Assembly (NCBI GenBank): GCA_036172245.1
Contig: JAYWIR010000003.1
Location: forward strand, 5,952,001 to 6,016,000
Length of the DNA: 64,000 bases
Direction of reading: 5' to 3'
Origin: Raillietiella orientalis
Taxonomy: Eukaryota
Made by a program: the position numbers and the translations under genes
The notes under the pieces: generated by a model
The model's input: only the letters and a program-made list of their open reading frames with translations
Told to the model about the DNA's origin: nothing
Databases searched by the model: none
Shown here: positions 1-64,000 of the stretch, piece after piece
Position numbering within the stretch: the first letter of the stretch is position 1
Layout: every line of letters starts with the position of its first letter

Positions 1-999
1 TTCGGTACTTGTTTGATGCTGCGTGAGGCTTCACCACGCTAAGATGTGCATCGTAACTTCGAGGTAAACCTACGTGATTGCAACCCTTCCCGCGTGACCC
101 AGAAATGACCACAGAATACGCAACAAGCACAGGCAAGCTAGCAAAGTACCAGCAGAATAACATCTACAACTGAATAACTTCCAGACGGATTCTTTAGATT
201 GCATGGGTTCGCCATTAGTGCTGGCTCATGCCTGAACTGATGCTATCTGAAACTCCGGAAGAGTAACAGGAAGAGTTTCTGTCAGAGGAGGGGAAAGCGG
301 CCCTGGGATAAGATGCGTTCTGAAAACGAAAAGTGACTTCCAGCCTAGTTCTAAGAAAGAAAAAAGAGATTGCTACCAGCTTAGTAATTGAATTTTCGAA
401 CCAAAAATGCTCGATTAAGGAATTAATCAAATGCGACTAATAAGGACCAATAAGCTGACAACAAAAAAAATGCAATCGAGAAAGAATAAAATTGAGAAAA
501 AAAAACGTGAAGAAGGTAAACCTACGGAAGTTCATCATCTGATTCAAAGAACTGTTAAAAATTCTGCCCATCACGAGCAGTACAGTACACGGTTTAGTAT
601 TTGAAGAATTCAAAGACAGTGCAATCTTTTATATTATAAAAACAATAAAAGCGAACCATGGTTTGCATTTTAGAATAATGCATCTTCATTCTAATGAAGT
701 TTTGAATCTGAACCTTCGTTAGTGGATCAACAATTTGGCATCTAGCATCATTTTTCGACAGAAGCGGAGCAGCATCGAAAACGTCATCTTGCTCGGGAAA
801 TGCCAACCACTGTGGACTTTGCGTCAGCACTCATTTGCAAAAATAATGTGCTACTGCAAAATAAGTGTCATTAATGTAGCACACATATTCCAAAAAATCC
901 TTTTTTGTACTCCTATAGGAAAGAATATTCTTGAAGGTCTCTTAGCCAGGGTGACCGTTTGATTGTCGTTAACAGTTTAGTGAACTCGGCCGAATCTAC

Positions 1000-2500
1000 T
1001 GTGTATGAGCAATCAGCAGAGGGTGTTTTTTTTTTTTTGGACCTTCCTTTCGTCAAAGTGCAACTCCCATGATCAGCCATAAGGTTGAATCATTCGAGCA
1101 TTTCGGTTTTAGCGAAGGAATACAATAAGTCAGAAGCTAGCAGAACTTTCCGTGAGAATTCAATAAACGAAGGGGTGCTGGGGACTTGCTTCCACTCTAG
1201 TTTGCGAGGAAAATTCTCATTGGTCATGTGCACTTTAAGAGCTAATCCGCACAATCTGAAGTGGACTAGTCATAACAAGGAGCGGACGTCCATGCAGCAA
1301 GGGCACATCATTTCGCAGTTTCAAAGCCTGGTGAGAGAAACGGTTATTTACCATGTTTAGTCCTTAATTCTGATAAAGGTGACTTGGTAGAAAGAATGTG
1401 TCCCAAAGAATCTGTATATCTGCCGAAAAGGGTCCAAAGTTGTGGGTTAATTCTTCTTCCAAAAGTCACTTTGGATTATTGGAATGCATCACAGTGAGTT
1501 TCTTGGAATTGTAAACATGCATCCGCCAATGTTTGGTTTCTTGCCTCGAAACAGCCGAATTGAGCCGATTTAGCAGATTGGTTTGTTTTCTTTTTTTCTT
1601 TATGAATACACTGAAATAAAAGAAGAAGAAAAACGCCTCACATAATGCGTTAGTGGCGTCCTTGGTTTTCCTATTCATTTGAAGATTTCTCTGAGAGTGT
1701 ACATCCGTGAGCATTTCTGTTCCAGTCTATGGATCAAAGGGTCATCTTTTCTCTAAAGGAGTGGCAACATTGTTTTCTCCTTTTCGAAAAGGCAGCAAAC
1801 GATCCAAGATGTCTGCGGATGGCTACACCAGGAGAGAACACCGAGAGAATTAATAAATTTCATGCGCCGTGAGAAACTGCATTCTGCTTAGTACGTATTT
1901 CCGAAGATTCGGAAACGTTAGAACGTCTACTATACCAACTGCAGGGAGCATGGATGCAGGTCAATTTTATAGAAGTGTATTAGGGAAACGGCAGAGTGGA
2001 AGGATGTTCATGGTGCCTGCTTTCAGCCTGGAGTAAGAGACGAAAGATGTGGATGCTAAAGTAAGAGGACGAATCATATCAGAAGCTCCGATTCGTGATT
2101 GTGTGGAACCACGCTAAAAAAAAAAGGTTTCCGATGAAGAAAGCACGTCAGGCTGAGCGTCGAAGCAATGTGGGTTGAATGGCTATTGTGGTTTCGTTCC
2201 TCTACATCCACCTTTGCCGAAGATGCTTTTCATATCACTGGACGGCAGATGGAGTATTCCAATAAATTCAGTCGCCCTGTTGCTGTCCATTACGAGCACA
2301 CCTTTTCTCGTAAACAAACCGTAAGCGATGCACACGTGTGAACGGGAAGATGGATCTCGTTCATGGTGTGCTTCTTTTGCATGAATTTTACCCTTACACA
2401 CATAATGTGGTGGGTTGCTCGTTCCACTTTTAATTAACGAAGGTACATTTCGAAGTGCGAAATTCCTTGAACGGAACTCCAAGGAAGCAGTGCGACAGCA
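1000..2500 (+). mobile_element. Possible degenerate 3' half of the same element type
   Basis: QGA (1942), AEWKDVHGA (~ADWRFIHRA, 1991), RCG (2046) and DLV (2353) in order. Confidence 0.35.
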
Positions 2501-2818
2501 TTACTTAATTTGTACGCAATAATTATGAGTTGTGTGGATAGCCAAATCTGTCGAATGAATTTGCGAAGCAATTTTTGTGCTGCCCCCCGCAAGTGGAAAG
2601 ATAAAAAAAAAACCTGATCTAAATTGAAGACACTATCGACAGCGTGCCCTTGGTACTAAAAGTTAGTCTTCGATGTATTTGTCGAGAAAGTGGAAAACCT
2701 CCAGCAGGTCAAGTTTCAGGTCAAGTTCATCTGATTTTTTTTTTTTGCCTACATTGCGTAAATCAAAATGGACCGCCCCTCGGCTCTCTCTCTTTGCTGA
2801 GCGTTGTTTCCACGAAAC

Positions 2819-2852
<34 letters not shown>

Positions 2853-4049
2853 GTTTTCCTTCTCGCCTTTTGGGCTCATTATCATTCCTGTTGTTGCTGC
2901 CGTTAATTGCTCATATAGGACGAAGCACGAGGGGCTTCCGGCAGGTTTTATGATCCGAGATTTCGTTTCCAGTGGGTGTCCTTTCGGAAGAAGCCCTGCT
3001 TTTTTTTTTTTTTGTTGTTGTTGTTGTTGTCGTTTTTATTTTAAAAAAGATGCTGCATTCTTGCCTTCACCGGAAGAATTCTATTTTAGGACCGGTGGCG
3101 CTCGTGGAAAAGTGGAGTGATGGATTCCACGCGCAACGTGCCTTGGAATGTGGATGTTGCTGGAATTTCCCCATTATGGAATCAGCTATGCTGTTGCAAT
3201 CGTTGTCTATTCGTGGCAAAGGGAGAAAAAGGAGGATGAGAGCTCGGCCTCTCCGTGACGCCTGTCCTGCTCCATCCGAACCGGTGAGGTGCTTTCCTCA
3301 AATTCTGTCAGGAAAAAAAACAAAAAAGGAAAAGGAAAACAAAAACGGTCGCCGACTGAAGGACCTGGTCCACCCCGGAGACCACTTGGAACTTTTGGGA
3401 TATTTGGACCGCTCGCGGGTGGGAACAAACAGCGCCATAAGCTGATACTTTTTGGTTTCAAACGGACAAAGCCGATTAATGCCAGGAAGGGCGCAAAGTA
3501 CTGGAAATTGATCTCCAGTCAAGTTCGCGTGCTTGTGCTCTATTTGTAATCTAATCAATTCCAGAAAACACAAAAGAGGATCATAGGATTGTGAACAGGC
3601 TCTCTTGTAGGGAGTAGGGGATAGGCGTCAAAGGCTTAAATAAGCATGGCAGACTCCAAAGCGACATCATAACGATTAGTGGGAAATAAAATACGAATAA
3701 ATAAAGGATTCCGAGTCGGCCTGGCTGATGCTTTTGCCATTCGGTTAGTTCTCTTTAGTTTTGGTCATCCTAACACTTCATCACCTGTGTTTCTTGGTTC
3801 TTTCCATCATTCTCAGATGCTGCTGCTTAGACCACAAGGATGATGGAGGAAAAAATCAAAAAAAAGTTTCCAGTGTCAGAAATGATTTGCTTTTTTTTTT
3901 TGTGTGTGTGTGTGTTTTCAAATTCACCCATTTTCGGGAATCAGGGGAGGAAAAAAGAAAACACTTTAAGAAATTCTAAAGTGAAACAGTACATTGCAGA
4001 TGCAAGAGAGAGAGAGAGAAACCGTTTCTGTTTATGGATTTGGTGTTGA

Positions 4050-6600
4050 ACGAATGAAGTAAAAGCAGGCAAAGCGGACGGACAGCCATTTGATGGCTCT
4101 ACAAAAGGTTCTTTTTTTCTTAAAACTGGAAAAGGGGACAGCCATTCTAGATTCTAAACTTAGGCAGGAGCAATTAGCTGAAGAAAAACGCAAGCAGCAC
4201 CAAAGGGAATCAGCTGGCACTTTGAATGAAGCAGCTAGGAATAGCTGAGCACAAATTTCGCTCGTCTTCGAGGAAGTTTCCAAGTTACTCTTTCCATTTG
4301 TTTGGGGAAAAGTGTAGCTCAGGTTCTGAAAGTGCTTGGGGCAGGGTTGCATCATCCCCGTGTCGACCTTCCTCCCTTCTGTGAATTGACCAACCCGAGT
4401 TGACCCACCGAGCGTTTCGCTTGCCATTGAACAATTTCTGTTGTCTGTTTTTAACTCGAGGCAGCGTTCCTCTGTTTTGTCGTTTGAAAACTTTCAAACC
4501 TTAACGGTTCCCAATTTTTCTTCCCCCCCCCCAAAAAAAAAACAAAATTCCTCCATCTGTGTTGACTGCCACCTCTGTGACTCTAAGAATTTTCAGATAC
4601 CTACTTTGAAGCCATAGGTACTTTGTTCTAGACACTTCATGGGTTCTCTTCAAGGAATCGCATCTTCTCGAGATGAGGACTGTACCGTTTACCACGAGTG
4701 TTTGGATGTATTCAAACTTTAGTGCCGTCCAGCTGGGCATTCCTATCTGCTGGATGTGTTTTGATCCTTATCGAGTAATCACTATTTCGAACGGCCCATT
4801 CAATTTTAATTTCGTCCTTGCTTTGTGAAATTCGTGAAACATGGTTTTACTTTTGTGCTCAGAAGTGCCTCGAAGTGAAGCCTCGGTCGGAAGGCAACCT
4901 CCACATGTGGGTGCTTTTGCTTGCTTGCAAAAACTTCCTGCTTGTGCTGTACGTGTTCTTCGTCAAAATTTCCGCTTCGTGACGTGAAGTAACGTCCGGT
5001 CCTCGAAAGCTGAAATTGTTCCCAGGAAGAGGGAAAAGGCAGAAGAGGTAACCTGCACATACCAAACACTATAAATACAGTTTTCGAAATTGCTCGGTAA
5101 TCATTAGTGCTTAAAATAAAGTCTCAGGGAAAGATTGTTGGGTGACTAAATATATACTCGGGAAAAAAAAAAAAAGAAACATGCAAGAAAGCAAAGGCAT
5201 ACAGAATTATGAAATCAATTCACTGAGGGTCTGGAGTGTGTCCGAGAGCTTGAAACACTTGAAAACACTCTTTTGGCTCACGGCGACTCGCCTGGACGAC
5301 CCGTCTCCGTGAAGTCAGGCATGCCAAACAACCAGGAGGAAAATGCCGAGCTGCACTATGCGCAGGGGATGGTATACGTTGCTAGGATAGCATCTGCTGT
5401 ACGCCAACGAAGAGAAATTTACCGACCCTACGAAATACGGCATCTCTGAGTGAATGCTTGGACCCCGGTCAAAGCTTGCAGATAACGTCTGTGAAAATAA
5501 GGCGGTATCCTGGATTTCGAATCAGAAAAGTTGATTAGAGCTGCAACCTTTCTCTTAACACAAATGAATATATATATATTCATTTATATTATTTCAATAT
5601 TGCTATGTAACATGAAAATAATTAAATACATAATTTATTTATTATAATAAAATATTAATTTTGTACCTGATTTCAAATATAATATTTACATTAAATCTTG
5701 AGAGTGAATTAAAATATTCTTTGATTTGTATTAAATCCCAAATGTTTTTTATAACAATTATCTGTTATTAATATATAACATATTATCTTTCAATTAGTTG
5801 AATAAGATACATTCTTAAAATATTTTTAATGTTCATAAAGTAAATTTAAAACTTATTTACCTTAAAAATAAGAAATAGTTTAATAGAATATTTTGTTTAC
5901 ATCAAAAAGGTGAATGATCTATATTTTGCTTGATTTTTTACAAGAATAACTGTGTAAACGAAACGGAAGCTTACTGTAGTTGTAGCGATTTTCGAGTTTG
6001 GTACATCTGCTGACTGACCAGCACGCTCGTTTTCCTCTTATTCGATATTCATGTGGCATCCTAGAAACGCTTAGGTTGCCTGCAGTTTGAATGTTTCAAT
6101 AATAAATGCATAGAGTATTTCTTTCACTTCACTACACATTCATCGCGACATCCATTTTTCAGCAGTGTTGCAATGTTTTATTCGGGGAAGGGACCAAAGT
6201 GAATCTGCGAGTACCACGAATCTGTTTGATTACGGTGCTATCAGCTGATCATCTGTTGACTTTAGATTCGGGCTGAGGCCCTCTTTCCCTTGCAAATGCC
6301 AAGGAGCTGCGTTCTGAAGTCCCCGCAAGCTTTTCTATTAGATGCTGTGCACACACACGTCTTTTTTGGTGCTCCCTCTTGCGAGAACTTTCCAAGTGAA
6401 ATCGATACTCAGCGTTCCTTCCTCGACATCGGAGGCTCCCAACTTTGAAATTATCATCTTTCCAAGGAACCTGAGCAGCAGAAGCTGCAAGAGATTATGG
6501 CCTGCCTCCTGCTTTCTCCGGCAGTCACTCGGTCGTTTCGTTCGTAAGTGCGTCGTCGCGAAAAGACAAAGCGCGGTAGGTCTCGTTGCCACGTCCACTC
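4050..6600 (-). mobile_element. Degenerate NeSL-like retrotransposon, RT to RLE; the RT core runs through the AT-rich island
   Basis: In order: TRPTALC (6580), IISKLG..EEG (6430), W....FGPFP (6200), IKQN.DHSPF (5910-5935), HLGFN (5735), ATLPQAL (4345) and MAVPF (4140). Confidence 0.5.
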
Positions 6601-8454
6601 GAAAAGTACCTCTGGGAGGATGGGGAGGATGGGGGAAGGGGAACGACCACTAATTGCAAAATTTAAAAGTCAAGAATGATCCTCCTTCGATAAGAAAAGG
6701 GAGCCACGAAGCAGTGCAAATTCTGGGAAGGACGCTAAAATAAACAGTACCGAACCCGAAAGAAGGGCAGCTTTCGGAGTCCTACGTTCCTCATTTGCCA
6801 AAGAGTATTTGAAAATAAGTGCTTTCATTAAGGAACAGCTCGGTGCATACAGCAAACGTTCCTTTTCGGAAAACGATTGCGTCGGGTAGCATCGTGGAGT
6901 TTCACGGAACCAAAAACCTTGGACTTTCATACGTTGGACCTTCTTGCTCCCCGCCTCCTCGTGAGCTCAGGACTTTGGAACACTTTTTTTTTTTTTTTTT
7001 TTTTTTTGCCACGTTAGGTTTCGCTCGCCACATGGCGATTTTTTTTTTTTTTTTTTTTTCGGAGGGTGAATAATGGATGGTGAATTTTTAAGGAGCAGTG
7101 CATACTCAAAACTGAAGTAAATATTTGATATGGGATTCCTCAGTAAGCTGGGCCAGCTCGGCGGATGTATTCTTTTGTTTTTCCCTCAAAACTGGCTCCT
7201 TTTTTGCACGCTCAGGGAATGCCGCGATCAAATTTATTCTGGCGAGATGTTTCATTAAAGTTCATGCCAATCGGAAGAAAACAGGCTGAGGGGGAAAAAA
7301 AATCCTACCGCTGCATTCTCAGCAACAAAAGAGATGGGAAGCCTGTGAGACACGTGCTCCCCCCCCCCTTTTTTGAGAGAAGGCAGACCGCTTCGTCCAA
7401 GACTATACAAGCACTAGGTGGACGGAAAGGAAAAAACAACAGCAGCAACCGGGCCCACAATATTTACCAGGTCGCAGAATGGTCCAAGGCGTGGAGATTC
7501 ACTCGAGATTTTCCGAAACCTTGTCGTGACGATGCAACGCACTTTCGATCGATCTTTGTGCGTCGGCTGCTTCAGCAGGGATTCGGTGTGATGTTGGTGT
7601 GATGAAAGTGCCTTCGCTGTGGGGAACACATCCGGGACGGCGTCACAACAGGCACCGGAACTCCTCCTACGTGACCGATCTGCTCTCTTGGAATCTGCAA
7701 CCGGTTAAACGGATTTCCCCTCCCCCCCCCCCCCCCTTATCCCGCGAGACACTCGACTTCGGGAATTATTCCGCTTTGCTTTGCTTTCCTTGAACGTCTG
7801 TTTGGGATTTTTTCGAAATTCAATCTTTTCCCATGCCAAGAGGACGGGAATGTACGTCTGCATCCCGCCTCATTCACGTACCTCGGGATTCCCTCGTGAA
7901 ACGCGAATCCTCCCTCCCGTCCTGCAGTTGATTTCCTTGCATTCGGAGCATATTTGTTTATAGAGTAATGGGAGAGCGCAAGAAGTGGAGGGGGCTGCCC
8001 GCGCGCGTACCATGGCCGTCGTGCAGAAGAAGATGAGGCGTTTCATCTCGCATGAGCTCATCCGAACGTAAGGATGCAGCGGAGCAAGAGATGGCGTCTG
8101 TAACGCCTGCTGCTCCGGGAGTGTTCGAGAGGTAAGCACCCTTGAGCGAAAGGAAAACACACAAATGGAGCGGAGCAGATGGTCTTTTGCGATAGGGAAA
8201 AGACCGAAACTTGAACCCTCCCCAGCGGCAAAGACCGTCTCATCAGAACCTTCGAAGACGATGGGGGTTGGGGGGGGGGGGGAAGGGAAGAGGAGAATGC
8301 ACGCAAAGCGATGAACAACCGAAGAAGATCATGGCTTTCTCAGCTATGATTTAGGATTCATAAGTATTCCGTTGCTGCTGCTGCTTATTGCAACGCGAGA
8401 TAACTGTCGCGGAGTATTCTCCCCGCAGAAGTGTCTCTCCGACAGGGAGAAGGG

Positions 8455-8457
<3 letters not shown>

Positions 8458-8493
<36 letters not shown>

Positions 8494-8693
8494 CATCATT
8501 TCGTATTTCTGAATAATTCAGAGTGAAAGCTATCAGTTTCGTAAGGCAAACGATTGCATCTTTGCTCGCGAAGAAGGCAGCGGCACCGTGGAGCTGTGCC
8601 TAAACGTTCCGGCATGCGTCTTTCGTCGCACTGCCTCTTTGCTAAATGTTCAGGATTCAAATTTTCAACGGTGTCATTCATCTTCCTTTTTTT

Positions 8694-8723
<30 letters not shown>
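8458..8723. repeat. Microsatellites (AG)n 8458-8490 and (TTC)n 8692-8723
   Basis: Read directly from the sequence. Confidence 0.95.
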
Positions 8724-8724
<1 letters not shown>

Positions 8725-9809
8725 TTCCCCCCCCCCCATCCCGGGGACCAGGAAAGACTCGCCGAGCGTCTAAATTAGGGATGCATTCACACGCGCTTTT
8801 CGTTCTTAGGCTAAACATCCGCATTTCCCGAACCGCTTAATATTTAAAAAGCATTTTGCACAGCATCGTAGCAACAGCATTCAGACTCCCGAAATCTGCC
8901 TGGGAGGACTTATCGATTCTATTCGTGCGGATTCATTCATCATCTGTCAGGAGCAACTGGAATTCGAAGAGGTGCTCGAGCGCTCTCTTGGTAATTTACA
9001 CTTCCGGTTGGTCTGCTGCACCGAATCGGGTGAGCCATGGCCAGGGCCTTCCTTTCTTCTCTCTGCCGCTTTCCTCCTTCGTTCCTTCTCCGAAAACCGT
9101 CACTGCGGTTCCTTTTATTCGTTTATCCATTCGATGGGATCTGTGAGTCGCACGGACAAACAACGCAAGATGAGACCGTGCGTCTCCAGCTTCCCCCCGA
9201 AGCGTCTGCGAACCGGTCCACCCGCTCCTCCCTGTGGTAACCGTGATTTCAGACTGTACTGTACCATTGCGAGGACGTGACTTCCCCTCATCCTCTTTTT
9301 CGCCTCCCGACTAACCATCCCGCCGTCGCAAAACGCAAGACTTTGCGCACGGCACGTTTCGCACACGGTTAGTAAATAACGTAATACAGCAAAATATATA
9401 TATATATATATATAAGAACATCCCTGAAGGTTTGACAGTCACACAGCATCGTTCATTCCGGACAGTTTTATTGATGGCTTCGGATTGCCCTGCAGGATTC
9501 CGTTTCTGACTCTGTGAATTCCTTTGACCAGAAAGAAAGCAAAGCGCGAAATGAATGCATGCCAATAGGGAGAGCTTTGGGAAATCCTTGAGGTTTCGAA
9601 ACCTCAGCTTCAGCATCTGCGGAAACGGAAAGGAGAGCCATTCGGTAATCTGTGTTCCTGGATAAGTGCCAAATTCTTCCGTAAAGTCATTAAATTTCGT
9701 TTATTACTTTTATCTTAATGGATCGCAACCGGCCGTTTCTTTCGAGTAAACAGAACACGGAGAGGCACGCTAAGCCATTCGAATGGGAATTAAATAAAGG
9801 AATGCATTC

Positions 9810-9840
<31 letters not shown>

Positions 9841-9949
9841 ATATTCCGTATCGCGACTCACAAGTGCAAACGAGCGTTCGTCGTCATCGTCTTTTATTAT
9901 TCGTAGTAGTAGTCAGTAAATGACTGCGAGCGTGCGAAGAAGAAGTCGT

Positions 9950-12900
9950 GTCCTCAAGCGAAGCCTCATCCTCCTCCTGCATCAGCACCCCCACCCTTTT
10001 CCGGAGGACGGGGCCAAAGAACAAGGGCGGGATGGAACGGATACACCGTGTGCTAAAATAGCTGGGGACGGCACATCTTCGTGAAACTTGAGATCCGTAC
10101 GGAGATCCGCAAGTGCCGCTTCGTACTCGCGCCCACACGAGCACGCTGTTCGTTGGATGCTGCAAGGAGCAGGGCAGGGCCGTACGCGGGCAGCATGATG
10201 GCCGCAGACGGCGAGACCGCCTCCCTGCCACCATCGTCGGACGCTCTCTGAGAACGAGCAGCGAGCAGGTCTTTCAGGGCCGCTTCCCAAGGGGGTGCAC
10301 AGATAAGCGTGTTGGATGATGAAACTGAATGGCAGTTATACGAGGAGTTATCGTCGCGGTGTGCCAAACAACCCTTCCGGGCGCAGATCCAGGAGGAATC
10401 ACGGCCGGCTAGACGCACACGTGCACGCGCGCGCGCTTTGCGTGTATGTGTGTCCGTCTCCTAGGATGCAGTCGCTTTTTTCACACATGCGCTCTGTGAC
10501 GGGCAAAGGTTCCTCCATGCTGACATCAGCAAGCACTCCTTTGAAGCCTCGCATTCGGTCCGCCGAAAAAAGGGTTCCCAGAAATCCGAGGTCCCCCATT
10601 CTTCGCCACACACTCGGTACGCTCGCAGAATGGAACTGGCTGCCAAGGCTGCAGAACTGTTCACCGGGTGTCCCAGGACGTGTCGAAGAAAGGCTTCCGG
10701 AGGAATCGGAACCGTGCATCCTCCGAAGCTCGATGGCTCCATTCCGAAGGGATCCGAAGACTGCTTCGCCGCACAGGTATTTACGGGATCTGTGCAGACT
10801 GTTGAGGAAATTCCAGAAAGAAACATTCCGCTTCACGGATACGGAAATGCTGCTTGCGCGAGCACGGCAGCGGCCGCGGCGGAGCAGAATGGCATGCCAC
10901 GGGTCCTCGTCCTTCTCTTTGATAGAAGCTCGTCCTGCGGTCAGGAAAAGGTTCACGCTCCGTGCACGGAACGGGAGGATGGAATGACTCTCGGTGTTCG
11001 GAAGAGGAAAGCACATGGTTTTTTTTTTTTTTTCTTTCTCCTCGTGTTCTTCCGCGTGGATATCGTATTACGTGCTTCTCCCACTTTCTTCGCATGCCAG
11101 AGACATTCACGACCGCCTTGCTGCTGCAAGCAGCTTCTTCCGCGAACCATCATCCCCGAGGGAAACGTTCGAAAACGCATCCTCAACCAGCCTTGCGAAG
11201 GTGAACCAATCTGAGATTACGACTCCATCCGGACCGATGCAGAACGTGGTTCTCTCTCTCTCTCTCTCTCTCTCTCTCCCCTCCCCTTGACTGCGGTCCC
11301 AGAGACTCTGCCGCAAAGGTGGCTCGAAAATTCACCTGCAGCCTTTTCTTTTCTCGTTACCGTGCATGCCAGCACACATAGGAGGCTCGGGCTGCCTTCT
11401 TTTCCGTTTCCCTTGGCTAGCCCGAAGTTTCAACAAGAGCACAAGCTTTTCCCTTCCGCTGCTGCAACCCATCAGCCTGCTCCCCTCCTTAAAAGCGCGC
11501 CACCCACCATAAGCGATTTGCTTCCCACCGAGTGGGGGGCCGAGGGGAGGGGGACACAGTGCACACAGTGCATGCACGGGAAAAACGGCAGTTCAGCATT
11601 CTAGCGGCAACGTATTCCCTGGTGGACGACCCCAGACAACCTAGGCGAGAGAGTACACGCGTCTTCGTCCAAAGAGGCTCGCCGCGCAGACGCGGAAGCG
11701 ACTTCTTTAATTACGGTTCCCTTGTGGCTAACTACGCAGCAAATCCATAAGGCGGAGTTACTGCCAGGGCTCGGATCAGCGCTGGGCACGCCTGAATCAA
11801 GCTGTCCATCAGAGTCCCGTTATCGCACGTCGTGTTCCCGAGTCCCACCTGCATCTTTCACTTTTTTAAGTCAGTTCATAAGACATTTCCCCCGCACTGT
11901 CGTGTGATTTATTGCGGCACGCTGCCGTAGCATTTCGGATATGAATCCGCTGTTAAGAGGTTTTCGGATGCAATTCTTTCCGCGGAGTCCCGGCCGAAGA
12001 TATTAAGATGGTAATTCTGTGTCTTTCGGAGCATCTGGTGTCGACCGGGCACGAAACTCTGATTTCAATTGCGACGTCGACGCCGCCCTCCGCGTCTGCC
12101 GGGCGCGGCGCCGCAGACCGTGGTGGTGGTGGTGGCGGCGGTTCCCGTGGACCTAATCGATTGGTAAACAAGCACATTTGCCTGGATTCATTCCAAGGAA
12201 TCACGGACGTCTGTGTTTACAGGGATGCTCCTCTCACTTGTGATCCAGATTTCCTTCTTCTTTTTTGGTCAGCGTCGCCTCGGATGCGACATCCCCCCGA
12301 GTGGATTGCTTCCAGAGGAACACATGACGGTCTTTTCGTGTCAACTGTGCACGTTGCCGTGTTACGGGATCCAAAACCTTCTCTGGATGGGAAACACACA
12401 CACACACACATCAGAGCGGCGCTCTCTCACATTCCATTTTTCATTCTCTCTCTCCTTTTCCCTCTGTACGATGCACGAACAGCGGACTGTTCGCATTCGT
12501 TCTAAATATCACTCCATCAACCCACGGTGCTTACTGTGTTCTTTTTCCCCCATTACCTTGTGAACAGCATCCGGGAACGGATCGATTTTCTGTCTGAGCA
12601 CCATCTATCTAATTTGGCTTCGTTCTCAGCCGTCAAAATTTGCGAAAACATGAAAATTAGCAAACAACGACTTCACGGAAAGCCCTTCGCAGTCTCTCCC
12701 ATGGCATTCAAAAACGAAAGGAGCTTCCGAAGCACCTTGCAGCAGATGAAAGGAAAATCCGTTTTCCTCGATTTTTTAAAACACCGTTCCTGCAGTGTCG
12801 CTTTCGAGGACACTTTACAAGTTGAGGACAAGCACGGCAGCCATCGGCACGAAACGGACGCGAGCGAAGAGGACCTCGGATGCCGACTTCGATGCAGCAT

Positions 12901-14400
12901 GCAAATGAAGGGCATTGCAAAAACAAAAACACACACACACACACAAAAAAAAAAAAAAGTTCCCCCGTGTGGGAAAAATGGGGACCATCTGTAAGGATGA
13001 GTGAAATCCCGGGAACAAGACAAATTGCCAGGAGATTACGGATTTCACGCGTGGAAGTAGAATGAATGGCAATAACTAGAAGCCCCACCAGTGAGCTATT
13101 CAATCGTGTTGACATGAGGGAAATCAGACGAAGGATTAGCGGCTCGCCCCATGGTCACTGATCAGGCTAATGTTGGCAAAGATAAGGTGTGCAACGAGCG
13201 GGGTTAGTCGCCGCACGAGTGGCAGTTGGAGGAAATTTACACCTCTGAGCAGGTTAAGAAGAAATCCAAACCGGAAAGTAGAGGGAATTTCAACGGCCGG
13301 AAAGGAGATTATGAGGCATGTTCCTTAATAAGTGTGTTTACCGTCGAGGATGTCGGGATTTCTGTGCATTCGCGTGGTTCCTTCGAACACGGATGCACGC
13401 TAGTGGGAGGAGGAAAGAGGACTGCCACTCACCGAAGCAAACGCATTTCATGGAAAGGTGGAGTTTATTCAAAGATTCAAAGCACGGAACGAGAGAAGGC
13501 AGCTTATGGGCTGCCTTTGGCTTTCTTTCTCGATTCCATGGCAGCTGGATTAAAAAAAAAAAAAAAAAAAGTCGCCTCGTTACGTCACATTACATTACCT
13601 CAGATAAACGAAAAAAAAGGGGGGCTGGGGTGGGGAAATTCAGGTATCTTTCAAAGAGATCAAACAACCACTTGAGGATGGCTGGAGATCCGAAGGAACT
13701 TTTTGAACAGAGTCTACAGGTGCTCTCTCGGTCTTGCTGCTCGAGTGCGATTGTCTTTCCGGTAGACCCGGAAGGCATGCTCGAGGAACTGATCCAGAGG
13801 TAAAAACGAACCGAAACGGCACGGCAAGCCTCAATCCGTGATCTTTTAAAAAGGAAGGAAAAGAGCCGCACTTGAGATGGGAGGACGGATTTTGCCGACG
13901 ACGGGTGGAAAAGAGTGGGCGGAAAACTCTGAAGCTCGTTCCGATCAACCAACTCGTTCCAGGAAACGCTGCGGTCCTCCACAACATGGGTTCGAGGCAT
14001 CCCAATCAGAATGAAAAAAGATATGGGAGCGAGAGAACGTTCCCCCTTAGTTTTTATGATGCTTTCGATCAGATTTCATTCCAAAATCAACACGTGAGAT
14101 AGGCTGGAACAGGATTTCAAGCAATCCTTGTTTCACTGAAGAAATCTCATTTGCGCGTGCACGACCTGTAATATGTACTTCGCATGTGAAATCCACTTCC
14201 CGCATGAATAAATTAGTTTTGTCGCAATCCAAACACTGTTGGATCAATAGTTTGAGGACCTCAGCATGCAAAGCTGTTCAAAAATCCAAGGAATCTGTGA
14301 CGAGGCACGCCGGTTCCATTTTCAAGTTCGCACCGTCCAAGAGACACAAACGCGTAGGTCCGATCCACCCATCTGACGTGGGCTATCTGTACACCGTTGC
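9950..14400 (+). mobile_element. Degenerate NeSL-like retrotransposon interrupted by microsatellites
   Basis: In order: SAEKRVP (~SxxQKGF, 10560), DGSIP (~FGSIPH, 10735), EQNGMP..LLF (10880-10920), THFMERW.LFK (13440) and INQLVPGN (13945). Confidence 0.5.
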
Positions 14401-15699
14401 GACTAACGCCGGGCACCTCCTGTACGCCGCTGCCAGGAGAAGATGAGAGGCGAGGCGGGAGGACCACGAAAACGTGAGTCTGAAGGCCCGCATGGGCACA
14501 CACGGCAATCTGTCAGGTGAAGTTAAGGAACCGCACGAGAAGCGTTACGGGGAACACATATGTTTTTTTTTTTTTTTCTTTGCTCCTCCTCGAAAGGATG
14601 AACGCTCGGACTGCTTTTTGTTTCAAATCACTGTTCGTCAATGGGTAAAATGAAGAGGAGGGGAGGGGAGGCGGATCGACTCCGCTTGAGGGTTACAGAA
14701 AGGAGAAAGCCAAGAAAAGGTCCGCAGGTAAACAGGGCACCTTCTTGTTTAATTAGTTCATCGTCTTAATCGCGCGGCAATTTGGTTCACTGCCTCGATT
14801 CAATAGAACGGACGGCGCAGGTTAAAGTCAATGTTGACCTCTCACCCCTCCCCTCGCATCCAAAGACGAAAACGACGAGCAGCTTTCGAGCAGGAAGCAC
14901 ACGCCTCGTGCAAAAAAACATTCTTCGGTCCTCCGAGAATCTGCGCCCATTTCCGTTTTCCCCTATTCCCTTTAAAAATGGCTAACAGGGAGAACCAGGA
15001 GTTGTTGTAAGTTGCTTACAAGCAGTTATTCAGAAAAGACACACACATACTGAACGATCGTGGAAATCCCCATTTGATAAAGTTGCAGATCTTCCTTATA
15101 CGTGTTGTTGCTGTCGTGGCCGCAATTCATTCCCACCGATCTTTGGGATTCGGTTCGATCTTTCACTGACCAGGGAGGCTTCCAGAATGATTTGCTGATG
15201 CTAAAGGAGCATTCGTTCATCCGACACTTCGGGACAGTCGGTCCCCATCTGATTAAGAGAAGCCAAGGATGTATTGAGACGCGAGAAGAAGAAGAAAAAA
15301 AATGAACAGCTGACATTCCGGAACCTTGTTAAGATAAGAGGGAAAACATTCACATTGTGTATCCTTCCGGATGTGTGATTATGTGCATTTCTTATCAGGC
15401 AAGCTATAATATGATCATTATGAGGGACACGTATTTATCAACTCCTCGGATGATAGCAGTGTGCAATATGGTCCTCCAGGATTATTTACTGCTGGCTGCT
15501 GCGAAATGGAATTCCTCATAGATAAAAACTCGAGCTTGCAAAGACACTTGTAATACAAATAAATAATTCATTTAAAATCCTAATCTAGGAAGAGAGGAGG
15601 GGGAGAGGAGAAGGAAAAAAAAAAAAAAAAAACTGCACTCGTGTATACTGTGCATGTCTTGGCATATTCATCATTGCGCCGCACTGCATATTTGCAAAC

Positions 15700-16438
15700 T
15701 TTCCACAAGATATTCCGGGATGCGTCACCGCATTCCGGAATGCTTTCCAGACCCACTTTTCAGGAACATAATGAGAGCATCTGCCACTTGAAACATTTTC
15801 AAGCTGCTACTAATGAACTGTCCGCGTTAAAATTTGAAGCGACATCGAGAGAGCTGGAACTGTTCTTTCAGGTGCGGGTGGAAACTGCACGGAGTGAGAT
15901 TCCTATGGCTTCTCCCGAGTGCAAAAGAAGCAGCCTCTGCGCGAGAACAAGGACAAGACTTTGATCTCGCCAGCACTGCTGCTTTGCTTATCTAATGATT
16001 TTTCTCCTGAGCGGGTTCAGCTGCTGCCTCGTGCTAAGCAACGCGGGGCCGTGCGCGCAACCCGAAGAGCGAAAGAGGCATCACCATGACGAATCGATTA
16101 AAGCATGTGTTTTCTGCTGATGGGTGTACCGAGGAGTTGCCGTGAGGATCGGATCCATTCCAGCCCGAGGAAGTCCCTCCTCAGGCTGCGCGTTCTTCCT
16201 GGCATGCGCTCCTTCGCTGCCGAAATTCCCCGAAACTTCCAAAGGTCCTGGGAACCTTCAGAGCTCCACTGTCGGTTCCTTGCCTTAATGCACCTGTATC
16301 CAAACACTCCCACTTCCTCGATTTTCATTTAAATAATGGTTATGCCAACAGACACTATGTGTGCTTACGTCTTAAGAGTAATAATGCTTACATGCTTAGG
16401 TCTCTCATCCAAAAGAACATTAGGGATGACTACAATCG

Positions 16439-16480
<42 letters not shown>

Positions 16481-17400
16481 CAACAACAACAACAACAAAA
16501 ATGGCCACAAGCCAATCACACAAACGGTAGTGTTTGATACGAAGAAGAAAAAAAAGACTATGCCAACAGCCGACTGAATGCGCCGCTGAAATGACAGACG
16601 CCGAGCACAGGGCAAGACGGGCGCAAGAGGATCTGTGTGTGGCCACGAGGCTGCTCCTGGTCAACACACTGAACGAAACTGTGGTTTTCGCAGTGTCTTT
16701 TGCGCTTTGAGAGAACCAGCGCTGACCTTCTCGTGACGCGAAAGGTCTCGCGCGCCCGTTGGCGTGTCCTCCCTCCCTCCCCAAGCGCACTTGCACTCCC
16801 AGACTCGGCACTTTCGTCATTCTGCAGCTCATTTCCCCAGGACCACGCGAAAATGGAGTGGCGAGTAACGGCACAAAGTTGCAGCACAAACCGTGGGAGG
16901 CAAAAACAACAAGGCACCAACGGATGCACCAACAGATTTCCACCTACACTTGACAACGACGTTTCGCGCATCACTCTCCTCTCCTGACCACGAGGCAAAC
17001 AGAGGAGTTCTTGCCGGCCCGGCGTGTGTGTGTGCGTTTGCTGCGAACACCTCGAATGTACGTTACTGGTCGGAAAATGCCAAATTGCTTGGACATTCAC
17101 AAATGCCTTGGTAAAGTCAAGGGCAGCGTGCGTTGCCCTTGACTAATCGGATATTCCGATGCAGACTCCCGAGCTCAAGAAGGGGTCGGGGAATCATCGG
17201 TGCAGCATACATTAGGTGCACAGATACACCAGGAATCTCGTCGAATATGAAAGATTTCCCTACGTGAGGCGCTGGACCGTCCAAAGTGTCTGCCTGGACC
17301 CTTCGACCAAACTCAACAAATTCCACGGCGTTTACTTCAAGTGGGGACGGCAAGGTACTTGCCCCCAAGGGTACTCCAAAACACCAGGAAATAGGCAAAG
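15700..17400 (-). mobile_element. Degenerate RLE-type retrotransposon fragment
   Basis: FGYRCIKARN (~WRFIHKARLN, ~16290) and EIPGV (~KYLGV, ~17235). Confidence 0.35.
16441..16498. repeat. Compound microsatellite (AC)n(AAC)n
   Basis: Read directly from the sequence. Confidence 0.95.
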
Positions 17401-18899
17401 GAAGCGCGAAAGGTAAAATAAAATGGAAGGGGGGGGGGATGAAAGAATATTTTTTTTCTTCCTCTACCCGAGCGCGCGTAGATGCAACTTTCATGAGGAA
17501 ATTTCGTTTCCTTGTTTTATAGAGGGAAGCATTAAAAAAAAGGAAAAAATATGGAAAACACGACCGCACATAACAGGGCAGGCTTAATGAAGTCGGCGAA
17601 GGCGATCGCAGAAGCTCTTGAACCGTGAATCCTTTCGATCTTTATATGATCTTCCGATTATCTGAAGATGGAAGGAACATTCCGCTCCTCTGAAGACCAG
17701 GGGACCGAGCCATGCGCTCTCGTCTTCGTCGCTGCTGCCGGGAGAGCAGCCAAAAGGCGCCTGATCCCGGCAAACCGAAGCTCAGGTACAAAGAGGAAGC
17801 AGCGATGGTACACGCCAGGTGATTTCGCAAGGATTCGTCTTCCGACGAACAGTCAGGCCCGGGACACTTTTCCTTCGGTCGGATCACACTTTCCTCCGCG
17901 CAAGAAGGTCTCTCTCTCTCTCTCTCTCTCTGTGTCTGTGTGTGTGTGTCTGACCGTGGAGCAAGTGAACGCTCTGCGGTTACTTTGAAGCTTAGCTGCA
18001 AAAGCCGGGGCACATCACGCTGCCGACAGGCGAATCTGCGCACCTACAAATTATCCCCTAATCGATACCTACGCATGCTTGCACGGAGCCAATCGTGTGT
18101 TTCTGACTCCGCAGGGAAGTGTGGTTGGTAGAACCTGAGAATGTCTGTGTGTTGGACTAAATTTCAAACAGCCTGCATAGGGAGGGAAAGACTGTATACC
18201 CTCCTCTTCACTGCGAGCTCCTTAAATTACGCCAACTGCTTAGCATCCCTCGACATCTGAAAGAGTCTCAATGCTACAAACAGCGAAGACCAGAATCGTG
18301 AGACAGGCAGAGAAACATAGATGTCTTGACACATAGGTGTAATTTCATTTCAATTTATGGGTCCTGAGCACTCGTGACGAGCAGCAGTTTGCTCAGCTCC
18401 AGATGCGCCCATGAATCGGGGCACAACGATTCTTCTATTCCATATCGTAAAGCAAACGAACGACAATCTTGAAAGGAAGATCACGGATTTCGGAAAGGAT
18501 CTGGAAGGATCTGAATCAACTCGTCTTTTCACTGTGAATTCTGCTGCTTTTCAAAAATGAGATACTTCCGTAAAGCCAGGATCAAAAACTAGCAAAAGAA
18601 TCGCTCCGTTCCGAACGCCCTTGGAATCTCACTGCAACGTAAGATCGACGAACCACGTCCTCGGTACGAGCAAAGTAAGTGTCTGAATGATGATGATGTC
18701 CTTTGCTTTAACACCACTCTCAAGGTTTTGGATGATCTACCGACCCCTCCAGCCACATAACCCCCTCCTACACGAAGCGGGCCCGGAGACATTCCCACCG
18801 AGCGATACCATTCCGACCGTCTCTCCTGCTCTCATCTGCGAAATCCGTCTCACTCAAGGGAAGAAACACATGAAATCAGGAGGCTTTCCTTTCAATTTA

Positions 18900-21400
18900 T
18901 TCACAGCCTCTGCTTCGGGCTTTTGAAACGGATGCGCGTCAACTCAGACAAAAGTGCGAATAGGGCGACACAGGGCATGCTGAAACAGATGAACAAAAAA
19001 TGAATAATGATAAAAAAAAAAAAAATCACAGAAAGGAAGAAGGAAGCAAAGCAAACACGCCAAAATGTCCACGAGGTTCGATCTCAGGAAGGGTTCGTTC
19101 TCAGACTGCTTTTCGAAAGGATGTCGGTTTTCCCAGCATTACGCATTTTGTTTGTTGATAGAGAGTCACCACCCATCTTCGCGAATTGAATGGGAACACT
19201 GGATGCTCATCCAGTGTTTCAGTGTAATGAAGCTCCAACACGACACCCAAGGAAAATCGGGAGCCACCCACATAAAAGCTGGAGGAAGCTGCCAAGACGA
19301 AAGTTGCATGTTTTCGACGCGTCTCTGCGCAAGATCAAGATCAGATAGGTCTTTAACCCGCAGATCGGGCTGCGCGAGAGCTCCGTCCCGAGAGTAGCTC
19401 CGCTCGGCCCACATCCCTGGACCCCGCACTGTCTTATCGCACCCCCGTTTCTACTAATCCGCCCTTGGGGCAAGTACTTGCCAACAGCAACGACACAACA
19501 CTCTTAAGATACTCGAATGATTGCTACGATCACAAGCCCACAGTGGGCACTGTGGATGTGTACGCAAATTTCCTGTCCTTCTCGTAAATAGCGTAATCAG
19601 CATTGCAAAAATGTGACGAGCGAAGAAGAAGCATTCCCGGTGCATCAGGGAAGCAGGGACCTCACGCTGGATTCTCTTTTCGAAAACGAACGCACTTCTT
19701 AACGGTGAATCACGCCAAATTACAGAACGACCGACGGATGAATTCATCAAAGGAGACTGAAAGCAAAGAAGTTGCTATTGCTTCCGACTTCTTTCTACGG
19801 CGGCTGAGGTCCTGATGCTAGAAAGACCTTTGGTTCGCAGACTTGCTCAAGAGAAAATTCCTACTAAGGTTTCCAGAGTTTCAACTTGAGAAAATGGCGA
19901 ATTTCGTGAAGAATGATTCCCTTTTCTCTTTTTCGGCAAACTTCACATTTGACGGTGAAGGCACGCAAACACCACGGATGCATGTCCAGATTTCCCGTGC
20001 GCACCCACGCACACTGAAGTCTGCGATGTTCCAGAAACAGTTCGCGTTTTTCACCTTTCGCCGCAAAATGGAATCTCTCTAAGTGAACTCTCGAACGTTC
20101 CCATCTATCCTCAAGCATACAAAAACGCTCTGCTCGACTCTTAGGCATGTGACGACGTTAGATACGTCCATCCTTGCACACGGCCAACCAGCGCCATCAG
20201 ATGTGGACCCACTGAGGATGGGACGAGAAGCAGCAAAGAAAACAGCGAAACTCACGCACTACTTGGAAAATAAACATCTCATCCGAACTGCTTACACCGT
20301 CGACCGAATATTCCCTTCAAAATCTCCACGTTCCCTGCGATACCTACGGCTGAGATGGCACCACCGATTCCGCAATTTGCTGTGCAAGGAAATGGCGGCT
20401 CGCGGTCGAGAAGCGCATTCGCTTTCGTTCCAGATAAAACGCACGGAAAGAATTCCGACTCCGAAGCAAGATGCTGGAGGAAAGAATGTCCAGGCCTTCA
20501 CACATGTACCAAGTCAGCCGCCGACTTTGTACGGCGGCTGCGATTCACGCCTTTGCGTCGCATCGCCGAAATTCACCAACGTGTTCAAAAGGTGGTCTGA
20601 ACAAGAGAATGACAACACGCAACATGCCAGGAAGCCAAAGACCTGGGGACTGAAAGTCTCAGGACAGGCATAATGCGAGTGCCTGAACAAAATTTTTCAA
20701 CACCAAGTCTTTCGGACAAAATCTTCAACCGTATCTTCTGGCCTCATTTTTAAATTGTGCGCTTGCGCTTCGGGCAATACTGCTCACGAGCTCTTCGGAA
20801 CAGGAATACCAACTTCCCCGTTCGGTTCTGCATCTTCCGCCGCAAGTACTCGCGGGGATGCGCAGGTCCGGCAAAGCATTTATACTCGTACCAGCACGTT
20901 CTTTCATGACATGCAAAACCTTGGTGTCTAAAAGCTGCCGGGATTGCGTGACCACCTATTCGAAATTCCGCAGGTCATCGCGAAAAAAACTGTGCCTGCT
21001 TTTTTACAATGGAACCGACGATGTTATAAACTGGGGGTTTTTTTTTTTTTTTTTTTCTCTCTCTTCCTTTTTCCCCTCCCTTCCTCTTCCTACTGATAAG
21101 TGATCTGCGCTGTCACAGAAGTTGGAAACCACGCAAAAGTACTTCCAAGCCGTGGCAGCTCACGGGAGCACTTGAGGGCAATCCACAGAAAACACCCTCT
21201 GATGCGTGTGGCAGTGCGGTCAACACAGCCGTAAAGATCACCAGATACAGCACGTTTGCCCGGCCATAATCAAACTCATTGACGTCACAACTTCATCATT
21301 GGAATGTTCTGCGCTTTCAAAACAAACCAGAGTCCTCCCAAGTCAACAGCGGGTCAAACAGCATTTGCTGTACAATCATGAAACCGCCGTCCATGATGTG
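18900..21400 (-). mobile_element. Degenerate RLE-type retrotransposon
   Basis: SVIWRDSPLR..FVFEKR, QCPLWAC....RVLCRC (knuckle, 19490-19555) and CGLKTYLIL (~LKPDL, 19340-19365). Confidence 0.4.
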
Positions 21401-21809
21401 TATATCGATTCAACGATCATCTTTCTACATGGGGTTGCGGAAAGCATGCGTACGTTACGCAGCCTTAGGCATTCAAAACAAACAAAACGACACACACACA
21501 CACAAATGCAAAAAAAAAAAACATGCGTCTGACATTAAAATGGCGATCGGGCCATCGGTCAAGCCAGCCACCTTTGATGCGTACGCGTAATTTTTTTAAA
21601 ATAACAGACCCAGCAACGACGTGTTTGCCAAGTCCTGGAGAATGAGAAGCCCCCTTCGACTAAGAGATGCCGGAACACAACACGTAATAATAATTAACAA
21701 ATTAACAAAGCATCGTCTTCAAAAGAATGTATTTATCTACACTCAAGTCAAGGGAAATAAGGATATATGCATAATAGGCACAAGAAACCACACGTACTTG
21801 TTTCTTACC

Positions 21810-21815
21810 TTTATT
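21810..21815 (-). terminator. Putative polyadenylation signal (AATAAA) of musashi
   Basis: TTTATT on +, about 730 nt downstream of the stop codon, where the AT-rich CpG-poor 3'UTR-like sequence ends. Confidence 0.45.
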
Positions 21816-22394
21816 TTTATATTACTTTGAATCATTCTCCACAATTATCGCGCTACATTACAAAATACACTAATGAAATACTGAAATGAATCTAGATGCC
21901 CACAAGCCAAAGCGAGTACCTAGAAAGGATATATAGAAAGCACATACATAATCTAAAGCATATTCCAAAATGCCATTCAAAAAACTATTCACACATTACA
22001 ACCAACAAGCTATGAAAATTGTGCTATGCAAAAAAAAAAAAAAAAAACGGAAGGCTTACCATAAAAACCAAGGAAAATAGTGCAAAGAATTATTAGCACA
22101 AACTATGGATAGAATGTTAACTAGTGTAATGGTTTATTCAATGAGCTTTCAAGTTACAAGTGAGACCCCATTGACAGGAATCCCAACAAACTTCAAGAGT
22201 GGGAAACACAATCAAACAAAACCATCTCTACTTACTACAGCTAAGGAGCTGTTGATGCTCCTACAAGTACCAGCAAACATAAAGTAGTGAAAAAATGAAA
22301 CACATGGCAAAGAGAGCAACCAACCCAAACACTGTGATCCAAACACATTTATAATATGGGTGTGGCAACATACAAAAATAGGTACTCTGTGATG

Positions 22395-22542
22395 ACATTA
22401 TTGCTTGTCAGAGGCGAGATCAACGTCAATACTGGCACCTGATGGCACTCTTGAGCACATTATTGCTTCATGAGATCAGCATCCTGAGTGGAATGTGGGG
22501 CACACAGTCTGAGATCAGAACAGCAGGATGTAGGTATCACAG
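22395..22542 (-). promoter_or_regulatory. Cluster of miRNA seed-match sites in the proximal musashi 3'UTR
   Basis: The + strand carries miRNA-sense words, so the mRNA carries their complements: TATCACAG 22535-22542 (miR-2); TGAGATCA 22510-22517 and 22471-22478, plus GAGATCA 22416-22422 (bantam); TGGAATGT 22489-22496 (miR-1); TTATTGCTT 22460-22468 and 22398-22406 (miR-137); ATGGCACT 22442-22449 (miR-263); AATACTG 22428-22434 (miR-8). Confidence 0.8.
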
Positions 22543-22544
22543 GC

Positions 22545-23567
22545 TCAAGGAGTATACAAGCCATAGACGCCCAGTCCTGTCAGATCAAGACCCTGGAAGG
22601 CAGACATGTCCAGATTGGCAAGGGCATATCCTGGAAATGGAGCAGGAGTGAGTGTGGCTGTGGGTAAAGGATAAGGAGAGTAACGATAACTAGCATAAGA
22701 GGGCAGCAATTTCCCCGGAACAGCTGCAGGTGGGTACAGGGCAGATGTAAGAGTGAGAGGTGTAGAGAAATGCATCTGAGCAGCTTGAGCAGCAATGGCA
22801 GCCTGGGCTTGCAGCTGCACATGCCCATAGCTGGCCAGCAGCGACATGCGCTTACTAAGCAGTGCTGCCGTTTGTTGCTGCACTTGTTCCTTGGGCAGGG
22901 CCTTCTTGCATTCCACTTTCTTGTTATTGATGGTGTGAAAATGGATGTCACATACACGGTCCACACTATCCTCAGCCACAAATGTCACAAAACCAAACCC
23001 TCGATGCCGTTTAGTTTGCTGATCCATCAACAGAACAGCTTCCTCCACCTGACCAAATTGGGCAAAATATGATTCCACCTCAGCTGTAGTGGTCTCCTGG
23101 CTCAAACCACCCACAAATATTTTTTTCGTTTTGGTAGTCGATTTCTTTCCTTTGGGAGTGGCATGCTTGGGGTCTATCTTCTTTCCATCCAAAATGTGAC
23201 TGCGATGGTTGAGCACATTCTCCACAGCACTGGCTTCTGTGAATGTGATGAAACCAAATCCACGGCTTCGCTAATGCACACAATTTAAAAACAATTTATG
23301 GGCTTCATTTTACAATGTATACTTATTTAGTCTTTATACCTGGGTCAAAGGGTCTTTCATGATGAGCACATCAGTAACAGTTCCAAACTGTCCAAAATAT
23401 TCTCTTAGTTTGTCAGATGTTGTCTGCCAGGATAAACCACCAACAAACAATTTGTTAAGTGCCAGATCTAATAAAGGAGATGATCGTTCTGATGATGACT
23501 GCGTCTGGCTGTCACTGCCTAGAAAGCTTCCATTTTCATTTCCAACACAGCTATGCTCAAAAGCCAT
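22545..23567 (-). CDS. msi: RNA-binding protein Musashi (two RRMs, Drosophila Msi-type); exons 23340-23567 and 22545-23270, 317 aa
   Basis: Spliced translation [48 protein letters not shown]...IDPKHATPK...KIFVGGLSQ...[16 protein letters not shown]...[12 protein letters not shown], with an Ala/Pro/Tyr-rich tail. A 69-nt GT..AG intron (23271-23339) joins the frames exactly. An acceptor-like TTATCCTAG lies 1 nt upstream of the ATG, so an upstream exon may exist. Confidence 0.95.
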
Positions 23568-25725
23568 CCTAGGATAACAAACTCAGCAGACATTTAAGGC
23601 ACAAAACCTATTTTTTGACAATAAAGCTGTGGAAAAAACTGCATGAAATTTCGAGCAACCATAACAGAATATGCACTGTTCAAGTTCCCAAAACACATAT
23701 TCACTGGAATGGACCAAATTCCTAAGCAGAATACATGCCGCCACGATTATCACCATCATGATCACATTTTACAGCAAATACAATCTTCCGGGAAAACTCA
23801 ATTACGTCCGTATTATTGGGATAATTTCATTCTCACGATAAAAGCACGATGCACTTAACGTGAAACAGTTGATCTGAAGGAAATGTGTACGTATATGTAT
23901 GAAGCAAGACTTTGGGAGTCTTGGTGATGGAAGTTTGCGAAAAGCAGAAACTCTGTTCTTCAATTGCGTGAACTCATTCCCATCACTTAGGATCCTATTT
24001 AACTGTTCAGCAGGGCTTTTCTTATCCTAGTGTTATCCACTGGGCACTTGATTAACGATTTTTCTCATGTAACTACGAACTGAAGCCCCCAAACGCCACT
24101 GATGCTGCCATCGGAAAGTTTTTCGATTCAAAAGCGTTAAGTAATTTTAAAAAAAAAAAAAAAAAAAACCTGTTTCAATCCATTTTACAACACGAAGATA
24201 ACAGAACGAAGTTGTGTATCGTTCTGTACAATTTGAGCTGCAAAGCGCCTTCACAGATAACCACCCGCGTGTCACAAACATTGGGAGTCTGAAACAATGG
24301 ACCGAAGAGAGTTGTCTTCCGGAAAGATGCAGCAAGGTGGAACTACTTAAAAAAAAAACACTTTCCCGACACACTTTTCTGGAAATCGTGCACTTTGCAG
24401 TCGCAATTCGCAAGCTGCGTGTGTGTGTGTGTGTGAATTTGACGAAGGAACGGAGGTTTCCGACATCGTCCCAACTGCCATTTATCAACTTTTCCAATAA
24501 CGGAACCTTTTCAAACGCCGCCTGCTTATCCCCCCCCCCCCATTTGGTACACATACAAAGAGGTCCTGCGTGATCACACACAAACTGAGGGTTTCGAACT
24601 CCGGGTGGTGGTCCTTTCGGTCTTCCGGAGGGTCCCTCCCCACTTCACAATCGCGACTTTTTTTTTTTTTTTTTTTCGAGATCACCGATGTTTTAAGCCG
24701 TTTTCCCTCTCTCAACAAGGGAAGGGCACTCACAGCGTGATTCGTTTTCACTTGGAGGGCGACACGGAACTCACGTCAACACAAACTCGCGTTTTTTTTT
24801 TTTTTTTTTTTTTTTTCTTTCTTTCTTTCTTTCCTTCCTTCCTTCCTTTCTTTCTTTCCTTCTCTTTCTTTTTCCCCTCCCTCTCCGTGCAGAACGCTTT
24901 CGGCAAAGACCCGCTGTTGTTGCCACACCACGAGGAAACTTACACGTCAAGCCCATCATCTGAAATGTGACTTGGTACAGCACTTCATCCAGCATCTGCC
25001 GGCCCGGTCCGTTACTCCGAGGGGGGAGGAGCTGCTGCTCTCAGAACGTTAAGCCCACCATTCGAAAGTGGGGGTTTTTCCGCGCGGCACAACGGCAACT
25101 TCATCAAGCACCTACTGGCCCGGTCCGTTATTCCAACTGAGCTGTCAAATAAGATATCCTCGCACGTATATTTCCTCCTCCTCCCCCTCCTCCTCCTTTT
25201 TGTTTGAGGATACTTCCAGCTGCCTTTCGGGGGGGGGGGGGGGGGAGGGGAAACTTTTTCGAAAGTGGTGGTGGTGGCAGTTTCGATTTCAGACAAACTT
25301 GGACGCTCAGGCGCGGCTTCGTGAACCCGTGCCGAGTACTTTTTTTTTTTTTTTTTTTCCAGATTGGAGGAGTCACACGAATGCTGCTGTGTTCCCTTCC
25401 TTCCCTCCTTTTTTCTTTTTTCTTTTTTTTTTTTAAAAAAAAAAAAAAAGGAAAAAGTCAGAGCAGAGTAAGGGTTTCAGCAGCAAACAAACAGAATATG
25501 CAATGGCTCCGTGTGATTAATCGGCGCGACCTAATTAACTGACTTTTTAACGCGATTGATTTCACTGCACTCGAATTCCGGAATGGGTCGGAAGCACAAA
25601 TTCGAAATCACTGAAACCAAAGGGGTGAAACCGGGCGACGGACGAAACGGCGGTACGGTGTACACAGTCTAACGTACATCTGACGCAACGCACGATCTTA
25701 ATGCGCTCCGGGTTTTCCGATGCAG

Positions 25726-25737
25726 AAAGAAAAAAAA

Positions 25738-25773
<36 letters not shown>
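25726..25773. repeat. Poly(A) run joined to (GA)n
   Basis: Read directly; part of a region dense in A/T/G/C homopolymers (24.1-27.4 kb). Confidence 0.9.
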
Positions 25774-25781
<8 letters not shown>

Positions 25782-26449
25782 GAGAGACGAAGATCAGCAG
25801 CTACTCTCGCTTTCGAGGAGGACAAGCAGCGACGACGAAGAGGAATGCTCGACAAAATTACACAATTAGTTGACGAGCAGAGGAAGCAGCGAACGAGGCT
25901 CATCTGGCGCTGCATCCCAATTACCGCCGACCATTCCTCCAAAACGGTTCCAAATCTTCCCCCGTTTATGGCTATTGCATTATTTGAATTTTCTCCCCGA
26001 TCCACACGGTTCCCATCCTGGAGGAAAAGGCGTACACAAAACTCCTGAATGATTCTGATTTTACAGAAGCCGGTAATCTGCCCCCCCCCCCCCTCTCCCC
26101 CCAAATATCCAGTATAATGCTTCTGGACCACTATCGTGCATTAGGGGACCCACGAGTGAGATCATCGCAGCTTCTGCTCCTCCGAGTCGCTCCTGGAGCA
26201 GACGACTCTTGGCTTTATTTTCTGCTGGAAACGCACATCTTCCGAATGTGTGAGGAGGGGGGCACAGACCATAAGGAAAGGGGGGGGGGGGGAAGAAGAA
26301 AAAAACAAACAAAAAAAACAAAAAGCCTTCCCCAAATTGCAAAAGTGCTTACTCGAAATACATAATTAGGCTGGTTTAGGAAAGCCACTGAGCCATACTG
26401 ATTGAAAGTGAAATTCTGATCCGCTCACGCTATTTAGGGGATCCCGGTG

Positions 26450-26900
26450 AAACCCTTGGATTGAACAAGGGCCTGTTGGCTCAAAATGCGGTCGACTGGG
26501 TCCAGAGTTCGGAATCCACAAAGGTGATCCCTCGGTCACGGTAAAAAAGATTTCCCGCTTCGGAAACGTTTTGTGCACGCATCCTCTGTACGATGGCCGT
26601 ACGCAACCGCAAGGAATCAGCTACTCCGAGAAACCGACCTTCGGAATTCGTAATGCCAGCAGCTTCCCAGTTGCGGGTCATTTGTATGCTTGGGGGCAAG
26701 CGAGTCTGCAACAAGATCACCGGGTGCATCTGTGTGTGTGCGTCCTCGACGCCCAAAGGCCTCGCTGAAATTCTGGTTTGCATTTTTAACGCCTCTTGCA
26801 CCGGGAAGGTTCTCTCCCGAAATTCGAACCTCGCTGATGCTGCAGTCGCTGCATCCGAGCGACAGTCAGAGCATCCTCTTCGCATGCTGATCCCTTCGAA
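26450..26900 (+). mobile_element. RT N-terminal fragment of the same element type
   Basis: VRNRKESATP...TPKGLAEILVCIFNASCTGKVL resembles the conserved 'SAPGxD...DPxGxILAxIFNxCL...VP' region. Confidence 0.45.
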
Positions 26901-27599
26901 CAGCTTCTCCCCCCCCCCCCCCTCTGCTGCTTCTCTCTCGGCAGGGTAGAAAATGACGAGAACTCAAACAGGTTATTAGCTCATCAATGAACGAGCTCAA
27001 CTGCTCCGCCATCAGTTATGCAACCCCCTTAAACATAAAAAAAAAAAAAAAAAAAAAAGGAGTTTGCTTTTGTGCCCAAGTCAAAGGAAGAGTTAAGACT
27101 GTGTACGTAATTTCCACTGGAGACTTAAGATTATCCTTGTGTTCAAATATGGAGTGAGGAAAAAACCGCCAGTGGCTAATGGCGCTCAGCGTAGGCAATG
27201 TTCTTCAAAAACGCAAAGCAAATGTAAAAAAAAAAAAAAAAAAAAAAAAAAGAATCCAAAAAACCTTAATTGTAATTTTTCCTTTTTTTGTCCAAAACTT
27301 ATTCCTCAGGGAAGACTCCATTTCTGCGACATTTTGAATTCTGACCTACTTTTCAATAGGTGTAAATTTCACACCGTTTTTTTTTTTTTTTTTCCCAAAG
27401 CAGGACAAAACTCGAAAGTGGCAGACTGGGAACATTCTATACTTGTTCCAAAATGGAGGCAAAAAACTCCGATGTTTCTGGGGATGAACAAACTTTCGTG
27501 ATTCGAGTTTTTTCTCGGGATCCTCATATACATATTTCTCGAAAAAAAATAAAAATGGTTACACTCACTACATCACTATTTATCCATTATGATGATTGT

Positions 27600-30500
27600 T
27601 ACGTTCGCCGCCATTTCGGAGCGGCCGATGGCAGCCGTTTGCCCGATCCGCGTGTCTTCCCGTGCGCGCAATGCGTGCCGCTTGGTGGCACAGTGCTACC
27701 AAGTATACGGATGTTTTCGCACCGTTACGACAAGCGGAAGGTTCGTGGTGCGCTCATCGGTCCCGATCAGCGCTCCGTCCGGAAGCGACAAGCTCGACAG
27801 AATGCAGGATCCGGTCTGGCAGCGCCGCCGATGACGTGAAGCTTTCCAGATGGTGGGAACGTCTTCGACGGTGGGTCAGTTCCCTCGGGGCGAATCCGCG
27901 CAGCCCCTCCGTCGCCTCCTCGGATGCCACCGGGACGCCGCGTCCGCCCGCGTGCTGCTTGCAGCACGGCCGGCGGGGAAGGCCGCGAGACGCTCCTGTA
28001 TCCATGCGACTTCGCCCGGCGATCCCATGACGACAAGCAGTCCCGGCTCGCAGCTCGGCCGGGTGCGGGCAGCGCTTTCCCGATGGCTGTTGGGACGCGT
28101 CCTTCAGCACGTTGCTGCGTACTCTCCGTGCGGTTGTCTTGGGCAGCAACAAACGGGCTCCTGCAGCGGAACGAGGAGGCTGGAGATGAGAAAGAATGGA
28201 CCGATTCGTCATGCTGGGGGAAGGGGGAGGAAGGACGGACGGAGAAAGGGAAAGAGGTGGCGACCGAATTTGCCGCTCCCGCGAGAGGTGAGAAGGCGAT
28301 CCCGGAAGACTGCGGACAGACCTGTAGCGTTTCCTCGCCCCAGCCGCCTGAATGGCTGTTGCCGTGACTCATCGCAAAAAGTGGACGGAGGTCAACAAAT
28401 ACCTTCAGATGCTTGCTCCCCGCGAGAAAGACGACAGCAGCAGGAGCAGTCCTCGGAGCGAAGAAGGTCTCGCGCTGCACCCGGGAGGAGAAAAAGGAGG
28501 AAGGGAAGAGGAGGACCTCGGGATCGGACGGGAGGGAGCGCTCCCGTTTCGTTCCTGTCTGTGCCCGAACGGGCAGACACGCGGGCGCGCGTCCCGCCAC
28601 TCAGAGAAGGGAAGCGGGGATGTGGTCGCGTGCGCAGGGGGAGGAACGCAGCACAGATGCTCCTTCCGGTGAAGCGGAGGGAGGGACCGCCTGACACCGC
28701 CCCACGGCGAGGCGCCAGCTCTCGCGAGCGCCTCCGCAGCCGGCGTCCCTCCCTGCAGGAAAGGGGAGGCGCTCCCGGAGATGGGTCGGGGATGCATCGG
28801 GGAAGGCGGAAGACGGCAGCAGCTGTGCCGCCGCTCGTTTCCGCTTCCGCGAGTCCTTCCGGAGAGAACGAGGGTGGGCGGGACGGCAGAGAGAAGTTCC
28901 TTGGCACGCACGGCGGGGAACGCGCGCGGAAACGCCGTGGTGATCCCTGGCTCCGCACGCATCCTCCGCGCGGTGTGCCGCGCGTGACGCGACGCTCCGC
29001 ACTATGACGCATGCGCCGCCACGCGTTGCGCTCTCCCTCCGGCAGCTGTGCCTCCGATGTCGCACCCATTCGTGGCAGGAGATTCCCTTCGGACATACCA
29101 AGCCCGCAGCGCTCCGGCCGCCTCCTCCCTGGGGTGAGAGTGGAGAGAGGGAGGAGGGCATAGGCGACGTGAGCAGCGCCGGCGCAGCTCCCATCCTTCG
29201 AGAGATGAGGCTGGATGCGGAACGGAAGTTCCCCAGCTTTGGGAAAGGGAAGTGCGTGCGGCCGTGCCGGGAACGGCTTCTGTTGTTCCCGTTGCCACGG
29301 TTACCCGATAAGCCTTGGGGAGCATCCGGTCGGCTCGACCTCTCGTCCCTTCCCGACACTTGGGTGTGCCAAGGACATCCCGGAGCGCGCGGAGGAGGAA
29401 GGAGCGGGACCGATGAGGAGGGGAAGGAAAAAAACAGAAGTGCTTCCCGAGCTTCAAGGGAGGGCACGCTGCGTGCTGTGACACCGTTCACAAGGCAACC
29501 CCGCGACGGTCTCGCTCCCACCGGGGAGCAGCATGGAACTCTCAAGGGAGAAGAAAGGAACGGCAAGAAGTGGGCAGGGGGGGGACTTCCATGGTCTATC
29601 CGAGAAGAGGGAGGTCGGGGAAGAGGAAGGGAGCAACGCTCCTCCTCCTCTCCTCTTACCTTTCCGGGAGGACGGGATGGAGGCTCCCGTCCGGATGTGC
29701 GGGAGATCGTCCCCCACCCACCCGCTCCTCATCTCGGCGGCGGGACTTCGCAGGCAGCAAGACTCCCCTCCCTCGCTCCTTTGCGGTCCCAAAGGGCAGC
29801 AACTCTTCCCCGGGACTCTCCTTCGCATGACCCTCAGGAGTGGCTCGGGGAAGGGGGGGCGCCGCCGCCACTCGGAGCGCCGTTGCTGCGTGAGGTGAGA
29901 GCGGTCAAGGGGTGGCGTTCTGGGTGCAGTCCTCACTTTCTCGCGGCCTCCCTCGTCCTCCTCCCGCCCGCGCGCAGCTTCTGCTCTTCCCGTTGGCTCG
30001 GGAGCCGAGAGCAGGCGCGAGTCCCGGCGCAGCGATCTTTTCGCTCCTCTCCCTGGCAACTCGGTCTCCTCCTCAGGGAAGCCGCAGAGATCCTCCCTCC
30101 CCCCTGACGAGGGTCCAGCGGGTCCTCCTCCGGAGACTGCGCTCGCACGTCCTGCCTCGGGGAGGGGAGGAGGGGAGTCCTGTCTTCCCTTCGGCAACCG
30201 CTGCCGCCGCGGACGAGGAGGGGATGCGCTCGCGGCCCTCCCTGCGTGTGAGGAAGGGGTCCGTGGAAGAAAGAAAAGGGGATCCGAGACGTCTCCTCCT
30301 TCCCTCCAGCCCGGGACGAACCTGCGGGAACCCTCGGGGGGCTGCCTTCGAAAAGTGCGTCCCGCCTCCAGGAAGGGACGCTTCGGGAGAGGATTACACG
30401 GGAAGAGCGAAGCGAAGGAAGAGAGGGAGGTTAACGGACTCCAAGACCCCCTTGGTCCCCAGGGAAAGAGGGGACGGAAGAGGGAAGGAGGAGGGATGCT

Positions 30501-31950
30501 GGCCTCCCGAGCGAAGGCGGATGCGCGCGCATGCGCATGGCGTTCCAGTTCGTGGGAAGGGAAGCGAGCGGCGTGGATGCTGAAGGAAGCCACGCCTGGA
30601 GGAACCAGCATTGCCCTGGGAGGGGGGGGGGGGGAAGCGCCAACCTCTTCTCCTACTCCAGGGCAGCCGCTGCGCTAGCGGGGGACCATCCGCTGAAACC
30701 ACAGCAAGACGCAGAGCTCTCCTCCTGCTCTTCCTGCACACGCGCCCCAGAGGAACGAGAAATCCCGTCCTCCCGTCCCCGGAGGAGTGCTGAGAAAAGA
30801 CGGATCGACAGCCCCTTCTTTTCTTGCCCCCTTTAGTCCCTCTTGGACGGAGGGATCTCTGGATCACCTCACCCCACCTAACCGAAAGTGCCTCGAGTGG
30901 TACGAGGGAGGGGATTCCCATCCTCGCCGGGAGATCGCCGCGCCAAGGGAGGCTCGTGCTTTCCGGTGGACGATGCATTTCCAGAGACCTCCTCTCTCCT
31001 TCTTCAGCGACTTCCGGGTCGTCCCGTCTCAGGAAGGAGAGGAAGGGGAGGAAGCAGCGCCCTCTGGCTCTTCTTCCGGCCGGAGGCGCAGCCGGTGGAC
31101 CGGAAAGAGCGGAGGCGTCCTTTCCTCATCCCTAACTCGACGGATAGTTGAAGAGGATGGAGGGAGGCGGAAGAAATGGAAGTGGGTGCTCCCACTTCCA
31201 TTTCTTCCGCCCGAGCGAAGGAGAAAGACACCCCGGGTCGAAGGGTTCCTGGTTCTAACCAGAACTCCCCTTCCCTCTCTGAGCTTCCTGCTGCCGTCCT
31301 CTTCCATAGGAGTGCCCTATCTGGGGCTCTCCCACAGGAGGCGGGGGGACGGGGGAAGAAACGAACGGAAGAATAGGAAGGGAGAAACTTGGCTCGGCCT
31401 TCGCGAAGCAACGAACGCGAGCGGAGGTCACCCCTCGTTCCTCCCCGCCTTTCCCCGCCCCTTCCTCTCGGAATTCTCGAGCTGGGATCCAGGTCACCTA
31501 TCACTCCAGGGATTTATTTCTCTCTCTCTCTCCCTCTCGCGCTCTTCCTTCTCGCCGTGACAGAAAAACGCCCTGTCCCGTCAGGTCTCGCCCAGACGGC
31601 ATCCCCGCACCCGATCGAATCCGTGACCAGCTGCTGCAGGTTTCCGCGGCAACAGGGGGCGGGGGGGGGAGTGATGCTTCCGCGCGGAAGCAGCGGCGAA
31701 AGGATGCAGCTTCCGCCTGCTCTCGGGAAGGGATGCGAAGGGAGCAGCGTGCGTTTTCCTCCTCGAGTCGAAGAGCTTGGGAGATGTGCGCTCGAAAGGG
31801 TAGACTCCGGGAAGGACTGTCCTTCTCGGAGGAACCCTCCTCCGCCGACACTTTTCTGCCATTCCACGCATCCGTGTTTCGGCGGCGGTCTCCGCGAGCA
31901 GAGAGCCAGACCAAGTTCCTGCACCTCACGCTCCTTCTGACTACCTCGTG
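27600..31950 (+). mobile_element. Highly degenerate, GC-enriched NeSL-like retrotransposon (N-terminal zinc fingers to RT core)
   Basis: Ordered remnants: FPCAQC (27657), YPCDFARRSHDDKQ (~C2H2, 28000), PEE..LRK..STAP and DHLT (30780-30875), RVVP, KKWK (~NWR), WLGL...NASG.HP (31390-31435), PI....RQQG (31610-31655) and LSFSEE (~LAFADD, 31818). Confidence 0.55.
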
Positions 31951-32043
31951 ACCTAAAAGTGAAGCCAACAGCATTTCACCTTCGACAGCGGTCGGGTCAA
32001 ATCACCAGGGAAAAAAAAAACTGTCGCTTCTTTGATGAGGTCC

Positions 32044-32091
32044 GCCGTAATCAGCACCCGGGACAACGTTGACCCGGGTGCTGATTACGGC
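32044..32091. repeat. 48-bp near-perfect palindrome
   Basis: GCCGTAATCAGCACCCGGG-A-CAACGTTG-A-CCCGGGTGCTGATTACGGC, with a single A/A mismatch. Confidence 0.95.
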
Positions 32092-32099
32092 AATTGGTG

Positions 32100-33400
32100 C
32101 CATTTTGTGACAGAACTCCACCTTGTTATGTGATCTCCAGTCTTCTAGGAGCTCCCTGACTTCTTTCGCTTAGGTCCCTTCTTCCTAGAAACTCTGTCCA
32201 GAACGGTCACAGTGTATTTCCAATGGGGATTTTGGGTTACTTCACATCCTAAAGGTGAATCTCCTATCAAGACAAGTAAGAAGTTCCTCAATGAATTTCT
32301 CATGGTGTCGGAACCTTTGATCACAACCAGTGAAGGGTCTCTTTTCCTGGTTGCTCTATTTTTCCCTCGTTCAACAACGATCTCGTCAGGGGAATTTCCA
32401 CTTCCAGACTTTCGAACTCATGCCCAGGGCCACAAATGCTTCATCCTTGACTGCGAGTTTGCTCTTCCCTACTTCGTGGAGACCAATCGCTGCTTGTCTC
32501 AAGAACACAGGATCTTTACGACACAACTGCCTCGATAACTGAAATCAACAGTGCTAGCAACTCGAAGAAGGGTTCACTGAAATGGTGGTCTTCTTTCCAA
32601 ATTCAGATCGATTATTTCATCTCTTACTTCAAAGTCAGTTCTGAAGTACACAAAAACAGCAGTTACCTCGGGAAGTTTTCTAATAATCACATTCCCGCTG
32701 CTCAGGAACCAGTGCCATAAATGTTTGGGAAGTTTTGAACAACAAGTGTTCTCAACTTGTGCTAATGGCTATAAGAAATAGTTCTTGTGAGATAGAAAAT
32801 GATTTCAGTGAAGGATGTAATGCTCTTATGCGTCCTGCAGCTGGATGTGCTGTATCCTCATGTTTGCATTTTTAAGCAAGATTGACAACATACCATACTT
32901 ATTATCGAAAGGACTTTACACACAATAACGAAACGGTGCAGTGCCTTTTCATCACTGGTGATCGGCAGTTCATCAGCGCATTTTTCTTGTCAAAAAGACA
33001 AAAGTATTTTGTTTTTATCTCTGGGGCCAATGTTGCCAGTTCACTGAAATCATGTGCCGTTCTTCGGGAAATCAAACACTCAGATCGTTCCCCATGTTGA
33101 TGTTATAGGCTCTCTTCTCGTTGATTACAATGGTAACAAAAGTATCCTTGATTAAAGTCTCATAGTTGAATAATTCGTGATACTTTTCTTAGATGGACGG
33201 CATTAGTCTTTCCTATCTTTAGATCTTCACTCTCAGAAATGCGAATCTGAATAATTTTCAAGATAATCCTGCAAACAGCAACTTCCTAGAAATGAGGATT
33301 AGATGCAAATTCCGAGGAAACTTGTCTACAAAATCAAGCCCAGACCGAATACCAAAAGCAGGAGACTCGTATCTTCTCACGTGTTTACAGAACTTGGCAG
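32100..33400 (-). mobile_element. Degenerate 3' part of NeSL-like retrotransposon
   Basis: Frameshifted minus-strand remnants ICG..ESL (~32410-32440), VVER (~32370), EVT..P (~32235) and a G.LG.W-like segment (~32145). Confidence 0.4.
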
Positions 33401-34635
33401 GGAGTCGCTGGTAAACAAATTCAATCCAAAATGGCTGGAAATCGAATCCACAAAAATTTTGAAAATTTGAAATATGATCTGGTTTGCAGGCAACTACAAA
33501 TACACATGGAAGAATATAAGATGCAGTACGGATAAATTCGAAATTTCGTTTTCCCAAAAACGTGCAGCAACTTTTCTGCGGAGTACAAACAGCAAGAGCG
33601 TATCTTCCACGCGCAGTGAAACGCACGCAATTGCTTGCCGCAGGGTTGCACTGCGGTCACTCGCCTTCACAGACCGCAAAGCGTGAGAATTTTTCATGAA
33701 GAACTTTGTTCGCCGCAGCTGTTTGAAAAAATTTCATAAGGATACTCGGGCGAGCAAAACAAAAGAAAAAGGAACAAGCTGACTAGCCGAGTGTCATTTT
33801 ACATCCTGACTCATCGGAATATAAGATTTCCTTTCATAGCATTCAACTAACAACAACTCCCGGATACAGAAGCTGTAGCCTTTTTAAGAAAGTTGATTCC
33901 TTGGAATCTAAAGGTCTCCTTTGCAGAGTTCTAGGATCTTGGATTAAATCAGTTCGTTCTCTATGACAAAAGGGAGCAAAATTTCATTTTATTCGACTTG
34001 AAAAAAACCATGATAGCAAGTTTTTTCATAATAGCACGTTTCAAACACCTATCGCCAAAAATGATCTGTTTTCATCCCGTCAGTTCTCTCATTGCTATAC
34101 CAGCGAGTAATGGACTTAGCTTCCTACAACTGCAGCACGGAGCTTTCTTAAATGAAAAGCAAAGCTTCAACAACTTTTGTACGAAAATCGCACGCCTGTA
34201 CCATGGCATTCCAGTTGTAGATAACCAGTTCAACGCTTGCTTTGCTGGTTGCTCGGTTTTATGTTTACCGTCGCATCATCAGAATGATCCTCTGAAAAGT
34301 TTCTAAGCCGAAGAAATCTTTGCTTACTGTCAAATCAAATTCCTTAAAATTGCATTAATCTAAAATCCCTTGAGATAACATTCTCTGATTAGTCTTAGAA
34401 ATCTTTTGATCTTCGCAAACCTAATGAACACCTCAAAGACAAAGTTTTTATTTAGTTTTCTCCACAACGCTAATTTTAAACTTTGTCACCATAAAACAAT
34501 CCCAAACAAAGTCTGCGGATTAGATTGCATGCCAGGATGTTATGTGTTTTTAAAATGCAGTCTGTGCCAAGCAGACCATCTTCCACTTGTCAAACCCTGT
34601 TTTATGAAGTGTGAGAAATTTTGAGCTCACTAGAG

Positions 34636-34641
34636 TTTATT
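34636..34641 (-). terminator. Putative polyadenylation signal of PSMA2 (a second AATAAA overlaps the stop at 35044-35049)
   Basis: TTTATT on +, close to the end of the CpG-depleted zone. Confidence 0.4.
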
Positions 34642-34681
34642 TTCGACATGCTGTTGCTACAAGGAAATTATGGAATTGGGT

Positions 34682-34719
34682 CTCAGTGTTGTCAATATTA
34701 ACATATTGATAACACTGAG
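34682..34719. repeat. Inverted repeat, 17-bp arms, 4-nt loop
   Basis: CTCAGTGTTGTCAATAT-TAAC-ATATTGATAACACTGAG, with one G.T pair. Confidence 0.9.
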
Positions 34720-35047
34720 GGCAAATACAGGTCTAACTAACCCAGCAATTTGATTTGTTTACTTTTTAACTATCACAATAACTCTAGATAGCATATTTCT
34801 GTTCCAGGCATGGACAGCCAACGAATCACTGCTTTCTTCAGAATACTTCTTACCAATCATAGTTTCTTTAATAGTATAATAGCCTATGTCAACACCAGAG
34901 GGCAAAAAGATATGCTTCAGATATTTGAAAAATCCATACAGGCACCGACAAAGATCAGTGTTCACACTTTAATGTGCACTGTAAATTCTTCATTTTAACC
35001 ACTGATTGTAAAGTAAAACTAAAGTTTCATTTGGAGCATGATTTTTA

Positions 35048-36303
35048 TTAGAAAATATTTGCTAAATAATCTTTTACTTCAGTAACAGGAAGTAGCTTGA
35101 ATCCCATTTCATTGCAAATGCCGATTTCAATGTTATCTGCATTCATTTGACCTTCAAAACTCTCTTTGAGTGTTAAAATGGCAGTATGAACTGCATCATC
35201 CAATTCTAAGTCCTCACTATACCTATCACACAAATTAAACTGCTATGGTGTTTTATGCAATTACCTCTTTTCCAAAAACGTTTTTCCATTCACAGAATTT
35301 TTCCCCATAGCAGTTGCTTTCCATGCAAAATAAGCACCAGAAGGGTCACATTGGAACAGATATGGTCTGTCACTGTCATGACCAGCTATGAGTAAGGATA
35401 CTCCAAAAGGCCGCACACCTCTTTGGGCAAAAACTTGATTCATGAATCACCAATACATGGATCTTACCCAGATTGTGTGTACTCCTGTATCACCATCGCA
35501 ATTTTATGTACTAATTGTGGTGTTGGCATAGGCTCCAAATATGTAAGCTGATACTGTTGGGCTAGCTTGCGTGCTTTTTTAACTAGTACCCGGAAATCAG
35601 GGCCCATTCCTTTACATGAGTAACAATCATTACTATATAGCTATAAATAAGCATACCGCTATATACCATGCCAATATGATTGGCAATCTTTTCCACTTTG
35701 TGAATGCTGTTTTCTTTTTGCAAAATGCTTCTATGTTTCTTTTCGGTTGCTAAAACAACTCCATTTGACACTATGGTGAACTTGGAATTTGAATCAAAAT
35801 TATTGGCTGTCTACCTTTGATTCCAACTGATGGAGCTCCAGCAGCCACAGCAGCAAGAGCATATTCAATCTGAACTAATTTTCCCGAGGGGCTACAATAA
35901 ATTCCTTGTAAGTTTTTGACCAAATCAAACTCTAAATTCAATTACTTAAATTACTGTTTTGCAATCACACAATGAAAAGGAGAACGAAATAATATAAAGG
36001 ATCCCATACTGGCATCACATGAACATGTGTACACATCCACAGATGACTCACTACAGCATGTATCATTAAGGAAATGTGTGTTAAAGATTATTTTTACTTG
36101 GTAGATTGGAATGACTCTCGGGTATTAATAAGATGATCATTTATTATACAGGTAAATTGGAACCATGTGATACAGTACTTTAAAGGAATGAGCTTTATCT
36201 TGTATTTACAAACTCGCATTGCAAACTCAGCAGCTTTCGCACATTAAGCATCACAAACATACCTGAATGTAGTCAAAGAAAAACTGTAACGCTCCGAGTT
36301 CAT
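35048..36303 (-). CDS. PSMA2: 20S proteasome subunit alpha type-2; exons 36263-36303, 35815-35891, 35657-35770, 35468-35609, 35265-35420, 35048-35222 (705 nt, 234 aa)
   Basis: [51 protein letters not shown]...[15 protein letters not shown]...[15 protein letters not shown]...[27 protein letters not shown]. Five GT..AG introns (371, 44, 47, 47, 42 nt) give one uninterrupted 235-codon frame of the expected length. Confidence 0.97.
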
Positions 36304-38037
36304 GATGATCCTGATTTTGTATAATACTTCCCTATTCACATATAGACTGAAAATCAGTTTCGTACTCGACAGAATTACTGCTGTCAATTCAGTAACTCCC
36401 CAGTGAGTGCATGCGTACCAACTGCATCGCGAAAAAATAACCATTCACACACCAATTCTTTAGAAAAGTTTTGAAATTCATCCCAATTTCGGATCATCCC
36501 AATTTCCTAATTTTATCTGTCCATTAGGTTTTGCATAAGATCTGAATAAACATGCTCCCAAAATTTGAGAAATCATATTCTAATAAAAGTCTAAAAACTA
36601 AAAAATAGACATATGCATTGGCACGCACACGAAACAAAAGCAAGATGCAAAAACACGTTATTGGCAAATTCTAGAAAGCTATTTGAAAATAAATATGGAA
36701 ACCTTGTGTGAATTAATATCGATTTTATATCAGTATTGTTATTACGGACATTAAAAAAAATGGTTTTCTGAGTTGAAAACAATGGACATTCCTTGCCATT
36801 GCATTTTTTCTCTCAAGAGATGGGTGATCAAAAGCCTAGCCAGGAGCCAGCGGAAGTATACAAAAGAAATGACAAAGCAATCTCTTTAATTCCCAGAGTT
36901 GTTTTTGCAAGTTCGAATTGGTAGGAAATACTTAATAATGCAGATTAAAAAATTCCTATTGCCATTTACAGTGGTAGGTTCTGAAACAGATTTACATCTC
37001 TAAGACTCGCTATATGTTACAATGTAAGAGCTATTTTTCTGCGACAACAATTATCAATCAGAAGTAGCTCTTGCATATTCAGCTTTTCATGTCACTGTGA
37101 ATTTCATATCACTTTGTGTTTGTTCTCTAAATTTGTATTTGTTTTCTTGACTGTTCACTGAACCATAGATTTACTTGTTTCATTCACACATCTAAAAACA
37201 TTGGAAAACTTTATAATTCATTCATAAAGCTTCAATGCTACGCAGATTCCTTGCACATCCAGCCAATTATTTTTCAGAAACTTTAGAAAAAAACTGACAT
37301 TTACTAGGTGGATAACAAAAGCCTTAGGGGTTTTTTCACTAAGTCTAGTTAGGATTTCAGAATGAATTCTTCTAGGATTCTGTCATATTTAGAGGTGACA
37401 GAAATTGAATACAATATCTGCATATTTCAAATATCATGAGCACGATGATAATATAATCCAAGACACCTCAATGTGAAAGGTTTTAGAGAGGATAGAGGAA
37501 AGCCATCCTAAAAAATTGAGGGAGTTGATTCTGAGATAGAGATGTATATCGGTTAATGAAAGTAATGCTCTTGAATTTCAGTAAAAGGAATTTTGGATCT
37601 TTTTCGGCAGTAATGCAATCTGCTTCAAACGGAAGCAGCATAGCAGTATTAAAAGTAAATGCAAGGATCAAGAATACAGATTACAAAGACATCGAATCTG
37701 TGCTAGTCTGAAAGTGTCTGAGAAGCTTGAAAATAAGATTGTGAAACTCAGAAACTTACGTAAAAAACTTTTTCTCACTTCCCTAAGGCCTTTAGACATA
37801 AAGCTTTTTCTTGTGAGGACACTAATGAAGCACAGGAAGTAGGGCTTTGAGAAAGGATCCGATGTGCTCATAATTATGTTGTTTCTACACGATTGCAGCA
37901 GCAGTTGCTAATCTTATAGCTACTTCAGCTATTTCAATAAGGAGACTTTGGTAATTACTCCAATACAAAACAAATAAATTGATGCTTTTGCTTCGTTTGT
38001 GCTAACCAGTAGAGGCAAGTTTAAGGATGTGTATCAG

Positions 38038-38105
38038 GTGATGATGGATCTCACTGATGCTTCATACTTGTTCCAGGCTAATTTTGATGATTGGTGAGGA
38101 ACTGA
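38038..38105 (+). ncRNA. Candidate box C/D snoRNA
   Basis: C box GTGATGA 38038-38044, D' CTGA 38054-38057, C' TGATGA 38085-38090 and D CTGA 38102-38105 in canonical order over 68 nt. Guides are short and the terminal stem is unclear. Confidence 0.4.
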
Positions 38106-39399
38106 GCAATCCATTTCTACCTGCGTAAAGAAAGTTCCGAGATGGTATAGTGCAAATAGTGGTCCCTTTTTGAAATAAATACCTACTGGAGGAAGAGATC
38201 CATCTGCTTGTTCATCTGATTCTTCCTTTCGATACTTATTTTCTTCTATCTTCCACTGCAACTGCTCTCAGATCCTTGAAAGACCGAAACAATTGCAGTG
38301 GAAGATGAAGCTGCTGTTTTGTTCCATAAAGGGTAACATACTTTATGGTTTTATAAATTCCACTCGTACTCCCAAGTGTACAACAGTGGAACTAACGTGA
38401 CAGGAATTTTTTTCTCCTGAACACGAATACAACGATATTCCAAACCTAAGAAGGAACGAATCCTGAAAAGGAGGCGTGTTGTAGGGCAATATTTAGCGAA
38501 AAGAAAATCTGCATCGATTCTGAAATGTACTTCTTGCGATTCTTTCTTTACTTTCCGGGCGCAGGGACTTCATCTACATTTTCTGTTAACCGTCACTGTT
38601 ATAGGTCATCCAAAGGCGTTCCTCCTCGGAGAATAATCAGGGCTTCTAGTCTGGGCAGAGGAAGAAGGGAAACTTGTCTTTTCGGATTTGAATGAACGCG
38701 TGTCGCCTGATGATGCTGTCATGCAGCATCCCACTTTGAAACACAATAGCGAAATGTTATGCCCCAAAATCGGCGGCAGGTGGGAGCAGAACTTTTTCGT
38801 GAGTTGCTTTTATTCCAGAGAATAAATATCTCGTTGTTCATACCATCAGGGATCGGGAAATTACTGCGCTGTCGCCCAGTTTGTTCCCATTTATGTCAAC
38901 ATCCTAAACAACAGCTGGGTTCCTAGATGATGTCTTATGAGAAGATCGTAACGAAAACTTTCGTCTTTTCCGGAAATTGAGTTACTATGCAAAATGCAGA
39001 GTTTTTTCCTTTCCAGATCAAATTGAAATTCCCACTTCCTCGTCGATACAAGGATTTATCTACGAAGTTGATGTTTCTATTTTCTAATTTTTCTCACTTT
39101 TGCCCCTCATTCTATGAATTGGCAAGTTTTCTGCTGCATTTCTGCAGAATTCCTCCGTTACTCCCATTTTGGTTGACGATTTTCTGGTTTCCTTTTCTCT
39201 TTATGTCTGTACCATTTCATCTTTTCTCAGTGCATATACCTTTTGCACCTATACTGACAAAAAAAAAAGAAAGAAAGAAAAGAAAAACAGCCAGTATGAT
39301 TGGCAATATGATAGCATATCCTTCACATGCAGCTTCGGAGGAGCAAAGCATTTCGAGAAACAGTAGTTTAAAGCACGGATGCCAACGAATGCCTAAAGG

Positions 39400-42300
39400 A
39401 ATGAAAATTCATTGGCACGTATCTTTTCTGGAGATCTACTTGTTGTAATCAATAGCAAAACGAGTTCAATGAACTGATCGCCGATCTCATCGCGTTTATA
39501 ATTCTTATGGAGTCCACTGTTTTTGAGCGTTCATATTTATCAAAAATCAATGAGCATTTAAAAACGTGCCTCTCCATCAAGATGCCTCCATTGCCATTCC
39601 AATCGAAAGGAGGAAGGAGTATCGAAATCCTATCGATTGAGCATACATGAGGAGATGATTTATAGTAACCGTCAGCTGTATTGAGCAATCCTACACGATT
39701 TTTGCATTTATACTTAGGGTATGCCGGACCGAAAAATGATCGTTTCGAGATCCTGAACGGAAAGGGTACGTGGAAAAGTGGGAAAAATTTGAATCCATAC
39801 CTTCTGCTGACAAGATGAACGATCCGGATGATGCATACAACATCCTCATCATGAATTGCGCATCTCATCCATCCGATTTTGTCATATAGTTAAAACGAAA
39901 TTGCAACCAATAGTTCCGCAGTCTCATGCCCCGTTGCCCTTGGTTCCGAAAGACCGAGTCCATGTCGTTCCTAATCTTCCGAAAAGACTCGCTCGACTCA
40001 CTAATCGAATTTCCCCTCTCGTTCCATGCTTAATGAGCACCCTAGAGAACCACTCCGAAAAGTTCGGATTCGGGGTGATTCTCCCTCAATCGTATCTCCT
40101 CCGCTTCGGGTGCAGCTAGTGATCTTCACGAGATTGCATTCGTCCTTGTTTCCCGAGACACTCCAGGTGTGGATTGAGCAGATTCGAAGTGTGTTCCATT
40201 TCGACTGGCGTGCTTGTAGGAAAATCATGCTCACAGGTACTGAGGAAACTGACCCCTTTGATTGCAATTCTTCGTCCGACGAAACCTTCGGCTGTTTCAA
40301 GGAAAAATCTTCACCACAGTGACGGCATCCCTTCATTTTGCTTGCAGCTTCCATAGCACCTTTACCCATGTGTAGAGTTCAGCACAGTCGTAAGACGTTC
40401 CTCAGGCAGCAGTATCTGTGAAAAGGAACCATCAACTTCTATCAGTTTTTCCGTTTTTCTTTCAAAGTGATTCCATTGATTGCTTTCCGGTACATTTGTC
40501 ATAGTTCTTTTCTGTATTTACTGTTCTCGCGCTTGATAGGATTTCATAGTCCTATTTCATTGTCCACTTTGGTAGTTATCAACGGGACTAATTATTTGTT
40601 GAACGAACACGGGGCTCAGTGCTTTTGCTCATTCGAATGACGGCATCCTTTCCCGTATCTATGCATCACGTGGATGCTGCAATTTTTCTCGACTCAGTGA
40701 TGCTGGGATACGTTTGATGCATACCTGACCCGTGCGCGTTGATCCCACATTCTTCTCGTGGTTGGGATCAGGGTTTCGCCAAATCATCTTCGGTCGCTAG
40801 GAGCACCCAGCGTCGAACCATTTTCGAACGCTTTTCCGAGCAGCGACCGTACACTGTGGCAAGTGTGTACAGTTTCCGCATTTGTCTGGGGTGCTCTGCG
40901 CCGATTGCAAAAGACCTGGTGGACGCCGAGGATCTCTGCCTTTCCTTCGGAGAAGGTCAAGCTTTCCGTTAGCTGCACTCGAAACTTGCTCGTAGAATCT
41001 TTAGCCACAGCTACCAATTTTACGTATTCAGTTGAATTCAGCGAGTCATGCTCTAAAGGTCCGTTTCTGAAATGCTGTTATTTAGAAACTTTGCAAGGCT
41101 GCACTCCAGCCATGCCCGTTCGTTCATCGAGTGAGAAACACATCAATGGAATGCCGTTCGTGTTGGCTGGCGAATTTCTCCATATCTGCGTTATTGAACC
41201 ACACGACATGGAATTCTGTAATATGCAAGGTCATGTGAATCCTTACAGATCGCCCGACTGGGAAGCACACCTACGAAAGGAGTTTCTCTGCGAGGCGAAC
41301 CAATCCTCATTCCGTCCTCTAACCAATTTTCAGTTCAAGGGATAAGTGGATGTCCTCTTTCCTGATGTGAGCACTTATCAGTGTTTCAACAAAAATCATT
41401 AACTCCACGGAAACTTTTGCCCTTCTTATCAGAAGGACAAAAGATACAAGGAATAGCCAGTCATACGTGATGAAACGTCAGGAGTTTCGGGATAAATCCA
41501 CGCCGCCATGACAGGAGATAACAAGGCACAGAAGTAGCACCGAAGCACGTGTATCGTGGAAGAACGTCAAGGCATGGAACGTCAAGTAATCACCAATTAT
41601 AGAACTGCTGCCACAAATGTTTTATTATTATCCTTATTTTCTTATGAAGACTTTACTGAAGTTTATTCCGTGTCAATTTTCGCACGGTTCAGAAACACCG
41701 GTGAGATCCACACTGCAGAGGACATCTTTTTTCGGACTCTTAGGAAACTGATGTTAAAGCATCAGCAAGCAGCTTTCACAGCGATGGGACCGGGAGGCAT
41801 CTCCAGTTGACAGGACTCCGACCGGGAGACACTCACTTGGCTGAAAGTCGAGTGGAATAGAAAGAGGTTTCCTCCAAATCTTCCCTTGCCCTTGGCGGGC
41901 AGTAAAGTCTTCCCGAGAATTCCCACCATGAGCGTGCGAAAACTGGGCACACCAAAACTGTCAAGTTTCCGTACCGTATACCGTAAAAGCCGCGATCAAC
42001 TGCCAAAACATGCATGAAGCTTTCCATTCGTCAGCACATTGCTATCCCGGAAGTGTTTCCAGGGACGAGTCTTTGATGTCATTCCTCCCCGCAAGTAATC
42101 GGCTGGAATCAGCGAGATTCAACCTCAGAGAGGAGATTCAAGATTGCTGACTGCTTGCTATGGAGGAATATCCTGCACCTCGATCCCCAGCCCGTTGAAG
42201 GTCCTCGAAACCACTGCAGAAAGCTGCGAGCTGATCCTTGCTGTTTGACCTGTTGCGAATTCCCCGTGACCCCGGAGGCATCGTAGGTCCATCGCGCGAT

Positions 42301-44200
42301 GAGTCTGGAAAAAAACAAATGGGCCGAAAAAACCGTCGTCTAACCTCAGCATTACAGAAGCTTATCCCTCTCGTAGTCGTTCCGCCTACGGGGCTCGCCA
42401 TGCGGAATTCGTATCGCGCACGGCGCTCGAAGAAACTCGTGACCTGCCGAATTTCCCATTTCTGAGACGTACAAACAACGGAGACCATCATCGGAAAGGC
42501 TTTCTGATAGCAAGCAAACGAGCGCGCACACAGCGGAATTAAGTAGCCGTAAATCATTTATGGGATAGCTCGAAGACTCTTGTTGTTTCATCAGACATTT
42601 CGAGATGGTATTCTGAGCTCATCATTGCTCTTTGGTCTATCCCGAATTCCTAAGAGCTCAAGAGGCATGATACACGCTTACCACATTATGGATCTGGAAA
42701 AAAAAATACGCGGAAAACCATCGTCTCAACTCAATACTACAGAAGCTTATTGGGGATTCGCACTGGCAGAAAACTGACATGGCATCCCAGTAATCTCGAT
42801 GGAGGATGAGATGGCTGATAAATCAGACTGACGGTGGGTGTTCGAGTCGAGTTATATCTTCTGGGATTTACTTTCCGAAGCGGTGGGTCCCGCAATTCAA
42901 GTGTCGCTGCCTGCTGTCATTTCAGAAGCTCTGTTTTTGTCTATGGAGCTCCGCTTGTAATTGGACAGACTGTTGGAATCCCACTTCTACAATCCTTGCA
43001 GTTGGGACTCTTTCCTTTCTTTCTTCTTTTCCTCTGATGGAGCTCAGATTACGCGCGACTGCCAAGTTTACCTGACTTGTCAAAGCGTTACGCACGTCTT
43101 ACATTCTGTTACTGACCACTGAGCTGTGAAGACTGCAGTTTTCGCTGCAGCACACATCTGACTTTAGCCGTTTTTAAATTGGTAGGCAACTTATCAGGCA
43201 TGTCAGACAGTTGTGCATCAGTAAACTTTCATTACAACGAAGTCAGTGATTCTCTTCTGTTCAGGCATGCTGGGAACGTGTGCACACTTGTGAATGCATA
43301 CGGTGGACTGCTGAGAAGGACGGGGCTTGTCGAAGATTTGAGGAATGCCTTGCTGGAGTGGAGGCGTCTCTCGACTCCCTTACATCTCGTCACATTTAGT
43401 TTGTTGAAATTTTAAAAAAAAAAAAAACCTTGTTCCAAATCGTGTGAAGGGTAGTTCAAAGAGTGGAGTTGGAGCTTTTGAAAGAGAGCACGTGGAATAC
43501 TTTCAAAATGATGACAAACTGCTTCCCCAATATGTCTTCTTGGGTTTGTTCATCTTGACTCTTGAGAAGGGTCCAATTCTCGCTTCCAGCAGCTCTTTAC
43601 AGAAAATGAGTAATGCCGGTCATGAATTACAATTAACAGCTGATGACGATGGATTGCGTGCGCTGCTCGTCGAGTGGCAGTGGGATGTGGTAAGGTCTTA
43701 GTGGGCTATTCTGCTCGAACGCTCAGATGCAAATCTGGCTGGGGACCAGTAATGAGGCTGGGGCACTTCAGTACGTTCCTTGTGAACAAGTCAGTTTGGT
43801 GGGCCTCTGGCAAGTCTGCAGCCGGCAACGGTTCCGATTCCTGGAAACGCAACCATCAAGTCGGTGGTGTTTCTTCTTTGCCGTGTCTCCACCCAAATGG
43901 TAATTTTCCTTCCCTCCGTTCTCCCAATCCGGGTTGCGCGGCACTCCGTCTTTGGGGTTCCCAATCCTCGAGCTTCATCCTCATCCTCAGAGATCTTCCT
44001 AACCCCTGTTTTCATGTCGGAATTCCTATTCGTCGCGTCAATCCTTGTTTTTAAAGTTTGTTCCCGATCTCGAAACGAATTTTCAAAAATTCTGTCCGTT
44101 TTCTTCGAGATGCGCGTTCAAAGCTTTCACTGCTCGATGGAAATTCCAATTCGCTTCCTTGGTGGATTGATCTGCGCGCTTTGTGGGGTTTCCGCATCTT
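39400..44200 (-). mobile_element. Degenerate near-full-length NeSL-like retrotransposon
   Basis: Minus-strand remnants in order: zinc-finger-like 5' part (~43900-44200), RGISFCN (~RPISLCN, 42360), GF.PFNG (~42200), a QG..SP..FN-like segment (~41780), GKGAMEAAS (~40360) and CTRSG...GSLGC knuckle (~40040-40115). Confidence 0.6.
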
Positions 44201-46299
44201 TGGCAATCATCAGCTGACTTTGATACATTTTGGTAGCCTTGAAAAAAACACACATCTGATGTTTTAATTTGATTTGGATTCTAAAATTTCAAATACCCAA
44301 ATGTTCCTATGTATGTACAGACCAATTACTGAAGGGAACACCCTGTTCTGATGATTGCAGAAATCTTTCTTGCAGCACAGCGTCCTGCTTCGGGCACGAA
44401 GTGAGCATCTCTTTGGATAAAGTTGCATCGTGGATGAAAATAGCATGGTATCATGGCGTGGGTGTTTCTCTCAATTCATCCAAACATTGGAGCTCATCCT
44501 CCAAAAAAATAAAATAAAGAGATCATGCAACTTCGAAATAGTTGTGGATAATGGATCGAAAAACAACAGTCCGCCTGTTCATTGCTTATTGGCTGTTAGA
44601 TGAAATCATTAACTCCTTGTTTTTCGCTTTCCTTATCGTTGCTTCATTTTTGGTCTAAGAAAAATCACTGCTCACGTCTGCTTTCAATGCTGGTCACTTC
44701 GTGCACAGGGCTGGAATGAGAAATGGAGCGGTGGAAACCACGAGGAACTCGTGATAATGGCTGGAAACTCCCAACATCCAAAGGATCAGACTGAGGAGAC
44801 GCAGGCGCTTTTTAAAAGGGTGTTTTAAAGATGAGCCTTGCATCCGACATCCGTTTTAGTGTGGTAGGCATTTCTGGCTCTTCGCATGCAGGAAACCAGA
44901 CATGACGCAGTGAGGGAGATTCAGAGTGCAAACTGCGGTCTACTGGTGGAGTCTTGGAATTCGTACATATCTGTACCTTAATATTCAAAATCAGTGACTC
45001 TTCCCTCTTCGTGATAGAGGATTCTCAATACATTTTCTTCTCACACACGCGATTCGAATGATCAAAATAAGTGCTTCTGCGCGGTCTTTCGTCTACAGTT
45101 ATTGTTCTGTGGTGGTTCAGCGTCCACTTTCGAGCCACTGTACTGCGTTTTCCTTGATGCTCTTTTCGCTATGTACATAACCACGTAAAAAGCAATTCCA
45201 ATCTCAGTGCAGGTCTGCAGTCCACCACTTGTCTTGACATTCGTGCGCGGTGTTTCACGAGTGATCAAAGACACGTCGGTGAGTTCAGCACAACTTGCAC
45301 TCGTCTGTGAAAACATAGCCAATGACCGCGGTGTCCTCCTGGACGAACGTGCGTCGCTGCTAAACGGACCATATCCTATTGGTGGTGTCGTGGAAAAACC
45401 ACGAAGTTACCGCCAAGCTTTCAGCCACTGAAATGCTTATCCTCATTACTTTCTTTTTGACGCAGGATAATGAAATTTCATCTCTACAAGAATTCCAAGT
45501 TTCTGAAACGCAGATGCCGGGGTCATTTCTAATTCACTTATTCTCTGCTGGAGCGCAATTACCATTTCATCCTCGGATGAGAAAACACAAGTTGCATGTA
45601 TTCGTAGCAACATATGTGCATATTATCAGTCTTCCGCTTCGTCACAAATTCGGAGTCAACACAAAGTGTATAAGCTTGAAGACGTCTGCACATTTCGATT
45701 AGGCATTCAGGGTCAAAACTCCCTTTTCTGCGTGCAGCACCATGGATGGCCTTCAGTTTAGAGAACACGGATCTGACTGCACAGAAGCATGGAAACTGGA
45801 CTGTACACAGAAACTCCCAGAATCGATGAACGGTCTCTGAAGAGGAGGTGGTGGGCAGTTCTGGAATCTGCATCCGGGTGACGCCTCTGCAAAGTGCGTA
45901 GTCTTCACACGTGATGCCCTTCCCTCCTCTTTCCTCAAGGAAAAGCTGAGTTTGCAGTGCTAAAAGGACTGTGTGTGTGTGTGTGAGCTTCAAGCTATTG
46001 AGGAATCCGCCTAATTAAGTAAAGAGTTCAGTGTAAGCGGTAGAATAGCAACAGGACTGTTTTGGAGTTGGCTGTGGGTTCAATAAAACAGCTTGCACCT
46101 CAAAAGCTTCCTTCTTTCCTTTAATGCATCTAGTGAATCTTGTTCCATCAATGATGCATCTGAGAACTTTCATCAGTCCGCGCATCCCGTTCTCGTTTTT
46201 CCTAATTCCTTAGCCGTAATATTCTACCGCAATCCGTGGCTTTCAATGTCCCTCTTTAGACTGTCAATAATTTTCATTTCATTTCATATTCAGATATTC

Positions 46300-47900
46300 A
46301 CAGCCAAGGTTGATCTGCTCAGAGGCACATCCTTTTTTAGGGGGACTTTTCTGGTTTTCCAGATGAGGTGATCCCTAACAAATGCTGCTAGCGTGTTAAT
46401 CTGCCTTCCGGTCCAGTGATCTGCGATCAATACGCTTCGGAGAGTGAGGGCTGGCCATCAATTCTTACTGCGATGAATGCTTCCCAAACATTTGGGAGCT
46501 TGCATCTTCTTCAGCGGCACCTTCGGATGTGGAGAGTGGTTTTACGGCTTTGCTGTCACTGCACCGCGTGCCTGCTGTTCGTGGGATGGAGTTCGTTCTT
46601 TCGCGTGCACCCAGCAGCTGTGCCATTTCCGAAAATGCTTCGGCTCGAAGCTCCTTGTTGCCCTCTTAAAGCCGCAAGGGAGGATGGCATGTTTGAGCAG
46701 CTTCCCAATTAGCCGGTGTCTTCGGTCTTTCCCGTTGTCCTCTGCTTCGCAATTCCTTGAACCCGTCCCTGAGCATACGGTAGAGACGAGACAAAGTCCT
46801 CATGTGAGATTCTGACGATCCCTCGTTCCTGTTGCTTCGGTCTTCCGCGGATCTCTCGCAGTGCGACGTCGGCGGCCACCGTTGAAGTCAGCGAGCCTCA
46901 ATCTTGGACACACTGAAGGTCCACCGCTCCTGGCCGTCTGGTGTGCTTTGGCACAAGGAATGCCACTCGAAATCTGTGGATCACGGAAAACTGGAAATTT
47001 CCAGAAGGAACTTCCAACGAAGGCAGACTCTTCGTTGCCGTACCTAAAAGCCGTTGCTCTCGTTCTTGTGCTGCCTATTGTGGAGGAGAGCCGCAGTTTC
47101 TCTGCCTGCTTTCAGGAACATTACTTGGCGATGGCTTCTTTGCGCACCAGTGTCATCAGGGGATGCTCGGAATTTCCCATCCTTCATCGGAACGGAAGTA
47201 CCCACCTGCAAAGATGTGCCTGCCATTGCGTTGTGGATTCCTATGCTGCCGAAGTGGGTTCGGGATGCGCGCGGAGAATGGGAGCGAAAACCGCGCCCTC
47301 GGTTTACCGCTTCATCCACGGACCTCGCACTCATCGTCTGGGGGCCGATCTCTTCGAGTTTCCCAACTTCGCGGGGAATCAGGTCGAAACACCTCGATGT
47401 TCTCTCCCTTGGGATGAAGGGAGGCGACGCGACGAGTGGTGCAAAGATGACGTTTCCGCTGCCCCCTCTCTGGAGAGATCTCCCAGACAAACGGTTTCCT
47501 TCGGATTTGCTTCGACGCGATCTTCAATCCCTTCCCGGAGTCGATCGTTCGTATCGATCCAGACAGTGGCAACCGTCCGGAAATGCTGGTTGACTGCGTT
47601 ATCATTCCAGAGTGGCGTCTCCACCATCACAATACCCGCGGGATTTCTGCTCGCTGAAATGCATGAATGGGCCATCAATTTAGCCGACGTGTTGCCGCCC
47701 TGTGAGAACAAAAGTTGCTATTCAATGCGAGCAGTTGAAGGCACAGAACGGTGCGCGTGCTCAGGCTCAACGTACAGGCAGGAAGCGGCAGTGCCTGGAA
47801 GACGGGTCCCCAAGATCAGAAGTAGATGGTCCTCACGGTGAACCTCATGCGACGGGAGCTCTGCAAGAAGTTTTCCACCTGGTTTTGTCGGAGCATTCAT
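46300..47900 (+). mobile_element. Degenerate NeSL-like retrotransposon fragment
   Basis: Remnants in the expected order: NASQTFGSLH (~46480), FIHGPR (~47310), an ARLN-like segment (~47760) and RQC....E...PH (~47790-47850). Confidence 0.55.
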
Positions 47901-49399
47901 TTTTAAAGAAATAATGAAAACACACTGAAATGTTCTAGGGCGGTGAAACACTTGGTTGCACCACGTGCTCGGGGCTTGCCATGACCGGTACGTAGACCGG
48001 CGAGGTCCGTTTCCACAGCGACGGGGAAGGGAAAATCGGAAAAAAAAGAAAAGAAAAAAGAACCAAACAAAAAATTAAAACGAGAGTTGTACTGAAGAGG
48101 GGGAGGAGAAAGGGGATGGGATCACATTCCGCTGGGAGACGTCCCTTGCATCCTGTCCAGGATGCTGACAAGTTCTGTCCGAAGGTTACTCAGGTGGGGC
48201 CATCTCGAGGTGGACTTCAAGACGATTGTCGCCAGAGGATGGCGTCCCTTTCGTTTTGGCCCTTCTCCCGGCTTTCCTCGCCGTCACGATCCCGTGAAGA
48301 CTGCAGAGCACTGCAAGGGACACAGCTAGCGGCATTGCGGCACCACGCGCGAAGGAGCGTTTCCAAATTTCCCTGGGGCCGCCAACCGGGATTCCTAGGT
48401 GTGTCGAGAAGCCGATCCCGAAGGGGACGGAGGGCGGCACAGTCTAGCAGAAGGGGTTGCGGAAAGGTCTTCTTCCAGCCGCACTGATCACAATTGGCAT
48501 CCGCACTCCACCGCGTCCAATGGTGAAGGCGTGCCTTGCGCGGTATTCCCCCATTCAGCACCAGCAACGCCAACTCCTGCCACTCGAGGGGGAGGGTGCC
48601 ACTATTCCAGCACGCTGGGGACCATTTCAGCTGGGCTGTTAAAGTCCACACCGCGACACAAAAATTTCTCGAGATCTCAAATCCAGCTGCTTCGACCTAG
48701 GAGCATCCACACCGCGTTCCTTAATTCTTGTTCGATACAGGGATCTAAAAAATCGTTGGCAAAGGCTTCCTCACTCTTCTTCTCTCTTTCATTTTTGAAG
48801 AATCACCGTAGCGAGAAGCGATCCGCCATGGTTCCTTCTCACCACTTCTCGTGAACGAAGAAATCAAGTCTGATACTTTCAGTTGTATTCTACATTGCTC
48901 TTAGCTGGAACAGCAGCATGCAACGTCTTTTCAAGTGCTCCAGTTGGAACCTCCAACGGTCTTCCGAGAGACAAACTGCAGGACGCTGCAACATCGTTCA
49001 GGTAAAATTACAAAAGATTCCGTTATGATTTCATTGCTGACCGCGTAATTCAAGCATCGAAGTGGCTACTCGGATCCGTCTTTGGTTGAGCGTTTGAACA
49101 GCAGCAGCAGTGGCAGCTGTTTTTGGTTTGCTGAACGCGAACGGGGTACGGAATGCTCGCATAGGAAGAAGAAACCAGTCCAAACTCAATCCAGCTGCTT
49201 TTCTCACGTGCCGCCCTGCTTTCGAGTGTCCTGCTGGGAAATCATCTGTTCGGGTTCTAAAATTCTGGCGATGCGGACTTATGGCTGTTAATTCCAGGAA
49301 ACTTGGATTTGATTTGGGCTATCAATGATCTTGGGCATGAGGCGATTTCCACGGTCACGACATGATTGGTCATTTCTTATCAAGAATTGGCTCCATTTG

Positions 49400-52300
49400 A
49401 ACTCAAGAAAACCCTTCCATCTCTTTAATGCACCCATAGTTGACGCCTCCTGATTGAAAGAGTCCAGTTCAACACTTACACAAAACACGCTAGCGCTTTA
49501 CAAGTTGTACCAAGAGAAGGAGATACATGTCTGGATGTGAGCGTTGCAGTTTATGCGCGAGCATTTTCTTTCTACCCTTTGAGTTAATAGATGGGCTCTG
49601 CGATTCACAAAGAGACTCCAACGGAGACCATCTGCGAGGCAATCTGCAGCCAGATCTCGAGATCCAGGTATTCCTCTCCATGCATTGTGAGTGTGGACAC
49701 ATACGAGAGACGAACAAAGGGAGAGATCTTTCCAGATTTTATGAACGCCTAGGAGAATCGTTTCTGCGACTTCTAAAATCCATGAGTTCCGTCCCATGAA
49801 ATACGTCGAAGTGGTTTCTATGGATACCCAGGGCCTCGTTACCTCATTTACGAGTGGTTACCCGAGTCTTTTGCCGACGCAGCGAATGGGTACTGTTAGA
49901 GGGTGCTGTTCAGCGGTGCGTTCGTTCGACAACACGCCTGCTGAAGAACTAACACCATGTGTCAACTTGAGGACGGCGCATCGCTCCAGAACATACGATC
50001 CTAATATCGCAGACCAATAACAGCGGCTGCGACGATGGGACTCACTTTGAATCCCGCTCCTGAAATCTTCGTGCAGTCTTTCCCGGTTGGGAAATGTCCT
50101 CCTCTATGAGAAGAGCACTTTCAAATCGCATCCTGGGCTGTGATAAAGGCGGCAGCACATCGGAGATGAACAGGAAGGCCAGAATTAAAATCCGGCTCAC
50201 CAGCAGCTTTTGGTACTAGGAATCAGAAGAACTCAGAGCATCTCTTAGACAGTCGAGTTCCAGGCATCGTACAGTGTGTCCGAAAGAGCGTATCCTCTGA
50301 GGGCATTCCGGAGGTGAGCAGCCTGTAACTACCAAGAATTGCCGAATCCTCTGCTCGGAACATCCCGGTTCCCCTCATCCCGGATACAAATCCCCGAATC
50401 AAACGGCGCGACACGCCTTCCTCTTGTGGAGCCCGCATGGGAGCATTTTCGACAGGGACATGAACGTCTCTGCATGAGACAAGCCTTCGGCGAGAGCATT
50501 CCGTGAGAGCGCAGGAAACATCTTCGAGGGTGAAGGTGACTCCACGAATCCTTCGCCATTCGGTGCGCGGTGAGCTTTCTATCCTTGAAAGCAGAGGAGG
50601 AGAAAGAAATTTCATCGAATTCGCCTGCAGCTCACGAAGCCAGAATAAATGACCAAGTGCTCTTTGCACTTGGACCGGGCAAAAGAAGAGGAATCGACCC
50701 GGGAAGCTGTACCAGAAAATCGAGAGCAAAGCGAAGCTCCAGGAATTTTCTAGGCGGCAGGCTCCATTTTCAAAAATCTGAGCCGAGAAGCCTTGGCAGG
50801 GGGGAGCTCTTCAGTTGCCGGAGAACATTCGTGGCATGCTAGCGACGCAGTCTCCAAGAGTACAGGCAACAAGGATTCTGATTGGACCACTGTACAAATA
50901 GGGAATTCAAAAGCTGTGCCGAACCGGCAGAAGAAGAGCGATGGCAGGAACATCTCGTTCGGAGGATAGCTGCAGAGTTCTTTTCCCATGGAATGAATGC
51001 TTTTGAAACCACCAAAGACAGGTTGCTGATGAACGGAGATGTGATAGAGGAGCGGTCAGCTCCACATCACCGACAGAGTCCACGCCATTCATCGCGGATG
51101 AAGGCTTGCGATTCTGCGCAGAGTGGAGAATTTCTCTCCTGCCTTTGATAGAATCAATCCTAGTGGTTGGGAGGTCCGGAGCTCCTGCGGGAGACACCTC
51201 CGTATCTTTGACATTAGTCCACGGATGAGGGGAGTCCCCGCGATAGTGGAAACTGTCCATGGCCATTTTTCTCCCGAAATCCTCTTTGACTTCGAAAAAT
51301 ATCAATCTGGATGCAGATTTCCATCGTCGACTGCTCATGTCGTTTGTCTGTTTCTCAGCTCCGTGAAGGACTATCGACAGCAGAGTCATTCGTCAGAAAG
51401 GATGCTTGCCTTTCGGCAGGATCCTCAAACGAGATCTTGCCCAGCAGACGAGAATAGATGGCATCTGGGGGGGATTACGAGATATTCTTAGTGCTCTTAT
51501 TGATCTGGCGAACACGTTTGAGGTGGCGTCCCATGAGGAACTGCATGGTGCTTCGGATAAAGATAAATCGAGAAAAGCCTTTTTGGAGACTTCTTCAGAG
51601 ATCTACACATGGATCGCGTCTACTTCCACAGAATTTGATATCCTGTCTTTCAGAAGTATCGAAATTCTCCGGGGAGTCCAGCAGGAAGTGTCTTTTTGAA
51701 TCCCTGCTATTTGCCATATCCATCAAACCGGTACTACGCCGACTGAGAGAACCCTTTAGAGGGAGGCCTTTCTTGACTTACGCGAACTTCCAATAGGAAA
51801 TTCTTCCACCAGGACTACTATTGTAGTCTTGATGGAAGAATCGGAAGGCTCTTTGAGATTCCCACTATCGTGCTGGACGATCTGGAGACAAAGAACTGGA
51901 CTCTCTCCTAGCACGGACGAGCACAGCACTTCCCTTCCCTTCTCTGCGCGAAAGCCGAGACAGGCGATCACCTTCCGAAGGACACCTTTACATGCAAGAG
52001 AGGACCTGGAAAAGCCATTCAGAGCGGCTTTATCCCGGGTCGGCCGGCCGGCAAAGACTTGCTTCTTGCGGAGCAAACTCGAAAAAATCCCTTACGAGGA
52101 GGGAAGCGTTCGGATGCTCTGCTTGGCGGAAACTGAACTATATGGATGCCGCAGCCTCGTGCGTTATGAGAATCACAGGCTTGGCGTCCGGACGAAAGCC
52201 GCTTGGTCCTATGTACATAATAAGATGCGATGAATCCTCAAAAAGGGCCTACATCTTGCAGGCAGAGCGGAAGATGGTATCATCGTGGTGACCTCTCTAG

Positions 52301-53200
52301 GTTGTCTCTTGGCCTGAGGAGCCGACCTAATCAAACCAAAACTCGCCGCCGAGTTACAAACATCCACGGATCAAGCAATTTTGGAGCTTTTTCGGGCAAC
52401 TTTTGAGTGCTGCGGTGACCAAAAGAATTCAATCCTCACCTGAGAAATTAGACTCGCGGAAGTTCATGTCTGGCACCTGGGTGGTACTTTATCCGGATTC
52501 CCATCATCACAATCAGGTGCAACGAATAGTGGAACGAGCAAGTCCCGAAATGGTGTCTGGGATGTTGTTACATTTGAACCAAATTCGTGACTACCCGTAA
52601 GGTCCAGATCAGGGAGGTATAGCACTCCTTTATCGATAGACCGCGATCAGGGGAAGTCTTGTGTGGAGCCGCTCATCCGGTCAGATTCTGCATCGCCGTG
52701 TACGTGCAGCAATAAGGATCATCATTGCAGAAGATGTCATGCGGAAGGAGGCAGTGCAGAGGATTCTTAACCCTCGAACGAGAAGTTCTAGTTTTGTCGT
52801 TAGGAAAAGACACAACGGTCTGGTGAGACAAGCCAAAGAGTCGCTCGGGAACGGTGAGACAGTTTGGTGAGTCCTGGAGGCTGGTTGGTAGCCAGACTAT
52901 CCCGAGAGTCATCTCGAAAGTTCCGTCTGATCTTCGGTACTCTGATCGGATCACCGTCCTCGGTGTTCGCTATCGCCTCTCGAACTCGGAGATGGCACGA
53001 CAAAGGGGGCAACTATTGCCTTTCCTTCTCCCTCCCTCCGGAGGAGTGCTGACATCGCTTCCGGAGTCATCGGCCGGTTCCTCGAGGCGACCCTGTCTTA
53101 AGAGAACTCGAGATCCTCGGCATGCCTGCAGAGTGAACGAAGCGCTCTATGGTGCGGTCCAAGTCTAACGGCACAGCCGAGACGTCTACAGTACGTGGGC
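49400..53200 (+). mobile_element. Degenerate NeSL-like non-LTR retrotransposon (RT to RLE)
   Basis: ALIDLANTFEVASHE (~WLDLxNAFGSVPH), IEILRGVQQ (~RGVKQG), SLLFAISIKPVLRRL and LTYAN (~LAYADD) at 51490-51790; RILN..RKRHNGLV and SQTIP...PSDL at 52750-52940. Confidence 0.8.
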
Positions 53201-53599
53201 CTTCCGCGTCACCAGTAGTTCCCACTGGGTGTAGGCCGTTCTCCTAGATCGAATGGATGGCTTGGGAGAGCAGCAGTGGAAAGTCATCCAGGAACATGCA
53301 CTCCGGGCTTTGAAAAGCATTTTTCAAACGGCGTACCGGAAACTTCCGTTTCCGATCAAAGAAGAGCCTGGTTGCCGGTAGGCAGTCGCAGTCATACTCT
53401 CCCGGGAAGGTCACATTTCCGTTGCTCGTTTTTCCATCTGCGCGTTCTAGAAACTTCATCTCACAAAATGCCAGCAAATCTTTCGAATCCCGGATTAGAA
53501 ATGGTTTCGCAATTTTCAGGACAGAACCAATGATGTGCTTATCCCGGAGGGAACCATGCTGGTTCCTTTGACTGAGCAGGGTAGCAGAATTCTCTCTTT

Positions 53600-56500
53600 G
53601 CTGTTGCTCTGAAAGGAGAGAAACTCTTAGAGCGCGCGTCTTCCCCTCCTCTCAGCTCAAAGTTCTTCTATGATAAGGTGTGTTGATGAACCTCCGTGGC
53701 AGCCCGACGCATGCGGTTCCACTTCCCGCCAGGAAACTCTGCATGGCGGTTCTCGTAGCCAGAGAAACACGCAGTGCTCTCAGACACATGCGGCGTATCC
53801 TCACCGGAAGGAACAAGGAACTCTTGCACTTTCACTCTTACCGAAGAGATGCGAGCGAACTTGCTGATGAAACGCCCGGGAGATCCAGGAATTCGATTGG
53901 TGCATCCATACGGAAGAGCGGAAGCTTCCGGATCATGATGGTCGGATCGAGGGCACTCGCAAGTTGTTTCTTTCTTTCGGTCTCTTAGGGAAACAGGAGG
54001 AGAATACGCAATGATGCTCTTGAAACCCTGGCTCGAACCGCTTGTCAGGTGATGCTGCACCCGGAGTCAAGAGCCAAATTACTACTCATCTGGTTCGGAT
54101 CTTAAGCGGAGAAGGGTCAACTGGGCTTGCGGACTTCGCGAGCTGCATCGGTTCACGAAGCAGAGGGCCATTGCAGTGGTCACCGGCATCTTCCCTCCCA
54201 GTAGAGAAACCATCCTTTCCAGAAGAAAAGAAAATCTCATCTCGAGAAAGCAGGATTCAAGATGCAAGAGGAGCGCTTAGTTGATCCGGTCATCCTAAAA
54301 GAGAAATGATGAACATGGAGTGTTGCCATCTCGAGATTGGCCACGTCCTCGATTGGAACGAACACGCCGGCAAAGTGTTCCTTCCACTCTTCCTAAACAC
54401 CCTCCGGAGGCATCCGAGGGTTGCTTCATCATCCTCTTTGCTTTTTTTTTCATTGATGTTTCATCCCGTGTCGAGACCGGGACAAATCCTTCACTACTTC
54501 GAGCTGCATTTCTCGTGCACGATCTGGTCGACGCGAAGATCCCTGCTGCTCTTCCGTTAGCTCTTCGCTTGCCTCTCCTTGATTTCACCAGTGCTTCCAT
54601 AAGGAAGACCACGGCCAGTCGCAGGTCGAAATCTTCCCTTTGAGAAGGGAGGATGTCGTTTCCGATTGCCACTTGCTCGGGTTATGAGCGTGGAGGTTCC
54701 TCTTCTCATGGAGCACCAGGAGTTCTCCTGCCTCCGCGTTTTTCGCAGCACGCTGGAATCCCCGCCGTTGCCAGCCAACGGGGTGCAACGCTCCATCTCG
54801 CGAGAAGCCTCCAAGGGGAGCGCGGCCTCCTCGCCTGCTTCTCCCTGGACGGGGACCTCTGCGAAGAGGGACCCACTGAGTCCCCTTGCGATCCCATTCC
54901 CTTCGTCAGCGAGCGGCCGCCCATTCGGCAATTCCCGTCTTCCAGGAAAGGAGAAATCTCTCAGGGACGATTCGAAGCCTCCCCATCAGGGGATACATCT
55001 GAACTCAAGGATGTCATTACGCCCAAACTGTTCCTGGAGAAGCTCCGTTGGTCCGGCTCCTTTCGGGTTCCAGGTCGCTTTCACTGCACTGCGCGTTTGG
55101 GGACCGTTTTGGGGGCGCAACGGAGGGCGCGGGCTACGATTATGGGACGGAAGAACGAGAGGAACGAGCCACAAACGGACGCGTAAACATGCACGGGATG
55201 ATTGTGTTTCCGGGATGGGAGGTGCAAATTGGCGTCGTGGGATGCGGAGGTTCGTCTCCGACGTCGACTCCACTCCGCTGAAACGCCTCACAGGAGCGCT
55301 TCTCGCCCCGGCTTCGCTTCCCGGCAAAGCCCCGGAAGGAGGGGGCCGAAATGACCGACTCGTGAGTTCTTGGACGGGTCCGAACTGGCCGAGTCTGCGC
55401 TCCGAGCCAACGGCAGATGGCTTTCATGGAAATCAGGACGCCGGCACGCGGGGCGTCGAAGAGCGCTGTTGGTTCGCCGTCGTCACCGTGTCTGGAATTC
55501 CAGGAGAAGGCAAAGGGTACATGGCTGACTGCTCCTTCCCTTCTGGAGTACTGCAGAAGGAAAGCTGGAATTCAAAGCGTGCAGTCTTATTGCAAGTTTT
55601 GGATTTTTCCGTTAGGAGGAGGTTGCTGACAGAACGAGGCAATTTATAGCCCTTGATCGTCTGGAATGCCCCGAAGGAGGCACCGTGCTCCACTGCTCGG
55701 GCATGCGGGCCTAACACCTGTAACTGCTGCGCTATCGATTTTCGTGATTTGTACCGGATGAGGGGGACGCGGATGGACGGTGATGTTAGAGAAACTGAGG
55801 GTGTTTGGATCGATCGAGTAGCCGGCATTTTTCGGGATTTTTTTCAGTGATCGCTGTGGGGACTTTAAGGAACCCACCGTGAGTGCTCCTCCTGACAGGG
55901 ATGCTGCATTTACTTCAGCTGTCTGATTCTAAGTTATCCCTACTGAATAGGCCATTATTTTCATTGCCACACACTACATACACACATCACAACAGGATGA
56001 CGTTACGCTCATCCCACTTGAAACGGCAACGTGCGCCAGACATGGCTCTCCCAATGTAGGTGCTCCCTGGCACGAAAGCAAAGAACGCGCCTGGAATCGG
56101 TCGTCGCGGTTCCTGGACAAGTGAGCAGGAGTGTCCACTAACGGAAGTTCCATCATCTGCAGTGGACAAAAAAAAATGGTGTGTTGCTATTTGTCTTGTG
56201 ATTCTCAAGCCACGGTGACTGGAATTCTTCTAAGCTGCAACCTCGTAGGACGAAACAGCAGCAATTGGCTGTGCACAATACAAGAGAACGACTGCACTCT
56301 TGAAGAGGAGATCTAGCGAAGATAATTGGGATGTGGTGCATCTGCTTCGTGAAGGATTTCCTCTGGAGCTGTTGGTTTACGTACTACGTACCTCACTGCT
56401 TGAAATCCATCTGGTCGGTTTCTCGTGGACCTTGGAGAGCGTGTTATATTGCGAGAAGCGAATCGAGCGATGTTCAAATGACTGCGAGAGAGATGTGGGT

Positions 56501-57250
56501 TTGTTCGGTTGGTTAGTGGATACCGTGGGAGGCAGAGAAAAATTGATCGACTGGAATGTTGGTGATGTCTCATTGATTTTGCAGAAACTTGGATCATAAG
56601 ATGTGAGCTGGAGAAGAGCAGCCGAGACATGGCAGGCAGCAAACTTATTGGCGGTCCATTTTGTCGACACTTGCTTGCAGGAGAGCTGTCTGTTTCATAA
56701 GAATCACGCCGACTCTGCTTAGCATGGGAAGAGACCAGCTGCCTCAGATATTGAACCACCGCATGAGGCGTTCTCTGCTATGCACAGCTGGAATAAATGC
56801 CAAGTCGGAAGGCTATCAGCAGCGGCAAAGGATGCCACATGATGGAGGCTGGTGTCCTCCAACAAGACTGTGCCTGGATGCGACTCCAGGCTAAGACCGG
56901 ATCTGGTACTGCAGAAGGCGAATCGGATGTATACCTTCGAAGTCACCTGTCCCTTCGAAAACAAGGACGAGGATCAAAAGAAGAAAAGAAGCACTAGGAG
57001 ATTGCCTTGCGGTTTACGAGAAAAGGTCCATAGATTTATCGTAGGTGCACTAGGATCGTGGGACCCTTGGAAGAATGGAGTCATCCGTGAATGGAATATC
57101 CCGAAGCGGTATGCGGACACAATGAAGCACTTGATGGTGGTCTCGTGCATCCAATACGGTGGGGACATCTGCTGGACGCACCTCCAGATGCGACATCCTT
57201 CAGATGACGCCATCCGTCAGCAACAAGGAGCAGTGGAAGAAGAGGAATAG
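53600..57250 (+). mobile_element. Degenerate NeSL/Utopia-like (R2 superfamily) non-LTR retrotransposon with the best-preserved RLE endonuclease, at 56852-57250
   Basis: NKTVPGCDSRLRPDLVL...FEVTCPFEN...FIVGALGSWDP...IPKRY..TMKHLMVVSCIQYGGDICWTH matches the RLE C-terminus. Upstream remnants: LPQILNH (zinc knuckle, ~56740), VRQ (~56030), VWID (~55800), NWP (~55385). Frameshifted and internally deleted; 5' limit approximate. Confidence 0.85.
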
Positions 57251-57349
57251 TCCCTCTTTGAGCATGAGATGAATCGGAGTAAAGGTTGAAACGTGTGTGG
57301 GTCAACAGTAGATCCAGTCGTGGAGAACGAGTTCTAGAGTAGGGATCAT

Positions 57350-60300
57350 GGCCCCAACTTGTCGAGGAGTGATAACTTGGCTCTCTTTTCGCATCAGCTG
57401 CACGCGGACAACGAATAACTCCCTTTTCGACCAGCGGATCCAGGACAAGTGTTCTGCGAACGGCAGCAGTTAGGATGCGCGTGTCACCTCATTAGGATCA
57501 CAGGGTCCGAGGTTTCGGATTCATATTTGAACCTCGGAACTCGAAATTGGCATCAATGGGAGGTGGAATAGCAAGTCGTGAGATAGGCAGGCGGGCTCAC
57601 AGTGGCTCTGGTGAAGAGGACCGAACAAAAGGATAGAGTCAGAGGAGGAATAGGGAACGGAATCTTTTTTCGGACTCTGACCGGAAGGCACATCAGAATG
57701 GGAACCAAACATCGAAGTTGCCGATTGTGAAAGATTTCGGTAGCCAAAGGCCATTTGCTCCAGAGAACAGTTGCAGTCTCTTCCTAAAATGAAGAACGGA
57801 AAGGACAGTTTTAAAGCTTTAACGAGCAGATTGGCCGGCAGCGGAAAAGTAATGGAAGAGGGATTGCCAGAAATGAGTAGGAAGTCCTTGCAAGTGCATC
57901 ACTGAATTGAATGATCGATGGAGATTGCCGTGCCGTATATCTTAAAGCTGCGCAGCTTAAGAGCGACTCTGAAAACGCTGCTCACTCGGTTTCCAGAGAA
58001 ACGAGTGAGCCATACGATCTTGAATTTCGATGTGAAAAACGAACGTGATCTCTGTCTGAAATCTGTGCAGATAGAAAAACACTCTGTGGATAACTTTTAT
58101 CTCGAAGGAATGCGATTGGATACATTAAATCAGGGTGGGTGTACGTGAGGAGGCTTGAATTGAGGAGAATGAGAAGGGAGGCGATACTGCTTCAGCGAAA
58201 AAACACTTGGATCACCTGTTCTTTGCTTCTTAATACTTGGAAATAGATATCACAGAACGTGCTTAAGATGCATCGTAAAAGATGTAGCGAATCAAGACAA
58301 ACTATGGAGATATTCTTCCAGTGGGGCATCGAAACGGGGAGTAATGCGGCGTGTGCGTTCAAAATACGAGTTTCCCGTGTTGTCAGACTGCTTGTTATAT
58401 TCCTGGATGACGTCATTTATCCGTCGACTCCAAGCCTCCTGGAACGGCCGAATCTCCGGCTCGTTGGGCTATTTATTTTCCCTGTGCAAACCAAGGAATC
58501 TTTTTATTGCAAGACGGGATAAATAGCAAAGGCTGGAGCTTAGGACAAAGAGGGGACGGGATCCCTGTGTCTGGATGCTTTGCGATCGTCTGCTCATAGC
58601 GCTTCGTGTGCATACAGGTTGTCTTCTATGATGGTGTCGGGGAAGCATGAGTAGAATGGGATCGCAGCTGCACAGTGTTTGAGAAACAAATCAAGGACGA
58701 GGTTCCCTTTGGAACACTGGCAAGATCCAAGTGAAGATATGCACTCTTCAACACGGATCACCGTGTTTAAGCCACATGCATACTTGCAATACAAGGCAAG
58801 TGAATGATTCAAGCATTTAATCAAAGATTTGATGCTCGATTCTCCGAAGAAGCCAAAAAAATATTTATTTTACACGAAAACCGAGACTGCTCCTTTGAAA
58901 ACATTTTCATGGATGTTCAGCTTGATTTCCGTGGCACCTCAGTGTTGCAGACCTCATGCCGCCTTTCAAACAGGTTGCTTATTTCTGTAAACTGGGAATG
59001 CGTCCGGCAAACCTGTCGAAGTCTCTGGAGGCATGTCTGCACGCATTTCTTGGAGAAGCTGAAAGATGGACATTTTCCATAATTCATTCGAAGAATTTTC
59101 CAGCGTTCTTTCACTCGATCTCCTGCCTCTTAAAAGACTCGAAGTATCGATTCTCTTGGAGCATCTCCGCAATGATCCACAGCAGGAAACGTACTCTTTC
59201 GTATTCTTCCAAGAGAAACAGCCCTCAAGTTCATTTTTTTCTCGCATTTCCACATGATGGGAGATCAGATCCCAAAGATTTTTGTTTGCACATCACCTTC
59301 TGCTCAATTGCACCACAGACATTTCTTTCAGCAACAACCGACTTTTGTTTTTCAAATGCATCGAATTTTTTTCTTCACGGATTGATGTGATGCCATTGTG
59401 TGCTGTGTGGCCCTCGATCCAAAACGTAGGCAAAACAGGTGATCTTTGCTCATGAGAAAATCTTTACATCACCTGACAGCAAGAGCGCTCTCGCCAGTTT
59501 TCTGTCCTCAGGAACAGGAGGACTTTCCCCAGGCCCAGCAATCCTTGCAAGGGCCTCATCTCTTAATAGCCGACGCAGCTGCTTGAACAGGAAGTGCTCG
59601 ACGTCAGTCTTTTGATCTCATGGGTCGCAGATCCTCGGTGGATTTCGTGAGAAGCAAGAGACTGATCCGTCATCTTGGTGAGCTGTGTGCTCTCCTTCCG
59701 ATAATTTTGTCTTGTAGAAAACAGTCCTCAATCTAATCTTCGATTTCTCGAGAAGCGATGCTGCATTTGCAATGCTTAGAATACACTGCAAACACAGAGT
59801 CACCTCTTATCATGGGTATGCGTCATTTACACGAATATTCATGCACTTCACGTCTTGGAGCGTACTCGGCCATTGTACGAAACGTTTCTTCTCCAGTTAA
59901 TCGGAAGCTCCTCTCCGAAGGACAGACGTTCTCCGATCACAATCTCCATGACATCTGCCACAGTGCACGCAGCCGTTCCCATTCTTCTGCAGGTTCTGTC
60001 TTCTTGGTCTCTTGGAGAGAAAATCACTCTATTAATCATGTTTGCAGGTCTTCGAGCTATCTATCAAGATGGTCTTTCATTGTGCTGTTCGGACTTTATC
60101 TCCTTTTCTCACTGAATCACTTTCAAGGATGAAGAGTTCACTTTGTTCGGGATTTCGCAGAGCGAGCGCAGATATTTAGGCAGTTAATTTTTCCGCTCCA
60201 TAAAACGAAAGTTTGTTCATGATCCACAGTTTCAAGTGATCCATATGCGTCTCTAAACGTGAAAACGCTCGCCGAACTCACAGGCTGCTTCCTGGGAAGT

Positions 60301-61000
60301 TCGTCAGTTTTGTCCCCTCCGGGACACGTGCATTTCCATATTTCCGAACCTGGATTTCCGAAAAATGAGGATCCGTGGGTCAAGGATTGCTCCTGGACCC
60401 GTTCCGGCAGCGGCTTCTTTCGATTTATTTCAGCGTTTCCTTGCATCGCCGTTTCCTTATTCACGCATCTGTCCGACCACTGACTTTGGCACCAATGCCG
60501 GAAGTGAACTCGCAGTTCAGAGCATCCCGGTGCACGCTGCGATTCGAATGGGGACTTCCTTCAAATTGTTCCGTCTACATCTGGCGCTGGCGGATGCCAT
60601 GAGATGGGAATCGATTCACGAAGCCGCTTGCTAGCCGGTGCTCACCGGAATCCACACGTGAGGCACTTGCTGTGGTCGAGAATCACCTTCCGACAGACCA
60701 GCTTCGAAGATGGAACTGTCCTGGTGGTGGTGTCTGCACGTGTGTGGTGTGCTTGGATCCGAGAGTGACGTCTCGTGTTGATTGCCGGTGCACCGAGGTG
60801 CACCTAGGAAGAGGTCCAGCAAACAGGTTGCGCTTGGCGAACGGTCTTCCGAGGACCGTACTCTCGTCTGTCATCATCTTTCTGAGATCAATGATCCCAA
60901 GATCCTTTGTGTTCGAAATCAAGCACCTCCGCGAGCAGATGAATGGGTCACTCATGCATCAAAAGCACCGATGGTCAGGAACATGGCTACTTCATCAGAC
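57350..61000 (-). mobile_element. Degenerate NeSL-like retrotransposon
   Basis: AKRNLFAGP (~NTAPGPD, ~60820), FRDAYGS...DH (~AFGSVxH, ~60240) and ILMCLPV (~LNCLP, ~57690). Tail-to-tail with the 53.6-57.25 kb copy. Confidence 0.5.
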
Positions 61001-62149
61001 CAGCCTTTAACGATGCCACTTTAACAGCAAAAGTTTTTTTTTTTTTTTTGAAAAAAAAAAAAAAAGAAAACAACCTGGCAGTCTTTTATTACCGGAGGTA
61101 ATGAAAAATTCCACAAGGAGTGCTGGGATGATGTACGGAGAGATATTTGCAATTCCTTTTTGTCATGTCACCGCAGGGTTCTTCGGACAAAGGCTTGGAT
61201 GGATAAATTACCTGACGGAACAAATTTCCAGTGACCGTCCGTACGATCAAGAGAGCAAGCGATTGCGTACGTACGGTTATCTGCGAACACTCTCGAACGG
61301 AAATTTGCTAACGTTACATTCCCCAACTCGTTCTCAGTGGATTAGGCCAAGATTTCAAGCTCTTGAATGGCAGGTTGATGGTGATGATGATTCCAGACAG
61401 GAGCAAAAGCCATGGTTTCTTTGGAACAGATGGAAATATGAGGACACTCCTAAGGAACACCGTCTGCCCGAATTCTCTGCCTTGCAGTTTTGGAATTTTG
61501 CCTGAATTTCTGAGAGCCATCCGTTCTCGAGACAGACGTCTCGAGAAGTTTTGCAAATGAGATGGAACTTTCTTGCGGCAGGAAGGCTCCGATGGTGGTG
61601 ATTTTCATTATCATTTCCCAGCTCATTTCCCAGGAAGAGCGAGATCCCTTCAGGCATGTAAAAGATCAACACGAAGATGGCAAAAGCTTTCGCAAGTGCG
61701 CGAATTCGTGGATAAATCCAAAACAGGCAGCGGAAGCCCCGAATGTTCTCGTCATGAGGGAGACCAGCATCCTGAAGGGAGCGATTCTGGAGCGTTCGGT
61801 GGATAGACAAGAAATCCTACGACGTGTAACACTGCATTGCACTTATCTAAGCCGGGGGGGGGGCTCTCTCTACTCCCAAGTGCACTCCTGCAGTGCTGCA
61901 ACTCGTGTTTCAATGGGGGTGACAGAGATGGTTCGGTGCCATAGTGAGCAGCATCCTTGAAGCTATTGCTCTGCATGCATCTGCAAAATGTGTGATTGAT
62001 AATGACGGTTGTTTAATGTCAATCTTTCGAGAGAAAAAAAAAAAAAGAGAGAGAGAAGAGGAGGAAACCATGGCTGTAGAACTTAAAGCATCACCCAGAA
62101 AGCGCGCAGAGGATTTTGGTCTCAAAGTTGACGGAATTTCCAGATGAGC

Positions 62150-63050
62150 ATTTCAATGCCATTTCTTCTCGTTCCCCAAACAGAACGAAAAAACAGCCAA
62201 GCGAAGGCACTTCTGCAATTGAACTTCTTAGGCATAGGTTCTAACGCATTCACAGAGACTTCCAGCCATGATAAATAGCCATGATTCCAGAATGCTCTTT
62301 CATAGGAATAGTTGATCCAACATTTCGACTCGTCCGTATTGAGGGACCTCTGGGAAAAGGGAATTGGCCATTTTTTGGCCATTTTTTTTCCAATGGTGAC
62401 AAAGATTTGTATAGGCAATTATTTATAAGTGTGCCGCCCGACGCTGTACAATGGACTATGAAATTGAACTGAGGTGTCTCTTCTCCGTAACAGATGATGA
62501 TGAAATTTTCGTGAAATCAGTACCATCTCTGTGCCATCGGAGTTACCGTGATCGACTGACACCATCGATTTGAAGAGTCTGCTCGTGGAGATGGATCAGA
62601 ACGTCAGTTTCAGATGTCTGCGTACAAGCTCCAACCGTCTCCCTGCTGCGTCGCAGGGAATGATGAGCTTTGTGAAGTTTCAAGGCTACACGTCTCCATT
62701 GGTGCTCGTCTTTGTGCCGGTGGCACGAAGGCTCATCTCCACGCCGTTCTGTAACCATGGGAGATGCTGCCGAAACACCATCGCTGCACTGCAGAGTTTA
62801 CTCGAGCACTTGACGCCAAATTGCGACCACTCTCTTGCACGCCCTTTGCCTCGGTTCGATCTGAGCCCACGTCAAGCTCAGCTTCTGAAGCCGGGAGCTG
62901 TCACTCCGGAAGAGTGGCAAAGAGTTCACGTTCTGAACGCACTCGGGTGTCTTCTTCGTTCTGCCAGCACGCAATGGCGTGACAAGGAATACGGACGCAT
63001 AGCGACAAGAGCGTGGATATCAATTGCATCCTGAGTTAATTAACTCGGTC
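62150..63050 (-). mobile_element. 3' part (zinc knuckle/RLE) of a further degenerate copy
   Basis: NSLPL, ACKR, MVTERR (~ITxRH) and D.TV.P-like remnants in order on the minus strand. Confidence 0.45.
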
Positions 63051-64000
63051 CTGACCACCTTGGAGACCTGACGTGATGAGGAAGAATGCTCGATTCGGTC
63101 AGACGCGCGCCGGGTTGGCCGCAATCGATAACTTTTCGTCCCTTGAATTACAGTTTTCGTCTTGAAGTTTTCATTTTTCGTGGGTGATGAGCTTCGGTGC
63201 AGATGTAGAATGTAATTATAACTGTAGTAATTGAAAGATACGGAAAATTCTCATCCTTGGATGACGGGCTGTTAAATGAAATGGGAAGGATAATTGATAA
63301 TAAAGCCCTATAATCACTTTAGTGCCCTGGATGACATCCAACTCTTGTTGGATTGGGATAACAAGCACTGCTCCATATTCGCTGTACGTTGCCGTGGATA
63401 CTGGTTTCTATTATCCCGATATCTTGTCAGGTTGTTCCCATCATCTCATTTGGGTGTTGTGCGCTTTTCTTGAGAGAATCCTCCTTTGAAACTTGGACTC
63501 CCACGAGCAGTCGAGTCGAGTTTCCTGGGATGCCACGGATAAAGGCTCCAACATGGTAGCTCCTGGCCGACACAGTGCGACTGGGGCTGCGGCTTTTCGA
63601 TTAATTTAATGAAAATACCCCTTGCAGCCCTGCCATCTCGGAACATCTGCTAATGGGCAGCAATCAAACGGAGCAGAGGTCGGCAAATTAACCGAAGTAG
63701 TTTCCGGTTCCAGCAATTTGGTTTCCGTAGGTAGCTCGGTCGCGTTGCATCCTGCATTGATTCGGGATGCTCTTTTGCCTGTTTCTAATAGAAGGACAAC
63801 TGGGTGCAGCCAACTGCTTTTGGAGAATTCTGTAGAACCAATGGATTCCTAAGAAGCGTTAGGGCTCGCATTCTCGATTACGCATCTGTATGTGGAATTC
63901 CATTACGTCGTATATGTGTAGAGTCAAACAGCTTACAACGGTACATAGAGGAACTATGTACTGTTCCCTGATCACACACGAACTCTATCACGTATGCAGG

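Follow-up and report, generated by a model that had tools for sequence, protein, structure and literature searches.

A compact cluster of predicted microRNA target sites directly after the musashi stop codon of a crustacean-like arthropod

Nine exact seed matches to six microRNA (miRNA) families, including six 8mers, lie within the 150 nt that follow the stop codon of a musashi gene on the minus strand of the 64-kb stretch of DNA analyzed here (the window). The cluster is real and far beyond chance, and the sequence suggests that these first 150 nt of the musashi 3′ UTR are a compact combinatorial miRNA target cassette, a reading to which a probability of roughly 0.7 is assigned. The miR-137 and bantam sites, at least, appear about as likely to be functional, while the same claim for the full nine-site set is made with less confidence. 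The cassette is an unusually compact case of a known kind of element, the combinatorial miRNA target cluster, and it extends existing knowledge rather than changing it.

The predicted musashi 3′ UTR and its seed matches

Protein matches, C-terminus alignment, and Pfam agree that the target gene is a Musashi orthologue. Its 723-nt exon (23270-22548, minus strand) begins within RRM1, supplying that domain's second half, and continues through RRM2 to the C-terminal tail; the first half of RRM1 lies on an upstream exon across a 63-nt intron with a GT donor (CAG/GTATAA) and an AG acceptor (AG/CGAAGC at 23271/23270). The best protein matches are pancrustacean Musashi/Rbp6 proteins with about 50-60% identity, none of them close. 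In an alignment with 15 relatives, the end of the protein, ...GVYGLYTP, falls on the conserved Musashi C-terminus (...GMYTL, ...GMYV), so the TGA at 22547-22545 is the orthologous stop and the predicted 3′ UTR starts directly after it. The first AATAAA downstream is likely the poly(A) signal of a short UTR isoform, judging by its sequence, and beyond it the DNA turns U-rich in mRNA sense (GC 0.26-0.31). Since the stop is orthologous and this AATAAA lies 407 nt past it, the cassette would fall within any normal 3′ end, and the stretch at 22395-22544 presumably belongs to the musashi mRNA. About 90 nt past the first AATAAA, at 22031-22050, the mRNA sense has 20 consecutive T (20 A on the plus strand). 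The features are as follows, with offsets counted from the stop.

22548..23270, minus strand: last coding exon of the musashi/Rbp6-family gene (open reading frame and Pfam RRM_1)
22545..22547, minus strand: stop codon TGA (open reading frame and C-terminus alignment)
22535..22542, minus strand: K-box/miR-2-family 8mer CTGTGATA, +3 (2 nt between stop and site)
22510..22517, minus strand: bantam 8mer TGATCTCA, +28
22489..22496, minus strand: miR-1 8mer ACATTCCA, +49
22471..22478, minus strand: bantam 8mer TGATCTCA, +67, in unit A of a local duplication
22460..22468, minus strand: miR-137 site AAGCAATAA, +77, in unit A
22451..22457, minus strand: possible miR-87 7mer-A1 TGCTCAA, from by-eye comparison with PMC2834634 Table 1
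22442..22448, minus strand: miR-263a/183-type 7mer-m8 GTGCCAT, +97
22428..22434, minus strand: miR-8/200-type 7mer-m8 CAGTATT, +111
22416..22422, minus strand: bantam 7mer-m8 TGATCTC, +123, in unit B
22398..22406, minus strand: miR-137 site AAGCAATAA, +139, in unit B
22133..22138, minus strand: first AATAAA, 407 nt past the stop, predicted poly(A) signal
21877..21883, minus strand: second miR-8 7mer-m8, +662, included only in mRNAs that use the distal AATAAA
21810..21815, minus strand: second AATAAA, 730 nt past the stop (sequence)

Bantam is thus matched three times, miR-137 twice, and the K-box/miR-2, miR-1, miR-263, and miR-8 families once each, and both miR-137 sites are 8mers in the insect register as well as in the vertebrate register. 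A first-pass annotation made from the letters of the window had reported nine matches at 22395..22542, six of them 8-mers or longer and three of 7mer-m8 type, along with a second miR-8 site at 21877-21883; all were recovered at those places on the minus strand, with the same division into six 8mers and three 7mer-m8 sites. Taken in order, the nine sites start 25, 21, 18, 10, 20, 14, 12, and 16 nt apart, and all except the K-box at +3 lie between the conserved stop and the first AATAAA, 28-147 nt past the stop. The six families are known to be widespread in arthropods, and on the strength of that spread and of the crustacean-like protein matches the species presumably carries all six miRNAs. 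The seed words were checked against mature miR-8-3p, miR-2/13/11, bantam-3p, miR-1, miR-263, and miR-137 (PMC2834634 Table 1).

Shuffling the 150 nt 20,000 times with dinucleotide content preserved gave a mean of 0.26 matches for the six families and a maximum of 4, against the nine observed, so that a similar density was never reached. The six seed words are not unusually common in the window, occurring 56 times in 64 kb on both strands, which is about the uniform expectation, and no other 150-nt stretch in these 128 kb of both strands has more than two matches. The after-the-fact choice of families was allowed for with an outside set of 72 distinct insect miRNA seeds (nucleotides 2-8), hand-counted from PMC2834634 Table 1 and checked by eye against the cassette's 134 distinct 7-mers. 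Exactly six of the 72 have a 7mer-m8 match there, for which random seeds give P(≥6 of 72) = 2.9e-5 and P(≥9 sites) = 2.5e-8. The probability for families rises with the number of seeds admitted, reaching 6e-3 at 200 and 0.11 at 400. The one extra 7mer-A1 match, to miR-87, is at chance level, with about 0.6 expected for 72 seeds.

Part of the cluster is internally repeated. A 17-nt direct repeat, 88% identical and 62 nt apart, surrounds the two miR-137 sites, and a 12-nt repeat, 56 nt apart, surrounds two bantam sites; the 12-mer AAGCAATAATGT occurs repeated in the window, and pairwise alignment carries the similarity past the miR-137 site as AAGCAATAATGT..TCA.AGAGT.CC. Tandem Repeats Finder returned no rows for 22200-22700. 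The bantam+miR-137 unit was duplicated locally in tandem, and the cassette grew in part by this route. As one bantam and one miR-137 site come from the duplication, about seven of the nine matches are independent, and with the duplicates collapsed P(≥7 sites) is still 4.6e-6 for 72 seeds. The proposal that the cluster is a selected module is partly supported: the excess over chance holds, and part of the density reflects local duplication and not nine independent gains. A weaker third repeat downstream (family D3) may speculatively be a decayed third copy of the unit. Just past the cassette, ATCACAG, the miR-2 seed in sense, occurs twice on the mRNA strand (22329-22338 and 22384-22393) with a spacing of 55 nt; the upstream copy is within duplicated unit B, and the downstream copy, which also pairs imperfectly with the K-box region (14 nt, 79%), may be what remains of a third unit that has decayed.

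Conservation of the site families in musashi relatives

A Musashi alignment was scanned against metagenome records and yielded 80 loci, of which 74 had a stop downstream of the match and six ran off the contig. Before counting, 29 loci were excluded as duplicates (e.g., L003), as tails under about 120 nt, or as fragments with an intron-cut open reading frame. The remainder were grouped by eye, from the C-terminal motif and the extent of the alignment and after the hit table was already visible, into 12 arthropod-type loci (...DW..Y..YV or ...MYTL; L001, L002, L004, L005, L006, L007, L008, L010, L012, L013, L068, and L077), 19 other Musashi-like loci (mostly ...NGYH/Q), and 14 more distant RRM relatives. 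The arthropod-type loci share 42-77% pairwise protein identity, and eight of them hold the whole open reading frame in one frame, as in spliced transcripts. Three with tails of at most 210 nt (L001, L004, and L006) lack any 7mer-m8 match. Among the 12 arthropod-type 3′ regions, 15-mers are almost never shared, with L005/L008 as the only exception. Because alignable blocks are common to L002/L007/L077, to L005/L008, and to L010/L013, the 12 relatives are not phylogenetically independent and the P values that follow overstate the number of independent events; a fairer count is three to five separate lineages plus the window.

All 7-mers were ranked by how many 3′ regions contained each, with the first 1500 nt of every region considered, the window left out, and a first-order Markov model as the expectation. 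In the arthropod-type group, rank 1 falls to AGCAATA, the miR-137 site, present in 8/12 regions with 0.93 expected (P 6.5e-8, about 1e-3 when corrected for 16,384 words), and rank 2 to GATCTCA, the bantam 7mer-A1, present in 7/12 (P 1.7e-6, about 0.03 corrected). CAATAAT ranks third and GCAATAA fifth, showing that the conserved block reaches 3′ of the miR-137 seed match, and TGCCATA is also high. AGCAATA is again first in the other Musashi group, in 8/19 regions, so that the miR-137 seed match is conserved across lineages as the top 7-mer of both the 12 arthropod-type and the 19 other Musashi regions. It is followed in the latter group by GTCTTCC and TGTCTTC (miR-7) and, at rank 9, by ACATTCC (miR-1). 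The distant RRM relatives hold AGCAATA in 1/14 regions and show none of these ranking signals.

Further words stand high among the relatives. GTGCCAA and TGCCAAA, presumably miR-263b/96-type words, rank high in the arthropod-type group, the former being present in 5/12 regions, and CTATGCA, which is taken to be a miR-153-type word, is likewise present in 5/12. CTAGTCA, found in 6/12, is the complement of the 5′ end of miR-279/996 (PMC2834634 Table 1). CTAGTCA, CTATGCA, GTGCCAA, and the rest of these further top 7-mers of the relatives are absent from the first 750 nt of the UTR in the window. The miR-7-type words of the other Musashi group (TGTCTTC in 8/19, GTCTTCC in 5/19) are absent from the window as well.

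Each family was also compared with 1000 dinucleotide shuffles, counting 7mer-m8, 7mer-A1, or 8mer matches. In the arthropod-type regions, miR-137 (8/12) and bantam (7/12) were equaled by 0 of 1000 shuffles each, miR-263 (5/12) by 3 of 1000, and miR-8 (6/12) by 4 of 1000. The conservation of the four families across relatives, which had been offered as a check on the cassette, thus exceeds shuffles, and the check fails in this group for the other two: miR-1, at 3/12, is not enriched (315 of 1000 shuffles do as well), and the K-box, at 2/12, is not conserved (500 of 1000). The other Musashi group has miR-137 in 8/19 regions (0 of 1000 shuffles), miR-1 in 6/19 (19 of 1000), and the K-box in 6/19 (21 of 1000), and bantam, at 1/19, is not enriched there. 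When the six families are pooled, the 12 arthropod-type regions hold 39 sites, against 10.7 +/- 3.1 in shuffles (maximum 21 among 300) and 7 in antisense; the 19 other Musashi regions hold 36, against 14.6 +/- 3.8 and 13 in antisense; and the 14 distant RRM relatives hold 14, against 13.3 and 8 in antisense.

The sites are kept by family and not by place, as their order and position vary between lineages. Bantam-type matches in the relatives are mostly 7mer-A1 (GATCTCA after G or A), unlike the 8mer of the window. Three insect-like relatives (L002, L007, and L077) share a block of about 30 nt, AAGCAATAA-ttt-GCAATAA-c-CAGTATTA, which comprises miR-137 twice and a miR-8 8mer and lies at differing distances from the stop (L002:486-517, L007:144-172, L077:57-85). 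Further along, all three have a bantam site and a miR-1 8mer, and L002 and L077 also have a miR-263 8mer. In two related loci of the other Musashi group (L021:610-650 and L024:828-868), AAGCAATAA is followed by GCCATTCA and then by GTCTTCC, which puts a miR-137 and a miR-7 site no more than 25 nt apart. The relatives reach at most 3 sites in any 150 nt, against 9 in the window, so the density itself is not conserved, and it may in part be a by-product of the local duplication.

These results bear unequally on the alternatives to a combinatorial cassette. The strongest of them, still unlikely, holds that only the ancient miR-137 sites, perhaps with bantam, are functional, the other matches being fortuitous and the density a neutral by-product of recent duplication in a short UTR. 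It would account for the fact that only miR-137 and bantam words are prominent in the unbiased ranking (first and second), for the lack of miR-1 and K-box enrichment in the arthropod-type set, for the 17-nt and 12-nt repeats that mark a duplicated bantam+miR-137 unit, and for the ceiling of 3 sites per 150 nt in relatives. It does not account for the enrichment of miR-263 and miR-8, which so few shuffles match, nor for the three insect-like UTRs that each carry miR-137, miR-8, and miR-1 8mers, with miR-263 in two of them, and the seven matches left after collapsing the duplicates would still have to arise at P = 4.6e-6.

It is far less probable that the whole cluster is a chance pattern created by picking miRNAs after the fact. 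The families were indeed chosen after the sequence was read, and six or more would be matched with a probability of 0.11 if 400 seeds were allowed; yet the six are deeply conserved and abundant families that fall within the outside set of 72 seeds (P 2.9e-5), nothing comparable occurs in 128 kb of both strands, and the relatives, analyzed apart from the window, have as their top two conserved 7-mers exactly the words that the cassette repeats. An equally improbable proposal is that the conserved words are read by a factor other than an miRNA, for instance an RNA-binding protein for AAGCAAUAAU, or that the element is an miRNA sponge or decay trigger, the last of which needs extended pairing to the miRNA 3′ half besides the seed. 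The extension of the conserved block 3′ of the miR-137 seed (CAATAAT third, GCAATAA fifth) and the repetition of the 12-mer AAGCAATAATGT in the window would fit such a factor, but the vertebrate miR-137 register accounts for AGCAATAA, Musashi-binding elements are at chance (4 vs 3.4, 438 of 1000 shuffles), and the human site has been validated by seed mutation (PMC4494958). The combinatorial miRNA cassette accordingly remains the preferred reading.

Predicted action and relation to known miRNA targets

Under the cassette reading, Argonaute loaded with miR-137, bantam, miR-263, miR-8, and probably miR-1 would bind the predicted seed matches and recruit deadenylation and translational-repression machinery, and Musashi output would fall. 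In flies, these miRNAs are expressed in different tissues, namely differentiating neurons, proliferating cells, sense organs, epithelia, and muscle, so each would likely clear or dampen musashi mRNA in its own cell type. By analogy with fly biology, growth, muscle, sensory, and neural inputs, as proposed in the first-pass annotation, may be integrated on musashi. In cells with two of the miRNAs, neighboring sites at a spacing of 10-25 nt would also act synergistically, most clearly at the two bantam+miR-137 pairs; two neighboring pairs whose starts are only 10 and 12 nt apart may be mutually exclusive or too close for two Argonautes at once. A review (PMC3499661) describes synergy between sites about 10-40 nt apart and a loss of effect for sites closer to the stop than about 15 nt. 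With its start at +3, the K-box falls inside this ribosome shadow and is therefore probably inert, as had been suspected. The K-box element is defined as a conserved and repressive cTGTGATa; the cassette has the motif, 2 nt beyond the stop, but the relatives show no conservation of it.

Of the six families, only miR-137 has a link to Musashi that was found in print. Human miR-137 represses MSI1 through its 3′ UTR, as seen in a luciferase assay with a seed mutant (PMC4494958), and conservation of a miR-137 site in Musashi has been reported for vertebrates and for the genus Drosophila (PMC6573790), and also for fly msi and Rbp6 (PMC3899048); the remark of the earlier annotation that miR-137 repression of vertebrate Msi1 is on record is borne out by the first two. 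Fly msi is also listed among the TargetScanFly predictions for miR-137 (PMC12338917). The cassette resembles this axis in having the same target gene family and the same seed match in a predicted 3′ UTR. It differs from the human and fly cases in that the host is a crustacean-like arthropod and the predicted site is duplicated, with a bantam site next to each copy and no more than 150 nt between the stop and either of them. For bantam, miR-8, miR-263, and miR-1 acting on arthropod musashi/Rbp6, a search of the open literature, with prediction tables and subscription papers outside its scope, found no report.

The convergence of different miRNAs on the 3′ UTR of one regulator has a counterpart in Drosophila nerfin-1 and prospero, on whose 3′ UTRs several miRNAs are described as converging and acting cooperatively in a neuroblast miRNA module (PMC12064045, which cites Kuzin et al. 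2007 for nerfin-1); that paper does not mention musashi, and the miRNA set partly differs from that of the musashi cassette. The nerfin-1 and prospero sites are spread over long UTRs, whereas musashi has nine sites in 150 nt of what is probably a short UTR.

Two older systems are also comparable. Lai and Posakony reportedly described clusters of K-box, Brd-box, and GY-box motifs in the 3′ UTRs of Enhancer of split and Bearded genes; their K-box paper is cited by PMC10251896. These clusters, like the cassette, pack short boxes complementary to miRNA seeds densely into a 3′ UTR, the K-box CTGTGAT among them, but they belong to Notch-target genes and answer mainly to the miR-2, miR-4/79, and miR-7 families, and the single K-box of the musashi cassette, unlike theirs, is in the ribosome shadow and not conserved. 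Bantam sites in the hid 3′ UTR are said to have been described by Brennecke et al. in 2003. There, too, several bantam seed matches fall in one 3′ UTR; the hid sites are those of one miRNA over a long UTR, whereas bantam is one of six families in the musashi cassette.

A wider evolutionary reading is offered tentatively, as a possibility somewhat short of even: the cassette may be a compacted form of an ancestral multi-miRNA control program of Musashi. Control by miR-137 would date from early bilaterians, the arthropod lineage would have gained bantam, miR-8, and miR-263, and miR-1 would be common to the other Musashi group, with families being kept while positions turn over; UTR shortening and the tandem duplication of bantam+miR-137 would have squeezed the sites into 150 nt. 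If this were true, no smaller natural 'six-input' miRNA sensor would exist on a stem-cell regulator, Musashi being a conserved regulator of stem and progenitor cells. If the cassette reading itself is right, miR-137, bantam, miR-8, and miR-263 have jointly controlled musashi across arthropod-type lineages that diverged widely, and the 150-nt cassette would be a natural minimal element for studying how neighboring sites of different miRNAs cooperate or act tissue by tissue.

Fold, other elements, and neighborhood

The cassette folds no more stably than its shuffles (z = 0.39; 129 of 200 shuffles fold as well), and Rfam yielded no matches in the whole 64-kb window and no miRNA family there. With no excess structure and no Rfam match, the element looks like a set of linear sites and not a hairpin, and a structured RNA or miRNA precursor is not supported. 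Autoregulation through Musashi-binding elements was also considered and rejected, as the 4 elements counted in 750 nt are at the chance level given above.

Pfam gave no match for any of eight long open reading frames around the msi exons, which reach about 6 kb away toward lower coordinates (downstream) and about 3.6 kb away upstream, so no overlapping recognizable gene explains the cassette. Upstream of the musashi exons in minus-strand terms, at 28001-32000, a 4-kb block of 63-66% G+C stands out from surroundings of 34-50% G+C. Every reading frame in it has long open stretches, and it may be a GC-rich promoter or 5′ region.
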